Assembly (NCBI GenBank): GCA_938023905.1
Contig: CALJCO010000011.1
Location: 23,544 to 87,543 of the forward strand
DNA from: an uncultured Collinsella sp.
GTDB lineage: Bacteria > Actinomycetota > Coriobacteriia > Coriobacteriales > Coriobacteriaceae
Direction: 5' to 3'
Length of the DNA: 64,000 bases
In this document: positions 1 through 64,000 of the stretch, piece by piece
Layout: each line of letters starts with the position of its first letter
Position numbering within the stretch: the first letter of the stretch is position 1
Notes under the pieces: generated by a model
What the model was told of the DNA's origin: nothing
What the model saw: only the letters and a program-made list of their open reading frames with translations
Database searches by the model: none
Made by a program: the position numbers and the translations under genes

Positions 1-477
1 CCCGGCTCCCAAGACATACCGGCATGGAAAACCACCGGCTTGTTATAGCGCTCGCACAGTTCGTAAAGCGGCTCGGCCACAGCATCATCGGGGGCAAAAC
101 CCTGCTTTGCAGGATGCAGGCAAAGCCCCTTTGCCCCCAACTCGGTAAAGGCGCGCTCCAATTCGTCTGCGGCACCGCTCACCTGCGGGTCTACGCTCGC
201 AAATCCCCACAGACGATCGGGATGTGCGGCAACCAGCATGGCAATCTGGTCATTGGTGCCAAAGTGCCCTCCGCATGCCGTGGTTACATCGAGCGGCATG
301 AGCACGCTCTTCTGCACATCGCAGACGTCCATCTCGACTTGAAGCTCATCCCAATCCATGGGGCCCATATGCCCCATACCAAATTCTCGTGACCAAAAAC
401 CGAATCCATCAGGCTCATCACCCGGCGTACAGATCTCGCCGTAGAGCATAGGATGGACCAACATGTCGATAACCATT
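1..477 (-). CDS. amidohydrolase-family protein (TIM-barrel metal-dependent hydrolase, amidohydrolase-2-like); 3' end lies outside the window
   Basis: Minus-strand frame absent from the ORF track because it runs off the window edge. ATG at 477 follows a GGAAAGGAG RBS. Translation MVIDMLVHPMLYGEICTPGDE...CLHPAKQGFAPDD...YNKPVVFHAG looks like an amidohydrolase-2 fold. Last gene of the frl-like operon. Confidence 0.55.
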
Positions 478-503
478 TCGTACTCCTTTCCAGGCATTTG
501 ACC

Positions 504-1304
504 CTAGTACGGCTCAAACGAACCGATCACTCGGGACGACAGCTCAGCGCCCGCCTTCATACACGCCGGAATATCAAGGCCATCGATCACGCCCTTGGTA
601 AACCCGGCGATATACGAGTCGCCGGCACCCACGGTATTAACGACCTTCTCCGCCGGCACGATCCCGCACTCATAGAAGCGCTCACCGTCATAGGCAATGC
701 TTCCCTTCTCGCCAAGCGTGGCAACCGCAACGCGCGGCCCCAATTCCTGCGCGTGACGTACCCAGTCCCGCAGCTCCGGAGTGTCATCTTCAAACGACAT
801 AAATGCGTAGTCAACGTAGGGAAAATGATTCTCGCAGGCATATTCGGGATCCTGGCTGAACACCGAGAAGTCCATAACCACCGTCTTGCCCGCATCATGC
901 CACTCGGGCAGGAGGTCCAAACAATTGCCAAACAGGTCGGTATGAATGATGTCATGCTCTAGGATAAACGCCCGGTCATCTTCATTCGGACGATATGTCT
1001 CCATTACGCCATCGATTGCCTCGAGATGCACGCGATCGACGCCGTCTTTCAATGCCATGAGCATCACCGAGGTGTCGCCATCCTCCACCCGCAGATGAGA
1101 GATATCAAACCCCTCGGCGGCCAGCGCCTCTCTCATCTTGTCTCCGTACTCGTCCTTGCCGACAACCGACACGGCGGATACCGAAACGCCCATTCGTGCA
1201 AGATGGATACCCCAGTCAATGCCATTACCAGTCGGATAGAACACGCCGATGTTTTGATAGACGTCCGCACAGCAAAAACCAGCCGCACACGCTTTAATAC
1301 CCAT
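504..1304 (-). CDS. PfkB-family carbohydrate kinase (fructosamine/fructoselysine-6-kinase-like), paralog 2
   Basis: ORF 504..1316. ATG at 1304 (MGIKACAAG...) with GGAG RBS, the track start is TTG. C-terminal GAGDSY anion-hole motif of the ribokinase/PfkB family. Confidence 0.8.
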   Translation of the reverse strand: MGIKACAAGFCCADVYQNIGVFYPTGNGIDWGIHLARMGVSVSAVSVVGKDEYGDKMREALAAEGFDISHLRVEDGDTSVMLMALKDGVDRVHLEAIDGVMETYRPNEDDRAFILEHDIIHTDLFGNCLDLLPEWHDAGKTVVMDFSVFSQDPEYACENHFPYVDYAFMSFEDDTPELRDWVRHAQELGPRVAVATLGEKGSIAYDGERFYECGIVPAEKVVNTVGAGDSYIAGFTKGVIDGLDIPACMKAGAELSSRVIGSFEPY

Positions 1305-1425
1305 GGTCTTCTCCAATGTTCAAAAGGGGACCCACCACATGGCGAGCCCCCTTTTCGCGTTTCGCTTATTGTTTTGCATCGGCTGTCCAAGGCCTCATAG
1401 CCAGACCGCCGTACGCTTTCTTAAG

Positions 1426-2289
1426 CTATTCGACGATTGGTGCTCCGTGGCCCCAAGAACCTTCCATGCCGCACACGGTCGAGGCAAACCCGGCAGCAAA
1501 GTCGAGCGCGCGCTCGATGGCCTCGGCGCCACCCTCACCACGCTTGGCGAAATCGAGATAGCACATCAAAAACGAGGTGAGGAACGAGTCGCCCGCCCCC
1601 ATGGTGTCCTTCATGTCCGTTACCGGTTTAGCCAGCTGGCGGTAATAACGCTCGCCGTCGTAAGCGATGCAGCCCTCGGCGCCCGCCGTAGCCGACACAA
1701 AACGCGGACCCAGATCCTTCACCCATGCCAGACGCTCGCGAATCTCGTCCTCACTCGCGGCATCCGCCGCACTAAAGAAAGCAAAATCGACATAGGGCGC
1801 AATCTGCTCGTAGTACTCGTCGGTGGAGTCGTCCGAAAAGTCAAAAGAGACCGTGACGCCCGCAGCCTTCAACTTGGGCAGCTCGCGCTCGGTGAAGCAA
1901 TAGTTGCCCGAATGAACCACATCGAACTGCTTCATGTACGAAAGGTCAAAGCGATCGAGAACATAGCGCGCATCGCCACGGATACCGCCCTCGTTGGAGC
2001 CGAGGAAGACACGGTCACCGTCAACGACGGTCACGCGAGCCGCTCCGTTCTCGCCAATCATCTGCTCGCACTTGTCAAGCTCGATACCCTCATCCTCGAG
2101 GCTTGTAATGACATGCTCGGCAGCGGCGTCATTGCCAAAAATGCCCATGTATGCAGAGCGTGCGGCACCGCATTTCTTGGCATAAACGGCGAAGTTCACC
2201 GCATTGCCGCCGGGATACATGGTGTGGATATGCTCGTAGCGATCGACGACGTTGTCGCCAAATCCGAGCGCGTTAACGTTAAATGCCAT
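1426..2289 (-). CDS. PfkB-family carbohydrate kinase (FrlD-like fructosamine kinase), paralog 1
   Basis: 287 aa, GAGDSF motif, similar to the adjacent kinase. The ATG lies 14 nt after the stop of the upstream SIS-domain gene. Confidence 0.8.
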   Translation of the reverse strand: MAFNVNALGFGDNVVDRYEHIHTMYPGGNAVNFAVYAKKCGAARSAYMGIFGNDAAAEHVITSLEDEGIELDKCEQMIGENGAARVTVVDGDRVFLGSNEGGIRGDARYVLDRFDLSYMKQFDVVHSGNYCFTERELPKLKAAGVTVSFDFSDDSTDEYYEQIAPYVDFAFFSAADAASEDEIRERLAWVKDLGPRFVSATAGAEGCIAYDGERYYRQLAKPVTDMKDTMGAGDSFLTSFLMCYLDFAKRGEGGAEAIERALDFAAGFASTVCGMEGSWGHGAPIVE

Positions 2290-2303
2290 GGCCTTTGCCC
2301 CTT

Positions 2304-3272
2304 CTAGTACTCGACAACACCCATATAGCGACGGAAATCGGGATCGTGATCAAACACCTTGCCGCGTGCAGCACGCAGCTCGCAGTTCATGGCGTAGAAC
2401 AGCACCGGGTCCAGATAGGCACGGACGCTCGCCGGCACGGCTTCCATACCGTACTCCTTGGCATCGAGCACCATCAGCGTATCGGTATGCGTCTTAAGGA
2501 ACGCAAGGGCGCGCTCGTCCATGGCACGGCACTCGCTGGAGCCCATCTGCAGGAAGTAAAAAACGCCATCCTGAGTAGCCTCGAAGGGGCCGTGGAAGTA
2601 CTCGGCAGAGTGGATGTAGCTGCAGTGCTGCCACTGCATCTCCATAAGAGAGCAGATAGCGAAACCGTAGGTCTGGCTAAAGTTGGGACCGCTGCCCAGA
2701 ATGTAGAAGAACTCGTGCTCCTGGCAAAGCTTGGCAAAACGATCGCCTAGCTCGGCATTTACCTTCTCACGTGCCGGGGGAAGAATCTTATCCATCTCGG
2801 CGATACCGGCATACATATCGGCAAGATCGGCGTAGCCCTCCTGCTGATCGAGCAGCTCGGCCGCAAGCGACAGCGAAATGCCAGCGGGGACCTCGGCCTG
2901 CGGCACGCCCTCGCCCCACGGGTAGACCCACGTGGTCCACTTGCCGGAGTCAATCTTGGATCCAGCGTTGTCGGTCTGGGCGATCACCGTAGCGCCGGCA
3001 GCAAGGGCAATCTCACAGCCCTCGACGACCTCGGGGGTGTTGCCACTGTGGCTGCAAGCAATGACCAGGGATTTCTCACCCAAGCGGCGCGGGCGCATGA
3101 TATCAAACTCGCGAGCCGTATAGATATACGAAGTGAAGGTGGTTGCCTCGCGCTGCAGAAGCTCATGAGCCGGGATCAAATCGATCATGGAGCCACCGCA
3201 AGCAATCCAGTAGACGCTGTCGAACTTGCCCTTCTCGGCAATTGCCTCTTTGATCAGATCGTGTGCGTTCAT
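2304..3272 (-). CDS. SIS-domain fructosamine-6-phosphate deglycase (FrlB/FraB-like)
   Basis: ORF 2304..3305. ATG at 3272 (MNAHDLIKEAIAEKG) with AAGGAA RBS. Size and domain organisation match FrlB/GlmS-type SIS proteins. Confidence 0.7.
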   Translation of the reverse strand: MNAHDLIKEAIAEKGKFDSVYWIACGGSMIDLIPAHELLQREATTFTSYIYTAREFDIMRPRRLGEKSLVIACSHSGNTPEVVEGCEIALAAGATVIAQTDNAGSKIDSGKWTTWVYPWGEGVPQAEVPAGISLSLAAELLDQQEGYADLADMYAGIAEMDKILPPAREKVNAELGDRFAKLCQEHEFFYILGSGPNFSQTYGFAICSLMEMQWQHCSYIHSAEYFHGPFEATQDGVFYFLQMGSSECRAMDERALAFLKTHTDTLMVLDAKEYGMEAVPASVRAYLDPVLFYAMNCELRAARGKVFDHDPDFRRYMGVVEY

Positions 3273-3334
3273 ATCCAGTTCCTTTCTTGTTTGGTCCGCA
3301 ATCAATGACGTTGGCTGCGTGGCCGATAGTTGGT

Positions 3335-4186
3335 TTAGTCAATCAGATATTTCTCGAATGCGGCCATGTTCTTGGCATCTGCCGCCGCCGGGTCATCGTA
3401 GTAACGCCCGTCCGTGATTTCCTGGCCCAGCATGCCATCGAAACCATGGGCATTAAGCGTGGCGACGAAGGCGTCCATATCGTGCTTGCCATCGCCCCAC
3501 ACCAGATGGCCATACGGGTCACCGTCGATAAAGTGCATCTCGTGAATTGCCCCATCACCAAAGGCGGCAAACCAGTCCTCGAGCGTCTCGCCCGCAACGC
3601 CCATCGCGGTTGTATCAACCATGGGCTGTAAGTACGGGCTCGCGACCTCGTCAATCATGCGCTTCGCATCGGAAACCGTCGTTACAAGGTTGCTCTCCTC
3701 GGGACGCAGGCTTTCCATCGTAAGCACCAGACCGTGCTCGCCGGCATACTCCGCCAGAATGGACAAGTGCTCGCGGCTGCGCTTCCAGGCTTCCTCGCGG
3801 TCCTCGTCCCAGTCGCCCCAGCCCGAGTTGACGGACATACGGTCGCACCCAAGTACCTCGGCAAGCTCAATGCCGTGCTTAAAGTACGCCAGGCTGCGCT
3901 GTTCATGCAGCGGTTTGCGTGCGCAGTACTGCCAAGGATAGACAACATTCTCGGGGCACAGAGTACGATACCTAAGCCCACGGCCTGCAGCCTTTTTCGC
4001 CAGGACCTCAGCCTCAAAGTAGCCCGTGTGGTCGAGCGTCACATGCGGCTCCGCACACCACAGTTCAATGGACTCAAAGCCCAAACGCTGCTGCACATCA
4101 AGGAAATAATCGAGCGACCACATGATGTAGTGGATATTCATGCCCGCAATCTGTTCGCGGCGCAGCGTCGGTTTGGATTCAGACAT
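3335..4186 (-). CDS. sugar phosphate isomerase/epimerase (xylose-isomerase-like TIM barrel; FrlC-like)
   Basis: 283 aa with a strong AAGGAGG RBS. The start sits 1 nt from the stop of the upstream amidohydrolase gene. Size and fold class match FrlC-type epimerases. Confidence 0.7.
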   Translation of the reverse strand: MSESKPTLRREQIAGMNIHYIMWSLDYFLDVQQRLGFESIELWCAEPHVTLDHTGYFEAEVLAKKAAGRGLRYRTLCPENVVYPWQYCARKPLHEQRSLAYFKHGIELAEVLGCDRMSVNSGWGDWDEDREEAWKRSREHLSILAEYAGEHGLVLTMESLRPEESNLVTTVSDAKRMIDEVASPYLQPMVDTTAMGVAGETLEDWFAAFGDGAIHEMHFIDGDPYGHLVWGDGKHDMDAFVATLNAHGFDGMLGQEITDGRYYDDPAAADAKNMAAFEKYLID

Positions 4187-4187
4187 C

Positions 4188-5771
4188 TTATGCCTCCTTA
4201 TTTCGATCGAACACGATTTGTCCGTCCGACATCGTCATATCAACCGAAAGATCGCGTGCGTCGCGATAATCGAGGTCGAACACATCCCGATCGAGCACGC
4301 AGATATCGGCAAGCTTGCCGACCTCAAGCGTACCCAGTTCGTCTTCGCGCATCAGATCGTACGCGCCCCCGGCAGTCCAAGCACGCAAGAGCTCGACAAG
4401 CGTCAGCGCGTTGGCCTCATTCACGGGCAGCCCATCGTCGAAGTATCCACCGCACGCGCTGTAGATTGACTCGCCCAGGCTCGGAATCAGCAGTGGCAAA
4501 TCCGTACCACAGCACACCGTGCATCCGGAATCTTCCATGCCGCGGCGATTCCAGCTATGCAAAAGTCGCGTCTCGCCAATTTGTCGACACATCATCGACA
4601 GGCAGTCCTCGCGCCTGTCCAGCGTCAAAATCTGCGGATAGACCTCGCAAATTCCACCTAACTTGCCAAACTCGACAAGATCGGTCGGGTCAGAGTTCTC
4701 GAGATCGGTAATCGCATGGCGGCGAAGCATCCGTCCATGCTCGTCTCGAGGCAGCGAGGCATAGAGCGCCACGGTGCGGCGAACGGCGCCATCGCCCTGG
4801 CAATGCAAGGAATATCGGAAGCCGTCAGCATCAATTGCACGCAGCTCGTTCTCAATCAGATCCCACTCGGGCTCTTCGACAACCGTCTTGCCGGCAGCTC
4901 CCGCATCGGCCGTGTCCTCATAGGGGTCAATCATCTCGGCAAGCCCCGCCCATACGCCGCGATCGGTCATACGGTTGAAGCCAGAAAAACGAACGAACGG
5001 TCCCCGGAAGCGCTCTCGCGCCTCGCGGGCATATGCCAAATTTGCACCGGCACCCACCGGCTGCGACATCATAGAGACGCGAACCGTCAGCTCACCAGAT
5101 TCCTCACGGCGAGCCATTTCGTCGGCAAAGCCGTAGTAGTCATCAAACGCCATCTCCTTGATGGCGGTAACGCCGCGCTCGTTAAGCATGCTCATGTAGT
5201 CCGAATACCCGGCGCGCACCTCGGGTAGCGCGAGGAAATCGCTCATCATGCGCCAGATCTTCTCGGCATAGCACGCCTGGGGTGTAAAGCCGTATCGCGC
5301 ACTGGCGGCAGCATTGAGAACGCAGGTCTCCGCACCCGGTGTAAAGCAGACGACAGGGATATCGCCAAAACAATCGTCAAACACAGCTGCCGTATTTGCG
5401 TTCTCGGCATCCGATGCCAACGTTTCGGGCATGTTGTGGCCAAAAGCCGCCGCACAATCCGGATGATCATCTTTCCATGCACGCAAGAGCGACACGGCCT
5501 CTTTGGCATCGGCGACGCCGGATAGATCAGACCCCAACGTCCGCAGCGCCCAGCCCGTATAGAAGGTATGCACATCGATCAGGCCAGGCATGACGGTGCG
5601 GTCGCCCAGGTCAACTACCTCGTCCGCTTGGGTCAAATACGAAGCTACCTCACACTTGGTGCCAACAGCCTCAATTCGATTGCCACGGACCGCTACGAAA
5701 CCTTCAAACGGCAGGTCCCCCGTACCGGTAAAGACGCTCTTAGACGTCAGGACCGTCAAACGATCAGACAT
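4188..5771 (-). CDS. amidohydrolase-3 family (YtcJ-like metal-dependent amidohydrolase)
   Basis: ORF 4188..5780. ATG at 5771 (MSDRLTVL...) with AGGTGG RBS. HTFYTGW motif, 527 aa. Its stop abuts the FrlC-like start. Confidence 0.7.
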   Translation of the reverse strand: MSDRLTVLTSKSVFTGTGDLPFEGFVAVRGNRIEAVGTKCEVASYLTQADEVVDLGDRTVMPGLIDVHTFYTGWALRTLGSDLSGVADAKEAVSLLRAWKDDHPDCAAAFGHNMPETLASDAENANTAAVFDDCFGDIPVVCFTPGAETCVLNAAASARYGFTPQACYAEKIWRMMSDFLALPEVRAGYSDYMSMLNERGVTAIKEMAFDDYYGFADEMARREESGELTVRVSMMSQPVGAGANLAYAREARERFRGPFVRFSGFNRMTDRGVWAGLAEMIDPYEDTADAGAAGKTVVEEPEWDLIENELRAIDADGFRYSLHCQGDGAVRRTVALYASLPRDEHGRMLRRHAITDLENSDPTDLVEFGKLGGICEVYPQILTLDRREDCLSMMCRQIGETRLLHSWNRRGMEDSGCTVCCGTDLPLLIPSLGESIYSACGGYFDDGLPVNEANALTLVELLRAWTAGGAYDLMREDELGTLEVGKLADICVLDRDVFDLDYRDARDLSVDMTMSDGQIVFDRNKEA

Positions 5772-5780
5772 CACAACCAC

Positions 5781-7244
5781 CTACATCGGAAGCATGCCAG
5801 AGATTGCCGTTACGATCAGGCCAAAGACGACCATGAAAATGAAGAACTTCCAAATGGTCTTCCACCATTGGCCAAACGAAATCTTAGCCACGGCAAGGCC
5901 GGCGACCGTCATGCCCGCCACGGGACTGATGGTGTTGATGGTCTGATTAGCAAACTGGAGCGCGGTAACGGCTGCCTCGGGATTGAGGCCCATAAGCTCG
6001 GTCAGGGGGCCCATAACAGGCATGGTGAGCGCCGCCAGGCCAGAACTCGAGGGAACCAGCAAAGAGAGCAGGCCAAGGACGATATACATAAACGTGGTGT
6101 AGACGGCGGCGGGTGCACCGGCGAGCGCAGTAGCGAGCGCCTGGAGGATGGTGTCGATGATCATGCCGCCCTCGGCGATGACCAGAATACCGCGAGCGAT
6201 ACCAATAACGATGGCAGCGTACGCAAAGTCGGCGAGACCCTTAACGAACTCCTCAGCGATCGTCTGCTGGTCAAGACCGCCCAGGATACCGGCAAGCAAG
6301 CCCATGCCAAGGAACACGGCGGAAATCTCATTCATGTACCAGCCCTGGGTAACAAGACCCCAGACGATAATGCCCATACCGCAAGCAAAATCGATAAGCA
6401 CGAGCTTCTGACGGATAGTGAACTCTTCCTCAATGGAGGCATCGGTCACGGAAAACTCGATACGCTTGAGCTTATCGTCCTCATACGTAATGGACGACTC
6501 GGGGTTTTTCTTGACGCGCATGGCGTAGCGCATGGCCCATGCGATACCGACGGCAGTGAAGATGACCCAAGAAACGGCGCGCAGCCACAGTTGCGGATTG
6601 CCCTCGATGCCAATGATGCCTTGGGCGATCAAAACATTAAACGGGTCGATGGTCGAGGCACAATATCCCAGGTTAGGGCCAAGGAAGCAGATGATGAATG
6701 CCGTCATCGAGTCATAACCGATACCCATCATGATGGGAATGAAGATGGCATAGAACGGCAGGGCTTCCTCAGACATACCAAACGTAGTGCCGCAAATGGA
6801 CAGCAACGTCATCGTGATGGGAATGATGAGGATGTCCTTGTTCTTAAGCTTTTTAATCACACGGCTCATGCCGGCATTCAAAGCGTTGGTCTTGGTGATG
6901 ATTGCGAACGACCCGCCAATCAATAAGACGAACGCAACGACGTCGGCAGCCTCCTGGATGCCCTTAGTGGGCGCTTGCAGGACCGCGAAGATATCCTGCC
7001 CCAGATTGATGGTCTCGCCGGTCTCGGAATCGGTGTAGTTCTTATCGACCTGTTCATAGGTTCCAGCAACGGCGACTTCACGCTCGCCCGCCGCTGTCGA
7101 AATCGTCTTGCGCTGATACTGACCAGAGGGAACGATCCAAGTCAAGACCGCAAAGACAACGATCAGCAAGAACATGATCGTATAGACATGCGGTAATTTG
7201 AACTTAAAACGTCTGTTTGTCTTCTTCGCCTTCGTATCTGACAT
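5781..7244 (-). CDS. YfcC-family membrane transporter (putative basic amino acid / amino-sugar conjugate permease)
   Basis: ORF 5781..7304. Real start at ATG 7244 (MSDTKAKKTNRRFK...) with GGAGG RBS. Polytopic, about 487 aa, resembles the YfcC/C4-dicarboxylate-anaerobic-carrier superfamily. Confidence 0.65.
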   Translation of the reverse strand: MSDTKAKKTNRRFKFKLPHVYTIMFLLIVVFAVLTWIVPSGQYQRKTISTAAGEREVAVAGTYEQVDKNYTDSETGETINLGQDIFAVLQAPTKGIQEAADVVAFVLLIGGSFAIITKTNALNAGMSRVIKKLKNKDILIIPITMTLLSICGTTFGMSEEALPFYAIFIPIMMGIGYDSMTAFIICFLGPNLGYCASTIDPFNVLIAQGIIGIEGNPQLWLRAVSWVIFTAVGIAWAMRYAMRVKKNPESSITYEDDKLKRIEFSVTDASIEEEFTIRQKLVLIDFACGMGIIVWGLVTQGWYMNEISAVFLGMGLLAGILGGLDQQTIAEEFVKGLADFAYAAIVIGIARGILVIAEGGMIIDTILQALATALAGAPAAVYTTFMYIVLGLLSLLVPSSSGLAALTMPVMGPLTELMGLNPEAAVTALQFANQTINTISPVAGMTVAGLAVAKISFGQWWKTIWKFFIFMVVFGLIVTAISGMLPM

Positions 7245-7304
7245 AGATACCTCCAAAGAACTCGAGACTGCATCGCATCTCGCTTCAACGTTTGCACAAG
7301 ACAA

Positions 7305-7323
7305 ACGTTCTATGACGTTCTAT
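7305..7323 (-). promoter_or_regulatory. tandem 10-bp direct repeat ACGTTCTAT(G/A) x2 in the promoter region of the frl-like operon; candidate operator for the GntR regulator
   Basis: Exact 9/10 tandem repeat about 60-80 bp upstream of the transporter start codon. Contains a GT..TA..AC-like core. Confidence 0.3.
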
Positions 7324-7419
7324 AGGTTACCAGCAGCTTTTCTCGCCATCAAGATAATTTCAAACTGATTGCCGCAACGCGGTTGAACGGTTGCGTTTGC
7401 GCCGTGAACGGTATGGAAA

Positions 7420-7445
7420 CGCCCGGTGAGATGATCCACCGGGCG
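7420..7445 (-). terminator. hairpin CGCCCGGTG-N8-CACCGGGCG followed by TTTCC on the minus strand; weak intrinsic terminator after the GntR gene
   Basis: Perfect 9-bp stem immediately downstream of the regulator stop codon (7463). Confidence 0.4.
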
Positions 7446-7462
7446 CTTTCATACGCAATGTC

Positions 7463-8206
7463 CTAGATGTCAAAAACGTAGCGAGACCCAACGATCCGCT
7501 GACGACCGATGATAAACGGCCGCCGCTGCTCGTCGAAAAAGAAGGCTTCCATATAAAACAAGGGTTCGCCAACGGGAACTGCCAACAACCGAGCGACCTC
7601 GGGCGACGCACACGCGATCTCAAGCGTGCATGGGTCGGTAAACGCGGGCGTGCGGCCCGTCCGGTTGCGCACGAACTCAAAAATGGATTGGTTAGATAGA
7701 GGTGCCGTTGATAGATAGGCGTTGTCCTCGTAAACATATATGTTGTTCTCGAGCATGACAGGGACGCCATCGGCAGTACGCACGCGCTCAACGCAGATCA
7801 AGTCAGTTCCAACGGGAACACCAAAGAACTGTGCTTCGGTGGAATCCGCCGGCAGCATCTTTCTCGAAATGACACGCGCCCCCGGTTCCATTCCGTTAAC
7901 GCGGCATGCGTCCGAAAAACTCTGGACGTCATCCTTCTGGCGAATCTTGCGCTTGAGCTTGGGGGCATTGACAAACGTGCCTTTCCCCTGTCGCTTCGTT
8001 AGATAACCCTGTTGGACGAGCTCCTCAATAGCGCGTCGCACGGTAACGCGGCCAACTTTATAGCTCTCAGCCAATTCGAATTCGTTGGGTATCCGCGCAC
8101 CTGCCTTGTAGGCACCGGAGTTGATTTCGTTTTTGATGATATCGATAACCTGTTGGTACAGCGGTATCGCTGCTTTACCGTCAGTTAGCCCTTCAGTCGG
8201 TGGCAT
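7463..8206 (-). CDS. GntR/HutC-family transcriptional regulator (FrlR/FraR-like) with UTRA effector domain
   Basis: Winged-HTH N-terminus (...IPNEFELAESYKVGRVTVRRAIEELVQQGYL), 247 aa. ATG at 8206 with GGAG RBS. Confidence 0.85.
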   Translation of the reverse strand: MPPTEGLTDGKAAIPLYQQVIDIIKNEINSGAYKAGARIPNEFELAESYKVGRVTVRRAIEELVQQGYLTKRQGKGTFVNAPKLKRKIRQKDDVQSFSDACRVNGMEPGARVISRKMLPADSTEAQFFGVPVGTDLICVERVRTADGVPVMLENNIYVYEDNAYLSTAPLSNQSIFEFVRNRTGRTPAFTDPCTLEIACASPEVARLLAVPVGEPLFYMEAFFFDEQRRPFIIGRQRIVGSRYVFDI

Positions 8207-8232
8207 ATACCCTCTCCAAGCACAATTAAGTC

Positions 8233-8272
8233 TAAAACGGGCTTAAGGGCATTCAACAAGTCCTTAAGCCCG
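8233..8272 (-). terminator. intrinsic terminator (11-bp stem CGGGCTTAAGG/CCTTAAGCCCG + T-tract) after the HAD hydrolase gene
   Basis: Perfect stem followed by TTTTA on the minus strand. Confidence 0.6.
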
Positions 8273-8356
8273 CATTAGCTTAAAGTATGCTAGGTGTCGC
8301 ACCAAAATGTCGGCTATTTACTCATCAGACCCGAAAAACGCGCAACTACCGCGCTC

Positions 8357-9064
8357 CTAAGAAAGCGTGAGCAGCTCCGGCAGCTGATCGATGATCTTGT
8401 CCGCGGCATCCTGGCTAAAGCCAAAGCGCTCCTCGCGCTTGGCAATGACCGTCAGGCCGGCACGCTTGCCGGCAGTGATGCCAGGCACCGAATCCTCAAC
8501 GCAGCAGCAACGGACCGCAGGCAGCCCCAACAGGTCCAGCGCATGCAGGTAGATGTCGGGCTCGGGCTTGCTCTCCTTAAACTGCTCGCCGCTCACCACA
8601 TACTCAAAGGCATCCGACAGCCCGCATGCATTGAGCACTTCCTCGATGCTATCCATGGGAGACGAGCTGGCAAGCGCCACGCGAACGCCGCGGCGCGGCA
8701 GCTCGCGAATCGTATCCACAGCGCCCGGGTTAATCAAAGCCTGGTAGTCACGCGGACGCTTATGCGCCCACTCGTCCCAACGGGCCAATGCTTCCTCGCC
8801 AGTGAAGTGCCCTTTACCGGCGCGCTCAAACCAATCGACCAGCATATGCAGGAAGAACTGATGTGAGGTACCAACCTGCCCGTTCAACTCCTCTTGGGTC
8901 AGATTCAACCCAAGCTCCTTGGCAAACGCGGCAGTCTCGCCCAGGTAGTAATACTCGGTATCGACAATGACGCCGTCCATGTCAAAGATAACGGCGTCGA
9001 ACGGAAATGCGGACACGGCACCCTCCCTAGCAAAAGGGCGCCCGCAAGCGGACGCCCGAACCAT
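8357..9064 (-). CDS. HAD-IA family hydrolase (beta-phosphoglucomutase-like phosphatase)
   Basis: DMDGVIVDTE motif I, 235 aa. Confidence 0.75.
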   Translation of the reverse strand: MVRASACGRPFAREGAVSAFPFDAVIFDMDGVIVDTEYYYLGETAAFAKELGLNLTQEELNGQVGTSHQFFLHMLVDWFERAGKGHFTGEEALARWDEWAHKRPRDYQALINPGAVDTIRELPRRGVRVALASSSPMDSIEEVLNACGLSDAFEYVVSGEQFKESKPEPDIYLHALDLLGLPAVRCCCVEDSVPGITAGKRAGLTVIAKREERFGFSQDAADKIIDQLPELLTLS

Positions 9065-9079
9065 GCACTATCGGCGATT

Positions 9080-9922
9080 CTAACCCAGCAGTTGGTCAAG
9101 TGCTACCGCGATACCGTCTTCGTTGTTGTTGGCGGTCACCATCTGGGCCACGGCCTTGACTTCATCGACAGCGTTACCCATGGCGACGCCGGTACCAGCC
9201 CACTCGATCATGGGCTTGTCGTTCTGGCCGTCGCCAAACGAGACGACCTCGCTGGCATCGATGCCGAGCTTGGGCAGGGCACCCTCGAGCGCGCGGGCCT
9301 TGTCGATACCGGGCGCCGTGTACTCAAAGTACCAGTCAGCCGTAAACATGCCCGAAAGCGTCTGCTTAAAGGGCGCATACATCTCCTCGTGATGCGCCTG
9401 CAGGTAGGTCGGATCGCCCGCCGTCAGCAGCTTGTCCACGGGATAAGCATCAGCGACCTCATGCAGGCTCTCCACCTCGCGAATCTTAAGATCGCACGCG
9501 TCGCGCTCATACTTGACGATATTCTTCTGCGAGCCGTCAGGCAGCGTGATCATGCAATGGTACGAGTCCTCGACGTGCAAATCGCGACCAAGCGAAATCA
9601 TAGGGATCACGTCAAAATTACGCAGGTGATCAATCAGGCGATGCAATTCGTCGGCAGGCATAGCCTGATCGAACAGCACCTCGTCGGTCTGGGCATCGAC
9701 CACATGCGCGCCATTAAAGGCAACTAGCAGACCGTCATGGTTTTGAAGGTCGAGCTCCTGCGCCAAGGCGTGCAGCCCCCATGCGGGACGGCCCGAAGCC
9801 AAGATGAGCTTAATGCCCGACTCCTGCGCCGCGAGCAGTTTCTCGCGCGTACGCGGGCTGATCACCTTCTGGTCGTTGGTGAGCGTACCGTCGATATCCA
9901 TTGCGATGGCTTTGATTGCCAT
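9080..9922 (-). CDS. Cof-type HAD-IIB sugar phosphatase
   Basis: ORF 9080..10108. ATG at 9922 (MAIKAIAMDIDGTL...) with GGGAGG RBS. C-terminal GDGQNDKPM motif. Confidence 0.75.
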   Translation of the reverse strand: MAIKAIAMDIDGTLTNDQKVISPRTREKLLAAQESGIKLILASGRPAWGLHALAQELDLQNHDGLLVAFNGAHVVDAQTDEVLFDQAMPADELHRLIDHLRNFDVIPMISLGRDLHVEDSYHCMITLPDGSQKNIVKYERDACDLKIREVESLHEVADAYPVDKLLTAGDPTYLQAHHEEMYAPFKQTLSGMFTADWYFEYTAPGIDKARALEGALPKLGIDASEVVSFGDGQNDKPMIEWAGTGVAMGNAVDEVKAVAQMVTANNNEDGIAVALDQLLG

Positions 9923-10159
9923 ATATGCCTCCCTGTCATTGAGCAACCTTGTCTGAGCCATCATACAGAACACCCACGGCGGCGCTGTTTGCAACGGAAA
10001 AAATGTCATATTGTCCCAAACATGAACGGCGTGCCTTCGACGATTGCGATGCCCGTCGAGGCGCCTCCCGATACATTCCATTCTATCCAGATAGCAAAGG
10101 GCCCGCATCCCAACGGATACGGGCCCTTGTCGGCTATGCGTTAGTTTTCGCAGCGAATC

Positions 10160-11854
10160 CTACTTACGGTGCGCGCGATAGAACTCGATGAGCGCCTGGG
10201 TCGAAGCGTCCTGCTCGGCCTTGGCGGCGTCGTCGTGGAAGGCAGGGGTGATCTGCTTGGCAAGCTGCTTGCCCAGCTCAACGCCCCACTGGTCGTAGGA
10301 GTCGATGCCCCAGACCGTACCCTCGACAAACGTGATGTGCTCGTACAGGGCGATGAGCTCGCCAAGCGCGAACGGGGTCAGCGTGTCGCCAAAGATCGAG
10401 GTCGTCGGACGGTTGCCCTCAAAGCAGCGAGCCGGGACGATCTGCTCGGGCGTGCCCTCGGCGCGCACCTCATCGGCCGTCTTGCCAAAGGCGAGCGCCT
10501 TGGTCTGGGCCAGGAAGTTGCCCAGGAACAGCTCGTGCACGTCCTGGCCGTTGTCGGTTGCAGGGTTGGCGGTGTTGGCGAAGGCGATGAAGTCGGCCGG
10601 AACCACCACGGTGCCCTGGTGCAGCAGCTGGTAGAAGGCATGCTGGCCGTTGGTGCCGGGCTCGCCCCAGAAGATTTCACCGGTGTCGGAGGTCACGGCG
10701 CTGCCGTCCCAGCGGACATGCTTGCCGTTGGACTCCATGGTGAGCTGCTGCAGGTAGGCCGGGAAACGGTGCAGATACTGGCAGTACGGAAGCACGGCGT
10801 GGCTCTTGGAACCGAAGAAGTTGACGTACCAGACGTTGAACAAACCCATCAGCGCGACGGCATTGTTCTCGAGCGGCGTGTTGCAGAAGTACTCGTCGAT
10901 GGCGTGGAAGCCCTCAAGGAACTGCTGGAAACGCTCGGGGCCGAGCACGACGATCAGCGACAGGCCCACGGCGGAGTCGACGGAGTAGCGGCCGCCGACC
11001 CAGTTCCAAAAACCAAAGGCGTTAGCCGGGTCGATACCGAAAGCCTCGACCTTCTCGAGTGCGGTGGAAACGGCGACGAAGTGCTTTGCCACAGCCTCGG
11101 CGTTCTGCTCATCGGAGCCATCGATGGCGCCCTGAGCCTTGAGCTGCTCGAGCATCCAGGTCTTGACCTCGCGGGCGTTGGTGAGGGTCTCGAGCGTGGT
11201 GAAGGTCTTGGAGACGATGATCACGAGCGTGGTCTCGGGATCCAAACCCTTGAGCTTCTCGGCCTGGTCGTTGGGGTCGATGTTGGAGATATAGCGGCAG
11301 TCGATACCGGCGTCGGCATAGGGGCGCAGAGCCTCGTAAGCCATGACCGGGCCCAGATCGGAGCCGCCGATGCCGATGGACACCAGGTGCTCGATCTTCT
11401 TGCCGGTAACGCCCTTCCACTCACCGGAGCGCACGCGCTCGGCGAAAGCATACATGCGATCGAGGACCTCGTGCACGTCGGCGACGACGTCCTGGCCGTC
11501 AACGATGAGCTGGCCTTTCTCGCTCGCCGGACGGCGCAGCGCGGTGTGCAGGACGGCGCGGTCCTCGGTGGTGTTGATGTGCTCGCCGGAGAACATGGCG
11601 TCGCGGCGCTCCTCGAGCTTCACCTCGCGGGCAAGATCGCACAGCAGCTTGACGGTCTCGTCGGTCACCAGGTTCTTGGACAGATCGAAATGCAGGTCAC
11701 CGGCGTCAAAGCTCAGCTTGTTCACGCGCTCGGCATCGGCGGCGAACCAGGCCTTGAGGTCGATACCTTCGGCCTCGAGCTTCTCCTGATGAGCCTCGAG
11801 CGCCTTCCAAGCGGCAGTCGACGTAGCATCGATAGGTGCGGCAACAGTTGCCAT
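10160..11854 (-). CDS. pgi: glucose-6-phosphate isomerase
   Basis: ORF 10160..11881. ATG at 11854 ([22 protein letters not shown]...) with GGAGG RBS. Full-length PGI, about 564 aa. Confidence 0.9.
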
Positions 11855-12053
11855 AGAGTCCTCCTCAGCATACGAGCGCACGCCTCCATGCGCCCGGACA
11901 TTCAGATGCCACTATTCTAGCGCAGGTCAAGACTATAATCAGCGAGCGTTGCCAATCGGCCCCCAAACGGCAACCGACCAAAAAGGGACAGGTTTAATTT
12001 GGCAGGTCAAACGCTTTACCAATCAAAAATAACCTATCCCTTTATGCCAAATA

Positions 12054-12629
12054 TTAGGCCGCAGCGCAGACGCTACCGAGCAACTCACGCAGAGGAGACC
12101 CGATGCCCTCCAGCAGTTCGGGCGCGATGATGGCAAAAACGGGAACCTCGCCGGCCCCCACGACGGCAGGCACCTTGCCCTCCGAGACGATACATCCATA
12201 AGGGACAAAACCGTCTTCGCCGACATCGAGCGCCGCCATGCGACGGGCGAGCTCGCGCGCAAAGCCGGCAGTATCGGCATCGCCAATCGCCAAGACAAAG
12301 TCCACGCCTTCGTCGGTCGCCAGGGCCACGGCTTCGTCGATCAGCTCGTCTCCTCCGTCGCCTTCAACCGAGCCGCAGCGGAAAAGCACGCGCTCGAGCA
12401 GGGCGCGATCGAGCGAGCCCAGCGCCGCCGAAACGAGCTCATCACGCGTGTGCTTGTCGCCTCCCAGCACGACCAGTGCCTTGGTGCCGCCATAGTGGGC
12501 AACCAATCGCCCGCACCAGCGAGCCACATCCCCATCCGCAACCAAGCGCGTCGGCATACCAAACCCATAGTTGACCATTATCCCCACAACCCTTCCGTGC
12601 TTTATGGTGGTATCAATCGTTAGCCTCAT
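12054..12629 (-). CDS. hypothetical protein; degenerate N-terminal half of an iron-containing alcohol dehydrogenase / DHQ-synthase-like fold (possible gene remnant)
   Basis: 191 aa with GGTKALVVLGG... and VDFVLAIGDADTAGFAR (degenerate GGGS motif). Only half the length of Fe-ADH enzymes. Confidence 0.3.
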   Translation of the reverse strand: MRLTIDTTIKHGRVVGIMVNYGFGMPTRLVADGDVARWCGRLVAHYGGTKALVVLGGDKHTRDELVSAALGSLDRALLERVLFRCGSVEGDGGDELIDEAVALATDEGVDFVLAIGDADTAGFARELARRMAALDVGEDGFVPYGCIVSEGKVPAVVGAGEVPVFAIIAPELLEGIGSPLRELLGSVCAAA

Positions 12630-12756
12630 GCTACGAAGCGAGCTTTTCCGAGCTGTTACGCACTCTTTAGGGCTGCGTTAAAAACCCGATGCAGCCGCAC
12701 GACCATACCTGCCAAAAAGGGGCAGGTTTTGACGGTGTCCGGTCGAGCAGGTATTA

Positions 12757-12772
12757 TCGAACAGGTATTCGA
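12757..12772 (+). promoter_or_regulatory. LexA (SOS/Cheo-type) box TCGAACAGGTATTCGA overlapping the promoter of the Y-family polymerase gene
   Basis: Matches CGAAC-N4-GTTCG at 9/10 positions. Lies 8-17 bp upstream of the candidate start codons. Confidence 0.6.
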
Positions 12773-12779
12773 TAAGAAC

Positions 12780-14306
12780 ATGTGTTTGATGGGAGGACGC
12801 GTGGGGCACGAGCGTCACACCTATATCTGCATCGACCTCAAGACGTTTTACGCTAGCGTCGAGTGCGTTGACCGTGGGCTTAACCCGCTCACCACCAACC
12901 TGGTCGTTGCCGACGAATCGCGCGGGCGCACGACCATCTGTCTCGCTATCACGCAGGCCATGAAAGACCTCGGGATACATAACCGCTGCCGTTTGTTCGA
13001 GATTCCCGACGGCATCGACTACATCAAGGCCGTACCGCGCATGCAGCACTATATGGAGGTGTCGGCGCAAATCTACGGCATCTATCTGGAATACGTGAGT
13101 CCGCAAGACATTCACGTCTACTCAATTGACGAGTGCTTTATCGACGTGACACCCTATCTGGACCTCTATCACACCGATGCGGAAGGCTTCGCCTGCATGT
13201 TGCGCGACGAGGTCCTGGCACGCACCGGCATCACGGCGACGGTCGGCATCGGCCCCAACCTATTCCAGGCCAAGGTTGCACTCGATATCACCGCCAAGCA
13301 CGTGCCCAGTCGCATCGGAAAACTCGACGACGAGACCTTTCGCAAGGAGATCTGGCCCCATCGCCCCATCACCGACATCTGGGGCATCGGCCCCGGCGTG
13401 GCGGCCCGTCTCGAGAAATACGGCGTCTACGATCTGATGGGCGTCGCGGCGCTCGACGAAAACCTGCTTTACGACGAGCTCGGCGTCAATGCCGAGTATC
13501 TCATCGACCACGCCTTTGGGCGCGAGCCGACAACCATCGCCGATATTCAGGCCTATCGCCCGCAGGCAACCTCAACAACCACGGGGCAAGTGCTATCGAA
13601 AGGCTATGCCTACGAGCAGGCCTACACCGTCTTGCGCGAGATGGTCGACAACGCCGTGTTGGACTTAGTCGATAAGCACGTGGTCTGTGACAGCATCTCA
13701 CTCTTCGTAGGTTATGCGAGCGAACGAGCCGACATACGCCGCCTCGACGCCAGCGGCACGGCGCAATATGTAGACGGATGCGGGCATTTGCGTTCGAGCA
13801 CGTCGAGCATAGAACCCGCCGCAACCGCCGGCCCCGAGCTCGCACCCCGTGCGCCCAAGCCCGTCCAACGCGATGACGAACGGCACCGCCTGGTGCGCGA
13901 AGCACAGGCAATCGACGGCATCTTTGTGGGAGAGCACGGCGGCAAACCGCGTGGTGGCTATGCTGCGCTGTTCGCGCATTCCAATGCATCCCGCAAGCTG
14001 CCCGAGCGCACCAATTCGTTTAAGAAGATCATGGGGTATTTCGATGACCTTTGGGCACAAACAGTCGATCCCAAACGACCGGTCAAGCGCATCAACCTTG
14101 GATTTGGCAACCTCATGCCCGAGGAATTTACCACCATCGATCTGTTCAGCGATATCGAGGCCGATGAGCGCGAGCGCGACCTGGCGCGCGCCGTCCTGGC
14201 CGTGAAAGGCAAGTACGGCAAGAACGCGCTCGTCAAGGGATTAAGCTTTACCGCCGGCGCCACCGCGCGCGAACGCAACGACCAAGTTGGAGGACACCGT
14301 GCCTAA
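12780..14306 (+). CDS. Y-family (translesion) DNA polymerase, UvrX/UmuC-like
   Basis: ORF 12729..14306. ...YICIDLKTFYASVECVDRGL... palm-domain motif. Start at ATG 12780 or 12789 (GGGAGG RBS at 12791). About 509 aa. Confidence 0.8.
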   Translation: MCLMGGRVGHERHTYICIDLKTFYASVECVDRGLNPLTTNLVVADESRGRTTICLAITQAMKDLGIHNRCRLFEIPDGIDYIKAVPRMQHYMEVSAQIYGIYLEYVSPQDIHVYSIDECFIDVTPYLDLYHTDAEGFACMLRDEVLARTGITATVGIGPNLFQAKVALDITAKHVPSRIGKLDDETFRKEIWPHRPITDIWGIGPGVAARLEKYGVYDLMGVAALDENLLYDELGVNAEYLIDHAFGREPTTIADIQAYRPQATSTTTGQVLSKGYAYEQAYTVLREMVDNAVLDLVDKHVVCDSISLFVGYASERADIRRLDASGTAQYVDGCGHLRSSTSSIEPAATAGPELAPRAPKPVQRDDERHRLVREAQAIDGIFVGEHGGKPRGGYAALFAHSNASRKLPERTNSFKKIMGYFDDLWAQTVDPKRPVKRINLGFGNLMPEEFTTIDLFSDIEADERERDLARAVLAVKGKYGKNALVKGLSFTAGATARERNDQVGGHRA

Positions 14307-14724
14307 ACCCAAACAACAGCCCGTGCGCCCGCTGACCGCCTTCGAGCGCCTGGCGGACCCCGAGGGAAGACGTCGATCCGCCGACCCCAAGCTCACCGCC
14401 AACGGCGCCGTCCGTGCCGGCCGTGCCGCGCAGTTTATGCCCTTTGCCGCCCTCACGGGATACTACGAACTCGTGCGCAAGCAGGAAATCACCGTCGAGC
14501 CAAAACGTGAGCTCACGGAAGAAAAAGCCCTCGTGCTCTCTAAAAAACTCGAGGGTCTCAAACGTGGCGACTTGGTTCGTGTCACCTATTACGATACATA
14601 CGGCTATCGCAGCCGCACCGGCATCCTCGACGAGGCGCTCCCCGCCTTCAAGCTCCTCAAGCTCCGAGACATCGCCATCGACTTCGACGACATCCAAGAC
14701 ATCGAGCTGCGCGGACGAGCCTAG
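14299..14724 (+). CDS. YolD-like protein (UmuD functional analogue associated with Y-family polymerases)
   Basis: ORF 14287..14724. GTG at 14299 with GGAGGA RBS, overlapping the polymerase stop (translational coupling). ...VRVTYYDTYGYRSRTGIL...IDFDDIQDIEL matches the YolD-like family pattern. Confidence 0.6.
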   Translation: MPKPKQQPVRPLTAFERLADPEGRRRSADPKLTANGAVRAGRAAQFMPFAALTGYYELVRKQEITVEPKRELTEEKALVLSKKLEGLKRGDLVRVTYYDTYGYRSRTGILDEALPAFKLLKLRDIAIDFDDIQDIELRGRA

Positions 14725-14750
14725 CCAAGGAAGCGCACCCAGAGCGACGC

Positions 14751-15134
14751 TTACAGCGTCATGACGTAGTAACCCGCATCTCTCACGGCAGTCTCAAGGA
14801 CACCGCGATTGATCGGCCGCTTGGAGCGCACACGCGCTGTGTGGTCCGCGTACGTTACCGTAGCCCACACACCATCCAGCGCATTGAGGGCATTGGCTAC
14901 ATTCTGAGCGCAGCCTTCACAGCTCATGCCGCCGATGAGCAGCTCATCGCTATAGGGATAGTGTGACGCATCGGTATCCACCACAACAACCTTTTTGGCC
15001 TTCTTGCCGCTCGCACCATCGCTGCAACAACTCTTCCCGTGTGTCGAAGCGGCAATGCGACGCAGTCCAAAAAACATGCCGACGGCAATGACGGCCAGCA
15101 CGATGAGATTCGCAGGGTTGAGCAAGTCACTCAT
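14751..15134 (-). CDS. membrane-anchored heavy-metal-associated (HMA) domain protein (CopZ-like metallochaperone domain)
   Basis: ATG at 15134 (MSDLLNPANLIVLAVIAVGMFF...) with AAAGGGGAG RBS. N-terminal TM helix. GMSCEGCAQNV metal-binding motif. Confidence 0.7.
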   Translation of the reverse strand: MSDLLNPANLIVLAVIAVGMFFGLRRIAASTHGKSCCSDGASGKKAKKVVVVDTDASHYPYSDELLIGGMSCEGCAQNVANALNALDGVWATVTYADHTARVRSKRPINRGVLETAVRDAGYYVMTL

Positions 15135-15163
15135 GCGCTCCCCTTTCAAGTAGCACTATCTAG

Positions 15164-15180
15164 ATACCCCCATGGGGTGT
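15164..15180. promoter_or_regulatory. palindrome ATACCCCCATGGGGTGT (core CCCCATGGGG) in the divergent promoter region of the HMA gene and the Cys-rich/flavodoxin genes; candidate CsoR-type metalloregulator operator
   Basis: 10-bp perfect palindrome embedded in TACCC...GGGTG. Sits 30 bp upstream of the HMA start codon. Confidence 0.3.
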
Positions 15181-15308
15181 CCCCATCTTAACCCAAAATC
15201 ATGTCTGTTCGGTCAATTAGTTTCCCTCTTCAAACTTTTTTGTTGACCATGGCTTACTTTCGTGTATAAGTTTTCCTAGGCTAACAGTTTAGATCCGTAA
15301 GGAGCGCC

Positions 15309-16013
15309 GTGACTCGAACCATAGACATCCCAACGTTTCAGGCGGCAGTCGTGCGCAACTGCTCTCCCACGCTCGCGGGCATCAAGCCGGCATCGCTCTT
15401 TACCTATCCAGGCACCTACGCCCACGGGGACGGCTCGACCACAACCGAAACCATTGCAGAACGCCGAGCACGCCTGCTCAACGTTATCGCCCAGTGCAAT
15501 CGCGAGCTTGACCCGCTCGGCATCCACCTGAGTGTTTTGGTCTGGCGGCCCTGCGGAGCGCTCGTGTACGCGTACCAAGCCAAAAACCTCACCACCTATT
15601 TCGCAGACCCTCGCGTCCAAACGGCGCTCACCTCGGAAGGCTACGACACGAGAGACCTTTCGGCATGCCTTGTGCATTTGGCATCACGCATCACGCTCGC
15701 GAGCAATAACGTCGCGGAATGCGCCTGCAGCCAGACTCGATGCGCACTACCCCAGCAAGCTAGCTGCAGCAAAGACTGCACCTGCGAGTTTCCGCACGAA
15801 ATAGGCTACTTCCTTGGATATCCCTACGACGACGTGCACGAGTTTATCGTCCAGCGCGGCGAGAACTACAAGGTCTTTGGGGCCTGGAAGGTTTACGCAA
15901 ATGTCGAGCAGGCGCTTGCGACGTTTGATGCCTACCGTGCCTGCACCCAATACTTCACTTTTATCTATCAGCAGGGCTGCAGCCTGGCGCAACTTGCCCA
16001 GGCAACCCGATAG
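15309..16013 (+). CDS. uncharacterised Cys-rich protein (DUF3793-like)
   Basis: GTG start with AAGGAG RBS, 234 aa. Cys cluster CACSQTRC...CSKDCTCEF. Immediately upstream of flavodoxin. Confidence 0.45.
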   Translation: MTRTIDIPTFQAAVVRNCSPTLAGIKPASLFTYPGTYAHGDGSTTTETIAERRARLLNVIAQCNRELDPLGIHLSVLVWRPCGALVYAYQAKNLTTYFADPRVQTALTSEGYDTRDLSACLVHLASRITLASNNVAECACSQTRCALPQQASCSKDCTCEFPHEIGYFLGYPYDDVHEFIVQRGENYKVFGAWKVYANVEQALATFDAYRACTQYFTFIYQQGCSLAQLAQATR

Positions 16014-16058
16014 AACGTACAAGCCGCGGCAAGCGCCGCACGACCGAAAGGACAAAAC

Positions 16059-16478
16059 ATGAGCAAGATCGCCGTCGTCTACTGGAGCGGCACGGGCAAT
16101 ACCGAGGCCATGGCAAACCTCGTCGCCGAAAGCGCCACGTCCGCGGGGGCCGAGACTGAGGTCATCCCCTGCGCCGACTTCTCTGCCGACAAGGCCGCCG
16201 AATATGATGCCTTCGCCTTCGGCTGCCCCGCCATGGGCTCCGAGGAGCTTGAGTATGACGAGTTTCAGCCTATGTGGGACGAGGTCAAGGAGACCCTCGG
16301 CGACAAGAAGGTCGTCCTCTTTGGCTCCTATTCGTGGGCCGAGGGCGAGTGGATGGACAACTGGAAGGCCGACGCCGACGAGGCCGGCGTCAACGTCGTG
16401 GACTCCGTCATTTGCTACGATGCGCCCGACGATGAGGGCGAGGCGGCCTGCAAGGCCCTCGGAGCCGAGCTCGCGTAA
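16059..16478 (+). CDS. short-chain flavodoxin
   Basis: MSKIAVVYWSGTGNTEAMA... FMN-binding loop, 139 aa. Confidence 0.9.
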   Translation: MSKIAVVYWSGTGNTEAMANLVAESATSAGAETEVIPCADFSADKAAEYDAFAFGCPAMGSEELEYDEFQPMWDEVKETLGDKKVVLFGSYSWAEGEWMDNWKADADEAGVNVVDSVICYDAPDDEGEAACKALGAELA

Positions 16479-16528
16479 CGAAACCAGGCCTCCAAAAGAG
16501 CCTGTATCACAGCGCATCCCCATCCCTA

Positions 16529-16572
16529 CAAAAGAGCGGGGGCTGGATTCAAGTCCAGCCCCCGCTCTTTTG
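16529..16572. terminator. bidirectional intrinsic terminator (18-bp perfect stem AAAAGAGCGGGGGCTGGA / TCCAGCCCCCGCTCTTTT)
   Basis: Lies between convergent flavodoxin (+) and ABC ATPase (-) genes. A/T runs on both flanks. Confidence 0.8.
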
Positions 16573-16594
16573 TAACGGCAGTTACATCAACCGG

Positions 16595-17347
16595 CTACGA
16601 GATATTTCCCAAGAACGCCTTGGTGCGCTCGCTCTTGGGGTGGTCGAAGACCTCGCTCGGCGTACCCTCTTCCACAATGACGCCGCCGTCCATAAAGACG
16701 ACGCGGTCGGCGACATCGCGGGCAAAGCCCATCTCGTGCGTCACGACGATCATGGTCATGCCGTCGCGTGCCAGGTCGCGCATGACACCCAGGACGTCGC
16801 GCACGAGCTCGGGGTCGAGCGCCGAGGTGGCCTCGTCAAAGAGCATGACGTGCGGGTTCATCGACAGGGCGCGGGCGATGGCAACGCGCTGCTGCTGACC
16901 GCCCGAGAGCTGGCTCGGCATAAAGTCGATACGCTCGGCAAGACCGACCTTGGTCAGCTCCTCGACGGCAATCTTCTCGGCCTCTTCCTTGCTGCGCTTG
17001 AGCACCTTCTGCTGCGCGAGCATGACGTTCTTTTTGACTGAGAGGTGCGGGAACAAATTGAACTGCTGGAACACCATACCCAGATGCGTGCGCACCTTGT
17101 TAAGATCGACGCCCTTGGCGCACACGTCCACACCCTCAACGACAATCGAGCCACTCGTGGGATGCTCAAGACGGTTGATGCAGCGAAGCATCGTCGACTT
17201 ACCCGAGCCCGAGGGACCCAGAACTACGACGACCTCGCCCTTGTGCACATCCAGATCGATATCGCGCAGGACCACGTTATCGCCAAAGGCCTTCTGGAGG
17301 TTCTTGATGCTGACGACGACCTCGTTCGAGTTATTGGTTTCGCTCAT
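16595..17347 (-). CDS. amino-acid ABC transporter ATP-binding protein (PAAT family, GlnQ-like)
   Basis: Walker [18 protein letters not shown] signature, 250 aa. Confidence 0.9.
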
Positions 17348-17359
17348 GATAGGACCTCC

Positions 17360-18646
17360 TTACAGACCGGCGATGTGATCGGCGGGCGTCGCGACGACCT
17401 GTCCGGCGCTCTTGGCGGGACGCTTCTTCTTAGTTTCGGCCGTGCCCAAAAGCCTCGCCTCAAGGCCGCTCACCAAGCGAGCGAGCGGCAGGGTGATGAC
17501 CAGATAGAACAGGGCGGCAACCACGTACGGTGTAATAGAGCCCGTCGTGGCCACGATGGTACGGGCGTTCATGACGATCTCGACCACGCCCACGGCCGCG
17601 AGCAGCGACGTATCCTTGTAAAGCAGGATAAACTCGCTGGTCAGCGTAGGCAGGACATTGCGGAACGTCTGCGGAATCATAACGTAGAGCAGCGTCTGGA
17701 AGGCGTTCATGCCCAGCGAGCGCGCGGCCTCGTTTTGGCCCTTGGGGATCGACTGAATACCGGCGCGGAAGATCTCGCACAGGTAGGCGGACGAGTTCAT
17801 GGCCATGACGATGACGCCCAGCACATAATCGTCAACCTTGACGCCGGCCAGCGGCAGGCCAAAGAACGCGATGTAGATCTGCAGGAACGCCGGCGTACCG
17901 CGGATGATATTCACATAGATGCCGGCAAGGCAACGCAGGATGCGCGACTTGGAGATGCGCATGAGTGACAAGGCAAAGCCAAAGGGAATGGCCAACGGAA
18001 ATGCCACGAGCACGATCGAGAGCGACATGAGGAAGCCTTTGAAGACGATCGGCAGGCTCTGAACCAAAATGACCGGGTTCAGGAACAGGCGAAGGAACAT
18101 GTTGGAATTCCATGCCTCGACCCACGGCTGCTCCTTAAGGTCGGCCAGGAAGTTATCGAAGGCCGTCACGCCCTTGATCTCCACCGACGGAATCTTGGAG
18201 ATCTTCTTGGTCGACCCGTCGGCGAGCGTATAGGTGCCGCTAAAGGCCTCATCGCCGCCCTCGACGGGGAAGGTCACGCCGTAAACCTCGACACGGAAAA
18301 AGCCGCCGGCAGGCGCCGTCTCGCCAAAGTCAATCTTGAGCGTCTGGCCGTCAGCCTTGCACGTGGGTTTCATGGGCGTACGATCCATGAGGTCCTCGCC
18401 CGAGAGCATCGTCAATCGCGTGTCATCGGTACCAAACGTCGTGCCGTCGACAAACGTCAAAGAAAGACCGCTCAGCTCCTCGTCGGCATCGGCCTGAACT
18501 TCCCAGGTAATGCGCGTCTCGGTGCCGCCGACCACATCGCTGCCCGAACCGGTGTTGGGTCGGGCGGTAATCTTTGCGGTCTCAAGCGCCTGGGCGGTCG
18601 TGGGCGCATATGCCCCCGCGCACACCAGCGCGAGCGCCACGGCCAT
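17360..18646 (-). CDS. amino-acid ABC transporter permease (His/Glu/Gln/Arg/opine family) fused to an N-terminal ~190-aa secreted domain of unknown function
   Basis: ORF 17360..18829. Probable start at ATG 18646 (MAVALALVCAGAYAPTTAQA signal) or TTG 18670. C-terminal half has the EAA-loop permease fold. N-terminal half is beta-rich and not SBP-like. Confidence 0.75.
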   Translation of the reverse strand: MAVALALVCAGAYAPTTAQALETAKITARPNTGSGSDVVGGTETRITWEVQADADEELSGLSLTFVDGTTFGTDDTRLTMLSGEDLMDRTPMKPTCKADGQTLKIDFGETAPAGGFFRVEVYGVTFPVEGGDEAFSGTYTLADGSTKKISKIPSVEIKGVTAFDNFLADLKEQPWVEAWNSNMFLRLFLNPVILVQSLPIVFKGFLMSLSIVLVAFPLAIPFGFALSLMRISKSRILRCLAGIYVNIIRGTPAFLQIYIAFFGLPLAGVKVDDYVLGVIVMAMNSSAYLCEIFRAGIQSIPKGQNEAARSLGMNAFQTLLYVMIPQTFRNVLPTLTSEFILLYKDTSLLAAVGVVEIVMNARTIVATTGSITPYVVAALFYLVITLPLARLVSGLEARLLGTAETKKKRPAKSAGQVVATPADHIAGL

Positions 18647-18838
18647 GACGCAGGCTAGCTTTTGGAGCAAGACGGGCAGTGGAAAACGCTGCTCAGCGGC
18701 CCCTTTGTTCAGTCGAGACAAGGTGGCTCCTATCGTAGAAGTTGCCGGCAAAACGAGACGGAAACGCTCTCCGTCAAGAAAAGCGCAAAGGCCCTCTCCG
18801 CAAAACGGAAAGGGCCCGCGCGCAATCAAGTGACTATT

Positions 18839-19699
18839 TTACTTGATGTTGTACTTAGCCATGAGGGCGTCAACGGTACCGTCGTCGGTCAGGTCCTTGA
18901 TGGCCTGGTTGATGTCGTCCTTGAGCTTGGTGTTGCCCTGGTTGATGGCGATGGCGTACTCCTCGCCGGTGCTGACCTGCTTGATGGTCTGGCAGGTGTT
19001 GAACTGCTCGGCGGTCAGCTGGCTGGCAACGGAGCGGTTGGTGACTACGGCATCGCCCTTATCGGACTGCAGGGCGCTGAAGCACTCGGTGGCGTCCTTG
19101 TAGGGGACGATCTTGGCCTTGGGGAAGTTCTCCTGGGCAAAGGCCTCGGCGGTCGATCCAGACTGGACGATGATGGTAGCGTCGGCGTTGTTGAGCTTCT
19201 CGCTGTAGTTGTCGGCCGTGATGTCGGTGTTATCGACCTTGGTCACGATAGCCTGATCGTCCATGTAGTAGGAATCGGAGAAAGCGACTTCCTTCTCACG
19301 CTCGGGCGTGTCGGTGATAGCCGCGATGGAAACGTCATACTTGGCGCCCGAAGCAACGCCGGGGACGAGCGTGTCGAAGTCGTTGTTGACGTACTCGACA
19401 TCCAGACCCAGCTTGTCACCGATAGCCTTGATGAGCTCAAGGTCAAAGCCCTGGTAGTCGCCGTTGTCGTCCTTGTACTCAAACGGAGCGTACTCGGCAG
19501 AGGTGCCGACGGTCAGCGTACCGTCCTTGACGAGCGCGTACTCCTTGGAGCCATCGACCTTCTCGACCTTCGCGTCGTCAGAGCTGCTGGAACCGGCATC
19601 GGAACCAGAGGTGGCGTTGGACGAGCCGCAGCCCGTCAGTGCGAGGGCGAGTGCCATGGCGCCCGTGGCGGCAAATGCGCCAAGCTTCTTGAGCTTCAT
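18839..19699 (-). CDS. amino-acid ABC transporter substrate-binding lipoprotein
   Basis: ORF 18839..19828. ATG at 19699 (MKLKKLGAFAATGAMALALALTGC lipobox) with GGAAGGAG RBS. Family-3 SBP. Confidence 0.85.
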   Translation of the reverse strand: MKLKKLGAFAATGAMALALALTGCGSSNATSGSDAGSSSSDDAKVEKVDGSKEYALVKDGTLTVGTSAEYAPFEYKDDNGDYQGFDLELIKAIGDKLGLDVEYVNNDFDTLVPGVASGAKYDVSIAAITDTPEREKEVAFSDSYYMDDQAIVTKVDNTDITADNYSEKLNNADATIIVQSGSTAEAFAQENFPKAKIVPYKDATECFSALQSDKGDAVVTNRSVASQLTAEQFNTCQTIKQVSTGEEYAIAINQGNTKLKDDINQAIKDLTDDGTVDALMAKYNIK

Positions 19700-19846
19700 A
19701 ATCAGTCTCCTTCCAATGACCCCACGTGATTCAGGGGCCTGCAAAAACTGAGGGTTATTATGCACCCGCTTGGAAGAATCCGCAATTAGAAAACTGATTG
19801 AAACAAACCCATAACGTGAATGGAGCACTCCACTTTATGACAGTCA

Positions 19847-20713
19847 TTACTGCTGCAACGACCTTAACAGTTTGATTTCAGCCGCATAACCTGCAAGTTC
19901 GTTCGGTGTCTCCAAAATGAATGGCAATGCGCGCAAGCGGCTATTCGATACAATATTCTGTATAACCTGCATACCGCCGCCAAACTCCTCGCTGCCAAGG
20001 TATCCCTTGCCGATGCACTCGTGACGATCTTTATGGGCGCCACAGGGGTTCTTCGAATCGTTGATGTGCACGGCACGCAAGCGCTCGATACCCACCACGC
20101 GGTCGAACTCGTCGAGTACGCCGTCCAGATTATGGATGATGTCGTAGCCGGCATCGCTCACATGGCAGGTGTCCAAACAAACGCCCAGCTTATCGGACAG
20201 CTCTGGACACTTGGCGGCAACGCCCTCGATAATGCACGCCAGCTCTTCAAAGCTACGGCCCACCTCGGTGCCCTTACCCGCCATGGTCTCGAGCAATACC
20301 GTCGTCTGCTGTCCCTCAAACATCACCTGGCACAGCGTGTCGACAATCATCTGAATGCCGGCGTCTGCCCCCTGTCCCACATGCGCGCCGGGATGGAAGT
20401 TGTAGTAGTTGCCGGGCAGTGCTTCCAGACGCTGCAAATCTTCCGCCATAGCCTCCAAGGCAAACTCGCGCGCCCGCTCCTTAGCGGAGCAGGGGTTATA
20501 GGTATACGGGGCATGCGCCACCAGCGGTCCAAAGTCGTTTTGCGCCATAAGCTCGCGCAGAGCCGCCACGTCATCCATGTCAAGGTCTTTTGCCTTGCCA
20601 CCGCGCGGGTTGCGCGTAAAGAACGCAAAGGTATTGGCACCAATGGACAACGCCGTCTCCCCCATTGCCCGATAGCCCTTCGTCGTCGAAAGATGACACC
20701 CGATCGTTAGCAT
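19847..20713 (-). CDS. nfo: deoxyribonuclease IV / endonuclease IV (AP endonuclease family 2)
   Basis: 288 aa, xylose-isomerase-like TIM barrel with the His/Asp/Glu ligand pattern of Nfo. GAGGGGGAG RBS. Confidence 0.85.
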
Positions 20714-20733
20714 CTCCAGCTCCCCCTCATCAG

Positions 20734-20809
20734 TTGCGGTGAAATACGGTCTATTGGTGCCTTATTTTGGCGCAAACAGACCGTATTCCACCGCAAGATA
20801 TAAAAGGGG
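20734..20809 (-). promoter_or_regulatory. conserved 5' leader element of nfo: 19-bp stem (UUGCGGUGGAAUACGGUCU / AGACCGUAUUUCACCGCAA) enclosing a conserved 25-nt loop, preceded by CCCUUUUAUAUC. Homologous to the element at 21893..21967.
   Basis: Perfect inverted repeat ending 5 nt upstream of the RBS. Shares flank, stem base and loop sequence with the second copy. Inner stem differs with compensatory changes. Confidence 0.5.
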
Positions 20810-20857
20810 CATCAGGGGCACGGTCCGCCGAGCCCCCTTGAGCAGCAGCACCGCAGC

Positions 20858-21877
20858 CTAGAGCGTCAAGCGAATCGCATCGATGATCTGCGCGCAGCGC
20901 TGTGTGGCGGCAAGGGGCATGACGGGACTCTCGAGTTTCCCCGCCCGGATGAGCTGAGTCGCATGCGAAGCTTCGCCGTAAAAATCATCGACCTCAAATG
21001 GGGCGTCGATTTCGAGCACTCGACCGTCGGAGTACTTCACATGGGCGAGCTCGGGGCGATGGAGGCGCTCGATTTCCAACGAACCCCGTTCGCAGGCAAT
21101 CGTTAAGCGGCTTTCATATGCTGCTTTGCCGTCGCACACCATATGAATGGGTATACCGCCGACACTCATATGAATCTCATCGGCCCAATCCACGCGGCCG
21201 CCCGATACGTCACGCCAGCGAACTTCACGAGACGAAACATCGCACGCACCCGCAAGCAAATCCTCAAACCACCCGACCGCATAGCAGCCCATGTCATATA
21301 GACAGCCGCCCTGCAACGGATCGAGCAGATAACTCGAAGGGGACTCACCATAATCGAGTTTTTGCACGCTTTCGATCGAGACGATACAGCCGAGCTCGCC
21401 CGACGCAAGCAAGTCCTCCACGCGAGTGCGCATCGGGCAAAACCGATTCTTCATCGCCTCCATAAACAGCACGCCGCACTCGCGAGAGGCGGAGGCAATC
21501 GAGAGAGCCTCTTCCTCACTCAAAACGGCCGGCTTTTCGCACAGCACGGCCTTTCCAGCGCGCAGCGCGCGACAGGCCCAACGCGTATGCATACCATGCG
21601 GAAGAGCCAAGTAGATTGCGTCGACATCGGGGTCGGCAATCAGCGCATCATAAGCCGCATCGCCGCCATCGTCAGCCGTGACATAACTGTGCGCAGCATC
21701 GATCGAAAACGCCCTGAAAACCTCCTCAACATGCGAAGGAGTGCGCCCGGCGGCAGCCACAAGCCGTGCCCTGTCGACCTTCTTGAGCGACGATGCAAAT
21801 CGATGCGAAATGTGCCCAGCGCCCAAAACGCCCCAACGAACCTCACGCAAATCATCACATGAATCCCGATGGCCCAC
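20858..21877 (-). CDS. Gfo/Idh/MocA-family NAD(P)-dependent oxidoreductase
   Basis: ORF 20858..21934. Likely GTG start at 21877 (MGHRDSCDDLREVRWGVLGAGHISHRF Rossmann N-terminus) with AAGGGAG RBS. Confidence 0.75.
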   Translation of the reverse strand: MGHRDSCDDLREVRWGVLGAGHISHRFASSLKKVDRARLVAAAGRTPSHVEEVFRAFSIDAAHSYVTADDGGDAAYDALIADPDVDAIYLALPHGMHTRWACRALRAGKAVLCEKPAVLSEEEALSIASASRECGVLFMEAMKNRFCPMRTRVEDLLASGELGCIVSIESVQKLDYGESPSSYLLDPLQGGCLYDMGCYAVGWFEDLLAGACDVSSREVRWRDVSGGRVDWADEIHMSVGGIPIHMVCDGKAAYESRLTIACERGSLEIERLHRPELAHVKYSDGRVLEIDAPFEVDDFYGEASHATQLIRAGKLESPVMPLAATQRCAQIIDAIRLTL

Positions 21878-21892
21878 GACAGCTCCCTTCAG

Positions 21893-21967
21893 TTGCGACG
21901 AAATAGTTCCTGCTATCGCCCTATTCTGCCGCAAACAGGAACTATTCCATCACAAGATATAAAAGGG
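21893..21967 (-). promoter_or_regulatory. second copy of the conserved leader hairpin (20-bp stem UUGUGAUGGAAUAGUUCCUG / CAGGAACUAUUUCGUCGCAA, conserved loop, CCCUUUUAUAUC flank), upstream of the Gfo/Idh/MocA gene
   Basis: Same architecture and spacing to the RBS as the nfo copy. Compensatory base changes in the inner stem. Confidence 0.5.
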
Positions 21968-23158
21968 TCATGAGGAGCGAGTTTTGCTGAAGACTTTAAG
22001 CGCGGCCGTTACGGGGCCAGGCTGGAAACGTCGGCGCGCGTCGTCGAGACGCTCGGGGATATCGATGTGTTGCGGGCAGTGACGCGCACATTTGCCGCAC
22101 TTGACGCAATTGCTCACGAGCTTGGGCTCGCTCGTGCGCACCGCGCTCGCCGTAAAGTATTGCGACAGCCCCGTAAACCAGCTGTGCGCATAGCTCGCGT
22201 TGTAAGCGGCAAAGCAGCCGGGAATGTTAATACCCTTGGGACATGGCATGCAGTAGCCGCATCCCGTGCAGGGCACGCGATTCGATTTTTCAAACTCCGC
22301 CAGCACACGTGCGATGGTATCGAGCTGCTCTGTCGTCATCGAATTCGGCAGTGCGCGATCCGCCAATGCCGCGTTCTCGTCCACCTGTGCGGTATCGGTC
22401 ATGCCCGAAAGCAGCATCGTGACCTGAGGATGGTTCCACACCCACGAAAGTCCCCAGGCGGCAGGAGTGCGCAAATGCGGGTCACGGGCGCCATCGAGCA
22501 CGGCGCGGGCCCGCGGAGGCAGCTTGCCCGCCAGGCGTCCACCCAAAAGCGGCTCCATCACAAACACCGCGAGCCCGCGCTCCGCAGCCGCCATGAGTCC
22601 CGCCGTTCCCGCTTGGTAGCGCTCTCCAGCGTAGTTGTACTGGATCTGGCAAAAATCCCAGTCATACGCGTCAAGCATCGTGAGGAAGTCCGCGGCGCTG
22701 CCGTGGTACGAAAAACCTATCTGGCGAATACGCCCCGCAGCCTTTTGGTGCGCAATCCAGTCCTCGATGCCCAACGCCACCACGCGCTCCCACTGGGCGG
22801 GCGAGGTGATGTTGTGCATAAGGTAGTAGTCAATATAGTCGGTCCGCAAACGGTGCAGCTGCTCGTCAAAAAAGCGGTCGAAATCCTCCGCACATTTGCA
22901 CGAAGCGTGCGGCAACTTAGTCGCCAGCAACACCCGGTCGCGCAGCCCCAAGCGCTCAAGTGAGGCGCCCACGCACACCTCGTTACCGGGATAGAGATAC
23001 GCGGTATCCAGATAATTAATCCCCTGCTCCACCGCACGGGAAATGATGGCATCGGATGTCTTCGCATCGGGGTGTCCCGGCGCACCGGGAAATCTCATGC
23101 AGCCCAGACCCAGAGCGGATATTCGGTTACCACTTTTGGGGTCAACGCGGTATTGCAC
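21968..23158 (-). CDS. aldo/keto reductase fused to a C-terminal 2x[4Fe-4S] ferredoxin domain
   Basis: ORF 21968..23275. Probable GTG start at 23158 (MQYRVDPKSGNRISALGLGCMRF, canonical AKR N-terminus) 4 nt after AAAGGAGGGG. C-terminal CTGCGYCMPCP...CVKCGKCARHCP clusters. Confidence 0.75.
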   Translation of the reverse strand: MQYRVDPKSGNRISALGLGCMRFPGAPGHPDAKTSDAIISRAVEQGINYLDTAYLYPGNEVCVGASLERLGLRDRVLLATKLPHASCKCAEDFDRFFDEQLHRLRTDYIDYYLMHNITSPAQWERVVALGIEDWIAHQKAAGRIRQIGFSYHGSAADFLTMLDAYDWDFCQIQYNYAGERYQAGTAGLMAAAERGLAVFVMEPLLGGRLAGKLPPRARAVLDGARDPHLRTPAAWGLSWVWNHPQVTMLLSGMTDTAQVDENAALADRALPNSMTTEQLDTIARVLAEFEKSNRVPCTGCGYCMPCPKGINIPGCFAAYNASYAHSWFTGLSQYFTASAVRTSEPKLVSNCVKCGKCARHCPQHIDIPERLDDARRRFQPGPVTAALKVFSKTRSS

Positions 23159-23321
23159 GGCCCCTCCTTTCGCCATCAGCACCCCGGCAAGACGAAACAC
23201 AATGGTCACGCGGCCGAAACATCGTAGAATCGCAATCGAGAACGTATCGTAACGCAGCAGAAATCGAGCTGTCACGGCACCGCTTTAACATCAGCAAAAA
23301 GCCCGATGAAAGGAGCCGCCC

Positions 23322-24092
23322 ATGCCCGCGCTCGACCTTTGGAACCTCGCCTCCCAGCTCAAAAGCAACGATTATCGCTGGGTCGACCTCACCCACACGC
23401 TCTCATGCGACACCCCGCACTGGTTTGGCTTTAAGCCATTTGAGTCCACCAAGCTCTTCGACTACCTGCCCGGCACGCCCGAGGACATGCTCGCGCCCAT
23501 GCGTTGCTTCCAGTATTCGGTCGCCTCGCAGTACGGCACCCACGTCGACGCGCCGTGCCACTTCCATGTCGAGGGTCGTTCCCTTGGCGAGATTGAACCC
23601 ATCGAGTTTATGCATCCGCTCTGCGTGATCGACAAGCATGAGGAGTGCGCCGCGAATCCCGACTTTATCCTGACCATCGAGGACCTCAAAGCCTGGGAGG
23701 ATGAGCACGGTCGCATTCCCGAGGACGCTTTCGTCGCCTTCCGCTCCGACTGGTCCAAGCTCGCCGACCTCGAGAACAAGGACGAGGACGGCCAGCCCCA
23801 CTACCCCGGCTGGGACCTCGGCGTCATCAAGTGGCTCGTTGAAGAGCGCGACATCGGCGCCATCGGCCACGAGCCGGCTGACACCGACCCGGCGAGCGTG
23901 ACCACGCGTGAGGACGCCTACCCCTACCCCGGCGAACAGTACATCCTCTCGGTCGACCGCTATCAGATCGAGGTCATGGACCATCTAGACGAGCTTCCCG
24001 CCACGGGCGCCGTCATCTTCTGCACCTTCCCCAAGGTGCGTGATGGCGTCGGATATCCCGCACGTGTCTTTGCGGTCTGCCCCGCGTCATAA
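23322..24092 (+). CDS. putative cyclase-family protein (kynurenine-formamidase-like metal-dependent hydrolase)
   Basis: 256 aa with HxGTHxDxPxH-like motif (QYGTHVDAPCHFH). Confidence 0.7.
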   Translation: MPALDLWNLASQLKSNDYRWVDLTHTLSCDTPHWFGFKPFESTKLFDYLPGTPEDMLAPMRCFQYSVASQYGTHVDAPCHFHVEGRSLGEIEPIEFMHPLCVIDKHEECAANPDFILTIEDLKAWEDEHGRIPEDAFVAFRSDWSKLADLENKDEDGQPHYPGWDLGVIKWLVEERDIGAIGHEPADTDPASVTTREDAYPYPGEQYILSVDRYQIEVMDHLDELPATGAVIFCTFPKVRDGVGYPARVFAVCPAS

Positions 24093-24209
24093 GTTCCCAT
24101 GCGTTTGTTCTTCTAAATACGGCCATCCGGTGCACGCGACATGGCCCGGCGGCATACAATCCATCAGGCGCCCCATACGCGGGCGCCTTTTTATGGGGAG
24201 ATGATTCAC

Positions 24210-25124
24210 ATGCAGATCAACAAGGTCGCCTTCATCGGCAAGGGCGGCGTGGGCCTGCTCTACGGCAGCATGATCGCCCAAGCGCTCGGCAACGACGCCG
24301 TCGAATACGTTATTGACGACGCGCGCTTTGAGCGCCACGCAGGTGATGCGCTCACCGTCAACGGCAAGCCCTGCGCGCTCAAGTCCGTCCGCGCGAGCGA
24401 GGCGACGCCCGTCGACCTGGTCATCCTCACGGTCAAGACAACCGGGCTCGATGTGGTGCTCAAAACCCTGGAAAGCGTCGTGGGACCCGACACGCTGATC
24501 GCGTCGCTGTGCAACGGCATCACGAGCGAGCAGAAGATTGCCGAGCGCTTTGGCTGGGAGCACACCGTCCTTGGTATCTGCCAGGGCATGGACACCGTAT
24601 TCCTCAACGGGGAGCTCACCTATACCAATGCCGGCGAGATCCGCTTTGGTGCGGCAGCGGGCACCGACCCCGCAACCGTTATCGCCATCGACGAGCTCTA
24701 CACGCGTTGCGGCATCGCCCATACCGTCGAGCACGACATCGCACATCGCATGTGGGCCAAACTCATGCTCAACGACGGCATCAACCAGACCTGTATGGCC
24801 TACGGCGGCACCTACGGAAGCGCTACGGAGCAGGGCTCCGAGCAGCGCCGCTGCTTTGTTTCCGCCATGCGCGAAACGCTTGCGGTCGCCAACGCCGAGG
24901 GTATCGAGCTCACCGAGGCAGACCTAACGCAGATGGTGCATCTCATCGAGGGGCTCGACCCCGCCGGCATGCCCTCGATGGCGCAGGACCGCGTCGCGCA
25001 GCGCAAAACAGAGGTCGAGGAGTTCGCGGGCACCGTCCGCCGCCTCGCGGCCAAGCACGATATCCAGGCGCCGCAAAACGAATGGCTCTATTCGCGCATC
25101 CGCGAAATCGAGGCCAGCTGGTAA
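24210..25124 (+). CDS. panE: 2-dehydropantoate 2-reductase (ketopantoate reductase, ApbA/PanE family)
   Basis: ORF 24141..25124. ATG at 24210 (MQINKVAFIGKGGVGLLYG) with GGGGAGA RBS. Confidence 0.75.
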   Translation: MQINKVAFIGKGGVGLLYGSMIAQALGNDAVEYVIDDARFERHAGDALTVNGKPCALKSVRASEATPVDLVILTVKTTGLDVVLKTLESVVGPDTLIASLCNGITSEQKIAERFGWEHTVLGICQGMDTVFLNGELTYTNAGEIRFGAAAGTDPATVIAIDELYTRCGIAHTVEHDIAHRMWAKLMLNDGINQTCMAYGGTYGSATEQGSEQRRCFVSAMRETLAVANAEGIELTEADLTQMVHLIEGLDPAGMPSMAQDRVAQRKTEVEEFAGTVRRLAAKHDIQAPQNEWLYSRIREIEASW

Positions 25125-25162
25125 CGCCGCCGTACCGCATCCAACAGTCTCAATAGCAAAAA

Positions 25163-25192
25163 CCGCCGCAAAGGGCACTCCCCTTGCGGCGG
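25163..25192. terminator. GC-rich hairpin (CCGCCGCAAAGGG / CCCCTTGCGGCGG) between convergent panE and a small membrane protein gene
   Basis: 13-bp near-perfect stem followed by CTTCCTTCTTC. Confidence 0.5.
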
Positions 25193-25232
25193 CTTCCTTC
25201 TTCATCTATGGGCAAAACCAGCTTCACAACGG

Positions 25233-25439
25233 CTAGCGCCGCACCTGCGGCGTCTCATCCTCGTCATCGCGGCAAAGGGTCACGCCCGCACTTCCCAGCA
25301 GCGCTGCTGCGATGAGCGCGCCGACCACAATAGGAGCAGCCCCGCACGAGCCCTGCATGCCTGCGACAAACGCAGCTGTAGGGCCAAGACAGCCAAGTAC
25401 CAATGCGACGGCGGCGATAGCGATATCTCGAGCGTTCAT
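25233..25439 (-). CDS. small hydrophobic membrane protein (68 aa)
   Basis: GGAGG RBS. Two predicted TM segments. No recognisable family. Confidence 0.35.
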   Translation of the reverse strand: MNARDIAIAAVALVLGCLGPTAAFVAGMQGSCGAAPIVVGALIAAALLGSAGVTLCRDDEDETPQVRR

Positions 25440-25630
25440 GAGACCACTTCCTCCACGAGAAAGACCTTATTTCTCATGAACCAGTGTGCCCCGCATGCAT
25501 ACGCCCAGCGTACCGCCACGGTAAGGGCTCTGTTAACTCAAACGCACATAAAGAAAGGGCGGCTTTACGTTGCCTAAAAGCTCAGCAAAGACGCCCGCCC
25601 ATCATGTGCCTATTTTGCTCTGATGGCAGA

Positions 25631-26407
25631 TTACCAACCGGTATAGTAGTCGGTGGTTCCGGCAGCACAGCCGGAGTCATAGACCTTGCACTCGCCCTTG
25701 GAACCGGTAAACGTGGAGCCTTGGGCCTTATCGCCCGCGGCAACGACGTAGTAGCCATCGGAATCGCGCCAAAAGCCCTCGGAATCCTGCGTCCATTCGC
25801 CCGTGCGGTGGTGATACAACACGTTGCTGCTGTAATAAGTCTCGCGGCGGCCGTTATAGTTATTGACGCCGCTCGAGCGCGTCAGACCCGAGCCGTTCGC
25901 GTAATACGCAGCAGACGTGTAAGACAAGCCGGAGCAGGCGTTGTAATACGAAGCCTGGGCGGCCTCGGCGGCCTCGGCCTCGGCTGCGGCGGCCTCGAGC
26001 GCTTCGCGCTTGGCATTCTCAAGCGCAGTGCGCAGCTCATCGAGCTCGGTCGACTTCGTGTCGACCTCCCCCATCGTCAACAGACTACCCGCACCGTCGA
26101 TACAACCCTGCAGCACAGCGCGCTCGTCATCGGTAGCATAGTCGCCATACATATTCATAATGATCTGAGCGCGCATCTCAAGGGAATCGCGCTTGGCCTC
26201 CATCGAGGCGTTCCACTCCTGCATGGAACCATAACCATCGCCGCGATAATCGACGGGCTGCACCAGCGTCGCCTCGGACGGCGTAGATCCAACCGTATCG
26301 GATAGTGTTGCCGCGTGGGCATCAGTTGCGCCGGCGCCCGCCAAAAGTGCCACGGTCAGAGCGGCGGAAAGGGCGGCGGCTTTCGGTTTTCGTGAATCGA
26401 TCCTCAT
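25631..26407 (-). CDS. secreted protein of unknown function (signal peptide, Ala/Glu-rich coiled-coil region, Tyr/Gly/Ser-rich C-terminus)
   Basis: MRIDSRKPKAAALSAALTVALLAGAGATDAHA signal peptide. GGAGG RBS. 258 aa. Confidence 0.55.
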   Translation of the reverse strand: MRIDSRKPKAAALSAALTVALLAGAGATDAHAATLSDTVGSTPSEATLVQPVDYRGDGYGSMQEWNASMEAKRDSLEMRAQIIMNMYGDYATDDERAVLQGCIDGAGSLLTMGEVDTKSTELDELRTALENAKREALEAAAAEAEAAEAAQASYYNACSGLSYTSAAYYANGSGLTRSSGVNNYNGRRETYYSSNVLYHHRTGEWTQDSEGFWRDSDGYYVVAAGDKAQGSTFTGSKGECKVYDSGCAAGTTDYYTGW

Positions 26408-26617
26408 GTAGCTGGAAACCTCCGTAGTGCGTTTTTTGCTGCGTTTGAGCTGCGTGTGATTCGATCGCGCTGCATAGTACCCCGAGCAAATCGCGACCTG
26501 CGGTTTTACTCAAAAGGCGCACGTCAATTGCGTAAAACTCACATCCTCTCAACAGGAGTTTTCCACATCTCGATTGCATAAAGCATGCCAAAAACCCTGT
26601 AACAGCGCCCTTCCTAT

Positions 26618-26658
26618 GCAAAAAAGGCGCCTGTGCAACCATTGTTCGCATAGGCGCC
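26618..26658 (-). terminator. intrinsic terminator after metY (palindromic AGGCGCCT stems, 19-nt loop, T6 tract)
   Basis: AGGCGCCT...AGGCGCCTTTTTTGCAT on the minus strand, 60 nt after the metY stop. Confidence 0.6.
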
Positions 26659-26720
26659 TTGAGCAGGCATTTTATGCAGTTATACCTATCGAGTCGCAAG
26701 GGGTCCTTGCACAAGTCGCC

Positions 26721-28031
26721 TTACTCGTCCAGCGCGGCGAAGGCCTGCTTCAGATCCCAAATGATGTCCTCGGCGTTCTCGGTACCGATGGAAAGACGAA
26801 TCGTGGAGGGCGTGATGTTCTGCTCAGCGAGCTCCTCGGCAGAGAGCTGGGAGTGCGTGGTGGTAGCCGGGTGCACGACGAGCGACTTGACGTCGGCCAC
26901 GTTGGCGAGCAGCGAGAACACCTGCAGATGATCGATGAACTTCCAAGCTGCCTCCTGGCCACCCTTAATCTCAAAGGTAAAGATCGAGGCACCGCCGTTG
27001 GGGAAATACTGCTTGTAAAGCTCATGGTCGGGGTGCTCGGGCAGGCTCGGGTGGTTCACCTTGGCGACGTGGCTGTCACCAGTCAGGAACTCAACGACCT
27101 TCTTGGTGTTCTCGACATGACGGTCAACGCGCAACGACAGAGTCTCGGTGCCCTGGAGCAGGACCCAGGCGTTGAACGGGCTGATGCAGGCGCCCTCGTC
27201 ACGCAGCAGGATAGCGCGGACATAGGTCGCGAAGGCGGCGGGACCGGCAGCCTCGGCAAACGAAACACCGTGGTAGGAGGGGTTGGGCTCAGCGATCTGG
27301 GCGTACTTTCCGCTCGCCTTCCAATCGAAGTTACCGCCGTCGACAATCACACCGCCCAGCGAGGTACCGTGGCCGCCGATGAACTTGGTTGCGGAGTGGA
27401 CGACGATGTTGGCACCATGCTCCAGCGGACGGAACAGATACGGGGTGCCGAAGGTGTTGTCGACGACAACCGGCAGACCGTGCTTCTTGGCGATCTCGGA
27501 GATGGCGTCGATGTTGGGGATGTCGGAGTTGGGGTTGCCGAGCGTCTCGAGATAAATGACCGTGGTGTTGTCCTTGATGGCACCCTCGACCTCTTCCAGG
27601 TTATGGGCATCGACAAACGTGGTCTCGACGCCAAACTGGGAGAGCGTATGCTCCAGCAGGTTGTAGGAGCCACCGTAAATGGTCTTCTGAGCCACCACGT
27701 GGTCACCGGCCTGGGCAAGAGCCTGCAGGGTATAGGTGATGGCAGCAGCGCCAGAGGCGACGGCAAGACCTGCCACGCCACCCTCGAGTGCGGCGATACG
27801 GTCCTCGAAGACGCCCTGGGTGGAGTTGGTCAGACGGCCGTAGATGTTACCGGCGTCGGCAAGACCAAAGCGGTCGGCGGCGTGCTGGGAGTTGCGGAAC
27901 ACATAGCTCGTGGTCTGGTAGATAGGCACGGCACGGGAGTCGGATGCAGGGTCGGCGCCCTCCTGGCCAACGTGCAACTGCAGGGTATCGAAACCAAAGG
28001 TGTGCTCGGGATTGTTGATGAACTGGCTCAT
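26721..28031 (-). CDS. metY: O-acetylhomoserine aminocarboxypropyltransferase / sulfhydrylase (PLP-dependent)
   Basis: 436 aa. Cys/Met-metabolism PLP enzyme with the PLP lysine in a conserved ...SATKFIGGHGTSLGG... context. AAGGAG RBS. Confidence 0.9.
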   Translation of the reverse strand: MSQFINNPEHTFGFDTLQLHVGQEGADPASDSRAVPIYQTTSYVFRNSQHAADRFGLADAGNIYGRLTNSTQGVFEDRIAALEGGVAGLAVASGAAAITYTLQALAQAGDHVVAQKTIYGGSYNLLEHTLSQFGVETTFVDAHNLEEVEGAIKDNTTVIYLETLGNPNSDIPNIDAISEIAKKHGLPVVVDNTFGTPYLFRPLEHGANIVVHSATKFIGGHGTSLGGVIVDGGNFDWKASGKYAQIAEPNPSYHGVSFAEAAGPAAFATYVRAILLRDEGACISPFNAWVLLQGTETLSLRVDRHVENTKKVVEFLTGDSHVAKVNHPSLPEHPDHELYKQYFPNGGASIFTFEIKGGQEAAWKFIDHLQVFSLLANVADVKSLVVHPATTTHSQLSAEELAEQNITPSTIRLSIGTENAEDIIWDLKQAFAALDE

Positions 28032-28094
28032 GATGATCTCCTTGATCGAACAAAAGTAAATAAATTAGAGAGAAGTAAGTCGCTGTCTCCTGAT

Positions 28095-28148
28095 CACGCC
28101 AACGGGCGCAAACAGGAGCCCGGCATTCGTCTTGGCAAGCAATTCATA
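28095..28148 (-). CDS. 17-codon upstream ORF (MNCLPRRMPGSCLRPLA) in the metY leader; candidate regulatory leader peptide
   Basis: ATG 8 nt downstream of a perfect AAAGGAGG RBS (28157..28164). 2 Cys + 2 Met codons. The 3' end overlaps a CTCCTG/CAGGAG hairpin about 95 nt upstream of the metY start. Confidence 0.25.
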
Positions 28149-28299
28149 TGCGGGCCTCCTTTCGCATCCCGGTTCCGTGGTTGGCTTAATTACCTACCGC
28201 CTTTGTGTGTTTTTAATAGTACGGGCATTGCTTCGCTCGGTCAATCACTTAAAAGCGCTAACCTGTTATCGGTTTTTTAGATAACAATCGAAAGGACGG

Positions 28300-29208
28300 A
28301 TGCCGATGACCCTCCAGCAGCTTCGCTTTTTGATCGCCGTGGCAGAGTCCGGTTCGATCAACGCCGCAGCTCAGCGCCTCTATACCGCACAGTCCAATAT
28401 CTCCAACGCCGTCAAAAGCCTGGAACAGGAACTCCATATCGAAATCTTTACGCGCTCTAGCCGCGGTGTTGCACTCACCAACGACGGCACCGAGCTTTTG
28501 GGTTATGCACGCCAGGTCGTAGAGCAGGCCGACATGCTCGAGGCCCGCTACGAGGACGGCGGTACACCTCGGGCCCGCCTTGCCATCTCGGCCCAACACT
28601 ACGCGTTTTCGGTCGAGGCCTTTGTCAACGTAGTCGAGCGCTGCCGCGACAGCAAGTTCGAGTTCATCATGCGCGAGACCACCACATCGCAGATCATTGA
28701 TGACGTCCGTGCGTTTCGCAGCGATATCGGCATCCTCTATCTGGACGACTTTAACGCCCGCGTTCTGCAGAAGGCTTTTGCCGATGCCCGCGCAAGCTTC
28801 CACCCCCTATTCGACGCGACGGTCCACGTCTTCATTAGCGAGCGCCACCCGCTCGCCCGCCGCCCTCAGCTGTCCCTTGCCGACCTCACGCCCTATACGC
28901 GCTACAGCTTTGAGCAGGGAACCTCAAACTCCTTCTATTACGCCGAGGAACCTTTTAGCTATATCCCTTGCGACCGCAACATACGAGTCTCGGACCGCGG
29001 AACACTTACTAACTTACTTATCACGTCGAACGGTTACACCCTGTCGACCGGCGTCCTCTCCAATGAAATGCAATGGGGTATGGCATCGATCCCGTTAGCA
29101 GACGCCCCAACGATGCACGTAGGCTATATCATGCACGACGAGCGCAAGCCCTCTCCCCTCTTGCAGCAATACCTCGATGAGCTCAACCGCATCATCCATG
29201 CCAACTAA
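28300..29208 (+). CDS. LysR-family transcriptional regulator, divergent from metY
   Basis: N-terminal HTH (LRFLIAVAESGSINAAAQRLYTAQSNISNAVKSLEQEL), 302 aa. Confidence 0.85.
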   Translation: MPMTLQQLRFLIAVAESGSINAAAQRLYTAQSNISNAVKSLEQELHIEIFTRSSRGVALTNDGTELLGYARQVVEQADMLEARYEDGGTPRARLAISAQHYAFSVEAFVNVVERCRDSKFEFIMRETTTSQIIDDVRAFRSDIGILYLDDFNARVLQKAFADARASFHPLFDATVHVFISERHPLARRPQLSLADLTPYTRYSFEQGTSNSFYYAEEPFSYIPCDRNIRVSDRGTLTNLLITSNGYTLSTGVLSNEMQWGMASIPLADAPTMHVGYIMHDERKPSPLLQQYLDELNRIIHAN

Positions 29209-29307
29209 CTGTCGGAAGACGGGGTAGAAATCATAGATTGCTAGCCCCCGGCGGGCATGGCGCTACAATGGTCACTCGCACGAAACATACCCAACGAAAG
29301 GAACCAT

Positions 29308-29793
29308 GTGAAGGTCATCATCTATACCGACGGCTCGGCCCGATCAAATCCGGGACGCGGCGGCTACGGCGCCGTGCTCAAATACACCAACCCCGCCGGC
29401 AAGACCTTCACCTCCGAGCTTTCGCGCGGTTACGCCAAGACCACCAACAACCGCATGGAGCTCATGGCCGTTATCGTGGCGCTCGAGGCACTCAACCGCC
29501 CCTGCGAGGTCGAAGTCCATTCCGATTCGCAGTACGTCGTCAACGCCTTCAACAAGCACTGGATTGACGGATGGAAAAAACGCGGATGGAAAACCGCCAA
29601 CAAGCAGCCCGTCAAGAACCGCGACCTGTGGGAGCGCCTGCTCGCCGCCAAGAGCAAGCACAAGGTTGAGTTCATCTGGGTTAAGGGTCACGCCGGTCAC
29701 GAGCTCAACGAGCGCTGCGATGAGCTCGCCACCACGGCGGCCGACGGCAGCAACCTCGATATCGACACCGGCTTTAACGAGAGCGACCTGTAA
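29308..29793 (+). CDS. rnhA: ribonuclease HI
   Basis: ORF 29257..29793. GTG at 29308 ([23 protein letters not shown]...) after a GAAAGGA RBS. DEDD catalytic residues are in conserved context. Confidence 0.85.
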
Positions 29794-29866
29794 TAGCGTT
29801 TTCGCGCAGCTTTATATCCCCACGCGCTACACTCATCCTGTAGACCAAACAACGCAAGGGGGACGT

Positions 29867-30973
29867 ATGCTGCGCATCGCGACCATCGGCACATCCATGA
29901 TTACCGACGACTTTATCCAGGTCGTCAACGCCAACGACCAAGCCGCGTTTGTGGGCACGCTCTCGCGCAATGCAGATCGCGGTGCTGCCTTTACCGCCGA
30001 GCGCGGCGGCGAGCGTAACTTCACCGCACTTGACGAGCTTGCGTCCGCCGACGACGTCGACGCCGTCTACATCGGCAGCCCCAATGCGCTCCACTACGAG
30101 CAGGCGCTCGCCTGTATCGCCGGCGGCAAGCACGTCATCGTCGAGAAGCCCTTCTGCGCAACCGAAGCGCAGGCGCTGGAAGTCTTCCGCGCTGCCGAGG
30201 CAGCAGGTGTCGTAGCCCTCGAGGCCATGCGCCCCCTCCACGATCCCGCCTTCCACGCCATCGAGGACGCCCTGGGCGAGATCGTCCCCATCCGCCGCGC
30301 CTCATTGCGCTTTGGCAAATATTCCTCGCGCTACAACGAGATTCTCGCGGGACGCGCCACCAATATCTTCGACTGCAATATGGCATCGGGTTCCCTCATG
30401 GACATTGGTGTCTACACCGTCGAGCCCATGGTCGAGATTTTCGGCATGCCCTCCGGCCTTACGAGCATGGCTACTCTGCTCGACCCCACCACGCAAGAGC
30501 TCACCCATGGCCCCATCGATGGCTGCGGTTCCATCCTCGCCAGCTACGGCGGTGGCCGTATCTCCGTCGAGCTCGCGCACTCCAAAATTACGAATGACCT
30601 ACTGCCCTCGCAGATCGAAGGCGAGCGTGGCACTATCCAGATCGACCATCTGTCCACGCCCCGCAACGTCCGCATCGACTATCGCGGCGACGTCGTACGC
30701 GGCTCGGCGACCGAGGCGCCGCGCGAACAGAGCGACAACGGCCGCGTGCTCGACCTGCCCAAATCGAGCAACACCATGGAATACGAACTCGCAGACTTTA
30801 TCACCGCCATCGGCGGCATCGATAACGTCAAGGAAGAGATTTGGGAGACCCCGGCGGGACGTCACGAGCTTGGCCACTACCGCGATGTCACGCTCGTCTC
30901 ACTGCGCATCATGGATGCCGTGCGTCAGCAGGCGGGTATCGCCTTCCCCGCTGACTCTAACAAGCAGGCATAG
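29867..30973 (+). CDS. Gfo/Idh/MocA-family oxidoreductase
   Basis: Within ORF 29564..30973. ATG at 29867 (MLRIATIGTSMITDDF...) after an AAGGGGGA RBS. About 368 aa. Confidence 0.8.
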   Translation: MLRIATIGTSMITDDFIQVVNANDQAAFVGTLSRNADRGAAFTAERGGERNFTALDELASADDVDAVYIGSPNALHYEQALACIAGGKHVIVEKPFCATEAQALEVFRAAEAAGVVALEAMRPLHDPAFHAIEDALGEIVPIRRASLRFGKYSSRYNEILAGRATNIFDCNMASGSLMDIGVYTVEPMVEIFGMPSGLTSMATLLDPTTQELTHGPIDGCGSILASYGGGRISVELAHSKITNDLLPSQIEGERGTIQIDHLSTPRNVRIDYRGDVVRGSATEAPREQSDNGRVLDLPKSSNTMEYELADFITAIGGIDNVKEEIWETPAGRHELGHYRDVTLVSLRIMDAVRQQAGIAFPADSNKQA

Positions 30974-30975
30974 CG

Positions 30976-31386
30976 ATGGGTTTTTTCGACAAGCTTTTCT
31001 CGGGCGTCACCGGCGGCAGCCGCGAACCCCAAAAGCCCTCTGGCGTCGAGCTTGAGCTGCGCCGTAGGCTCACCGTGCTCGCAAGCGACGAGGCCACTCA
31101 AGACGCCCCGCAGCGCTATTTCCTGCGGTGGGAGGGACAGGTCCAGGGCGTCGGTTTCCGCTTCACCAACACCAACCTCGCGCAGGCACGCGCACTCACC
31201 GGCTGGGTGCGTAACATGGAAGACGGCTCAGTCGAGATGGAGATACAGGGAGCTCCGGCAAGCATCCTATCTCATCTCGAGGCGCTTCATGCCTCCTACG
31301 AGCGCATGGGAACGCGTTTTCGCCTCGTAGACGCCCAGGTCCGAACCCCACTTGCCAATGAAGACGGTTTCAGTCCTCATTATTAG
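30976..31386 (+). CDS. acylphosphatase with ~40-aa N-terminal extension
   Basis: VQGVGFRFTNTNLAQARALTGWVRNMEDGSVEMEIQG acylphosphatase signature. The ATG is 2 nt after the upstream stop codon. Confidence 0.75.
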   Translation: MGFFDKLFSGVTGGSREPQKPSGVELELRRRLTVLASDEATQDAPQRYFLRWEGQVQGVGFRFTNTNLAQARALTGWVRNMEDGSVEMEIQGAPASILSHLEALHASYERMGTRFRLVDAQVRTPLANEDGFSPHY

Positions 31387-31447
31387 TATTGTGTGCTAAA
31401 TACGGTATCATTTACCTACGACCGTTAATAGAAAAGAGGCGAGGCGC

Positions 31448-31828
31448 ATGGCGGTGCAAAGAAGGAATACCAGGCAGCGAAAGCTGGTTCTTGACGCCGT
31501 GCGCCAAAGCTATAACCATCCCACCGCCGACGAAATCTACAACGTCGTGCGGACGCAGGATGACAAAATCAGCCGCGGTACGGTCTACCGCAATCTCAAT
31601 CTCTTGGCCGACGCCGGCGAGATCCTCTCCATCAAGACGCCGGGCGGCAGCCGCTTCGATCGCACCATCGAGCCGCATGCGCATATCATCTGCACCTCGT
31701 GCAGCCGCGTCATCGACGTACCGCTCCCCTTCGATGCCCAGCTCGACGCCAAGGCGTCCGAGCAAATCGGCTGGCACGTCACGTCGCACTACACCATCTT
31801 CGAGGGTCTCTGCCCCGACTGCCGGTAG
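31448..31828 (+). CDS. Fur-family metalloregulator (Fur/Zur/PerR type)
   Basis: 126 aa. DNA-binding helix ...ISRGTVYRNLNLL... and CxxC...CxxC structural zinc site. Confidence 0.85.
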   Translation: MAVQRRNTRQRKLVLDAVRQSYNHPTADEIYNVVRTQDDKISRGTVYRNLNLLADAGEILSIKTPGGSRFDRTIEPHAHIICTSCSRVIDVPLPFDAQLDAKASEQIGWHVTSHYTIFEGLCPDCR

Positions 31829-31905
31829 ATGTTTGGGACATGCCTTAAAATCCACCTTTCCGCACTTTGCAGCAAAAAGTAGATTTCTAGACACGTCCCA
31901 GATAT

Positions 31906-32703
31906 CTACTCGGCGAGCAGACGACGTAGCTCTTCTTCGACCGTGCGCACGTAGCGGACGCGGTCGTTGATGCCGCGCATGGTGGGGTTGCAGCTCTCCA
32001 TCAGATAGGGATGGCCCACGGCGTTGAGCATGTCGCGATCGTTCTCATTGTCGCCAAACGCCATCATCTCATCGGGCGAAATCCCCAGGGCACGACCGTA
32101 ATCGGCAAGCGCGGAGCCCTTGCCCGAACCGAAACCGATAAAGTCCGTCCATTCGGTTCCCGACGTCATCACATCGACACGGTCGCTAAAGAGGCGCTCG
32201 AAATACTCCAGGGCCGCCGGCTGCTCCACCTCGGGCGTCTGGAAGGCAATCTTAATGACGTCCTCGTCGATGTCCTCGGGACGATCGACCACCGCCACAT
32301 CGCAGTGGACCTCATAGCGCAAATGGTCGACGAACGCATCGTTGCCGCTCATGGTGTAGAGGTGCCCCTCACACGAAAGGGTCACGTCGGCATGGGGATA
32401 CGCAACCACGGCATTCGCGATATCCATAGCAAGGCTACGCTCCATGGAACGCTTGACAACGGCACGCCCCTCGCTCATCACCAGGGCTCCGTTTTCGCAT
32501 ACATAGGCGAGCTCATCGGCCACCGGGGCAAACAGGTAGCGCAAGCTCGCATATTGACGGCCGCTCGCCGGCATAAACACGATACCGCGACGATGCAGCT
32601 CATCGATAAGCTCAAAGGCCTCGGAACGCGGCTCGCGCTCCCCCGGATGCAGCAACGTGCCGTCCAAATCGCATGCAATCAGCTTGATTCCCTCAAGACC
32701 CAT
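31906..32703 (-). CDS. Cof-type HAD-IIB hydrolase
   Basis: ORF 31906..32763. ATG at 32703 (MGLEGIKLIACDLDGTLL...). Confidence 0.8.
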   Translation of the reverse strand: MGLEGIKLIACDLDGTLLHPGEREPRSEAFELIDELHRRGIVFMPASGRQYASLRYLFAPVADELAYVCENGALVMSEGRAVVKRSMERSLAMDIANAVVAYPHADVTLSCEGHLYTMSGNDAFVDHLRYEVHCDVAVVDRPEDIDEDVIKIAFQTPEVEQPAALEYFERLFSDRVDVMTSGTEWTDFIGFGSGKGSALADYGRALGISPDEMMAFGDNENDRDMLNAVGHPYLMESCNPTMRGINDRVRYVRTVEEELRRLLAE

Positions 32704-32786
32704 ATGCTTTCCCCCAAAGCACCTCATCAACAGTAAGACGGACTTTGAATAGTTGCCTCTCAAAGTCCGTCTTACTCATACGCACG

Positions 32787-33365
32787 TTAACCGCGCGCCT
32801 TCTTTACGATCGTAAAGTCGGGAGCCATACTCACGACGACATCCGCCGCGCTCGATGCAAAGCGTCGGCTGGCATCGAGCGCGCGTGTGACCACCGAGAG
32901 CCGAACACCCTCGACACCCCGGAGTATGCGGCCCAAAACAGGCTGCACCGGCGTATACATGCGCACGGTATGCTCGTCCGAGTCGCCTCGGAAGAGCGGC
33001 GCATGCATGTTGCCAATCTCCCAGCACGCATGCGCGAGTGCAATCGGATCCATGCGGTCGACTTCGACCAAATAAACCTCGGCGCTGCGCAGGCGCACGA
33101 CAACCGCCACGGGCACCACGCCCGAACGGTCAATGGCGAGCACGTCGCCATCGGCAAGACGACCGCCGTCGGCAGTATCCAGCCGAACACCGATCGTGCG
33201 CCCCAGCTCCGTTACGCCCGCAAATGTGCGGGCATCGGCCTGGTCCCAATCGAGCAATAGCTCGTCAACTTCAAAGACGCCGCCCAACTTCCGGCGAAGC
33301 AGGAGTTCATAGGACGGATCGTTGAGATTTCCCAAGCATGTCGTCGAAACCAAGCGTTCAGGCAT
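32787..33365 (-). CDS. UreE-like nickel metallochaperone-family protein (no urease genes in window)
   Basis: 192 aa. The region ...MDPIALAHACWEIGNMHAPLF...VLGRILRGVEGV aligns with the UreE core (..MLAKACYHLGNRHVPLQ...VLDDMLRQFGLTV). ATG overlaps the slyD stop (GAGGGC-TAG-AGT-ATG). Confidence 0.5.
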   Translation of the reverse strand: MPERLVSTTCLGNLNDPSYELLLRRKLGGVFEVDELLLDWDQADARTFAGVTELGRTIGVRLDTADGGRLADGDVLAIDRSGVVPVAVVVRLRSAEVYLVEVDRMDPIALAHACWEIGNMHAPLFRGDSDEHTVRMYTPVQPVLGRILRGVEGVRLSVVTRALDASRRFASSAADVVVSMAPDFTIVKKARG

Positions 33366-33368
33366 ACT

Positions 33369-33797
33369 CTAGCCCTCGACCTCGACGAGCTCGATATCAA
33401 AGTTGAGGTCCTTGCCGGCCAACTCGTGGTTGGCGTCGAGCGTCACGGCCTCGGGCGTCACGTCGATGACAACGGCGGGGACGGGCATGCCGCTCGGCGT
33501 GGACAGGAAAAGCTTCATGCCCTTCTCGATCTGCTCGATGTTGGGAACCTGTTCGGCCGGGAAGGTCAGGACCATCTCGGGATTGTGCTCGCCGTAGGCA
33601 TCGGCAGCAGGAATGTGCACGGTCTTCTTCTCGCCCACCTGCATGTCGACAACAGCGGCGTCGAAGCCCTTGATCATCTGACCGGCGCCGCAGGTGAACT
33701 CCAGCGGCTCGCCGCGATCGTAGGAGCTATCGAACTGCGTGCCGTCGTCGAGCGTGCCGCGATAATGGGTCTTGACCTTCTTGCCCTGGTTGGACAT
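33369..33797 (-). CDS. slyD: FKBP-type peptidyl-prolyl cis-trans isomerase, SlyD-like
   Basis: ORF 33369..33827. ATG at 33797 (MSNQGKKVKTHYRGTLDDGTQFDSSYDRGEPLEFTCGAGQMIKGFD...) with GGAGG RBS. Insert-in-flap domain present. Confidence 0.8.
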   Translation of the reverse strand: MSNQGKKVKTHYRGTLDDGTQFDSSYDRGEPLEFTCGAGQMIKGFDAAVVDMQVGEKKTVHIPAADAYGEHNPEMVLTFPAEQVPNIEQIEKGMKLFLSTPSGMPVPAVVIDVTPEAVTLDANHELAGKDLNFDIELVEVEG

Positions 33798-33917
33798 GGT
33801 AACCTCCGTAATAAGGGCGGCGCACAACGCGGGCCGCCATGAACATATGGCGCTAACTATACCCTAGTCATACAATTCAATGACAGTTTGCAAAGAAACG
33901 CTGCATCCGGAGGAACC

Positions 33918-34931
33918 ATGGCATATCCCGTATTTGACCTACATTGCGACACCGCCGACCGCATCGGCTGGGCCACGCTAGATCTCGACCTGCGCTTTAC
34001 CGCCGGCACCGACGGTTATTTCCCCGGCGACGAAACGCATCCGCAAGATTTCGACCTCATCGAGGGCAACGCCTGCGCCATCTCGCTCGCAAAGATCGGC
34101 AACACGCCGTGGGCACAGTGCTTCGCCACGTTTGTCCCCGACGAGATTCCCACCGCCCACGCCGCGCGCTTCCAGGCGCAAATCATGGCGCATATGAGCG
34201 GCCAGGCAATGCTCAACCACGACCGCATGGTCAACGTACGCAGCGCCGCAGACATTCGCCCCGCGCTCAAGGACGGTAAGGTCGCTTGCATCCACACCAT
34301 CGAAAACGCCACGTTCTTTGCCGAGGACCCCGCGCTGATCGAGGTGCTCAAGAGCTTGGGCGTGCTTATATCGTCACTCAGCTGGAACGCGCAGGGGCCG
34401 CTCGCGAGCGGGCACGATACCCACGCCGGCCTCACCGCCGCCGGCATCGAGGCGCTTACGCAGATGGAGCACGCCGGCATGGTACTCGACGTCTCCCACC
34501 TCAACGATGAGTGCTTCGACGAGGTTGTCGCCCACGCCACGCGCCCCTTCGTCGCCAGTCACTCCAACTCCCGCGCGGTTTGCGGCGTCAAGCGCAACCT
34601 CACCGACGACCAATTCCGCACCATTCGCGACATGGGCGGCATCGTCGGCCTCAACTACTGCAGCGAGTTCCTATCCAACGAAGCAACTGACGAGACCGCC
34701 GCAGATGTCACCTTCGACCAGCTGGCAGCCCATATCGAACACTGGCTCGACCTGGGCGGCGAGGACGTCATCGCGCTCGGCGGCGACTGGGACGGCGCCA
34801 CGGTGCCCGCTTTCCTCTCCGATGCCAGCAAGATGCCCGAGTTCCAGAACATGCTCTCCAAGCATTTTGGCAAGACCGTGATGCAAAAGCTCTGCAGCGA
34901 CAACGCGCTTGCCTTCTTTGAGCGTTATTAA
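33918..34931 (+). CDS. membrane (renal-type) dipeptidase, peptidase family M19
   Basis: ORF 33888..34931. ATG at 33918 (MAYPVFDLHCDTADRIGW...) after GGAGG. Confidence 0.8.
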   Translation: MAYPVFDLHCDTADRIGWATLDLDLRFTAGTDGYFPGDETHPQDFDLIEGNACAISLAKIGNTPWAQCFATFVPDEIPTAHAARFQAQIMAHMSGQAMLNHDRMVNVRSAADIRPALKDGKVACIHTIENATFFAEDPALIEVLKSLGVLISSLSWNAQGPLASGHDTHAGLTAAGIEALTQMEHAGMVLDVSHLNDECFDEVVAHATRPFVASHSNSRAVCGVKRNLTDDQFRTIRDMGGIVGLNYCSEFLSNEATDETAADVTFDQLAAHIEHWLDLGGEDVIALGGDWDGATVPAFLSDASKMPEFQNMLSKHFGKTVMQKLCSDNALAFFERY

Positions 34932-35006
34932 TTTCACATCCCTTGAACGGGCCGGCATACCGGACGGGTCGCCATACCGGCCCGCCCCCAATCTGAAGGA
35001 CCACTT

Positions 35007-35783
35007 TTGACGCAGCAGTTTACGATTTCCGTATCCCGACCGGATGGGACGCCCATCCCCGTCGTCGTTACCAAAAAGCGCGTCAAGAACTTCAACCTAC
35101 GCGTCACATCGAGCGGCGAGGTCCACGCCAGCGCACCGCTCGGCGCCAGCCGCGAGCGTATCGAAGCGTTTGTGAAGCGCAACAGCGCCTGGATTATCAG
35201 CCGACTTGCCCAACGCGAGCAACGTCAGGCGACGACGCGAGAGCCGCTCAGTCCCTCGTCCATCATTGCGCTTTGGGGCAAACCCATCACCGTTCAGGAT
35301 GCACTCGACCACAACTTTGAGCCCCCCGCACCGCGGCCCAAACAAGCCACGTTCGCAAGCTTTATGGGTACCGACGAGCCAAATGGGTGCACGCAGGCAA
35401 AGCAGCGCACAGCCCTCGACGGCCTAACGCCCAAAGAACTCCAGACCCACATCGACCAGCTCTATACGTCCGAAGTCACATCGGCGCTGCATGATATGGT
35501 GCACGCGTACGAAATCGCAATGGGCGTCACCGTGGCCCGCGTCTCCGTGCGCAGCATGAAAACGCGCTGGGGATCATGCACGCCCAAGACCGGCGCCATT
35601 CGCATCGCACGCGAACTTGCCGCCTATCCCATCGAATGCCTCGACATGGTTGTCGCCCACGAGCTCGTCCACTTGCTCGAGCCAAGCCACAATCAGCGAT
35701 TCCACGCCCTGCTCGACACGTACTGTCCCAACAATAAAGCTCTGTCGCAGCGGCTCAAGCAGCCACCCCTCAACAAGCTCTAG
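35007..35783 (+). CDS. YgjP-like zinc metallohydrolase (DUF45 / M48-like, HExxH)
   Basis: C-terminal ...MVVAHELVHLLEPSHN... motif. 258 aa. Confidence 0.7.
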   Translation: MTQQFTISVSRPDGTPIPVVVTKKRVKNFNLRVTSSGEVHASAPLGASRERIEAFVKRNSAWIISRLAQREQRQATTREPLSPSSIIALWGKPITVQDALDHNFEPPAPRPKQATFASFMGTDEPNGCTQAKQRTALDGLTPKELQTHIDQLYTSEVTSALHDMVHAYEIAMGVTVARVSVRSMKTRWGSCTPKTGAIRIARELAAYPIECLDMVVAHELVHLLEPSHNQRFHALLDTYCPNNKALSQRLKQPPLNKL

Positions 35784-35789
35784 CGTCGA

Positions 35790-36275
35790 CTAGCGCACGC
35801 GCTCGATCTCGACGCCGCAGCTTGCCAGAGGCAGGCCAACAGGAGCCCACGGCTTATCGAGCTTTATGCGCACACCAAGCAGCGAGGGATAACGGCGCAG
35901 CAGCATCTGGGCTGTCCCCTCGGCTGCCGCCTCGATGAGCTTAAACGTATGCTCGCGCAGATAGCCATCGACATCGTGGCACACCGAGCCGTAGTCAATC
36001 GAGGCATCCAGGTTATCGTGCTCCCCCGCCGCGCGCAGGTCGGCATAGAGCACCAGAGAAACGATGAACTTCTGACCCAGCGCATTCTCCTCGGGATACA
36101 CGCCATGGTTGGCAAAAACCTCAAGGCCGTCAATGACAATGCGATCGGCATGGCGCAGATCGTCATAGCTCACGTGAGGCACCGCCGTTGCGGTGGATAT
36201 TTCGCCCCTTCCACGGCGGGCGAGCTCAGCACCTTCAGTCTTGATTGCATTCTCGGGCAGTTTCTTGTTACTCAA
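35790..36275 (-). CDS. folB: dihydroneopterin aldolase
   Basis: FolB core ...IVIDGLEVFANHGVYPEENALGQKFIVSLVLYADL... The TTG start per the ORF track is preceded by an AAGGAGA RBS. The N-terminal ~40-aa extension is uncertain. Confidence 0.75.
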   Translation of the reverse strand: MSNKKLPENAIKTEGAELARRGRGEISTATAVPHVSYDDLRHADRIVIDGLEVFANHGVYPEENALGQKFIVSLVLYADLRAAGEHDNLDASIDYGSVCHDVDGYLREHTFKLIEAAAEGTAQMLLRRYPSLLGVRIKLDKPWAPVGLPLASCGVEIERVR

Positions 36276-36318
36276 CGCGATCGTCTCCTTCGTTTAGAAC
36301 CCCGACCGCGCAAACTAA

Positions 36319-36900
36319 CTACACGCGAATCGACAGGTTCTTTTTATCATCGCTCCAGTTGCAAGCGTTGCGCGCGGGGCATGCAAAGCAGGCACGCGAC
36401 GCTTTGTCGGCTGCATAGAGCAGACGCTCAAGCGGTTGGCTGTTCACGCGCAGCTTTCGATGGCCCAGAATGGCCGTCTTAATGGCTGCGGCATCGGCCG
36501 GCTCAAACGCCACGTCATCGGGCATGCCGCCGAGAATCGCATCAGCGACGCGTTCGCTTGCAACATCATGGGATATACCCGATTCATACTGTTCATCTTT
36601 GCCGATATCGTGAAGAAGTGCCGTGGCGTAGATGACCTCGCGGTCAAATTCGAGCTGCTCCTCGAGATTCTTGATCCACATAATGCGAGCGACATCGAGC
36701 AGATGGTCAATACCGTGGCGGCAGAAGATGCGCCCCGATTCCAACTGTACGATGTTGCCCAGGTGCCGCCGGAACAGCCCGTTGGCACAAATGTAATCAA
36801 TGCGAGGCATGGCACCAAAGGGGGCCAGGCCCGAAGCCATAAAGCCGCGGCGCGACGTCCCCTCATCGGTCTTCGATGTAAAGTCGTTGACGACTCTCAT
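36319..36900 (-). CDS. HD-domain metal-dependent phosphohydrolase
   Basis: ...ATALLHDIGKDEQYESGISHD... HD motif. 193 aa. Sandwiched between folE and folB. Confidence 0.75.
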   Translation of the reverse strand: MRVVNDFTSKTDEGTSRRGFMASGLAPFGAMPRIDYICANGLFRRHLGNIVQLESGRIFCRHGIDHLLDVARIMWIKNLEEQLEFDREVIYATALLHDIGKDEQYESGISHDVASERVADAILGGMPDDVAFEPADAAAIKTAILGHRKLRVNSQPLERLLYAADKASRACFACPARNACNWSDDKKNLSIRV

Positions 36901-36902
36901 GG

Positions 36903-37460
36903 TTAGCGGCCCAGCATCCTAAAGAAACGCTCCTCGAGCGCGGAATCGGTCTCAAAGACGCCGCGGCGAGCAAGCGTCACGGTCTTGGTGCCGGGCTTTT
37001 GCACGCCACGCATCGTCATACACATATGCTCGGCCTCCATCAACACAATCGCTCCCTGGGGAGCAAGATAATCCATGAGGGCATCGGCAACCTGTGCGCA
37101 CAGTTGCTCCTGCAGCTGAAGACGGCGGGCATAAACCTCAACCGTGCGGGCGAGCTTAGAAAGCCCAGCCACCCGACCGTTAGGGATATAACCAATGGCG
37201 GCCTTGCCATAAAACGGCAGCAGATGATGTTCGCACAGCGAGTAGAACGTAATGTCGCGCTCGATAACCAAATCGTTCGAAGCGACGGCAAAGGTTTTGG
37301 ACAGATGCTCCTCGGCACTCTGGTCCATGCCGCCGGCGATCTCACCATACATACGGGCAACGCGCGCCGGGGTCTCCAGCAGGCCCTCACGAGTTGGGTC
37401 CTCGCCTATGCCCTCAAGCAACAGCTTAATGGCGGCCTCGACTTTTTCCTGATCGACCAT
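36903..37460 (-). CDS. folE: GTP cyclohydrolase I
   Basis: ...[24 protein letters not shown]... FolE signature. 185 aa. Confidence 0.9.
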
Positions 37461-37526
37461 CTGGGCCTCACTTTTCCGATTTCACGTTCGCGCTATGGTA
37501 CCACGCCCTTTGGCATCGACCACAAG

Positions 37527-38108
37527 CTACATAGTATGGGTCGAATAGACCGGATCATCACGCCAAAGTTCAACCGCATCACAAAGCGCAACGCCCTCGC
37601 GCTCAGCACGGGCGCGCGTAGCGTTCATATCGATCACGCGCTGGTTGCTCGAGCCCCTAAAGCGCAACGAGATATCGTACAGATCTTGAACAAACGGGCC
37701 GTCCACCAACATGTCGAGGCAGGCAAGGATGCGGTCCGTCACCTCGGTATGATGACGACCGCCCGGCATAAGCTCCTCGAGTACGTCGCCGGTAAAACAC
37801 CAAATGGTCTTTCCTGACCCCGAAGGATAAGCGGCACGAACACGCTCGACGAACTCAACGAGTCCCGCCTGATTCTCAGGTTCCATAGGCTCGCCGCCCA
37901 AAATCGTCAGGCCATCGATAAAGGGATGATCGAGGCTCTCGATAATCTTGTCCTCGACGGCACGATCGAACGGCTCGCCCGCAGCAAAATCCCACGCGAC
38001 AGAGTTAAAGCAGTTCTTGCACCCACGACGACACCCGCTCACAAACAGAGAAGTACGAACGCCTTCCCCATCAGCAATGTCGAAATACTTAATGTTCGCG
38101 TAGTTCAT
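37527..38108 (-). CDS. nrdG: anaerobic ribonucleoside-triphosphate reductase activating protein (radical SAM)
   Basis: ORF 37527..38225. ATG at 38108 (MNYANIKYFDIADGEGVRTSLFVSGCRRGCKNCFN...) with AGGAAGG RBS. Confidence 0.85.
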   Translation of the reverse strand: MNYANIKYFDIADGEGVRTSLFVSGCRRGCKNCFNSVAWDFAAGEPFDRAVEDKIIESLDHPFIDGLTILGGEPMEPENQAGLVEFVERVRAAYPSGSGKTIWCFTGDVLEELMPGGRHHTEVTDRILACLDMLVDGPFVQDLYDISLRFRGSSNQRVIDMNATRARAEREGVALCDAVELWRDDPVYSTHTM

Positions 38109-38122
38109 AGGTAACCTTCCTG

Positions 38123-38213
38123 GGGGTCTGGAGTATATCATCCCGTCCTCAAACAGCTTCGCTCGCTGCGCTCGCTGCAGAACTGCGGGCGGGACGATAT
38201 ACTCCAGACCCCT
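38123..38213 (-). repeat. 25-bp near-perfect inverted repeat (GGGGTCTGGAGTATATCATCCCGTCC ... GGCGGGACGATATACTCCAGACCCC) separated by 40 bp containing a tandem GCTTCGCTCGCTGCG-like repeat; intercistronic nrdD-nrdG stem-loop
   Basis: 24/26 complementary positions. Located 15 nt upstream of the nrdG RBS within the nrdD-nrdG transcript. Confidence 0.5.
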
Positions 38214-38538
38214 CGCGAGCAACACTCAATGAACGAAGCGAACATCGAGCATAGGGTTCGAGGTCTGATAAATACTGAGTTGCAGCTCAACCGTTGCTGC
38301 AAGCAAATCGCTGCTGCAGCTCAACTCATTTCCGCTAAGAACTTCGAGGAGTGAGTAGGCTGCGCGCCGCATCTCAGCTACGTCAACTTGGCTGAGCCGA
38401 GAGGGCCGCTTGGGCTTTTGCTCGATATGAGTTCCGCACGAACAGGAGGCGCCAGTGGCGCCTCCGTCGTGAGCCAGGACTGTCCGAAATAGCGAGTAAA
38501 GATCCGGGGCCTCGCTACGGGGCAGCCTGGGATGGTTA

Positions 38539-40761
38539 TTAGAGATGCAGCACGCGGTCGCGGATCTCCTCGGTTCGGCCCTGGTTCCAGAACTGGGTAC
38601 CGATGTAGCCGCACGTGCGACGGGCGACATTCATCTTCTCCTGGTCACGATTGCCGCAGTTGGGGCACTCCCACACCAGCTTGCCATCGTCCTCGACAAT
38701 CTTGATCTCGCCATCGTAGCCGCACACCTGGCAATAATCGCTCTTGGTGTTGAGCTCGGCGTACATGATGTTGTCGTAGATGTACTGCATCACGCGAATG
38801 ACAGCCTTGAGGTTGTCCTGCATGTTGGGAACCTCGACGTAGGAGATGGCACCGCCCGGCGAAAGCTGCTGGAACATACCCTCGAACTTGAGCTTGTCGA
38901 ATGCGTCGATCTCCTCGGACACGTGGACGTGGTAGCTGTTGGTGATGTAGCCCTTGTCCGTCACGCCCGGGATGATGCCAAAACGACGCTGCAGGCACTT
39001 GGCGAACTTGTAGGTCGTCGACTCAAGCGGGGTACCGTACAGCGAGAAGTCAATATCGCTTTCGGCCTTCCACTCGGCGCACTTGTCGTTCATGCGCTGC
39101 ATGACGGCCATGGCAAAGGGCGTGCCCTCCTTCTCGGTGTGGCTGTGGCCCGTCATGTACTTAACGCACTCATACAGACCGGCATAACCCAGACTGATGG
39201 TGGAGTAACCGCCCACGAGCAACTTGTCGATCGTCTCGCCCTTCTTCAGGCGGGCGAGGGCACCGTACTGCCAAAGAATCGGTGCGGCATCCGAAAGCGT
39301 ACCCATCAGACGCTCATGACGGCACAGCAGGGCGCGGTGGCACAGCTCGAGGCGCTCGTCGAAGATTTTCCAGAACTTGTCCATGTCCTGATGCGAGCTC
39401 AGCGCGACATCGGGCAGGTTGATGGTCACAACGCCCTGGTTAAAGCGACCGTAGTACTTGGGCTTGTTCGGGTCATAGTTCAGCGCGTTGGCGACATTGT
39501 TAAAGCCGTTGCCCGAGCGGTCGGGCGTCAAGAAGCTGCGGCAACCCATGCAGGTGTAGCAATCGCCGTTGCCAGCGGTCTCGCCCTTAGACAGCTTGAG
39601 CTCGCGCATCTTCTTCTCAGAGATATAGTCGGGCACCATGCGCTTGGCGGTGCACTTCGCGGCCAGCTGGGTCAGGTAGAAGTACGGGGAATTCTCGTGA
39701 ACGTTATCGTCCTCGAGTACATAGATGAGCTTGGGGAATGCCGGGGTAATCCACACGCCGGCCTCGTTCTTAACGCCCTCGTAGCGCTGGCGAAGCGTCT
39801 CCTCCACGATCATGGCAAGGTCGTGCTTCTCCTGAGGCGTACGGGCCTCGTTAAGATACATAAAGACCGTCACGAACGGCGCCTGGCCGTTCGTGGTCAT
39901 AAGCGTCACGACCTGATACTGGATCGTCTGGACGCCGCGACGAATCTCGTCACGCAGACGGTCCTCAACAACCTCGCGGACCTTTTCGGGAGATGCGGAA
40001 ACGCCGAGCTCCTCGAGCTCGCGGGCGACCTCGCCGCGAATCTTTTGACGGCTCACCTCGACGAACGGGGCAAGATGGGTCAGCGAAATCGACTGGCCAC
40101 CGTACTGAGAGGAAGCAACCTGAGCGATGATCTGCGTCGCGATGTTGCAGGCGGTCGAGAAGCTGTGCGGCTTCTCAATCAGCGTACCCGAGATAACAGT
40201 GCCGTTCTGGAGCATGTCCTCCAGGTTCACCAGATCGCAGTTGTGCATGTGCTGGGCAAAGTAATCCGAATCGTGGAAATGAATCAGACCCTCATTATGG
40301 GCATCCACGATCTCTTGGGGCAGCAGCACACGCTGAGTCAGGTCCTTGGAGATCTCGCCGGCCATGTAGTCACGCTGAACGGAATTGACGGTCGGGTTCT
40401 TGTTGGAGTTCTCTTGCTTGACCTCTTCGTTGTTGCACTCGATCAACGACAGAATCTTGTCGTCGGTCGTGTTCTTCTGGCGCTTCAGGCTCTGAACATA
40501 GCGATAGATGATGTAGTGGCGGGCAACCTCGTAGCAGTCGAGACGCATGATCTCGTCCTCGACCAAATCCTGAATCTCCTCGACCGACACGGTGTGGCCC
40601 GCGTTCTCGCATGCCTCGGCGACGTTTTGTGCCGCGTAAACCACCTGGCGGTCGGTAAGACGAGAGCTCTCCTCGACCTCCAAGTTTGCGGCGCGGATGG
40701 CATTGACGATCTTATCGATGTCAAAGACAACCTCGGTGCCGCTGCGCTTGATGATCTTCAT
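38539..40761 (-). CDS. nrdD: anaerobic ribonucleoside-triphosphate reductase (class III, glycyl radical)
   Basis: ORF 38539..40791. ATG at 40761 (MKIIKRSGTEVVFDIDKIVNAI...). C-terminal CPNCGNRDQ...RTCGYIG Zn-ribbon + glycyl-radical motif. Confidence 0.9.
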   Translation of the reverse strand: MKIIKRSGTEVVFDIDKIVNAIRAANLEVEESSRLTDRQVVYAAQNVAEACENAGHTVSVEEIQDLVEDEIMRLDCYEVARHYIIYRYVQSLKRQKNTTDDKILSLIECNNEEVKQENSNKNPTVNSVQRDYMAGEISKDLTQRVLLPQEIVDAHNEGLIHFHDSDYFAQHMHNCDLVNLEDMLQNGTVISGTLIEKPHSFSTACNIATQIIAQVASSQYGGQSISLTHLAPFVEVSRQKIRGEVARELEELGVSASPEKVREVVEDRLRDEIRRGVQTIQYQVVTLMTTNGQAPFVTVFMYLNEARTPQEKHDLAMIVEETLRQRYEGVKNEAGVWITPAFPKLIYVLEDDNVHENSPYFYLTQLAAKCTAKRMVPDYISEKKMRELKLSKGETAGNGDCYTCMGCRSFLTPDRSGNGFNNVANALNYDPNKPKYYGRFNQGVVTINLPDVALSSHQDMDKFWKIFDERLELCHRALLCRHERLMGTLSDAAPILWQYGALARLKKGETIDKLLVGGYSTISLGYAGLYECVKYMTGHSHTEKEGTPFAMAVMQRMNDKCAEWKAESDIDFSLYGTPLESTTYKFAKCLQRRFGIIPGVTDKGYITNSYHVHVSEEIDAFDKLKFEGMFQQLSPGGAISYVEVPNMQDNLKAVIRVMQYIYDNIMYAELNTKSDYCQVCGYDGEIKIVEDDGKLVWECPNCGNRDQEKMNVARRTCGYIGTQFWNQGRTEEIRDRVLHL

Positions 40762-40985
40762 CCTCTTGCCTCTTTCGCGTCGTAGCCTCATTGCGCTTCA
40801 GAGCCAAACGATGCCCGGCAGGGCTTGCCCCTGTCTTGCGGCGCCGTCGCGCAATCTGTGTTCTCGATAAACCATAAGTCCTCATGCGGACAATCCTCGC
40901 GGCCGATCAAGCGGCTCAAAGGCGTGTCCAAATGGGACGAATAAGGTCTTCGTTCTCTGTCCGCCATCTATCATACGACAAAGAC

Positions 40986-41001
40986 GCATCTATATCCTGT
41001 A
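40986..41001 (-). promoter_or_regulatory. candidate NrdR box 1 (weaker; TACAGGATATAGATGC on coding strand)
   Basis: ATATA-centred imperfect palindrome, about 32 bp from box 2, in an AT-rich island upstream of nrdD. Confidence 0.3.
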
Positions 41002-41018
41002 TTCTTTTTTTAGTTCAA

Positions 41019-41034
41019 ACACAACATATAGTGT
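41019..41034 (-). promoter_or_regulatory. candidate NrdR box 2 (AAACACAACATATAGTGTTT; core matches acaCwAtATaTwGtgt)
   Basis: Near-perfect 16-bp palindrome with ACAC...GTGT arms, about 260 bp upstream of the nrdD start codon. Confidence 0.5.
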
Positions 41035-41354
41035 TTCAGCAGGTCAAAGCAATTGGTCATTTTGCAGACGCATTAATTATGAGGGGTTCTTGGCAAGTCG
41101 GTAAAACGTTACCAACACGGCTACCTGCATGGCAGTTATAAAACCCCCTTAGTCAAGCCGCTGACAAATCCTACCAAAACCAAGCCGCTCACGCCAAAAG
41201 AATCCAAAAGATTATGCTTGACCAACATGTTGCGGTCACGATCGGCCAGGACGTATGCAATCTGCCGGCACCTCTACGGGATGCGAAGACCATCGCGTAC
41301 GGACCTTGGATCAATATTTGGTGGCTTATTTGGCGGCGTGCTTGGTAGCAAAAC

Positions 41355-41385
41355 AAAACAGCCCAGAGGACATAGCCTCTGAGCT
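41355..41385 (-). terminator. intrinsic terminator after the tRNA-Gly/tRNA-Val unit (CAGCTCAGAGG / CCTCTGGGCTG + TTTTGTTTTG)
   Basis: 11-bp stem with one mismatch followed by a T-rich tract on the minus strand. Confidence 0.6.
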
Positions 41386-41394
41386 GCGAACATT

Positions 41395-41469
41395 TGGTGG
41401 GCGTTAGAAGATTTGAACTTCTGACCTCTTCCGTGTCAGGGAAGCGCTCTCCCCCTGAGCTAAACGCCC
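41395..41469 (-). tRNA. tRNA-Val (anticodon GAC), CCA-encoded
   Basis: GGGCGTTTAGCTCAGGGGGAGAGCGCTTCCCTGACACGGAAGAGGTCAGAAGTTCAAATCTTCTAACGCCCACCA. Cloverleaf by inspection. Confidence 0.9.
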
Positions 41470-41472
41470 AAA

Positions 41473-41548
41473 TGGAGCGGACAACGGGGCTCGAACCCGC
41501 GACCCCAACCTTGGCAAGGTTGTGCTCTACCAACTGAGCCATGTCCGC
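41473..41548 (-). tRNA. tRNA-Gly (anticodon GCC), copy 1, CCA-encoded
   Basis: GCGGACATGGCTCAGTTGGTAGAGCACAACCTTGCCAAGGTTGGGGTCGCGGGTTCGAGCCCCGTTGTCCGCTCCA. 3 nt from tRNA-Val. Confidence 0.9.
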
Positions 41549-41590
41549 TTACGGGGATTAATCTTACGTGATGCCCGCATCCTATGCAAG

Positions 41591-41608
41591 AACTTTTTTT
41601 GAAAAGTT
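41591..41608 (-). promoter_or_regulatory. A/T palindrome (AACTTTTCAAAAAAAGTT on coding strand) abutting -35 TTGCAT / -10 TAAGAT promoter of the tRNA-Gly/Val unit
   Basis: Shared with the two other tRNA promoters in the window (43941..43964, 47417..47433). Confidence 0.45.
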
Positions 41609-41689
41609 TTGCGACGCCCTCGCGAACCTCGCGAAGACATCAGCCACCACGGAAAGCGCAGGCAAACGCAAACTCGCCGCAAGAGGCTC

Positions 41690-43423
41690 CTATATCTCAC
41701 CGAGCATGATCCAGGCGGAGCTGTCCTGCGCGAGCCTGCCGTCTGCAAGCGGTGATGAGGTGAGCAGGACCCTGCCCGCCGGCAGCTCCACGGGTACTGC
41801 ACCGAAGTTCGTCACACACGCCCATCCGTTGTCGCGGCGATAGGCGATGACGCCGCCCTCAGCGCCCTCGGCACCATCCGCAAGGCCGGTGCGCCCGTCA
41901 AGATCGAGCCACGCAAGATCGTTGGCGCACCTGCGCAGCTTGCGCCGCAGCCAGAGGGCGTCACGATAGAGCGCAAGCATCGATGTCGGGTCCGCTTCTT
42001 CCCTATCGGCAGCGTAATCGGAAAACCATGCAGGCTGCGGCAGATGGGGCGCTGCATCGGCGTTGGCCGGTGAAAACCCAAACGATCCGCCCTGCGCGGG
42101 ATCGTCCGCTGCCACCCACGGCAGGGGCACACGGCAGCCGTCGCGCCCCTTCTCGCGCTTCGGTCCGCGCGTATTGGTCGCAGTAGGATCTTCGAGTGCA
42201 TCCCACGGGATATCAGCCACCTCAAAAAGGCCGAGCTCCTCACCCTGATACACGTATGCCGAGCCCGGAAGCGCCAGCTCAAGCAAAAGGGCCGCCCGCG
42301 CGCGGCGCTCGCCGAGTTCACGGTCCTCGTCATAAGACGACCCGTCGCGTAAGAGCCAGTCGAGCGCAATCTGATGGTAGCGCGTCGCCTTGATTTGCGG
42401 CAGGGCATAGCGTGTCGCCACGCGCGGCACGTCATGGTTGGAGAGTACCCAGGTCGAGGCGGAATCGGATTCGATGGCCGCCTTCAAGCCCTCCTCGATT
42501 GCAGCGTGCATGTCATCATAGGTCCAAGTGGCCTTAGCGAACTCAAAGTTGAATGTCTGGCCAAGCTCGCTGGGGCGCGCGTAGAGATACTGGCGCTCGG
42601 GCAGCACCCACGCCTCGGCAACGGCGCTGCGCGGTGGATTATAGCGGTCGAACACGCGGCGCCACTCGCGATAGATCTCGTGGACCTCGTTGCGGTCCCA
42701 CAGCGGATGGGTGCCGTCGTCAACCATGTCATCGCCCTCGGCGAGATGCCACCGGTCGAGGTCATCGCGGTCGAGATCCTTGGCAAGACCGTGCGCCACA
42801 TCAATGCGAAAGCCATCGACGCCTCGATCGCTCCAAAATGTCAGGACGTCGCAAAAGAACGCGTGAACCTCGGGGCATGACCAGTCAAAGTCCGGCTGCT
42901 CGGGCGTAAACATGTGCAGATACCACTGACCGTCCGCAACACGCGTCCAGGCGGGGCCGCCAAAGTTGGCATTCCAATTGGTGGGAGGCAGCTCGCCGTG
43001 CTCGCCGCGACCATCGCGGAAGATATAACGGGCGCGCTCGGGCGATCCGGGACCGGCGGCAAGAGCGGCTTTGAACCAGGGGTGCTGGTTGGATGAATGG
43101 TTAGGCACGATGTCGACGATGACCTTGATGCCGCGCGCGTGAGCCGCAGCGATCATGTCATCGAAGTCGTCAAGCGAGCCGAGACGTGGGTCGACATCGC
43201 AGTAGTCCGCCACATCATAGCCACCATCGACAAGAGGCGATGGGTAAAACGGGCTCAGCCAGATGGCCTCGATACCCAGCTGCTCAAGATAGTCCATCTG
43301 CTGGGTAATGCCCGCGATATCGCCCAGACCCGAACCAGTCGAATCCTTAAACGAGCGCGGGTAGATCTGATAGATCGCGGCGTCGGACATCCATGAGCGC
43401 GAAGAAGACTTTTCTGTAGCCAT
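41690..43423 (-). CDS. glycoside hydrolase family 13 alpha-glucosidase (oligo-1,6-glucosidase / trehalose-6-phosphate hydrolase-like)
   Basis: ORF 41690..43513. ATG at 43423 (MATEKSSSRSWMSDAAIYQIYPRSF...) with AAGGGAGA RBS. GH13 regions GFRIDVAHG, EAWV, SNHD present. Confidence 0.85.
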   Translation of the reverse strand: MATEKSSSRSWMSDAAIYQIYPRSFKDSTGSGLGDIAGITQQMDYLEQLGIEAIWLSPFYPSPLVDGGYDVADYCDVDPRLGSLDDFDDMIAAAHARGIKVIVDIVPNHSSNQHPWFKAALAAGPGSPERARYIFRDGRGEHGELPPTNWNANFGGPAWTRVADGQWYLHMFTPEQPDFDWSCPEVHAFFCDVLTFWSDRGVDGFRIDVAHGLAKDLDRDDLDRWHLAEGDDMVDDGTHPLWDRNEVHEIYREWRRVFDRYNPPRSAVAEAWVLPERQYLYARPSELGQTFNFEFAKATWTYDDMHAAIEEGLKAAIESDSASTWVLSNHDVPRVATRYALPQIKATRYHQIALDWLLRDGSSYDEDRELGERRARAALLLELALPGSAYVYQGEELGLFEVADIPWDALEDPTATNTRGPKREKGRDGCRVPLPWVAADDPAQGGSFGFSPANADAAPHLPQPAWFSDYAADREEADPTSMLALYRDALWLRRKLRRCANDLAWLDLDGRTGLADGAEGAEGGVIAYRRDNGWACVTNFGAVPVELPAGRVLLTSSPLADGRLAQDSSAWIMLGEI

Positions 43424-43562
43424 GGGGCGTATCTCCCTTGCAACGAGGTTATGCGGGATGCCCACGATGATACGCCCAAAGTGGACATTCGCGGCAAACA
43501 ACGCCACAGCCACGACCCAAAACGCTCGCCCCCCTCGGGTTCGAGCCCAGGCGATGGGTACG

Positions 43563-43595
43563 AAAAAGCCCGGCTACCGTAGTAGTCGGGCTGCT
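43563..43595 (-). terminator. intrinsic terminator after tRNA-Gly copy 2 (AGCCCG stem + T5)
   Basis: CAGCCCGACTACTACGGTAGCCGGGCTTTTTCG on the minus strand. Confidence 0.5.
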
Positions 43596-43600
43596 GCGTT

Positions 43601-43676
43601 TGGAGCGGACAACGGGGCTCGAACCCGCGACCCCAACCTTGGCAAGGTTGTGCTCTACCAACTGAGCCATGTCCGC
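43601..43676 (-). tRNA. tRNA-Gly (GCC), copy 2 (identical to copy 1)
   Basis: Identical 76-nt sequence. Confidence 0.9.
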
Positions 43677-43718
43677 ATATGTAAAACAAAACGGGCGCCG
43701 GAGCGCCCGGATGTTGCC

Positions 43719-43792
43719 TGGAGGCGAAGCCCGGATTCGAACCGGGGGTAAAGGCTTTGCAGGCCTCTGCCTTACCACTTGGCCACTTCGCC
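43719..43792 (-). tRNA. tRNA-Cys (anticodon GCA), CCA-encoded
   Basis: GGCGAAGTGGCCAAGTGGTAAGGCAGAGGCCTGCAAAGCCTTTACCCCCGGTTCGAATCCGGGCTTCGCCTCCA. Confidence 0.9.
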
Positions 43793-43826
43793 GAAAAAGG
43801 ACCGCCTAAACGGTCCGGAAATGCAA

Positions 43827-43902
43827 TGGAGCGGACAACGGGGCTCGAACCCGCGACCCCAACCTTGGCAAGGTTGTGCTCTACCAACTGAGCCATGTCC
43901 GC
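43827..43902 (-). tRNA. tRNA-Gly (GCC), copy 3 (identical)
   Basis: Identical 76-nt sequence. Promoter TTGCGT-N17-TAAATT with the A/T palindrome at 43941..43964. Confidence 0.9.
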
Positions 43903-44007
43903 TTGCGGGTTATTAATTTACGCGAGTTGTCCAAAAGACGCAAGTACTTTTTTCAAAAAACTTGTCTGCCGCATGTTCTTAGTAGCTAAACGCGCTAAAG
44001 CGATTGG

Positions 44008-44754
44008 CTAGGCACACGATTCCAGCGCTCCGCTAAACAGCTTCACCATCTGCACGCGCGTGCCGGCACCGTCCGTACGACGAGCAACCTCCACGTTATC
44101 GACGAGCATACGCATAAGCTTGATACCACGGCCGCGCTCCTCAGATGCGACCGGTTCGCTCGTTTCATCGATAGAATAGCCGGCACCTCGATCAAGCACC
44201 TCAACCACAACGCGATCGCCATAGGCCTGAACCGTCAGGACACACCCGATACCGCCCGCATGGTCATAGGCATTACCCAGCGCCTCCCCCGACGCCAATG
44301 CGACATCGTAGCGCTCGTCACGGCGCAACGGAAGCGATTCAAGGAGTTCGGCGATGCGATGTCGGTAGTATGGAAGATTCTCGATACCCTGACGGACCTC
44401 AACGCTCTTACTCCAGCGAGGCAGCTCCCCCACCGGAATGGCAGGAATTGACTCCCGTGCCGGCCCCGCGACATGAAGGATATCGACAAGACGAGCAATC
44501 TCCAAAAAGCGAACAACTTCACCTGATGCATTGACGAGCGAAAGCAGGCCTTCTCGCCTCATGAGCTCACGAGCGCGCGTAAGCAGGAATGCCAAGCCCG
44601 TCGAATCGATAAAGCTAACAGCCTGACAGTTGATGACGACACGACGCACGCCGCGGCCAATCAAAGCATCCAACCGCCGACGCAGCGCAGGCACCGTGGC
44701 GATGTCGATATCGCCTGGTGGCGTCAAAACCGCTATGTCATTCCACTCATTCAT
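44008..44754 (-). CDS. fused partner-switching protein: N-terminal STAS (anti-sigma-factor antagonist, RsbV/SpoIIAA-like) + C-terminal GHKL serine kinase (anti-sigma factor, RsbW/SpoIIAB-like)
   Basis: ORF 44008..44772. ATG at 44754 (MNEWNDIAVL...). STAS motif ...SFIDSTGLAFLL.... Kinase N-box EALGNAYDHA, G1 DRGAGY, G2 GRGIKLM. Confidence 0.7.
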   Translation of the reverse strand: MNEWNDIAVLTPPGDIDIATVPALRRRLDALIGRGVRRVVINCQAVSFIDSTGLAFLLTRARELMRREGLLSLVNASGEVVRFLEIARLVDILHVAGPARESIPAIPVGELPRWSKSVEVRQGIENLPYYRHRIAELLESLPLRRDERYDVALASGEALGNAYDHAGGIGCVLTVQAYGDRVVVEVLDRGAGYSIDETSEPVASEERGRGIKLMRMLVDNVEVARRTDGAGTRVQMVKLFSGALESCA

Positions 44755-44832
44755 ACGACCATGGTTCCCCAAAAAAGCCCACTCAATGCATTCGTTTCCC
44801 TAACCGTACGGATTCAGCCCGCCCAGCGTCGT

Positions 44833-47178
44833 CTATGAACGACCCCGTAAAAACTCAAGGGACACCAATGCAATGTCATCGTCCAGCGCCGATTCGGTAA
44901 ATCGGTCAAGCTCGCCCAAGACCTTGCCGCAAATGCCCGACACGCCCTCCCCCGAAACAGAAAGCAGAAGGTCGCGCAAGCGCTGCTCGCCAAAGAACGC
45001 TCCGGTGCGGTCGCGGGCCTCAATCGTTCCATCCGTATACATGAAGAGCATGTCGCCGGGGGCGAACGTAAACACGCCTGTCTCGTACACCATGCTCTCA
45101 AAGGCACCGATTACACCCGATTGGCATCCAAGCAGCTCGACCTCTCCCCCACGAGCCTCGCCGCCACCCAGCGGCATCGACTCTGGCCTGATGACCATGG
45201 TCGGAGGATGGCCCGCCGAACAATACGTTGCGCGTCCGGCTTTAAGGTCAATCTTGGCGATAAAGGCTGTCACGAACGTCTCGACCCTCGAAAAGCCCAT
45301 GAGCATGCTGTTAAGGGAGCGTGCCATGCGGGCCGGTCCAGCGCCCTCCCAAGCATATGCCGTCAGGGCCGTCTTGACGAGCGCGGACATCGATGCGGCC
45401 TCAATGCCTTTGCCAGACACATCACCCAGAATCATGACGGCGCAGTCGTCGGGAAGACGGATGAGCGTATAGAAATCGCCTCCGACCAACGCCGAATTCG
45501 TGGCCGACAGGTACACCGAATCGGTTGCGATACCCGGAACATCCCCCAGGGAATTTCTCATGCCGATCTGGAGGGTCTGAGCGATATGGCGCTCCTCGCG
45601 CTTTTGAGATTCGCCTTCGTAGATCAGTTCAAAGTCATGCGCCAAGTGCACCAAGTAGTCATATTCAAGGTCATCAATCGGCTCTTGGCTGCCATCACGA
45701 AGCAGCAGCGCGCGCGTAGTCGGGCTCTTCGCAACAGAAGCAGGAACAATCGCGTCGTTACTGTGCTTGCCATCACCCTCAGAGCGCGGGCGCCCCGCCT
45801 CGATGCCGGAGTCGACATAGAGACCTTGACAAGGCAGACCATGTGCCCTAAGCCAGCCTCCCATAGGCATCGATTCGTCAACGCGAGTTATACGGACGTG
45901 TTTAAGGTCCTCGGCACTCGTGCCGCCCAAAACAGACGCCTCAAAGCCATCAGGGCCAGCCCCCAGACGTGCCGCTGGCGCCGTCGTGGAAAAGAAAAGC
46001 TTCTCGGGATCGTCCGGCAAAGCAACGCGACTGCCGCCTTCAAAATCTATGACGTAGGAATCCAGACTGGCGTCATACTCAACAGGGCAAAAATGGCAGT
46101 TGAGCATATTGCAGATCTCGGACGATACCGCCTGGGTAGCCGCGGCGGAATCGTCTAGAAAGGTAAACAACTCATCACGTAAGACATTGAGCGAGCGGCC
46201 AAGCTCGGCCGTGCGACGAGAGCGAAGGCTCGATGCCATGCCGACCAGCTGGATAGACAGGTAATCGCAAATGACCTCGAGTACATTAACGTCATAGGCG
46301 AGCGGTGCCTGGGGGCGTTTCCAACCAACTTCCAGCACGCCAAGGACCTGCGTACCGTAAAAAACGGGAAGACAGATCTCGCTGCGGTACGGAGGCATAT
46401 CCTGCACGCGCAACAGGTGCTTAGAACGATTGTCCAGGTCCATGAACATACCGGAGGCGGCCCTATCGCCCTCAAGGTCCTGCTGAATCGACAAGCGACA
46501 GGCACGCGACTCGCGAAGAACATACGTCGGAATGCCAGCGCCATACGGCAAAAACTCGGGCAGGTAGCTGTCGTACAGCTCCTTGGAAACACCGCGTAGC
46601 TTAAAACCGCCGCTCTCAGAAAAATAGATAGCGGCACCCGAAGCATCGAGCGTTCCTACAAGCTGGTTCAAAACGGTATCAAGCAGGCTGGGTAACTCAT
46701 CGGAGCCCACAGTGCTCATAATGACCGAGAGCGTGCCAGAGAGACGTTTGTTCGCCACTCTAAGCTCCGATAACGCACGCTTGAGTTGACGGTCGTGAGA
46801 ATACTGTTCCTCGATACTGTGAAGCGCCACCAGGACACGTGGTGCACGGCGCCCAAAGATGCGTGGAGGCGTTACGGAGCCCGCACGAACCAAGACGGGA
46901 ATAAAGGACCCGTCGCTCAGCTTGAGCATCAGCTCGCTCTCGCAGCCATCGGTCTCAAACGGCAGACGATGTTCGGTCGCGCGCTCAAAGGCAGACGAGT
47001 ACAGAACGTCCTTGACATCACCGTTGATGACGTCAGCGCGCTCCTCGCACATCAGATCGAGCAAACGATTATTCACATGAAGGATGGTTCCGTCGAGCTC
47101 ACAAATGATGACAGCATCGCTCGTGATCTCGACCAGTTGGGCAACGTCTGCCCACTCGTTGCGCTCAAGCGTTTCCAT
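44833..47178 (-). CDS. PAS-GAF-PP2C (SpoIIE/RsbU-type) serine phosphatase
   Basis: ORF 44833..47190. ATG at 47178 (METLERNEW...) with GGTGAGG RBS. N-terminal PAS (ITSDAVIICELDGTILHVNNRL), central GAF-like region, C-terminal PP2C (...DGTIEARD... metal-binding Asp residues). Confidence 0.8.
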   Translation of the reverse strand: METLERNEWADVAQLVEITSDAVIICELDGTILHVNNRLLDLMCEERADVINGDVKDVLYSSAFERATEHRLPFETDGCESELMLKLSDGSFIPVLVRAGSVTPPRIFGRRAPRVLVALHSIEEQYSHDRQLKRALSELRVANKRLSGTLSVIMSTVGSDELPSLLDTVLNQLVGTLDASGAAIYFSESGGFKLRGVSKELYDSYLPEFLPYGAGIPTYVLRESRACRLSIQQDLEGDRAASGMFMDLDNRSKHLLRVQDMPPYRSEICLPVFYGTQVLGVLEVGWKRPQAPLAYDVNVLEVICDYLSIQLVGMASSLRSRRTAELGRSLNVLRDELFTFLDDSAAATQAVSSEICNMLNCHFCPVEYDASLDSYVIDFEGGSRVALPDDPEKLFFSTTAPAARLGAGPDGFEASVLGGTSAEDLKHVRITRVDESMPMGGWLRAHGLPCQGLYVDSGIEAGRPRSEGDGKHSNDAIVPASVAKSPTTRALLLRDGSQEPIDDLEYDYLVHLAHDFELIYEGESQKREERHIAQTLQIGMRNSLGDVPGIATDSVYLSATNSALVGGDFYTLIRLPDDCAVMILGDVSGKGIEAASMSALVKTALTAYAWEGAGPARMARSLNSMLMGFSRVETFVTAFIAKIDLKAGRATYCSAGHPPTMVIRPESMPLGGGEARGGEVELLGCQSGVIGAFESMVYETGVFTFAPGDMLFMYTDGTIEARDRTGAFFGEQRLRDLLLSVSGEGVSGICGKVLGELDRFTESALDDDIALVSLEFLRGRS

Positions 47179-47204
47179 CGTGGACCTCACCGTCTATCGG
47201 TAAC

Positions 47205-47224
47205 AAAAAAGCCTCCGAAGAGGC
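47205..47224 (-). terminator. intrinsic terminator after tRNA-Leu (GCCTC-CGAA-GAGGC + T6), 27 nt upstream of the phosphatase start codon
   Basis: GAAGCCTCTTCGGAGGCTTTTTTGTTAC on the minus strand. Confidence 0.65.
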
Positions 47225-47237
47225 TTCTCAAATGCGA

Positions 47238-47327
47238 TGGTGTCGGAGGCGGGACTTGAACCCGCATGACCAAAAAGCGGTCACTAGCACCTCAAGCTAG
47301 CGCGTCTGCCAATTCCGCCACTCCGAC
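47238..47327 (-). tRNA. tRNA-Leu (anticodon GAG), long variable arm, CCA-encoded
   Basis: GTCGGAGTGGCGGAATTGGCAGACGCGCTAGCTTGAGGTGCTAGTGACCGCTTTTTGGTCATGCGGGTTCAAGTCCCGCCTCCGACACCA (90 nt). Promoter TTGCAC-N18-TATTAT at 47385..47414. Confidence 0.9.
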
Positions 47328-47471
47328 ATGCTATGTTGTTGATTCGCAGTTCGTTTTGTTGGACCCGCGCGTTCAACGAGGAAGATAATAACCTATGATT
47401 CGAGAACTGTGCAAGCACTTTTTTCAAAAAAGTTTACGAATTTGTAATTGCGCAGGTAGACCGACCTGTTC

Positions 47472-47596
47472 GGGCAGGAATGAGGTCGCTTTCCAACGCG
47501 TCCTCGGGCATGCGGCATTATTTTGATCCGCGCTTCGCGCTACAAAATAATGCCGCCCCCTGCGGAATGCGTTGGAAAGCGACCTCATTCCTGCCC
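47472..47596 (+). ncRNA. candidate structured sRNA, 6S-RNA-like architecture (27-bp closing stem, 12/12-nt central bubble GTCCTCGGGCAT / CCCCTGCGGAAT, 14-bp terminal stem, 17-nt loop); strand assignment tentative
   Basis: Long imperfect hairpin with no ORF. Its bubble sequences are shared (as reverse complement) with the element at 47776..47904, while the stems differ but stay paired. Followed by tandem GC hairpins with T-rich tails at 47658..47712. Confidence 0.3.
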
Positions 47597-47657
47597 TAGG
47601 GGCACATGCTTCATGCACAGTTCTCAAACATGTTTTGGGGGCTGATGCAAATTTGGT

Positions 47658-47712
47658 GGCTCGGCAAAGCCGAGCCCTTATATGGGGAGGCCGGAGCCAA
47701 AGCTCCGGCCTC
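47658..47712 (+). terminator. tandem GC-rich hairpins with CAAA tetraloops (GGCTCGG-CAAA-CCGAGCC; GAGGCCGGAGC-CAAA-GCTCCGGCCTC), each followed by a T-rich stretch
   Basis: Perfect 7-bp and 11-bp stems, possibly terminators for the flanking structured element(s). Confidence 0.35.
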
Positions 47713-47775
47713 ACTAACTTTCCTATTAGATTAAGTGAGCGATCAAGGAATCTCACTCCCCTCTGCCGCGTTAAC

Positions 47776-47904
47776 GCAGGGCCCGCCCTGGTGTTGCTTT
47801 TCAGAACATTCCGCAGGACGGAGGAAGCCCCGCAGCGCGCAGCGCGCAGCGGGGCTTCCGATATGTCCGAGGACGTTCTGAAAAGTAACACCAGGCGGGC
47901 CCGG
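47776..47904 (-). ncRNA. second candidate 6S-like structured sRNA (about 30-bp closing stem, 14/15-nt central bubble, 11-bp terminal stem GGAAGCCCCGC/GCGGGGCTTCC, 17-nt loop), opposite orientation to the first; strand tentative
   Basis: Bubble strands are the reverse complements of those of element 1 (GTCCTCGGACATATC ~ GTCCTCGGGCAT; CCGTCCTGCGGAAT ~ CCCCTGCGGAAT). Confidence 0.3.
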
Positions 47905-47918
47905 ACGAGAACAACCGA

Positions 47919-48946
<1,028 letters not shown>

Positions 48947-48947
<1 letters not shown>

Positions 48948-50038
48948 TACGCCTCGCCTCCCTTCTTGGAATCCTTACGCGTACGGGACGTCTCAGGAGC
49001 GTTCTTGAGGAACTCGGGGTCACCAGAGTAGTGGCACGCAGAGTAATGACCAGACTCGGTGACAACGCGCTCGGGGCGCTGCTTGCGGCACTTGTCCGTC
49101 GCATAGGGGCAGCGAGGAGAGAAGACGCAGCCCTCGGGCAGGTTCATGAGCGAAGGCGGGTTGCCGTGAATCGGCGTAAGCGGTTTCTTCTCATCGATAG
49201 CCTGCTCCGGGATGGAGCGGATCAGACCCCAGGTATAGGGGTGACGGCTCTCGTAGAAGATTTCCTCAGCAGTACCGAACTCGACGGGACGGCCGGCGTA
49301 CATAACCATGATCTTGTCGGCCATATCGGCGACGACACCCAGGTCATGGGTAATCATGATGATGGCGTTGCCGTTCTTCTCCTGCATTTCCTGCATAAGC
49401 TCAATAATCTGAGCCTGAATGGTAACGTCCAGGGCAGTCGTGGGCTCGTCGGCAATCAGAATATCGGGATCGCAGGCAAGAGCCATGGCAATCATGACGC
49501 GCTGACGCATACCGCCGGAGAATTGGTGCGGATACTCATTGACGCGCTTCTCGGGCTCGGGAATACCAACGAGGTCCAAAAGCTCGGTGGCGCGCTTGAG
49601 CGCCTCCTGCTTGGAGTAGCCACGGTGCAGACGAAGACCCTCGCCCACCTGCTTGCCGATCTTATAGACCGGGTTCAAGGAGGTCATAGGATCCTGGAAG
49701 ATCATCGCGATATCGTTGCCGCGAATGTGCTGCATCTCTTCCTCGGTCATTTCGAGGATAGAACGACCGCGATAGCGAACGTCGCCGCCCTCAATCTTTC
49801 CCGGAGGCATCGAGATGAGGCCCATGATGGTCATGGCGGTCACGGACTTACCGGAGCCGGACTCACCGACGACACCCAGGGTCTCGCCGCGATCGAGCGT
49901 GTAGGACACACCGTCGACAGCGCGAACGACACCATCCTCGGTGTGGAAATACATCTTAAGGTCATCGACCTCGAGCAGATGCTGGCCCTCGGGAACCGGC
50001 TGGTCCTTCAGGTCCACATAGTTCTTGTTCTTCTTCAT
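48947..50038 (-). CDS. oppD: oligopeptide/dipeptide ABC transporter ATP-binding protein
   Basis: 363 aa. GESGSGKSVT. LSGGMRQR. Confidence 0.9.
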
Positions 50039-50040
50039 CC

Positions 50041-50976
50041 TTATGCGTCCTTCATCTTGACGTCGAGGGCGTCGCGCAGACCGTCACCCAGCAGGGTGAA
50101 GGCGAGCACCGTCGAGAGAATTGCCAGACCGGGCATGATCATCATCCAGGGAGCAGTCAGAAGATACTGCTGACCGTCCTGAATCATGGAGCCCCACGAA
50201 GGCGTAGGCGGAATAACGCCCATGCCGAGGAAGGACAGAGCGGACTCGGTCAGAATGGCGCCACCAATGTTCATAGTCGCGTAGACCACGATGGAGGCAA
50301 CGGAGTTCGGGAAGATGTGACGCACGACGATACGAGCATCGGATGCACCCATCGCGCGCGCAGCGTCAACATAGTCGTTTTCCTTGACCGTCAGGATCGC
50401 GGATCGGAAGACGCGCGCAATAGAAGGCCAGCCGAGAATACCGATGGCGATAAAGACATTCTGAAGACCACGGCCGATAACGGCGATCATGGCGACGACG
50501 AACAGCACGTACGGGAACGCTAGGAAGATATCCGCAAAGCGCATGATGATCGTATCCCAGATTCCGCCGTAGAAACCGGCCAGAGCACCCATGACCAATC
50601 CGATCACCGTGGAGATGGCGGTGGCCATAATGCCGACGGACAGCGAAACGCGTGCACCGTAGATAACGCGGACGAGAATGTCGCGACCAAGGGCGTCGGT
50701 ACCAAACGGGTGCTCGGCACACGGAGCCAGCAGCGACGTCTCGGCCATGGTGGTCGAGTCGGAAGCCGTCGGCGAACCGAGCCAGGGCTTAGCCCACAGA
50801 TCTGCGGTCAGGGCAACCACAACGACGATGATGATCCAGCAGACACCGATAACGGCGAGCTTGTTCTTGCGAAGACGCTTAAAAGCGTCGCCCCACAGCG
50901 TGCGGGACTTGGCGGGAGCAGAGGCGGCCTTGGTGGCGGTAGCCTGCTCCTGAGACTGAGAATCAGTTTCCTGCAT
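50041..50976 (-). CDS. oppC: oligopeptide ABC transporter permease
   Basis: 311 aa, 6 TM, EAA motif. Stop is 2 nt before the oppD start. Confidence 0.9.
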   Translation of the reverse strand: MQETDSQSQEQATATKAASAPAKSRTLWGDAFKRLRKNKLAVIGVCWIIIVVVVALTADLWAKPWLGSPTASDSTTMAETSLLAPCAEHPFGTDALGRDILVRVIYGARVSLSVGIMATAISTVIGLVMGALAGFYGGIWDTIIMRFADIFLAFPYVLFVVAMIAVIGRGLQNVFIAIGILGWPSIARVFRSAILTVKENDYVDAARAMGASDARIVVRHIFPNSVASIVVYATMNIGGAILTESALSFLGMGVIPPTPSWGSMIQDGQQYLLTAPWMMIMPGLAILSTVLAFTLLGDGLRDALDVKMKDA

Positions 50977-50990
50977 GAGACGTACCTCCC

Positions 50991-52028
50991 TTAGGCCTTA
51001 TCCGACGGACCGCCAAGGCGGATGCGCGGGTCGAGGAATGCATAGCTAATGTCGACGAGCAGGTTGATCACCATGACGACGACAACGATGAGCGTAACGC
51101 CGCCCATAACGATGGGCCAGTCACGCATGCTGATGGCGCGGTAGACCTCAGAGCCGATACCGGGCCAGTTAAAGACCGTCTCGGTCAGGATGGCGCCCGA
51201 AAGCATGCCACCGAAGTCGACACCAATATAGGTAACGACGGGGATGAGTGCATTCTTAAGCGCATGCTTGATGATGATCGCGCGATTGGAGAGACCCTTA
51301 GCCTTTGCCGTGCGGATATAATCCTGGTTCATGACGTCGAGCAGTTGCGAGCGCATGATGCGGGCAGCATAGGCGGTCGAAACCGAAGCCAGCGTAATGG
51401 TCGGAAGCACATAGTGCATCCAATCCTGATACTGAGAGCTGGAACCGCCGGCACCCGAGATCGGCATGGAGAATGCACCGCCCGTGGCGTCCTTGAGGAT
51501 GACGCCAAAGAACAGCTGCAGCAGCATACCGAGCCAGAAGGCAGGAACGGCAACGAGGATTGACGTGGTCAGCGTTACCAAAATATCCCAGAAGGAGTAA
51601 CGCTTTACTGCCGAAATGATACCCGCACCGATACCCATGATTGCCTCGAGCACGATGGCGCACGCGGCGAGTTTAACCGTATACGGATACTTCTGAGCAA
51701 AGATTTCCGCAACCGGCAGCTTGCGCTGATACGAATTGCCCAGATCGCCATGAAGCAGACCATTCATGTAATTCAAGTATTGGTCCACAAGCGACGTTGG
51801 AACGGGATCGCCGTTCTCGTCAAGGATCGCGTTGCCGTCCTCGTCCGCCTGGACCAGGTGATAGCGCACGCGAAGTTGAAGCTCTACCTCGGGGGACAGA
51901 GCCTTGTCTCCACCGATCAGCTTGATCGGATCTCCCGGCACGATGTTCTGGAGGGCGAACAGAATCAGCGTTACGCCCAAAAATACCGGGATGAACTGAA
52001 GCACACGTTTAACGATGTACTTACCCAT
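50991..52028 (-). CDS. oppB: oligopeptide ABC transporter permease
   Basis: 345 aa, N-terminal MGKYIVKRVLQFIPVFLGVTLILF typical of OppB/DppB. Confidence 0.9.
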   Translation of the reverse strand: MGKYIVKRVLQFIPVFLGVTLILFALQNIVPGDPIKLIGGDKALSPEVELQLRVRYHLVQADEDGNAILDENGDPVPTSLVDQYLNYMNGLLHGDLGNSYQRKLPVAEIFAQKYPYTVKLAACAIVLEAIMGIGAGIISAVKRYSFWDILVTLTTSILVAVPAFWLGMLLQLFFGVILKDATGGAFSMPISGAGGSSSQYQDWMHYVLPTITLASVSTAYAARIMRSQLLDVMNQDYIRTAKAKGLSNRAIIIKHALKNALIPVVTYIGVDFGGMLSGAILTETVFNWPGIGSEVYRAISMRDWPIVMGGVTLIVVVVMVINLLVDISYAFLDPRIRLGGPSDKA

Positions 52029-52184
52029 ACCACTCCCCTATCTAGGGATTAACCTAAATGGGATGCCGATCGCCAGACCGGCATCCCAAAATTACCATCA
52101 GCCAGTTTACCCCAGGTTAGGGAGAACTGTATGTTTCCCATGAGGTCTACGTAAATACTTGACCCTCACGGAAGCTGCAAACTC

Positions 52185-53861
52185 TTAGGCGAGCTCGGCG
52201 GTACCCAGCTCGGCGTGCTTCTGCGGATCGACATAGAGGTGCTTGATGCGATCGGAGCCAGCGATGGTGTGCGTGTAGAACATCACCGGGATGACCGGGC
52301 AGTCGGCAGCGACCATTGCGTCGGCCTCCTGCATCTTAGCGACGCGCTCTTCGTCGTCAACCGTGGTACGGGCCTCGTCGACCTTGGCGTCGAACTCGGG
52401 GTTGTTGTAACCAGAGCGGTTGTCGCCACCGAGGGAGTCGGAGTGGAACAGCGGATACAGGAAGTTGTCCATGATCGGGTAGTCGGCAATCCAGCCCAGA
52501 CGACCGAACTGATAGTTGAAGTTCTGGTACTGCTCGAGCAGCGCAGACCACTCAGGAGTATCGGAGACGGCGGTAACGCCGACCTTGGCGAGGTCGCCGA
52601 TGATGGACTCCATGATCTCCTTGTGGCCACCGTCCTGGTTGTAGGAAAGGGTCACGTTAATGCCACGATCGCCGTTAGCGCCAGCGGGAGCAACCTTGTC
52701 GAGGTACTCGTTAGCCTTGTCGACGTCGTAGGCGCAGAACTCCCATGCGCCCTCCTTGTAGCCATCGATACCCGGAGGAACAATGCCGTCGGCGGGGGTA
52801 CGGGTACCCTTGAAGATGGTCTTGCAGATGGCCTCCCGGTTGATAGCAAGGGAGATACCCTTGCGCAGGTCGGCGTTGTTGAACGGCTCGGCCGTGGTGT
52901 TGCAGGTCAGGTAGTAGGTGGAAGGCTCGGCGCCGAGCAGTATGCGCTCGCCGTCGCCCATGGTGTAGCCGTCCTTGGACACGCCGCGATCCTTCTTGGC
53001 AGCGTCGATCTGAGCAACGGGAACGTCGCAGATGTCAAGGTTACCGGCCTGGAACTCCTTGTAAGCGGTCTCCACGTCCTTGATGACCTGGAAGTGGATG
53101 CCGTCGATCTTGGCCTTGTCGCCATAGTAATCGTCGAACTTCTTGAGGTTGATCTCCTGACCATCCTCCCACTTGCCGTCCATCATGAACGGGCCGTTAC
53201 CGACCGGTGCAAGATAGAAGCTCTTGGCATCGGACTCGGCGCACTCGGGAACCGGGGCCAGAGCCGGGTGAGAGGCGACGAAGGGGAAGTCGGCGTAAGC
53301 GGAAGACAGCTTGACGACGAGGGTCTCATCGTCGGGGCAGGTAACACCGCTGAGCTCAGTAGCGTTACCGGCAAGCAGATCGTCATAGCCCTCGACCATG
53401 GAAAGGTGATAGGAAACCTCGGACGGGCCATACTCGGTAGCGATGGCCGACTTGGTGTTGACCAGACGCTCCCAACCGAGCTTGAACGACTTGGAGGTAA
53501 CGTCGTCACCGTTGTGGAACTTGGCCTTCTTGATCTTGAAGGTAAACTCGGTGGCGTCGTCGTTGGCCTCGAAGGACTCGCAAGCCAGCGGAACGATCTC
53601 GCCCTTCTCGGCGTCATAAGAGGTCAGAGCGTCAAAGAGCTGGTACTCGACCTGAGTGCCCTGGTCCTCCTGGACATTGTAGGGGTCGATGCAGACCGGG
53701 TTGTTGATGTAGAAGTTCAGCGTCGAACCGGACTCAGAACCGGAAGTGTCGCCGCCCTTCTTGCCGCATGCGGCAAGAAAAGCCATGGAGCTCGCAGCGA
53801 GGGTGCCGCCAACAAAGGCGCGACGACCCATAACGGGCTGGTGGAACATAGAATCAGCCAT
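52185..53861 (-). CDS. oppA: oligopeptide ABC transporter substrate-binding lipoprotein (family 5 SBP)
   Basis: ORF 52185..53909. ATG at 53861 (MADSMFHQPVMGRRAFVGGTLAASSMAFLAACG) 5 nt after AAGGAGG. RR motif plus lipobox. Confidence 0.85.
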   Translation of the reverse strand: MADSMFHQPVMGRRAFVGGTLAASSMAFLAACGKKGGDTSGSESGSTLNFYINNPVCIDPYNVQEDQGTQVEYQLFDALTSYDAEKGEIVPLACESFEANDDATEFTFKIKKAKFHNGDDVTSKSFKLGWERLVNTKSAIATEYGPSEVSYHLSMVEGYDDLLAGNATELSGVTCPDDETLVVKLSSAYADFPFVASHPALAPVPECAESDAKSFYLAPVGNGPFMMDGKWEDGQEINLKKFDDYYGDKAKIDGIHFQVIKDVETAYKEFQAGNLDICDVPVAQIDAAKKDRGVSKDGYTMGDGERILLGAEPSTYYLTCNTTAEPFNNADLRKGISLAINREAICKTIFKGTRTPADGIVPPGIDGYKEGAWEFCAYDVDKANEYLDKVAPAGANGDRGINVTLSYNQDGGHKEIMESIIGDLAKVGVTAVSDTPEWSALLEQYQNFNYQFGRLGWIADYPIMDNFLYPLFHSDSLGGDNRSGYNNPEFDAKVDEARTTVDDEERVAKMQEADAMVAADCPVIPVMFYTHTIAGSDRIKHLYVDPQKHAELGTAELA

Positions 53862-54104
53862 GCCATCCTCCTTATGAGATAGGACAAAGAAATGTTCAGT
53901 CGGACACATGTCGAGGCAATCCGATCCGAACCATCAAAACGCCGTCCGTTGCTATGGCTGGTTATGCACAACGGAGCAACGTTTTGCAATACAGTAGCGC
54001 ATTTTATGCACGATTTGGGGCTAATTCCGGTTAACGGTCGAGAATTTCTTTAGTTGGGCGAAGTATGTGGTGATATTCTGGCTCTGTTACAAGTCTGTAA
54101 ACAA

Positions 54105-54133
54105 AAAAGGCCCCGCACATACGGGACCCTTTT
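54105..54133 (-). terminator. intrinsic terminator after secG (GGGTCCCG / CGGGGCC stem + T6)
   Basis: AAAAGGGTCCCGTATGTGCGGGGCCTTTTTTG on the minus strand. Confidence 0.55.
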
Positions 54134-54154
54134 CAAACGTATATACGCCGATGC

Positions 54155-54409
54155 TTAGTAGCCGACGATGCCCTGCGGGAAGAAGAACATGCACAGGACG
54201 ACGCACGCGGCAAAAACAACGGCCATAATTACCGTCAGGCGATCGAGGTTCTGCTCCATGACGCCCGTGGCAGAGCTGGAGTTATACAGCGAGCTAGCGA
54301 TCATATCCGAAACGCCGATGCCCTTACCGGAATGCATCAGGACGAGAATCGTCAGCGCCACGGCAGAGACAGCCCAAACGACAAACAGAAGAATCTGGAA
54401 CGGACCCAT
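54155..54409 (-). CDS. secG: preprotein translocase subunit SecG
   Basis: 84 aa, two TM segments, LMHSGKGIGVSD motif. Conserved position after the glycolytic operon. Confidence 0.8.
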   Translation of the reverse strand: MGPFQILLFVVWAVSAVALTILVLMHSGKGIGVSDMIASSLYNSSSATGVMEQNLDRLTVIMAVVFAACVVLCMFFFPQGIVGY

Positions 54410-54513
54410 AGATAAGCTCCTTAATAGAACAGTTCAAACTCCAGTACTGTACCACAATCCCCCGCTCTCCCCTACCTGCCACTCAAGGACGGGGCGGAAA
54501 TGGCAGAAATACC

Positions 54514-54546
54514 AAAAAGGGGGTTGTCCGGTTGTGGACAACCCCC
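54514..54546 (-). terminator. intrinsic terminator after gpmI (11-bp perfect stem GGGGGTTGTCC / GGACAACCCCC + T5)
   Basis: Hairpin followed by TTTTTGG on the minus strand, 27 nt after the gpmI stop. Confidence 0.75.
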
Positions 54547-54572
54547 TTACTAGAAAACGGTATTTGTTTTCT

Positions 54573-56126
54573 TTAGGCCTCGGTGGCGAGCACGCGACCC
54601 GTCATCTCGGCGGAAGGCTCAATACCAGCCATGGTGAGCATGGTCGGAGCGATATCGGAAAGACGGCCGTCCTCGATACCGGTGAGCTGCGCCTTCTCAT
54701 CAACGATGATGAACGGCACACGGTTGGTGGTGTGAGCCGTAAACGGATGCTTGGAGCCGTCGGAAGCAACGTCAAACATGTGATCGGCGTTGCCGTGGTC
54801 GGCGGTAATCAGCGCAAAGCCACCCTTGGCGAGAATCGCCGGGACAACCTTGGACAGGGCATCGTCAACAGCCTCGACGGCCTTAACGGCGGCGTCGAAG
54901 ACACCGGTGTGACCAACCATGTCGCAGTTCGCGAAGTTCACGATGTAGAAATCAGCGCGATCCTCGTTGATTGAGGCGACGAGCTTCTCAGTAACCTCGG
55001 GAGCGCTCATCTCGGGCTGCAGATCGTAGGTAGCGACCTTGGGGGAAGCGACGAGCACGCGCTCCTCGCCCTCCTTGGGCTCCTCGATGCCGCCGTTGAG
55101 GAAGAACGTCACGTGGGCGTACTTCTCGGTCTCGGCGGTATGCAGCTGCTTCAGGCCATTGGCGGCGATAACGTCGGCCAGGACGTTCTCGGGGAACGTC
55201 TTGGGGAAGGCGACCTCAACGTCAAACGTCGGATCGTACTCGGTCATCGTCACAAAGTGCGAAAGCTTAATCTGCTCGCGCTCAAAGCCGTCGAACTCCT
55301 TGTCCGTGAACACGCGGGTCATCTGACGAGCGCGGTCGGGACGGAAGTTGAAGAAGATGGCCGCGTCGCCCTCGTGGATGCCCTCGTTGTGGGCAGCGAA
55401 GGGCTCGACGAACTCGTCGCCGCGCGGATCCTTCTCGTAGTAGGCCTTGATACCGGCAACGGGGTCGGTATCAGCATCGGACGCGTTGACCATGACGTCG
55501 TAGGCGCGCTGGATGCGCTCCCAACGATTATCGCGGTCCATGGCCCAATAACGGCCCGAGACGGTGGCAACGCGAGCGTCGCAACCGGTCTCCTCGGAGA
55601 TCTTAGCCAGGAAGGCGCAGAACTCGCTCATGTAGCCGGCACCGGACTGCGGGTCAACGTCGCGGCCATCCATGAAGGCGTGGACGCGAACGGTCTTGAC
55701 ACCGTGCTCGGCAGCCATCTTGACCAGAGCCTCGACGTGGTTCATGTGAGAATGAACACCGCCAGGGCTCATAAGGCCCATGAGGTGGAGAGTCTTGCCG
55801 TCAGCCTTGACGTCGTCCATAGCCTTGACGAAGACCTCGTTCTTGGCGATGGAGCCGTCCTTGATGGCGTTGTTGATGCGCGAAAGCTCCTGGAACACGA
55901 TGCGGCCGGCACCGATGTTGAGGTGACCCACCTCGGAGTTACCCATCTGGCCATCGGGAAGACCCACGTCCTCGCCCGAAGCGCCGAGCGTGGTGTGGGG
56001 GTACTTCTCGTACAGGCTATCAAGGAAGGGCGTCTTAGCAGCGGCGACGGCGTTCTCGCCATCGGCCGGAGCCAGGCCGCAGCCGTCCATGATGATCAGG
56101 AGTGCAGGAAGATGACGCTGTGCCAT
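54573..56126 (-). CDS. gpmI: 2,3-bisphosphoglycerate-independent phosphoglycerate mutase
   Basis: 517 aa, N-terminal ...LLIIMDGCGLA... and metal-binding motifs of iPGM. Confidence 0.9.
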   Translation of the reverse strand: MAQRHLPALLIIMDGCGLAPADGENAVAAAKTPFLDSLYEKYPHTTLGASGEDVGLPDGQMGNSEVGHLNIGAGRIVFQELSRINNAIKDGSIAKNEVFVKAMDDVKADGKTLHLMGLMSPGGVHSHMNHVEALVKMAAEHGVKTVRVHAFMDGRDVDPQSGAGYMSEFCAFLAKISEETGCDARVATVSGRYWAMDRDNRWERIQRAYDVMVNASDADTDPVAGIKAYYEKDPRGDEFVEPFAAHNEGIHEGDAAIFFNFRPDRARQMTRVFTDKEFDGFEREQIKLSHFVTMTEYDPTFDVEVAFPKTFPENVLADVIAANGLKQLHTAETEKYAHVTFFLNGGIEEPKEGEERVLVASPKVATYDLQPEMSAPEVTEKLVASINEDRADFYIVNFANCDMVGHTGVFDAAVKAVEAVDDALSKVVPAILAKGGFALITADHGNADHMFDVASDGSKHPFTAHTTNRVPFIIVDEKAQLTGIEDGRLSDIAPTMLTMAGIEPSAEMTGRVLATEA

Positions 56127-56131
56127 ATGTC

Positions 56132-56899
56132 CTACTCGCCTGCCTTGACGACCATAGAAGCGAAGTCGGCAGCCTTGAGCGAAGCGCCACCCACGAGGGC
56201 GCCGTCAACGTCGGGCTTGGCGACGAGCTCGGCGATGTTGCCGGGCTTGGCAGAGCCACCATAGAGAACGCGGATGCCGTTAGCGAGCTCCTCGCCGAAC
56301 ATCTCCTTGAGGGTCTCACGGATAGCGCCGCAGACCTCCTGAGCGTCCTCGGCGGTAGCGGTCTTGCCGGTGCCGATGGCCCAGATGGGCTCATAGGCGA
56401 CGACGACCTGCTTGGGGCAGGTGATCTCAAGACCAGCAAGGCCAGCCTTGACCTGGTTCACGACGTGCTCGACATAGGTGCCAGCCTCGCGGACCTCGAG
56501 GGACTCGCCACAGCAGAAGACAGGAACAAGACCGGCGGCAACGAGAGCCTTGGCCTTCTTGTTCTGATCCTCGTCGGTCTCGTGGAAGTAGTCGCGACGC
56601 TCGGAGTGGCCGATGATGCAGTAGGTGCAGCCAGCAGACTTGAGCATGTCGCAAGAGGACTCACCGGTGAAGGCACCCTTGGCCTCCCAGTACACGTTCT
56701 GTGCACCGAGGGCGATGGGGGCAGCCTGAATACGGTCATGAACCGTGGTGATGTCGATGGTCGGAGGGCACACGAGCACCTCGACGCCAGCCGGAACCTC
56801 GGGCAGAGCCTGAGCCAGCTCGTCGGCGAGCTTGGCGGCCTCGGCGACGTCGTTGTTCATCTTCCAGTTACCAGCGATAAGAAGGGTGCGATTAGGCAT
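56132..56899 (-). CDS. tpiA: triosephosphate isomerase
   Basis: ORF 56132..56962. ATG at 56899 (MPNRTLLIAGNWKMN...). Start sits 2 nt after the pgk stop. Confidence 0.9.
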   Translation of the reverse strand: MPNRTLLIAGNWKMNNDVAEAAKLADELAQALPEVPAGVEVLVCPPTIDITTVHDRIQAAPIALGAQNVYWEAKGAFTGESSCDMLKSAGCTYCIIGHSERRDYFHETDEDQNKKAKALVAAGLVPVFCCGESLEVREAGTYVEHVVNQVKAGLAGLEITCPKQVVVAYEPIWAIGTGKTATAEDAQEVCGAIRETLKEMFGEELANGIRVLYGGSAKPGNIAELVAKPDVDGALVGGASLKAADFASMVVKAGE

Positions 56900-58082
56900 C
56901 GAGAAGCGCCTCCACTCCGGGCAGGGCCTTACCCTCGACGAGCTCCATGGAAGCGCCACCACCGGTGGAGATCCAGCTCATCTTGTCGGCCAGGTTGAAC
57001 TTGTTGACAGCTGCGACAGAGTCGCCACCGCCGATGATCGAGGTGCAGTCGGCCTCGGCAACAGCCTCGGCGATAGCCTGGGTGCCGTGAGCGAAGTTGT
57101 CAAACTCGAAGACGCCCATGGGGCCGTTCCAGAACACGGTCTTGGCGCCCTTGACGGCCTCGGCGTAGAGCTCCTCGGTCTTGGGGCCGATGTCCATACC
57201 CTCACGATCGTCGGGGATAGCGTCGGAAGCGACAACCTCGGGGACAGCGTCCTCGCCAAAGTGATCGGCAACGCGGTTATCGATGGGGAGCAGGATCTTG
57301 ACGCCCTTCTCCTCGGCCTTCTTGAGCATCTCGCCGGCGCGCTCGACCCAGTCCTCTTCCTTGAGGGACTGACCGACGGTCAGGCCCTGAGCCAGGAAGA
57401 AGGTGTAGGCCATGCCGCCACCGATGATCAGGGTGTCAGCGGAGTCGATGAGGTGATCGAGAACGCCGATCTTGGAGGAAACCTTGGAACCGCCGACGAT
57501 AGCGACGAAGGGGCGCTCGGGCTCGGCGAAGATGCCGGTCAGCGTGTCGACCTCCTTCTCGAGCAGGAAGCCAGCGACTGCGGGCAGGTAAGCGGCGGGG
57601 CCCACAACGGAACCCTGGGCGCGGTGAGCGGTGCCAAAGGCATCGAGGACGAAGACGTCACCATAGGAAGCGAGGATCTTGGCGATCTCGGGATCGTTCT
57701 TCTTCTCACGCTTGTCGAAACGGACGTTCTCGAGAACGAGGACCTTGCCCGGCTCGACGGCGGCGACAGCCTCAGCAGCCTTCTCGCCGTAGGTGTCGGC
57801 GACAAAGGCAACGTCGAGACCAGAGAGCTCAGCAAGCTTCTTGGCGACGGGCTCGAGGGACAGCTCGGGCTGGAAGCCGGTGCCCTCGGGACGGCCGAGG
57901 TGGCTCATGAGGATGACGCGAGCGTTGTGCTCAACGAGATAGTTGATGGTGGGCAGGGCAGCCTTGATGCGGGTGGTGTCGCCAACGACGCCATCCTTGA
58001 TAGGCACGTTAAAGTCAACGCGGACGAGAACGCGCTTGCCGTCGACATCGATGTCGCGGACGGTCTTCTTGGTAAAGGCCAT
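56892..58082 (-). CDS. pgk: phosphoglycerate kinase
   Basis: ORF 56892..58118. ATG at 58082 (MAFTKKTVRDIDVDGKRVLVRVDFNVP...). Confidence 0.9.
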   Translation of the reverse strand: MAFTKKTVRDIDVDGKRVLVRVDFNVPIKDGVVGDTTRIKAALPTINYLVEHNARVILMSHLGRPEGTGFQPELSLEPVAKKLAELSGLDVAFVADTYGEKAAEAVAAVEPGKVLVLENVRFDKREKKNDPEIAKILASYGDVFVLDAFGTAHRAQGSVVGPAAYLPAVAGFLLEKEVDTLTGIFAEPERPFVAIVGGSKVSSKIGVLDHLIDSADTLIIGGGMAYTFFLAQGLTVGQSLKEEDWVERAGEMLKKAEEKGVKILLPIDNRVADHFGEDAVPEVVASDAIPDDREGMDIGPKTEELYAEAVKGAKTVFWNGPMGVFEFDNFAHGTQAIAEAVAEADCTSIIGGGDSVAAVNKFNLADKMSWISTGGGASMELVEGKALPGVEALLDA

Positions 58083-58222
58083 GTTTGCTTCTACCTTTCG
58101 TACGTGTCTGCCTCCCATTACGGCAGACGATTTCCTATAAAAAGGGCGCGACCCTAGGGTGTAAGCCCTATAAGGCCGCGCCCTTCTTTAGACGCTCAAC
58201 GAGCTATTCGCTAAAAGCTAAA

Positions 58223-59248
58223 TTAAGCAACGAACTTCTCGAAGTACTTGATGGTGCGGACCATCTGAGAGGTGTAAGAGTTCTCGTTGTCGTACCAAGA
58301 GGTGACCTGAACGAGGGTCTGGCCGTTGCCGAGGTCAGAGCACATGGTCTGAGTGGCGTCGAAGATGGAGCCGTGGGTCTCGCCGATGATGTCGGTGGAG
58401 ACGATGTCGTCCTCGTTGTAACCGAAGGTCTCGGAGATGGTGGCAGCGTAGGCCTTCATAGCAGCGTTGACCTCGTCGACGGTGACCTTCTTGTCAACGA
58501 CAGCGTAGAGGTTGGTGATGGAGCCGGTCGGCGTCGGGACGCGCTGGGCGGCACCGATGAGCTTGCCGTTGAGCTCGGGGAGAACCAGGCCGATAGCCTT
58601 GGCAGCACCGGTGGTGTTGGGGACAATGTTAACGGCGCAGGCGCGGCTACGACGCTTGTTGCCCTTGCGCTGCGGGCCGTCGAGCGGCATCTGGTCGCCA
58701 GTCCAGGCGTGAATGGTGGTCATGATGCCGGACACGATGGGAGCGAAGTCGTTCAGACCCTTGGCCATCGGGGCGAGGCAGTTGGTGGTGCAGGAAGCAG
58801 CGGAGATGATGTTGTCCTCAGCGGTCAGCGTCTCATGGTTGACGTTGTACACGATGGTGGGCAGATCGCTGCCGGCCGGAGCGGAGATGACGACCTTCTT
58901 GGCGCCAGCGTTGATGTGGGCCTGAGCCTTAGCCTTGCTGGTGTAGAAGCCGGTGCACTCGAGAACGACGTCGACGTCGAGGTCGCCCCAAGGCAGGTTG
59001 TTGGCGTCGGCCTCCTTGTAGATCTTGATCTCCTTGCCGTCAACGGTGATGGAATCCTCGCCAGCAACGACCTCGTGATCGCGAGCGTAGTTGCCCTGCG
59101 TGGAGTCGTACTTCAGCAGGTAAGCGAGCATATCGGGAGAGGTGAGGTCGTTGATAGCGACGATCTCGGAGCCCTCATGACCGAACATCTGACGGAAAGC
59201 CAGACGACCGATGCGACCGAAGCCGTTAATAGCAACCTTTACTGCCAT
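58223..59248 (-). CDS. gap: type I glyceraldehyde-3-phosphate dehydrogenase
   Basis: ORF 58223..59350. ATG at 59248 ([15 protein letters not shown]...) with AAAGGAGA RBS. Catalytic [10 protein letters not shown]. Confidence 0.9.
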
Positions 59249-59441
59249 TGTGTCTCCTTTCGTAAGGCCCCCGCGAGCTACAGCGCCCGCCGTTGAGGCC
59301 CACAAACTAACCACTCGCCTAATATACCTTTTTTTTGACTTGAATTTCACGAGAATGCTCGAAATTGAAAATCAAATTTACGTTAAAACGTTTTAAAGAA
59401 TAAAATAGCAGCTAAATCCGTATATAAGTCGATACTTCAAA

Positions 59442-60371
59442 CTACCTGTTTGCTTCAATGAGCTTTTCAAGCCTCAAAACTCGATGGTAGAGGGCTGACT
59501 TCGACAAGGGAGGGTCAGCCATCTCCCCCAAATCACGCAGCGACAGATCGGGATAGCGCTCTCGCAGATCGCAAAAGACCGCCAAGGCATCCGGAAGCGC
59601 ATCGCGAAGGCCACGCTGCTCGAGCTCATCGATAAGCGCAAGCTGATGTTGGGCGGCACCGGCGCTTCTGGTCTGGTTGGCGAGCTCGGCGTTCACGCGA
59701 CGGTTCACATCGTTCTTAACCAACTTGACCGCGCGCGCCTCCTCAATCTCGGCAACGCTGCGCTTGGCACCAATCAGCTTTAAAAGATGTTCGATCTCCT
59801 CGGCGCTCTTAATGTAGACAGCAAAGGATCCGCGCCGCGCGTTAACGCGCGCATGGACCCCAATCTGCTCCAATAGATCGCAAAGTCCCCGGGCATACTG
59901 CTCGCCCTGCACCGCGATCTCCAAATGAAAGTCGCCGCGGGGATCGGCCACAAAACCGCCCGCGATGAGCGCGCCGCGGATGTAGGCAAGCCTGCAGCAG
60001 GGACGGGCAACGATGTGCCGGGGAACACCGGCGACGAGCCCTCCCCTGCGGTCGAGAATGCCCAGCAGCACCAGAGCCTTGTCCAGGTCGGGTTGATCGG
60101 GCAGGGTAATGAGATAGTTGCGGACCTTATGCAAGACCGATTTACGAACGGTGAATTCCGTTTTGAGCTTAAGGATGCGATGCGTCAGTGTGATCATCGT
60201 GCGCGCGACGGCACCCGTCTCGGTCGCGACCGTCAAACGATACCGCCCGGAGCCGGCCAGCGAAAGTGTACCGCTCACACGCGTCAGGGCGGCAAGCGTC
60301 GACAAATCACAGTATTCACATTCGGGTTCGCAGCGCGCGAGCTCGTCACGCACCTCGGCGGTAAACGACAT
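59442..60371 (-). CDS. whiA: DNA-binding sporulation/cell-division regulator WhiA
   Basis: 309 aa, LAGLIDGDG-type homing-endonuclease-like core plus C-terminal HTH. Conserved location upstream of gap. Confidence 0.9.
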   Translation of the reverse strand: MSFTAEVRDELARCEPECEYCDLSTLAALTRVSGTLSLAGSGRYRLTVATETGAVARTMITLTHRILKLKTEFTVRKSVLHKVRNYLITLPDQPDLDKALVLLGILDRRGGLVAGVPRHIVARPCCRLAYIRGALIAGGFVADPRGDFHLEIAVQGEQYARGLCDLLEQIGVHARVNARRGSFAVYIKSAEEIEHLLKLIGAKRSVAEIEEARAVKLVKNDVNRRVNAELANQTRSAGAAQHQLALIDELEQRGLRDALPDALAVFCDLRERYPDLSLRDLGEMADPPLSKSALYHRVLRLEKLIEANR

Positions 60372-60377
60372 GCAGGC

Positions 60378-61298
60378 CTATGCTTTCGTGTTCGCGCGCG
60401 ACAGGTCGCGATGGGAAATGCTCACGTGATACTGGGCACCTTCCAAATAACGTGCCGTGGCCTCGGCGATGGCAACGCTGCGGTGCTGACCGCCCGTGCA
60501 ACCGATGGCAATAGAAAGTTGCGGCTTGCCCTCCGCAATGTAGCCCGGCATCACCGTATCAAGCAGCTGCGTCCAAGCCTTCCAGAACTCCTGGGTCTTG
60601 GGATGGTCTAAGACAAAATCGGAGACTTTCTTATCGAGACCGGTCATGGTGCGCATCTCGGGATCGTAGAACGGATTGGGCAGGAAGCGAACGTCGATCA
60701 TAATGTCCGCCTCGACGGGCATACCGTGCTTAAAGCCAAACGAGAACACGTGAACGTCCATGAGCTGCTGGTCGGACAACTCGGAGAACGCCATGCGCAA
60801 TTTGTTGCGCAGGGCAGAGGTGCGCAAGCGGCTCGTGTCGATAATCATATCGGCTCGGTCGCGCACGCCCTGCAGCTGAAGGCGCTCGCGCTGAATGGCA
60901 TCGGCCGTAGTCTCCCCCGGCTTGGCAATGGGATGACGGCGGCGATTTTCGCTATAACGACGGATCAGCACCTCGTCAGAAGCCTCCAGGAACACGATGT
61001 CACAGCTCATCTCGCGCTCCTCGAGTGCGGCAACGGCATCGAGCAGCTCATCGAACAAGCCCTGGCTGCGCAGGTCACAGGTGACGGCGAGATGCCTGCC
61101 CACGCCCGTATTGATGCCGACGAGCTCGGCAAGCTGGGCGATGAGACGCGGAGGCAGGTTATCGATGCAAAAATAGCCCATGTCCTCGAACACGTGCATG
61201 GCCTGTGTGCGGCCCGATCCGGACATTCCGGTGATGATGACGATATCGGGGATGCGCTCCGAGCGCTCCGCCGCATCCATGGCATCTCCCTTTTGCAT
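60378..61298 (-). CDS. rapZ: RNase adapter protein RapZ (YvcJ, P-loop NTPase)
   Basis: ORF 60378..61334. ATG at 61298 (GGGAGG RBS) or 61280 (AAAGGGAGA RBS). Walker A GMSGSGRT. Confidence 0.85.
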   Translation of the reverse strand: MQKGDAMDAAERSERIPDIVIITGMSGSGRTQAMHVFEDMGYFCIDNLPPRLIAQLAELVGINTGVGRHLAVTCDLRSQGLFDELLDAVAALEEREMSCDIVFLEASDEVLIRRYSENRRRHPIAKPGETTADAIQRERLQLQGVRDRADMIIDTSRLRTSALRNKLRMAFSELSDQQLMDVHVFSFGFKHGMPVEADIMIDVRFLPNPFYDPEMRTMTGLDKKVSDFVLDHPKTQEFWKAWTQLLDTVMPGYIAEGKPQLSIAIGCTGGQHRSVAIAEATARYLEGAQYHVSISHRDLSRANTKA

Positions 61299-61399
61299 GT
61301 GCTGCCTCCCGAAAACAAGCGCGGGACCCAGCAACCCGGATCCCGCGCGGTCAATTGCCTATATTGAGTATACCGCCCCGAGCGGATACGAGGCCTGTC

Positions 61400-62086
61400 T
61401 TACGCCTCAAGCGCAGCCTTGAACCAACTCGTAATACTCGTGGGGTGCGTGATGGCGGTGCCGACGACAACGGCCCAGGCGCCAGCATCGATCGCGGCGC
61501 GAGCCTCCTCGGGCGTATGCACGCGACCCTCACAAATGATGGGAAGGCCGGGGAATTCCTCGGTCGCCTGACGCAGGAGCGGCAGGTCGGGGCCATCGGC
61601 CATGGTGCAGTCGATGGCGGCGACGCCGTGAGAAAGCGTGGTGGATACCAGGTCAAAGCCCATATCAACAGCACGGCGAATGTCCTCGATGGTGGCGCAA
61701 TCCGCCATCAGGAGCACACCCTCCTCGTGCAGCGGGCGGAAGGTATCCTCGACCGTCTTGCCATCGGGGCGCGGACGATCGGTGGCATCGATCGCCACGA
61801 TATCGGCACCGGCAGCAACGCAGGCGCGAGCGTGACGCAGCGTCGGCGTGATGTAAACGCCCTCGTGCCCATCCTTCCACAGGCCGATGACGGGAACCTC
61901 ACAGCGACCCTTAATGGCGGCAATGTCGGCAAGGCCCTGGCAGCGAATGGCGGCAGCGCCGCCGAGCTCGCAAGCGCGAGACATTTGAGCCATGGTCTCG
62001 GGCGTACGAAGCGGCTCGCCCATATACGCCTGAACGCTCACGACGAGCTTGCCCTTCAGGGATTGAATCAAAGGATCGACGGTCAT
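61400..62086 (-). CDS. nanE: putative N-acetylmannosamine-6-phosphate 2-epimerase
   Basis: 228 aa. NanE-family TIM barrel (..VVSVQAY..PLRTPE...). Confidence 0.75.
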   Translation of the reverse strand: MTVDPLIQSLKGKLVVSVQAYMGEPLRTPETMAQMSRACELGGAAAIRCQGLADIAAIKGRCEVPVIGLWKDGHEGVYITPTLRHARACVAAGADIVAIDATDRPRPDGKTVEDTFRPLHEEGVLLMADCATIEDIRRAVDMGFDLVSTTLSHGVAAIDCTMADGPDLPLLRQATEEFPGLPIICEGRVHTPEEARAAIDAGAWAVVVGTAITHPTSITSWFKAALEA

Positions 62087-62156
62087 AAGGCTGCAACCTT
62101 TCTTAGAACAGCCTCCCGAGGCATGTTGTCTCGGGAGGCTCCTACAGCAGATACTT

Positions 62157-63122
62157 TTACTTCAACGAGGCAAGAAGATGCTCAGCGGCACCGATGAGCG
62201 GAGCATCGCCCTCCAGAGAACCGATGAGGATCGGTGTGTTCTGAAGCGGATCGAGCGCCTGGCTGGCATAGCCCTCGTGCACCGAATCCTTCCACGTCTG
62301 CGAACGCCAATCGGGACCTTGGTGAATCACGCCGCCCGAAAGCACGATGACCTCAGGGTCCAGGATGTTAGCGAGCGAGCCCAAGCTGGCGCCCAGCGCA
62401 AAGCCGGCATCATGGATGACCTCGGTCGCCTTTGCGTCGCCCGCACGGCACAGGTCGTTCACATCGCGACCGACCGAAGGACGGCTGGGGTCGACGCGGC
62501 CAAAACGCTCATCGTACATTCGACCAATGGAAGTGCCCGAAGCAACCGACTCCAGATGGCCGGAACGCCCGCAGGCGCAGGGAATGCCGGCGGCAGCCGA
62601 GCACTCGATGTGGCCCATATGGCCGGCAGCACCATGGAAGCCCTGCATCACGCGGCCGTTCTCGACATATGCGCCGCCGATGCCCGTACCGATGCCAAGA
62701 CACAAGACGGAGAACTTACCCTTGCCGACGCCCCAGTGGGCCTCGCCCAGTGCATGAGCCTGCACGTCGCCTACAACGGCAACGGGAAGACCGAGGTCCT
62801 CGCGCAGACGCGGCCCCAACTGAACGCCGGACCAGCCGGGCATGATCTCGTTGGCATACGCGATGGCGCCCGTCTTGGGATCGACGACGCCGGCGGCACC
62901 GATACCGACGCCAAGGACCTCGACATCGGGATTCGCCTCGAGAGCAGCCTTGATGGACGCCTCGATACGCTGGAAGACGGCCTCGCCGCCCTCCTGGGCC
63001 TCGGTAGGAACCTCGGCCTCAAAAACAGGATGGGGCACGCTGCCGTCAGCCGGGTACTCCATGATGGCAGTCGCGATCTTAGTTCCGCCGATATCGACAG
63101 AGCAGACGTACTTGTTCTCCAT
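62157..63122 (-). CDS. nanK: ROK-family sugar kinase (N-acetylmannosamine kinase-like)
   Basis: 321 aa, N-terminal VDIGGTKIA ATP-binding motif, CxCGxxGH zinc motif (CACGRSGH). Confidence 0.75.
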   Translation of the reverse strand: MENKYVCSVDIGGTKIATAIMEYPADGSVPHPVFEAEVPTEAQEGGEAVFQRIEASIKAALEANPDVEVLGVGIGAAGVVDPKTGAIAYANEIMPGWSGVQLGPRLREDLGLPVAVVGDVQAHALGEAHWGVGKGKFSVLCLGIGTGIGGAYVENGRVMQGFHGAAGHMGHIECSAAAGIPCACGRSGHLESVASGTSIGRMYDERFGRVDPSRPSVGRDVNDLCRAGDAKATEVIHDAGFALGASLGSLANILDPEVIVLSGGVIHQGPDWRSQTWKDSVHEGYASQALDPLQNTPILIGSLEGDAPLIGAAEHLLASLK

Positions 63123-63293
63123 GTCGCTCTCCTTAGGAGATAAAAAACAACTACAGGAAATGAAGGCGGTGTTATCGCCGCAACTTAGTAAAGGTTTCCC
63201 AGGTGCCCGAGGTTGGGGTGAAAGTGGTCGGGCGTTGACCTAATGGGTCAAGCCCGACCACTTGAGCCCCAAGATCGGGTGCCTGGGGAAGCT

Positions 63294-64000
63294 TTACAGG
63301 AGACCGTTGTCCTGAAGGACCTTCTTAATCGCCTCGACGTTCTCGCCGGTCATGGCCTTCACCGGGCGCGGCATGGTCGGGCTGTCGAAGATACCCATGA
63401 GGTTCATAGCGGTCTTGAAGGCGCCGACGCCACCGGCATAGCCCTGGACGCCCGAGGTGACATCCCAGATGTGCGAAATCTCATTGAGGCGATCCTGCTC
63501 GGCCTTGACGGTAGCCCAGTCACCAGCCTGAGCGGCCTTCCATTGACGCACGTAGCCCTCAGGCTCAACGTTGGCGAGGCCCGGGACGGAACCGTCGGCA
63601 CCACCGAGGTAAGCGCCGTCGACAACAACCTCGTGACCGGTGAGGATGCTCATCGGATGGCCGTTCTTCTCGTTCTCCTGAACGAGGTAGCGGAACGAGA
63701 TGTCATCACCCGAGGAATCCTTGACGCCGGCCAGAACGCCCTCGGCACCGAGCTTGGCAAGGAGCTTCCAGGGGAGCTTGGTGTGGACGCACACGGGGAT
63801 GTCGTAAGCGAAGATGGGCAGGTCGAGTTCCTCATGCAGGATGCGGAAGTGCTCCTCGACCTCGGTCATGCCCTGCAGGGCATAGAACGGGCAGGTGGCG
63901 ACGAGGGCATCGGCGCCCAGCTCCTGAGCGACCTTACCGTGCTCGATCATGCGCTCGGTCTCGGTGTCGATGATGCCGACCAGAACGGGAACGCGGTGGT
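63294..64000 (-). CDS. nanA: N-acetylneuraminate lyase / DapA-family aldolase, 5' part outside window
   Basis: Frame continues upstream of the listed ORF (…HRVPVLVGIIDTETERMIEHGKVAQELGADALVATCPFY…). DapA/NAL family. Adjacent to nanK and nanE. Confidence 0.7.
   Translation of the reverse strand, partial: HRVPVLVGIIDTETERMIEHGKVAQELGADALVATCPFYALQGMTEVEEHFRILHEELDLPIFAYDIPVCVHTKLPWKLLAKLGAEGVLAGVKDSSGDDISFRYLVQENEKNGHPMSILTGHEVVVDGAYLGGADGSVPGLANVEPEGYVRQWKAAQAGDWATVKAEQDRLNEISHIWDVTSGVQGYAGGVGAFKTAMNLMGIFDSPTMPRPVKAMTGENVEAIKKVLQDNGLL

Follow-up and report, generated by a model that had tools for sequence, protein, structure and literature searches.

What kind of compound is handled by the gene cluster that opens this stretch of Collinsella DNA? 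The window (the whole 64,000-nucleotide stretch that was analysed) comes from a member of the aerofaciens group of Collinsella, a bacterium common in the human gut, and its positions 1-8206 hold eight genes, all facing in one direction (Table 1). Pfam and NCBIfam searches recovered every family named in a preliminary description made from the DNA letters, which had also called the genes tightly packed or overlapping. Packing is indeed tight, with gaps of ~9, 1, 62, 14, 121 and 27 nt between the catabolic genes (gene starts as called on an identical contig, L001), although there are no true overlaps. The gaps between the carrier and Amidohydro_3 genes (~9 nt) and between the Amidohydro_3 and epimerase genes (1 nt) suggest translational coupling. 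While the count of eight genes was correct for the window, the unit does not end there. Metagenome contig L001 encodes the seven complete proteins with 100% identity to those of the window, and it continues beyond the window edge from Amidohydro_2 (286 aa) to YjbQ (142 aa), BtpA (269 aa) and an FGGY kinase (505 aa), followed by a convergent TatD gene. The cluster is three genes larger, and it is modular.

Table 1. Features of the cluster in the window, listed in the direction of transcription.
Feature	Position	Strand	Basis
GntR/HutC-family regulator, FraR/FrlR-like	7463..8206	-	Pfam GntR HTH and UTRA domain
Candidate operator, tandem ATAGAACGT motif (TATAGAACGTCATAGAACGTTTGT)	7301..7324	-	Read from sequence
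DcuC/YfcC-family secondary carrier, 487 aa	5781..7244	-	PF03606, E 1e-110
Amidohydro_3 (YtcJ-like) metal-hydrolase-fold protein, 527 aa	4188..5771	-	PF07969
Xylose-isomerase-like TIM-barrel protein, distant FrlC-like	3335..4186	-	PF01261 (AP_endonuc_2); top NCBIfam match FrlC
Double-SIS protein, FraB / B. subtilis FrlB clade	2304..3272	-	Top NCBIfam match FrlB
FraD-like PfkB kinase, 287 aa	1426..2289	-	FrlD model 186.9 bits, cut-off 247
Terminator-like hairpin between the two kinase genes	1322..1355	-	15-bp stem, U run
FrlD-like PfkB kinase, 266 aa	504..1304	-	FrlD model 264.5 bits, cut-off 247
Amidohydro_2, N-terminal 158 residues of 286 aa, cut at window edge	1..476	-	PF04909

In the NCBIfam search, the double-SIS protein matched FrlB best (E 1e-31; runner-up 4e-7), at 110 bits, which is below the equivalog cut-off of 430 for that model (NF008481). 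A sequence search of the PDB retrieved 3EUA (193 bits), 9OTJ (190 bits) and 2A3N/8GLR (114 bits), i.e., FrlB of B. subtilis, FraB of Salmonella and FrlB of Salmonella, respectively (PMC12359202). Identity is 36% both to FraB (192 bits) and to FrlB of B. subtilis, compared with 29% for the E. coli FrlB. Residues E211, H227 and P229 align with E214, H230 and P232 of FraB, whose catalytic roles have been described (PMC12359202), and the C-terminal tail RRYMxxVEY is also conserved with FraB. On homology and catalytic residues, the protein is predicted to be a FraB-type 6-phospho-fructosamine deglycase.

Both PfkB proteins were matched best by the FrlD model (NF007321, fructoselysine 6-kinase). The FraD-like kinase (E 1e-55; next best 1e-13) falls below the cut-off of this model and shares 39% identity (185 bits) with FraD, compared with 122 bits for E. 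coli FrlD, whereas the FrlD-like kinase (E 1e-79; next best 7e-19) exceeds the cut-off and shares 33% identity (145 bits) with E. coli FrlD, compared with 81 bits for FraD. Hence, the earlier placement of the SIS protein in the FrlB/FraB group, outside GlmS/AgaS, and of the PfkB proteins in the FrlD/FraD group, outside ribokinase, is borne out. The statement that the kinase is duplicated fares less well: there are two PfkB kinases, but they are only 31% identical to each other and therefore not a recent duplication, one being FraD-like and the other FrlD-like. The FraD-like kinase is kept in minimal clusters, and its ortholog is the sole kinase of the Olsenella cluster. The presence of the FrlD-like kinase follows that of Amidohydro_2 and YjbQ rather than that of the deglycase.

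The carrier belongs to the DcuC family of Pfam (371 bits) and scored 327.9 bits against the YfcC model NF008611, below the equivalog cut-off of 500, and so is YfcC-like rather than an equivalog. It is 67-78% identical to its orthologs in orthologous clusters and is presumed to import the substrate. As proposed previously, it is unlike both described carriers, being homologous neither to FraA (PF03605, DcuA/DcuB) nor to FrlA (an APC permease). A tblastn search with FraA across 87 related loci gave zero matches, and FrlA homologs were not found in window-type loci, being present only in loci of the L093, L113 and L116-144 type. The TIM-barrel protein is a candidate ketosamine or ketose 3-epimerase, with FrlC (NF007360; E 7e-27, 94.7 bits, cut-off 305) ahead of D-psicose 3-epimerase (E 1e-10) among its NCBIfam matches and 27% identity to E. 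coli FrlC. Clostridial clusters have two paralogous copies of its gene, and Olsenella has none. NCBIfam equivalog cut-offs are reached by neither the deglycase nor the epimerase nor the first kinase, a point against assigning the cluster to Amadori compounds.

A genuine fra locus was read as a comparator for the fra system of Salmonella enterica (fraR, fraB, fraD, fraA and fraE; fructose-asparagine). The logic of a carrier, an amide hydrolase (a putative one in Collinsella), a kinase and a deglycase is found in both, with 34% identity for the regulator, 36% for the deglycase and 39% for the kinase. A minimal Olsenella-type cluster (regulator, carrier, Amidohydro_3, FraB-like and FraD-like proteins) corresponds part for part to fraR-A-E-B-D, with FraA and FraE replaced by non-homologous proteins. 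Neither the window cluster nor any of the 87 related loci yielded a homolog of the FraE asparaginase (PF00710). Where fra has this periplasmic enzyme, the cluster would have the cytoplasmic Amidohydro_3 protein, so that any deamidation would take place after uptake and not in the periplasm. Beyond fra, the cluster has the FrlC-like epimerase, the second kinase, Amidohydro_2, YjbQ, BtpA and the FGGY kinase. From these comparisons of sequence, the cluster probably serves the catabolism of Amadori compounds (fructosamines) in Collinsella, as a hybrid of fra and frl joined by enzyme families of unknown function.

We infer the enzymatic steps as follows. The GntR/HutC repressor would act via an operator 5' of the carrier gene, and the DcuC/YfcC-type carrier would bring the compound in. 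In the logical place of FraE, the cytoplasmic Amidohydro_3 protein would cleave a C-N (amide) bond of the amino-acid moiety, the FrlC-like barrel would convert non-fructose ketosamines to the fructose form, the FraD-like kinase would phosphorylate C6, and the FraB-like SIS deglycase would yield glucose-6-phosphate and a free amino acid. The FrlD-like kinase with Amidohydro_2 and YjbQ, and BtpA with the FGGY kinase, may widen the range of ketosamines or handle side products. Our best guess for the substrate is an alpha-fructosyl amino acid bearing an amide, e.g., fructose-asparagine or fructose-glutamine, or cyclic, N-acyl or short-peptide forms. The substrate class suggested in the preliminary description (amide- or peptide-linked, otherwise N-substituted, or a pair of epimers) is plausible. 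In work by Wolf and colleagues from 2019, a strain of C. aerofaciens, unlike C. intestinalis, reportedly did not consume epsilon-fructoselysine. If correct, that result makes fructoselysine a less likely substrate but does not bear on other Amadori compounds.

The protein to which we assign amide hydrolysis belongs to an uncharacterised subfamily. It is cytoplasmic and passes no NCBIfam model, while its AF2 model (pLDDT 86.9) confirms the amidohydrolase TIM-barrel fold. The nearest structures, the YtcJ-like Pyrococcus proteins 3IGH and 3ICJ (TM 0.70-0.78), have the overall fold and Pfam family in common with it, but are only 18% identical and themselves uncharacterised. Metal ligands in the superfamily are H-x-H on strand 1, Lys/Glu on strand 4, His on strands 5 and 6, and Asp on strand 8. 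Across homologs of the window protein, K208, H326, H355 and D427 are invariant, whereas strand 1 reads H71-T-F73, i.e., H-x-F in place of the usual H-x-H, with F73 invariant and R71 in one homolog (P0015). Given the H-x-F motif, the Arg for His in P0015 and the lack of a characterised close relative, the protein is only a putative hydrolase, and cleavage of the C-N (amide) bond is a proposed role. Amidohydro_2 is closest in the PDB to the uncharacterised BB4693 (3IRS, E 8e-13); it lacks the H-x-H motif, and its invariant residues include D4, D63, D96, E157, H186 and D228.

The substrate may instead be an N-acylated fructosamine or a glycated peptide of two or three residues, with the Amidohydro_3 protein acting as a peptidase or deacylase that frees the fructosyl amino acid before phosphorylation and deglycation; this is the peptide-linked option of the preliminary description. 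Structural neighbours of this protein that follow the Pyrococcus pair include carboxypeptidases and prolidases of the amidohydrolase fold (the Lys/Arg carboxypeptidase Cc2672 and the Xaa-Pro dipeptidases 3N2C and 2QS8) and fit such a role, as does a weak NCBIfam match to an Xaa-Pro dipeptidase from Caulobacter. The NCBIfam label for YfcC is putative basic amino acid antiporter, and carriers of the YfcC type have links to amino-acid transport. However, the structural matches are generic (TM ~0.5, 13-15% identity) and lie among deaminases and chlorohydrolases, a peptide transporter is absent from the cluster, and nothing sets peptide or acyl cleavage apart from side-chain deamidation. We regard this explanation as possible but rather unlikely.

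To return to the proposed Amadori-compound cluster with a deamidating step, this set of genes is found again in Coriobacterium, Olsenella, Caproiciproducens, Ruminiclostridium and many metagenome contigs, and its synteny is conserved in Coriobacteriia and Clostridia. Flanks of 5 kb or more were available for 18 independent Amidohydro_3 lineages (Coriobacteriia and Clostridia, two phyla), and in all 18 a deglycase and a fructosamine-type kinase were encoded at most 10 kb away. The nearby carrier in these lineages was DcuC/YfcC, FrlA-type or none recognised, and one locus (L099) has an adjacent MatE gene. Loci anchored on BtpA contained the same cluster in three of three cases. The arrangement is far beyond chance, and the two amidohydrolases, noted earlier as additions to the described loci, are by conserved synteny real parts of the cluster. 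Three modules can be distinguished: a core of carrier, Amidohydro_3, deglycase and FraD-like kinase; a second of FrlD-like kinase, Amidohydro_2 and YjbQ; and a third of BtpA and FGGY kinase, to which some genomes add a Cof-type HAD phosphatase. Some Collinsella strains do not have the last five genes, and on such short-variant contigs homology breaks off right at the FraD-like kinase stop codon. The two extra modules are separable, yet strictly linked to such clusters. This architecture was not described in the literature that we searched, in keeping with the earlier suggestion of an undescribed route. As unrelated gut bacteria also have the cluster, it probably represents an undescribed branch of Amadori metabolism, i.e., of the breakdown of browning (sugar-amino-acid) compounds.

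It is quite unlikely that the cluster is an ordinary operon for epsilon-fructoselysine/psicoselysine (frl-type), in which the carrier stands in for FrlA and the amidohydrolases, YjbQ, BtpA and FGGY kinase are unrelated neighbours. Shared with frlABCDR of E. coli are the FrlC-like epimerase (27%), the FrlD-model kinase (33%), which passes the equivalog cut-off, and an FrlR-like regulator (28%), and Collinsella spp. are among the gut taxa listed with frlD and frlB homologs (PMC9749803). In addition, two loci (L093 and L120) have the same accessory genes beside a genuine E. coli-type frlA-B-C-D set, which in L093 is 47-60% identical to the E. coli proteins. Unlike E. coli frl, however, the cluster has no FrlA-type APC permease and has six further genes. 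E. coli FrlB and FrlD are also more distant from its deglycase, and from the kinase retained in minimal clusters, than are FraB, FraD and FrlB of B. subtilis. To this clade belong FraB, whose substrate is 6-phospho-fructose-aspartate (PMC12359202), and the B. subtilis frl pathway, which favours alpha-glycated amino acids and uses an ABC importer (PMC12632257). The Amidohydro_3 linkage, found in all 18 lineages, two phyla and several cluster types, is also hard to square with unrelated neighbours, and a putative operator motif is common to the BtpA-FGGY and main operons. B. subtilis and Collinsella are both Gram-positive, and the deglycase is as close to the FrlB of B. subtilis (3EUA) as to FraB, but frlBONMD-frlP of B. 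subtilis (alpha-glycated amino acids) has no amidohydrolase, epimerase, YjbQ, BtpA or FGGY partner. A non-Maillard cluster for another amino-sugar, an opine-like ketosamine or a rare ketose, with the SIS protein as an AgaS/NagB-II-like isomerase or deaminase, would suit the scores of all core proteins, which lie below equivalog cut-offs, the D-psicose 3-epimerase match and the broader sugar-phosphate chemistry suggested by sugar-phosphate phosphatases, BtpA (a phosphate-binding barrel) and the two additional sugar kinases, but is very improbable, as the SIS protein fits FrlB/FraB far above GlmS, AgaS-type and NagB-II models (4e-7 or worse) and retains the catalytic Glu-His pair and C-terminal tail of the deglycases, and the FrlD model is best for both PfkB kinases by ~40 or more orders of magnitude in E-value.

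Control of the proposed Amadori-compound pathway would rest with the regulator, which is 34% identical to FraR (130 bits) and 28% to E. coli FrlR (91 bits). Its gene is probably a transcription unit of its own; directly 3' of it lies a hairpin (stem 7421-7444, -29.8 kcal/mol, z -5.2). The 218-nt spacer between the regulator and carrier genes contains this strong hairpin and the candidate operator, ~57-80 nt 5' of the carrier start codon. The window operator 12-mer has two mismatches to the palindrome TATAACGTTATA, and this degeneracy counts against the Amadori-compound reading. In Clostridial loci, the palindrome, often in pairs 10 bp apart, lies just 5' of the homologous operons and within the spacers between GntR and BtpA, so that main and BtpA-FGGY operons alike are preceded by it; it is observed in GC-rich loci against ~0.1 expected per locus. 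The motif was not found in Coriobacterium or Olsenella loci. From its positions, we infer that it may act as an operator and that the operons may be co-regulated in Collinsella. Between the kinase genes, the 121-nt spacer as a whole has a folding energy of -49.9 kcal/mol (z -5.3), and its terminator-like hairpin marks the junction of the optional five-gene block. The strong hairpins, one behind the regulator gene and one separating the kinase genes, speak for two or three putative units and against a single transcript, which the second hairpin leaves unestablished. Short intergenic gaps favour a transcript that runs unbroken from the carrier gene through the FGGY gene.

The gene cluster at the start of the window is best interpreted as encoding a fra/frl-type pathway that uses Amadori compounds, with all functional assignments based on homology and gene context. 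Eight genes run in one direction on the minus strand (1-8206), separated, among the catabolic genes, by intergenic gaps of approximately 9, 1, 62, 14, 121, and 27 nt when gene starts are taken as called on an identical contig (L001). A look-up with the 287-aa kinase found this metagenome contig among many others; every one of the seven complete proteins of the window is encoded on it at 100% identity, and it continues past the window edge. There, Amidohydro_2 is full length (286 aa) and is followed by three further genes in the same cluster (YjbQ/UPF0047, BtpA/SgcQ, and an FGGY kinase), beyond which lies a convergent TatD gene. Hence, the unit comprises a regulator and ten catabolic genes. Pfam and NCBIfam searches returned the same family for each of the eight window genes as the preliminary description, which had proposed an eight-gene fructosamine operon; all eight are present, but the cluster is longer. 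The FrlD-like kinase, which would receive the PGAP-model name "fructoselysine 6-kinase", is given an ATG start by gene callers, and a TTG-started 270-aa version was unmatched in the look-up.

Features of the Amadori cluster and its surroundings (window positions unless another locus is named)
Feature	Location	Strand	Details
GntR+UTRA regulator	7463-8206	minus	Pfam/NCBIfam search
DcuC/YfcC-family carrier	5781-7244	minus	PF03606, E 1e-110; YfcC model 328 bits (cut-off 500)
Amidohydro_3 protein	4188-5771	minus	Pfam/NCBIfam search
Xylose-isomerase-like barrel (epimerase)	3335-4186	minus	best model FrlC, 95 bits (cut-off 305)
Double-SIS protein	2304-3272	minus	best model FrlB, 110 bits (cut-off 430); next family E 4e-7
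PfkB kinase, FraD-like	1426-2289	minus	best model FrlD, 187 bits (cut-off 247)
PfkB kinase, FrlD-like	504-1304	minus	best model FrlD, 264.5 bits (cut-off 247)
Amidohydro_2, first 158 residues	1-476	minus	window edge cuts gene
YjbQ/UPF0047, 142 aa	L001, 2 nt after Amidohydro_2		
BtpA/SgcQ-family protein, 269 aa	L001, 33 nt after YjbQ		
FGGY kinase, 505 aa	L001, 6 nt after BtpA		best model xylulokinase, 276 bits (cut-off 380)
HAD-IA phosphatase (beta-phosphoglucomutase-like)	8357-9064	minus	directly upstream of regulator gene
Cof-type HAD-IIB sugar phosphatase	9080-10108	minus	upstream of regulator gene
Glucose-6-phosphate isomerase (PGI)	10160-11881	minus	upstream of regulator gene
Hairpin directly after regulator gene	stem 7421-7444		-29.8 kcal/mol, z -5.2
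Hairpin between kinase genes	1322-1355		15-bp stem and U run; whole spacer -49.9 kcal/mol, z -5.3
Junction of optional five-gene block	1305-1425		
Tandem motif ATAGAACGT	7301-7324		in 218-nt spacer upstream of carrier gene
TATAACGTTATA sites	L009 9943; L011 7328; L101 9967; L105 8925		
TATAACGTTATA sites	L106 9916, 9926; L107 6951/6961, 8116/8126, 9902/9912		
TATAACGTTATA sites	L135 9955, 18971; L117		four sites in L117

The cluster was compared with E. coli K-12 frlABCDR and with a genuine fra locus from a Salmonella IncHI1A plasmid, on which fraB and fraE are annotated; the FraB encoded there shares 92% identity with the crystallised protein. By BLASTP, the SIS protein, a predicted fructosamine-6-phosphate deglycase, matched Salmonella FraB (36% identity, 192 bits), B. 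subtilis FrlB (36%, 194 bits), and E. coli FrlB (29%, 117 bits). Its E211, H227, and P229 align with FraB E214, H230, and P232 (HMMER, PDB 9OTJ), of which E214 and H230 are the essential base and acid (PMC12359202), and the RRYMxxVEY C-terminal tail of FraB is conserved. One kinase is closest to Salmonella FraD (39%, 185 bits; E. coli FrlD, 122 bits), whereas the other is closest to E. coli FrlD (33%, 145 bits; Salmonella FraD, 24%, 81 bits). With a mutual identity of 31% and different best matches, the two are, judged by sequence, old paralogs from different subfamilies. This rules out a recent duplication, and the "duplicated" kinase of the preliminary description is thus better described as one FraD-like and one FrlD-like enzyme. 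Placement of the SIS and PfkB proteins outside the Frl/Fra clades would have spoken against a fructosamine operon; BLASTP and the best models (FrlB and FrlD) place them inside. The regulator is 34% identical to Salmonella FraR and 28% to E. coli FrlR, and the epimerase 27% to E. coli FrlC. As had been noticed at the outset, the carrier is unlike those of the described loci: it belongs to PF03606, in contrast to Salmonella FraA (PF03605, DcuA/DcuB), and is also distinct from the APC permease FrlA of E. coli. FraA, being a PF03605 protein, was accordingly rejected as a DcuC-type relative of this carrier. No asparaginase is encoded in the window cluster, and a PDB sequence search with the two kinases, the epimerase, and BtpA returned no close solved relative.

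The best 80 genomic matches to Amidohydro_3 (98-99% identity) were all from Collinsella aerofaciens or Collinsella sp. of the human gut, and its 90%-identity cluster holds 23,239 member sequences. Homologs at 44-60% identity were found in four named genomes. Coriobacterium glomerans has the same eleven genes in unchanged order, and the cluster of Olsenella uli is minimal, comprising the regulator, carrier, Amidohydro_3, SIS, and FraD-like kinase genes. Caproiciproducens sp. R1 and a Ruminiclostridium sufflavum-like contig each carry two epimerase paralogs, the latter with a divergently transcribed BtpA-FGGY-HAD group. A metagenome scan contributed 80 further loci, and the 87 in total were scored by tblastn with window, E. 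coli, and Salmonella proteins and clustered into lineages at 90% Amidohydro_3 identity. This synteny comparison, which the preliminary description had proposed, showed an FrlB/FraB-type SIS and a fructosamine-type kinase within 10 kb of Amidohydro_3 in every lineage with at least 5 kb of flank (18/18). The linkage was independent of the type of carrier nearby. DcuC/YfcC was the commonest; an FrlA-type APC permease occurred in one abundant gut Firmicute type and in locus L093, which has a genuine E. coli-type frlA-B-C-D set beside the cluster (47-60% identity), and loci L099-L104 had no recognised carrier and a MatE gene upstream. The E. coli-type frl cluster of L093 also contains, in an uncalled 700-nt gap from the FrlA-like permease to the FrlC-like gene, a YjbQ-like stretch (5090-5275, minus strand; 34% over 65 aa) that is possibly a YjbQ remnant.

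In the proposed pathway, an Amadori compound would be imported through the DcuC/YfcC carrier, undergo C-N hydrolysis by Amidohydro_3 and, optionally, epimerisation, and then be phosphorylated at C6 by the FraD-like kinase, such that the FraB-like enzyme could deglycate it to glucose-6-phosphate and an amino acid. The amidohydrolase step is best supported by the Olsenella-type minimal cluster, which corresponds part for part to fraR-A-E-B-D, with non-homologous proteins in the A and E positions. This correspondence points to an amide-bearing alpha-fructosyl amino acid as the substrate, such as fructose-asparagine or fructose-glutamine, with glycated peptides and N-acyl or cyclic forms as possible alternatives.

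No NCBIfam model passed for Amidohydro_3, and its matches to PDB sequences were marginal only. Its AF2 model is confident (pLDDT 86.9). The best structural matches are two YtcJ-like proteins of Pyrococcus, themselves uncharacterised (TM 0.70, 18% identity); after them come deaminases, dipeptidases, and chlorohydrolases of a generic kind. K208, H326, H355, and D427, the expected ligands on strands 4, 5, 6, and 8, are invariant in a 14-sequence alignment. On strand 1, however, residues 69-73 read D-V-H-T-F, giving H71-T-F73 in place of the usual H-x-H; F73 is invariant, and in the homolog P0015, which represents a 1366-member cluster, Arg replaces His71. These substitutions suggest an unusual or reduced metal site. 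The H-x-H is likewise missing from Amidohydro_2, whose nearest relative is the uncharacterised BB4693 (3IRS). Inspection of the Amidohydro_3 N-terminus by eye revealed no evident signal peptide; hence, the enzyme should act after uptake. Another homolog, P0059 (one member, one contig), is a single predicted protein of 582 aa with AP_endonuc_2 and Amidohydro_3 domains; it matches the window protein at 81% identity over 59% of its length and may be an epimerase-amidohydrolase gene fusion or an assembly or frameshift artefact.

Judged by which genes are present or absent together across loci, the cluster falls into three modules. M1 consists of the carrier, Amidohydro_3, the SIS deglycase, and the FraD-like kinase, to which some loci add the epimerase; M2 joins the FrlD-like kinase to Amidohydro_2 and YjbQ, in near-perfect co-variation; and M3 pairs BtpA with FGGY and frequently includes a Cof-type HAD. 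In locus L120, M2 and BtpA form a separate operon (BtpA-HAD-kinase-Amidohydro_2-YjbQ-MatE), and Amidohydro_3 and FGGY are a pair. Loci anchored independently on BtpA (homologs of 53-65% identity) showed the same neighbourhood in 3/3 cases; the survey as a whole reached its loci via Amidohydro_3 or BtpA anchors. Modularity extends to strains: 12 of 19 well-flanked Collinsella contigs have the long form, and seven have a short form without the FrlD-like kinase, Amidohydro_2, YjbQ, BtpA, and FGGY genes (a 4.7-kb block). Block-less Collinsella loci (L138, L145, L146, L152, L153, and L174-L177) and L001 share 98% Amidohydro_3 identity. In the short form, the stop codon of the FraD-like kinase marks the exact point at which homology ends, and homology returns approximately 22 nt before the TatD end, with about 256 nt of unrelated sequence, including its own hairpin, in place of the block.

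The probable role of M2 and M3 is to broaden the set of usable substrates or to handle the phosphates of other ketosamines. A more specific proposal, which we regard as unlikely, is that these accessory modules (FrlD-like kinase, Amidohydro_2, and YjbQ; BtpA and xylulokinase-like FGGY, plus a Cof-type HAD in some genomes) constitute a second, SIS-independent route serving ketosamines that are not accepted by the deglycase, with pentose-derived ribulosamines or 3-/4-epimeric ketosamines as candidates. A kinase would form a ketosamine phosphate, which BtpA and/or the Amidohydro_2-YjbQ pair would cleave or rearrange. The BtpA model (pLDDT 88) matches a broad set of phosphate-binding barrels, with TM values of 0.55-0.6 to KDPGal aldolase, Kce, PcrB, thiamin-phosphate synthase, and RPE, and on this structural likeness its substrate is probably a phosphorylated small molecule. 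The idea that BtpA is a TrpF/HisA-like reverse-Amadori isomerase gained no specific support, given that many barrels match and that TrpF and HisA are absent from the top 50 hits. The literature searched contained nothing linking YjbQ or BtpA/SgcQ to fructosamines; if true, the second route would give these old families (UPF0047/YjbQ and BtpA/SgcQ) their first physiological roles and add a new deglycating enzyme family in abundant gut bacteria. The Cof-type HAD upstream of the window regulator was considered as the module phosphatase and set aside; it shares only 22-27% identity with cluster-linked HADs, which leaves its functional link to the cluster unsupported. A PGI-HAD-GntR arrangement is also present in Coriobacterium glomerans.

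Cooked and dried foods are rich in Amadori compounds, which reach the colon, and the microbiota is shaped by which gut bacteria use which of them. Such use also bears on fructose-asparagine, the "private nutrient" of Salmonella, and bacteria of the Collinsella aerofaciens group are very common in humans. A conserved commensal fra-like pathway with a cytoplasmic amidohydrolase replacing FraE would, if true, make these bacteria likely competitors for fructose-asparagine-type nutrients and identify a new enzyme step. The cluster also provides a testable context for four uncharacterised groups (the Amidohydro_3 and Amidohydro_2 subfamilies, YjbQ/UPF0047, and BtpA/SgcQ), and natural strains that carry or lack the five-gene block lend themselves to direct comparison. 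A metagenomic survey (PMC9749803) has recorded frlD and frlB homologs in Collinsella spp. The full-text literature searched describes neither the hybrid fra/frl architecture nor the obligate Amidohydro_3 link, modules M2 and M3, or the strain-level indel.

A perfect 12-bp palindrome, TATAACGTTATA, lies directly upstream of the Amidohydro_3 or carrier operon in Clostridial loci, often as two sites 10 bp apart, and also within the GntR-BtpA spacers of L011 and L135, compared to a chance expectation of approximately 0.1 matches in 62%-65% G+C loci. As a motif prediction, it is likely the operator of the GntR/HutC regulator of the cluster, and, from its occurrence in the GntR-BtpA spacers, BtpA-FGGY is predicted to belong to the same regulon. 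In the window, the first 12-mer of the tandem motif upstream of the carrier gene has two mismatches to the palindrome. The two strong hairpins, of which the inter-kinase one coincides with the junction of the optional five-gene block, indicate that two or three transcription units are possible. Rfam gave no match to a riboswitch or any other RNA family in window 1-12000, and a scan for sigma-70 and terminator consensus gave no signal above shuffled sequence.

Plasmid-encoded fra loci with the full gene set (regulator, fraB, kinase, DcuA/B carrier, and fraE) were also observed in Salmonella, Klebsiella pneumoniae, and Enterobacter roggenkampii, with FraBs 86-92% identical to the crystallised protein (nine matches, H1-H9). 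One is on the conjugative IncHI1A Salmonella plasmid NZ_CP065077.1 (L097, 169942-182877). The fructose-asparagine pathway is thus carried on plasmids and could move between Enterobacteriaceae. Relaxase, NikA-like, and AAA_25 genes adjoin the whole cluster in locus L180 (15552-18794), and TraG/T4SS-coupling and Clp-protease genes replace PGI upstream of it in the Collinsella locus L004 (1-1881), which hints at mobile elements at the cluster borders.

Follow-up and report, generated by a model that had tools for sequence, protein, structure and literature searches.

We propose, with moderate confidence, that the hairpin preceding nfo in the 64,000-nucleotide stretch of uncultured Collinsella DNA analyzed here (the window, to which all positions refer) represents, together with a second copy nearby, a dispersed palindrome that is specific to Collinsella and of low copy number, a REP/ERIC-like element that is co-transcribed as an intercistronic hairpin and also serves as a recombination substrate. 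The core of copy 1, before nfo, is a 63-nt hairpin at 20734-20796, and that of copy 2, likewise of 63 nt, lies at 21893-21955 before a gene for a Gfo/Idh/MocA oxidoreductase (hereafter Gfo); both are on the minus strand, as are their flanks and the AKR, Gfo and nfo genes with their start, stop and SD sites. Copy 1 combines a 13-bp stem base (TTGCGGTGGAATA / TATTTCACCGCAA) with the inner stem CGGTCTG / TAGACCG and a partly paired tip with a 7-nt loop; copy 2 has a stem base with three G-U pairs (TTGTGATGGAATA / TATTTCGTCGCAA) and the inner stem GTTCCTG / CAGGAAC. The preliminary description of this locus had reported a perfect 19-bp stem closed by a 25-nt loop. The stem is indeed long, but it is not perfect, with 18 Watson-Crick pairs and one G-U, and in the predicted fold it continues to 22 continuous pairs, whereas the supposed loop is mostly paired and leaves only 7 apical nucleotides. 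The immediate 5' flanks are CCCCTTTTATATC in copy 1 (20797-20809) and CCCTTTTATATC in copy 2 (21956-21967). They belong to longer outer flanks: that of copy 1, GCCCCTGATGCCCCTTTTATATC (20797-20819), delimited from the ungapped 90-nt repeat D1 and the MFE fold, is common to copy 2, where it overlaps the last codons and the stop of the upstream gene (21956-21978). On the 3' side, the outer flank CTGATGAGGGGGAGCTGGAG of copy 1 (20714-20733) contains the nfo SD GGGGGAG (20720-20726), with which the C-rich part of the 5' outer flank is predicted to pair in the MFE fold, and the outer flank CTGAAGGGAGCTGTC of copy 2 (21878-21892) holds the Gfo SD.

The two copies align without gaps over 90 nt (20730-20819 versus 21889-21978) with 74% identity, and their fold energies on the sense strand, -56.6 kcal/mol for copy 1 and -43.7 kcal/mol for copy 2, correspond to z-scores of -8.2 and -5.4 against dinucleotide shuffles, which confirms the initial proposal of a strong hairpin before nfo with a second copy before Gfo. 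Their inner stems differ at four consecutive pairs that have changed on both sides (CGGT/ACCG versus GTTC/GAAC), so that pairing is kept despite the sequence change, as had been recognized from the outset. The opposite strand folds worse (-49.9 kcal/mol for copy 1 and -25.5 kcal/mol for copy 2) because the arm mismatches of both window copies are all G-U on the minus strand; covariance model R1 scores copy 1 at 81.1 bits (minus strand) and 65.5 bits (plus strand), and copy 2 at 72.9 and 47.4 bits, respectively. The 15-mer CCCTTTTATATCTTG occurs exactly twice in the window, and five times when up to three mismatches are allowed (0.57 expected). Pattern searches and covariance model R1 found no third copy in these 64 kb. 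A short sequence at 63176-63186, CCGCAACTTAG, resembles a relic arm; its partner arm is absent and we treat the likeness as due to chance.

Both copies are embedded in a row of genes that begins with an aldo/keto reductase carrying a 4Fe-4S dicluster domain (AKR, 21968-23209). Its TGA stop codon (21968-21970) abuts the 5' flank of copy 2, the stem of which starts 12 nt past this stop. Gfo (20858-21877; modeled at 339 aa), which lies between the two copies and is hypervariable between strains, starts with a GTG (21877-21875) 15 nt past the copy 2 stem, and the stem of copy 1 starts 61 nt past the Gfo stop. The deoxyribonuclease IV gene nfo (19847-20713; TIGR00587, 271 bits against a cut-off of 130) has its ATG (20713-20711) 20 nt past the copy 1 stem and is followed, after a 148-nt spacer, by an amino-acid-type ABC transporter. 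Our gene calls match the public calls at the nfo locus. No promoter-like site was predicted before Gfo or nfo, and the gaps of 15 and 20 nt, respectively, between stem and start codon leave no room for a promoter. As the spacers are read into by the upstream genes, the hairpins would be transcribed here within an AKR-Gfo-nfo messenger.

The hairpin is a constant companion of this gene: among 80 metagenome loci picked by nfo protein similarity only, 77 had enough upstream sequence, and all 77 carry it, 20-21 nt from the ATG. Its inner stem reads CGGTCTG in 56 of these loci and GTTCCTG in 17. Since both variants segregate at the nfo site, the difference between the two window copies amounts to a swap of ready-made variants. 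The covariation claimed in the preliminary description thus holds insofar as the changes are complementary, but it reflects the exchange of a few discrete family variants and not stepwise compensation at the nfo locus. Other strains carry both copies at the same two places, and the spacer from the Gfo stop to copy 1 is wholly different between strains. The diversity profile is hypervariable over the 3' end of Gfo and this spacer; it turns uniform about 20 nt before copy 1 and remains so, synonymous positions included, across the nfo coding sequence, and this border places the element at a recombination boundary. Since the nfo coding sequence, third codon positions included, is conserved to about the same degree as the element, the conservation seen at this locus does not by itself prove that the element is under selection. 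A protein search and a metagenome scan found no orthologues of the nfo locus below 93% identity. By its nfo protein and the contigs of that protein, the window belongs to the Collinsella aerofaciens group of the human gut.

The evidence for a family comes from outside the window. We searched one genome per species with a pattern that fixes the stem base and leaves the interior free (CTTGNGNTGGAATA-N30-50-TATTNCNNCGCAA), and the stem base TTGCGGTGGAATA / TATTYCACCGCAA was present in at least 120 stretches. All the matches listed were assigned to Collinsella, Coriobacteriaceae or 'uncultured bacterium', with the sole exception of one contig of a 'Treponemataceae' MAG, which shows, as far as these sequence matches go, a family restricted to Collinsella and close relatives. 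Together, the stretches listed, the window and the earlier loci contain 167 instances, 43 of them before nfo, 50 before Gfo and 74 elsewhere. Clustering of the flanks among the matches listed yielded 23 contexts, which we judge to represent about 14 (at least 14) independent intergenic sites; the preliminary description had set the existence of further instances as a test of its motif, and these sites supply them. In an alignment of 42 distinct copies (A1), the 13-bp stem base, TTGCGGTGGAATA / TATT(C/T)CACCGCAA, is almost invariant and flanked by AA(C)...(C)TT, where a C.C mismatch adjoins the stem; the inner stem exists in three or four discrete complementary forms (GTTC/GAAC, CGGT/ACCG, GGGA/TCCC), and the tip is variable and mostly paired. 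Pairing is strongly supported, with 90.5% of cells paired versus 27-49% with slid partners, and with 73 cells changed on both sides versus 41 in shuffles, none of 500 shuffles reaching 73. With its outer arms the unit measures about 87-107 nt around the 63-nt core. Diverged members were not found in about 1.4 Mb of Collinsella DNA searched with an nhmmer profile HMM and covariance model R1, and lone half-sites are nearly absent. Density is low: the 64-kb window and a 331-kb portion of a C. aerofaciens chromosome piece contain two copies each, and blastn on the full 900-kb C. aerofaciens record gave six places, probably three elements counted on both strands. Roughly 5-15 copies are estimated per Collinsella genome, far fewer than classical REP families have.

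The family is apparently undescribed. Rfam 15 contained no match at the gathering score, only miRNA models far below threshold (E up to 10), in line with the earlier remark that the motif was not a recognized one. In the searchable literature, we found neither the arm sequence in a bacterial context nor a description of palindromic repeats in Coriobacteriia. The catalogue of Fremin and Bhatt 2021 (PMC8040213) includes unnamed Collinsella candidates, and the family may be among them.

The genomic position of the copies follows simple rules. At nearly all sites the stem starts 11-28 nt past the stop codon of the gene reading in; all 23 context clusters are intergenic, with co-directional or convergent flanking genes, and none of the approximately 14 independent sites lies between divergent genes. 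In the RefSeq annotation of stretch L132, for instance, one copy lies 15 nt past the DegV stop and 15 nt past that of the convergent YafQ, and the other 28 nt past the stop of a hypothetical protein. Neighboring genes encode an M18 aminopeptidase, YaaA, Xth, an AddA/UvrD-type helicase-nuclease, DnaE, DegV and DinJ-YafQ, as well as a PepV-like dipeptidase, gluconate 5-dehydrogenase, KDPG aldolase and a GntR regulator. Among them are both of the cell's AP endonucleases (nfo and xth), together with YaaA, the AddA-like enzyme and DnaE, a striking adjacency to repair genes, but one that was noticed post hoc and in which the element lies 5' of some such genes and 3' of others. The C.C junction, together with a G.T in the arm, gives the element a polarity of its own; with the closest stop codon as reference, it is in sense orientation at about nine sites and antisense at five, and at the yaaA site it is found in either orientation, depending on the species. 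No orientation bias with respect to GC skew was found (10 site categories positive, 6 negative). The asymmetry between G-U and A-C tracks this polarity and not the direction of the neighboring genes: at sites read only on the other strand, there are eight G-U events on the own-polarity strand versus one on the read strand. Because wobble follows the polarity of the element, the G-U pattern of the window copies is weak evidence for RNA-level selection, and at the family level, where polarity follows the element and not transcription, we rejected it as proof of such selection.

The copies most likely act as DNA-level recombination substrates and they coincide with boundaries of gene gain and loss. 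In one stretch (L088), Gfo has been deleted exactly between the two copies. A gene for a 994-aa TOTE-type primase-helicase, a defence gene, lies between two inverted copies in L022 and L126, and the same site in other genomes has one copy and lacks the gene. Likewise, yaaA and a GntR gene are bracketed by copies. In general, copies are scattered, single or paired, and inverted pairs are common.

Several of these traits would be expected of an element that acts on DNA only, either a MITE whose terminal inverted repeats measure 13-16 bp or a REP-like single-stranded DNA hairpin handled by a Y1/HUH transposase, for which the position in the nfo leader would be incidental and without any RNA role. 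The terminal inverted repeats that define MITEs are present (13 invariant bp, extending to AA(C)...(C)TT) and enclose a variable interior, as in termini recognized by transposases; the polarity given by the C.C mismatch and the G.T in the arm is independent of transcription; some species have the element reversed at the yaaA site; copies occur in tandem in L045; genes bracketed by two copies are gained or lost with them; and C. aerofaciens carries a gene (270 aa) with Y1_Tnp and HTH. We nevertheless consider a DNA-only element unlikely. No target-site duplication is visible, the flanks AAC...CTT being inverted and not direct, and no empty orthologous sites were seen, the protein-selected nfo loci being occupied in 77 of 77 cases and the yaaA loci, mostly selected by the element itself, in 18 of 18. 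The Y1_Tnp gene has no family hairpins beside it in the 0.33 Mb of that C. aerofaciens genome searched, orientation shows no GC-skew bias, phage carriage was not found, and the single 'plasmid' match is a 900-kb chromosome piece. Moreover, the copies strictly avoid divergent spacers and keep a narrow distance from the preceding stop codon, which suggests transcript-linked selection. If the element were a duplex DNA operator, bound by the transcription factor of a regulon for damage or oxidative stress, this would account for invariant 13-bp half-sites next to nfo, xth, yaaA, the AddA-like helicase and dnaE, yet such an operator is extremely unlikely: 37 bp separate the half-sites, inner-stem complementarity would be of no consequence for a protein that binds duplex DNA, the element is placed inconsistently, 3' of xth and the helicase but 5' of nfo, and there is no promoter overlap. 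The SOS operator of LexA was rejected as well, because the element lacks the Cheo-type CGAAC-N4-GTTCG box that we found before Collinsella lexA and recA. DnaA boxes, parS and DNA-uptake sequences with paired half-sites fit the element poorly, the last being additionally disfavored by the near-absence of lone half-sites.

At the RNA level, the preliminary description had seen in the hairpin a gene-specific 5' leader tied to redox and repair genes. A cis-regulatory leader, riboswitch-like or protein-binding, that hides the SD and controls the translation of nfo and Gfo would agree with hairpins ending 15-20 nt before the start codons, with the pairing of the C-rich 5' flank to GGGGGAG or GGGAG in the MFE fold, and with the recurrence of C-rich 5' and G-rich 3' flanks at several other sites that precede a start codon; in addition, the AKR stop abuts the anti-SD arm of copy 2, so that a terminating ribosome could open this arm and translational coupling is conceivable. 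We give this reading very little chance, because the same hairpin is found at no fewer than 14 unrelated intergenic Collinsella sites, many of them behind the 3' ends of genes or in convergent spacers, with nothing downstream to regulate (contexts 3, 4, 5, 10 and 12), because it stands in both orientations before yaaA, and because 3' flanks rich in G are also found in the absence of a following gene (context 5). What survives of the functional-RNA reading is the hairpin itself and its maintained pairing; there is no conserved unpaired core that might form a binding pocket, the stem being almost fully paired, the conserved part being its paired base, and the tip being variable. The folds predict that the outer arm masks the SD of nfo and Gfo, but this prediction is not robust: the computed probability that the SD is unpaired is 0.15 for nfo versus 0.27-0.35 in controls, a modest improvement, and 0.39 for Gfo versus 0.20-0.57, no better than controls. 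For this reason we rate translational control as possible but not supported. Very unlikely, too, is a family of bidirectional and possibly factor-assisted terminators ending the upstream transcript, despite the distance of 11-28 nt from stop codons, the fact that the element is the sole feature in spacers of about 93 nt between convergent genes (including those of the L132 annotation), and the A's 5' and T's 3' of the stem, which some copies continue with T-runs such as CTTCCTTTTTTGG before yaaA. A U-tract after the stem is absent in both window copies and in most others (CTGATGAGGGG, CTTAGAAATC), the stem of 22-28 bp is far longer than those of intrinsic terminators, hairpins followed by canonical T-runs exist elsewhere in the window (e.g., 16527-16574 and 24166-24188), efficient termination would strip Gfo and nfo of their promoter, and the invariance of the stem sequence would not be explained. 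The canonical intrinsic terminator, with a stem of 5-14 bp and a U-tract, was rejected outright given the 22-28-bp stem, the 3' flanks CTGATGAGGGG and CTGAAGGGAG, and the fact that the terminator scan did not list the element.

Under the interpretation that we favor, a co-transcribed palindrome that also recombines at the DNA level, an mRNA hairpin of 22-26 bp would behave like REP, ERIC or Correia-type elements, as a barrier to 3' exonucleases and/or as a cleavage site for a double-strand RNase of the RNase III type, the predicted fold offering the nearly continuous double-stranded RNA of about 20 bp or more that marks RNase III substrates. The polycistronic message would in this way be divided into segments of different stability. 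The C-rich outer arm, by pairing with the SD of the next gene, may in addition damp or couple translation, and the copies would at the same time be recombination substrates in the DNA. A purely structural role fails to explain the invariance of the 13-bp stem base across sites and species, and a sequence-specific partner, whether a transposase, a recombinase or an RNA-binding protein, is likely. A more speculative and quite unlikely extension would make the stem base the site of a dedicated sequence-specific factor (an RNA protein that binds hairpins, or a recombinase or HUH enzyme that recognizes them) and its approximately ten sites both a post-transcriptional circuit for damage and oxidative stress (nfo, xth, YaaA, AddA-like, DnaE) and attC-like exchange points for single-gene cassettes (Gfo, yaaA, GntR, TOTE), outside integrons and in an actinobacterium.

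Among known kinds, REP/BIME, ERIC/IRU and Correia elements come closest; they belong to the same class and occupy the same niche but differ in size, copy number, tags and sequence. Like the Collinsella family, the REP/BIME of Enterobacteria and Pseudomonas are extragenic imperfect palindromes of transcribed co-directional or convergent spacers, rarely of divergent ones, often located just past stop codons, in both orientations and with a sequence kept within the taxon. Newbury and colleagues are said to have shown in 1987, for malE-malF, that a transcribed REP acts as a 3' hairpin stabilizing the upstream mRNA, and REPs close to stop codons were reportedly the subject of work by Liang, Rudd and Deutscher in 2015. 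By contrast, our family has a core of about 63 nt instead of 20-40 nt and about ten copies per genome instead of hundreds, and it shows no GTAG-type tag, no clustered BIME arrangement, no sequence similarity to REP/BIME and, in 0.33 Mb of the C. aerofaciens genome, no RAYT gene with flanking copies. ERIC/IRU in Enterobacteria and Correia/NEMIS in Neisseria are palindromic repeats of about 100-150 nt in transcribed intergenic regions, whose RNA hairpins affect the stability of the mRNA, are cleaved by RNase III, and can supply or hide expression signals of neighboring genes. The Collinsella element resembles them in its stem of at least 22 bp and in a G-rich outer arm that doubles as the SD of nfo and Gfo, but there is no homology, the copy number is much lower and RNase III cleavage is here predicted at most; Correia elements also have a TA target duplication and IHF sites, whereas no duplication was seen in Collinsella. 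Intercistronic hairpins processed by RNase III, as in the early mRNA of T7 or the adhE leader of E. coli, free the SD upon cleavage and leave a protective 3' hairpin upstream; they share with our element a long, near-perfect stem between cistrons or before an SD, a likeness in architecture only. The attC sites of integrons (57-141 nt) are similar in being imperfect palindromes placed directly past a stop codon, with conserved ends, a variable center and a strand-marking mismatch, and in that the genes they bracket may be gained or lost as units. However, the Collinsella copies end in TAAC...CTTA and not in RYYYAAC...GTTRRRY, are scattered singly or in pairs without forming arrays, occur in both orientations including inverted pairs, bracket genes that include core genes and have no integrase nearby, none having been found in the window neighborhood. 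An identity with attC was rejected on the junction, which is C...C in 94 copies, G...G in 65 and the attC-like C...G in only two.

For genome annotation, the family means that about ten strong hairpins per Collinsella genome mimic riboswitch or leader candidates and yet represent a repeat family. Comparative RNA-discovery pipelines will keep flagging its copies, with a 'covariation' that is exchange between family variants. Should the hairpins process or stabilize mRNA, the expression of the genes in rows such as AKR-Gfo-nfo relative to one another would be set by them. This gut genus is highly diverse and the subject of medical discussion, and since the copies mark places of gene deletion, replacement and insertion (Gfo, the defence gene), they may contribute to the diversity of its strains. 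In stretches L132-L137, where covariance model R1 found no half-elements of the family, copies of IS21, IS30 and IS1249 were seen.

At the nfo locus, where one copy of the repeat family precedes nfo (copy 1, window 20734-20796) and another precedes the Gfo/Idh/MocA oxidoreductase gene Gfo (copy 2, window 21893-21955), comparison with other strains links these hairpins to gene content and to the limits of sequence diversity. In the stretch L088 (Collinsella MAG contig CALJDJ010000060.1), a single element (433-496) directly connects the 3' end of the aldo/keto reductase gene AKR to the start of nfo; the Gfo gene is absent, the gap exactly matching the interval between the two repeat copies. This points to a deletion by recombination between the two copies or else to the ancestral state. 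We also compared diversity along the locus by aligning the orthologues (69 distinct sequences out of 81 loci). The 3' end of Gfo and the spacer that follows it (window 20820-21877) are hypervariable among strains, and the sequence is near-uniform, synonymous sites included, over the region that starts about 20 nt ahead of copy 1 and extends across nfo. The element thus marks a sharp recombination boundary.

Several other genes are enclosed by two copies of the family. A defence-type gene coding for a 994-aa protein with a TOTE-system AEP primase domain and helicase domains is flanked by two inverted copies in the stretches L022 (3134-6760) and L126 (2057-5682); this gene is absent from L013 and L132, where a single copy lies between DegV and YafQ. 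The yaaA gene is likewise bracketed, by a pair whose relative orientation, direct or inverted, differs between species, and a GntR/FCD regulator gene carries an inverted pair on its two sides (yaaA and GntR/FCD bracketed genes: L031 369-1370, L042 1100-2102, L017 6702-7705 and L091 4223-5132). Copies can also stand in tandem: between a helicase gene and dnaE, L045 has two of them (629-784), 29 nt apart and with unlike inner-stem types, and the same site in other species has one copy, of either type.

Both AP-endonuclease genes, as well as those for YaaA, an AddA/UvrD-PDDEXK helicase-nuclease and DnaE, each adjoin a family copy; these repair-type neighbours include xth (L039 1089-1904), nfo (window 19847-20713), yaaA (L024 254-1060), and the AddA-like helicase gene and dnaE in L069. 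The shared theme of DNA damage is a post hoc observation, and the copies hold no consistent position relative to the genes.

The copies preceding nfo and Gfo share finer features. Their tips repeat the arm motif in direct orientation (tip TTGCGGCAGAATA versus arm TTGCGGTGGAATA; window 20760-20777 and 21919-21936, minus strand), and other family members have, close to the tip, TTGCGGC or GCCGCAA oriented either way. An ATG is conserved in the same register in both copies, 16 nt ahead of the stem (window 20812-20798 and 21971-21957, minus strand), and the ATG of copy 2 shares bases with the stop codon of AKR (ATGA). In strains with TATAAC in place of TATATC, a four-codon mini-ORF, ATG CCC CTT TTA TAA, starts at this conserved ATG and ends at the stem.

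A gene of L137 (21755-22567, minus strand), a piece of the Collinsella aerofaciens record NZ_OY725717.1, codes for a 270-aa protein, annotated only as 'transposase', which combines an IS200-like Y1 transposase domain with a C-terminal helix-turn-helix domain, a RAYT-like architecture; no family hairpins were found next to this gene. NZ_OY725717.1 (L132-L138), listed in PLSDB as 'plasmid 6' of C. aerofaciens TSDC17.2-1.1 (899,693 bp), is evidently a piece of chromosome rather than a plasmid, since it carries recA, rho, rpsB, tsf, dnaJ, lexA, ribosomal protein genes and aminoacyl-tRNA ligases. Another record, L087 (CAVCKO010000014.1), is labelled Treponemataceae and has the Collinsella order aminopeptidase-element-yaaA; probably, a Collinsella contig was wrongly binned into this MAG.

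The window contains further long hairpins unrelated to the family: a palindrome of 125 nt, each arm 61 nt long, close to a tRNA gene (47472-47596), a 110-nt hairpin between two co-directional genes (63188-63297) and two shorter ones (8216-8294 and 32732-32776). In the spacer between the ABC ATPase gene and its neighbour, TACAAAAGAGCGGGGGCTGGA forms a perfect 21-bp palindrome with a 5' A-run and a 3' T-run (16527-16574); it resembles a canonical bidirectional intrinsic terminator, which shows that ordinary terminators are in use in Collinsella. Six tRNA genes, five of them clustered, lie on the minus strand (41398-43902 and 47241-47327).
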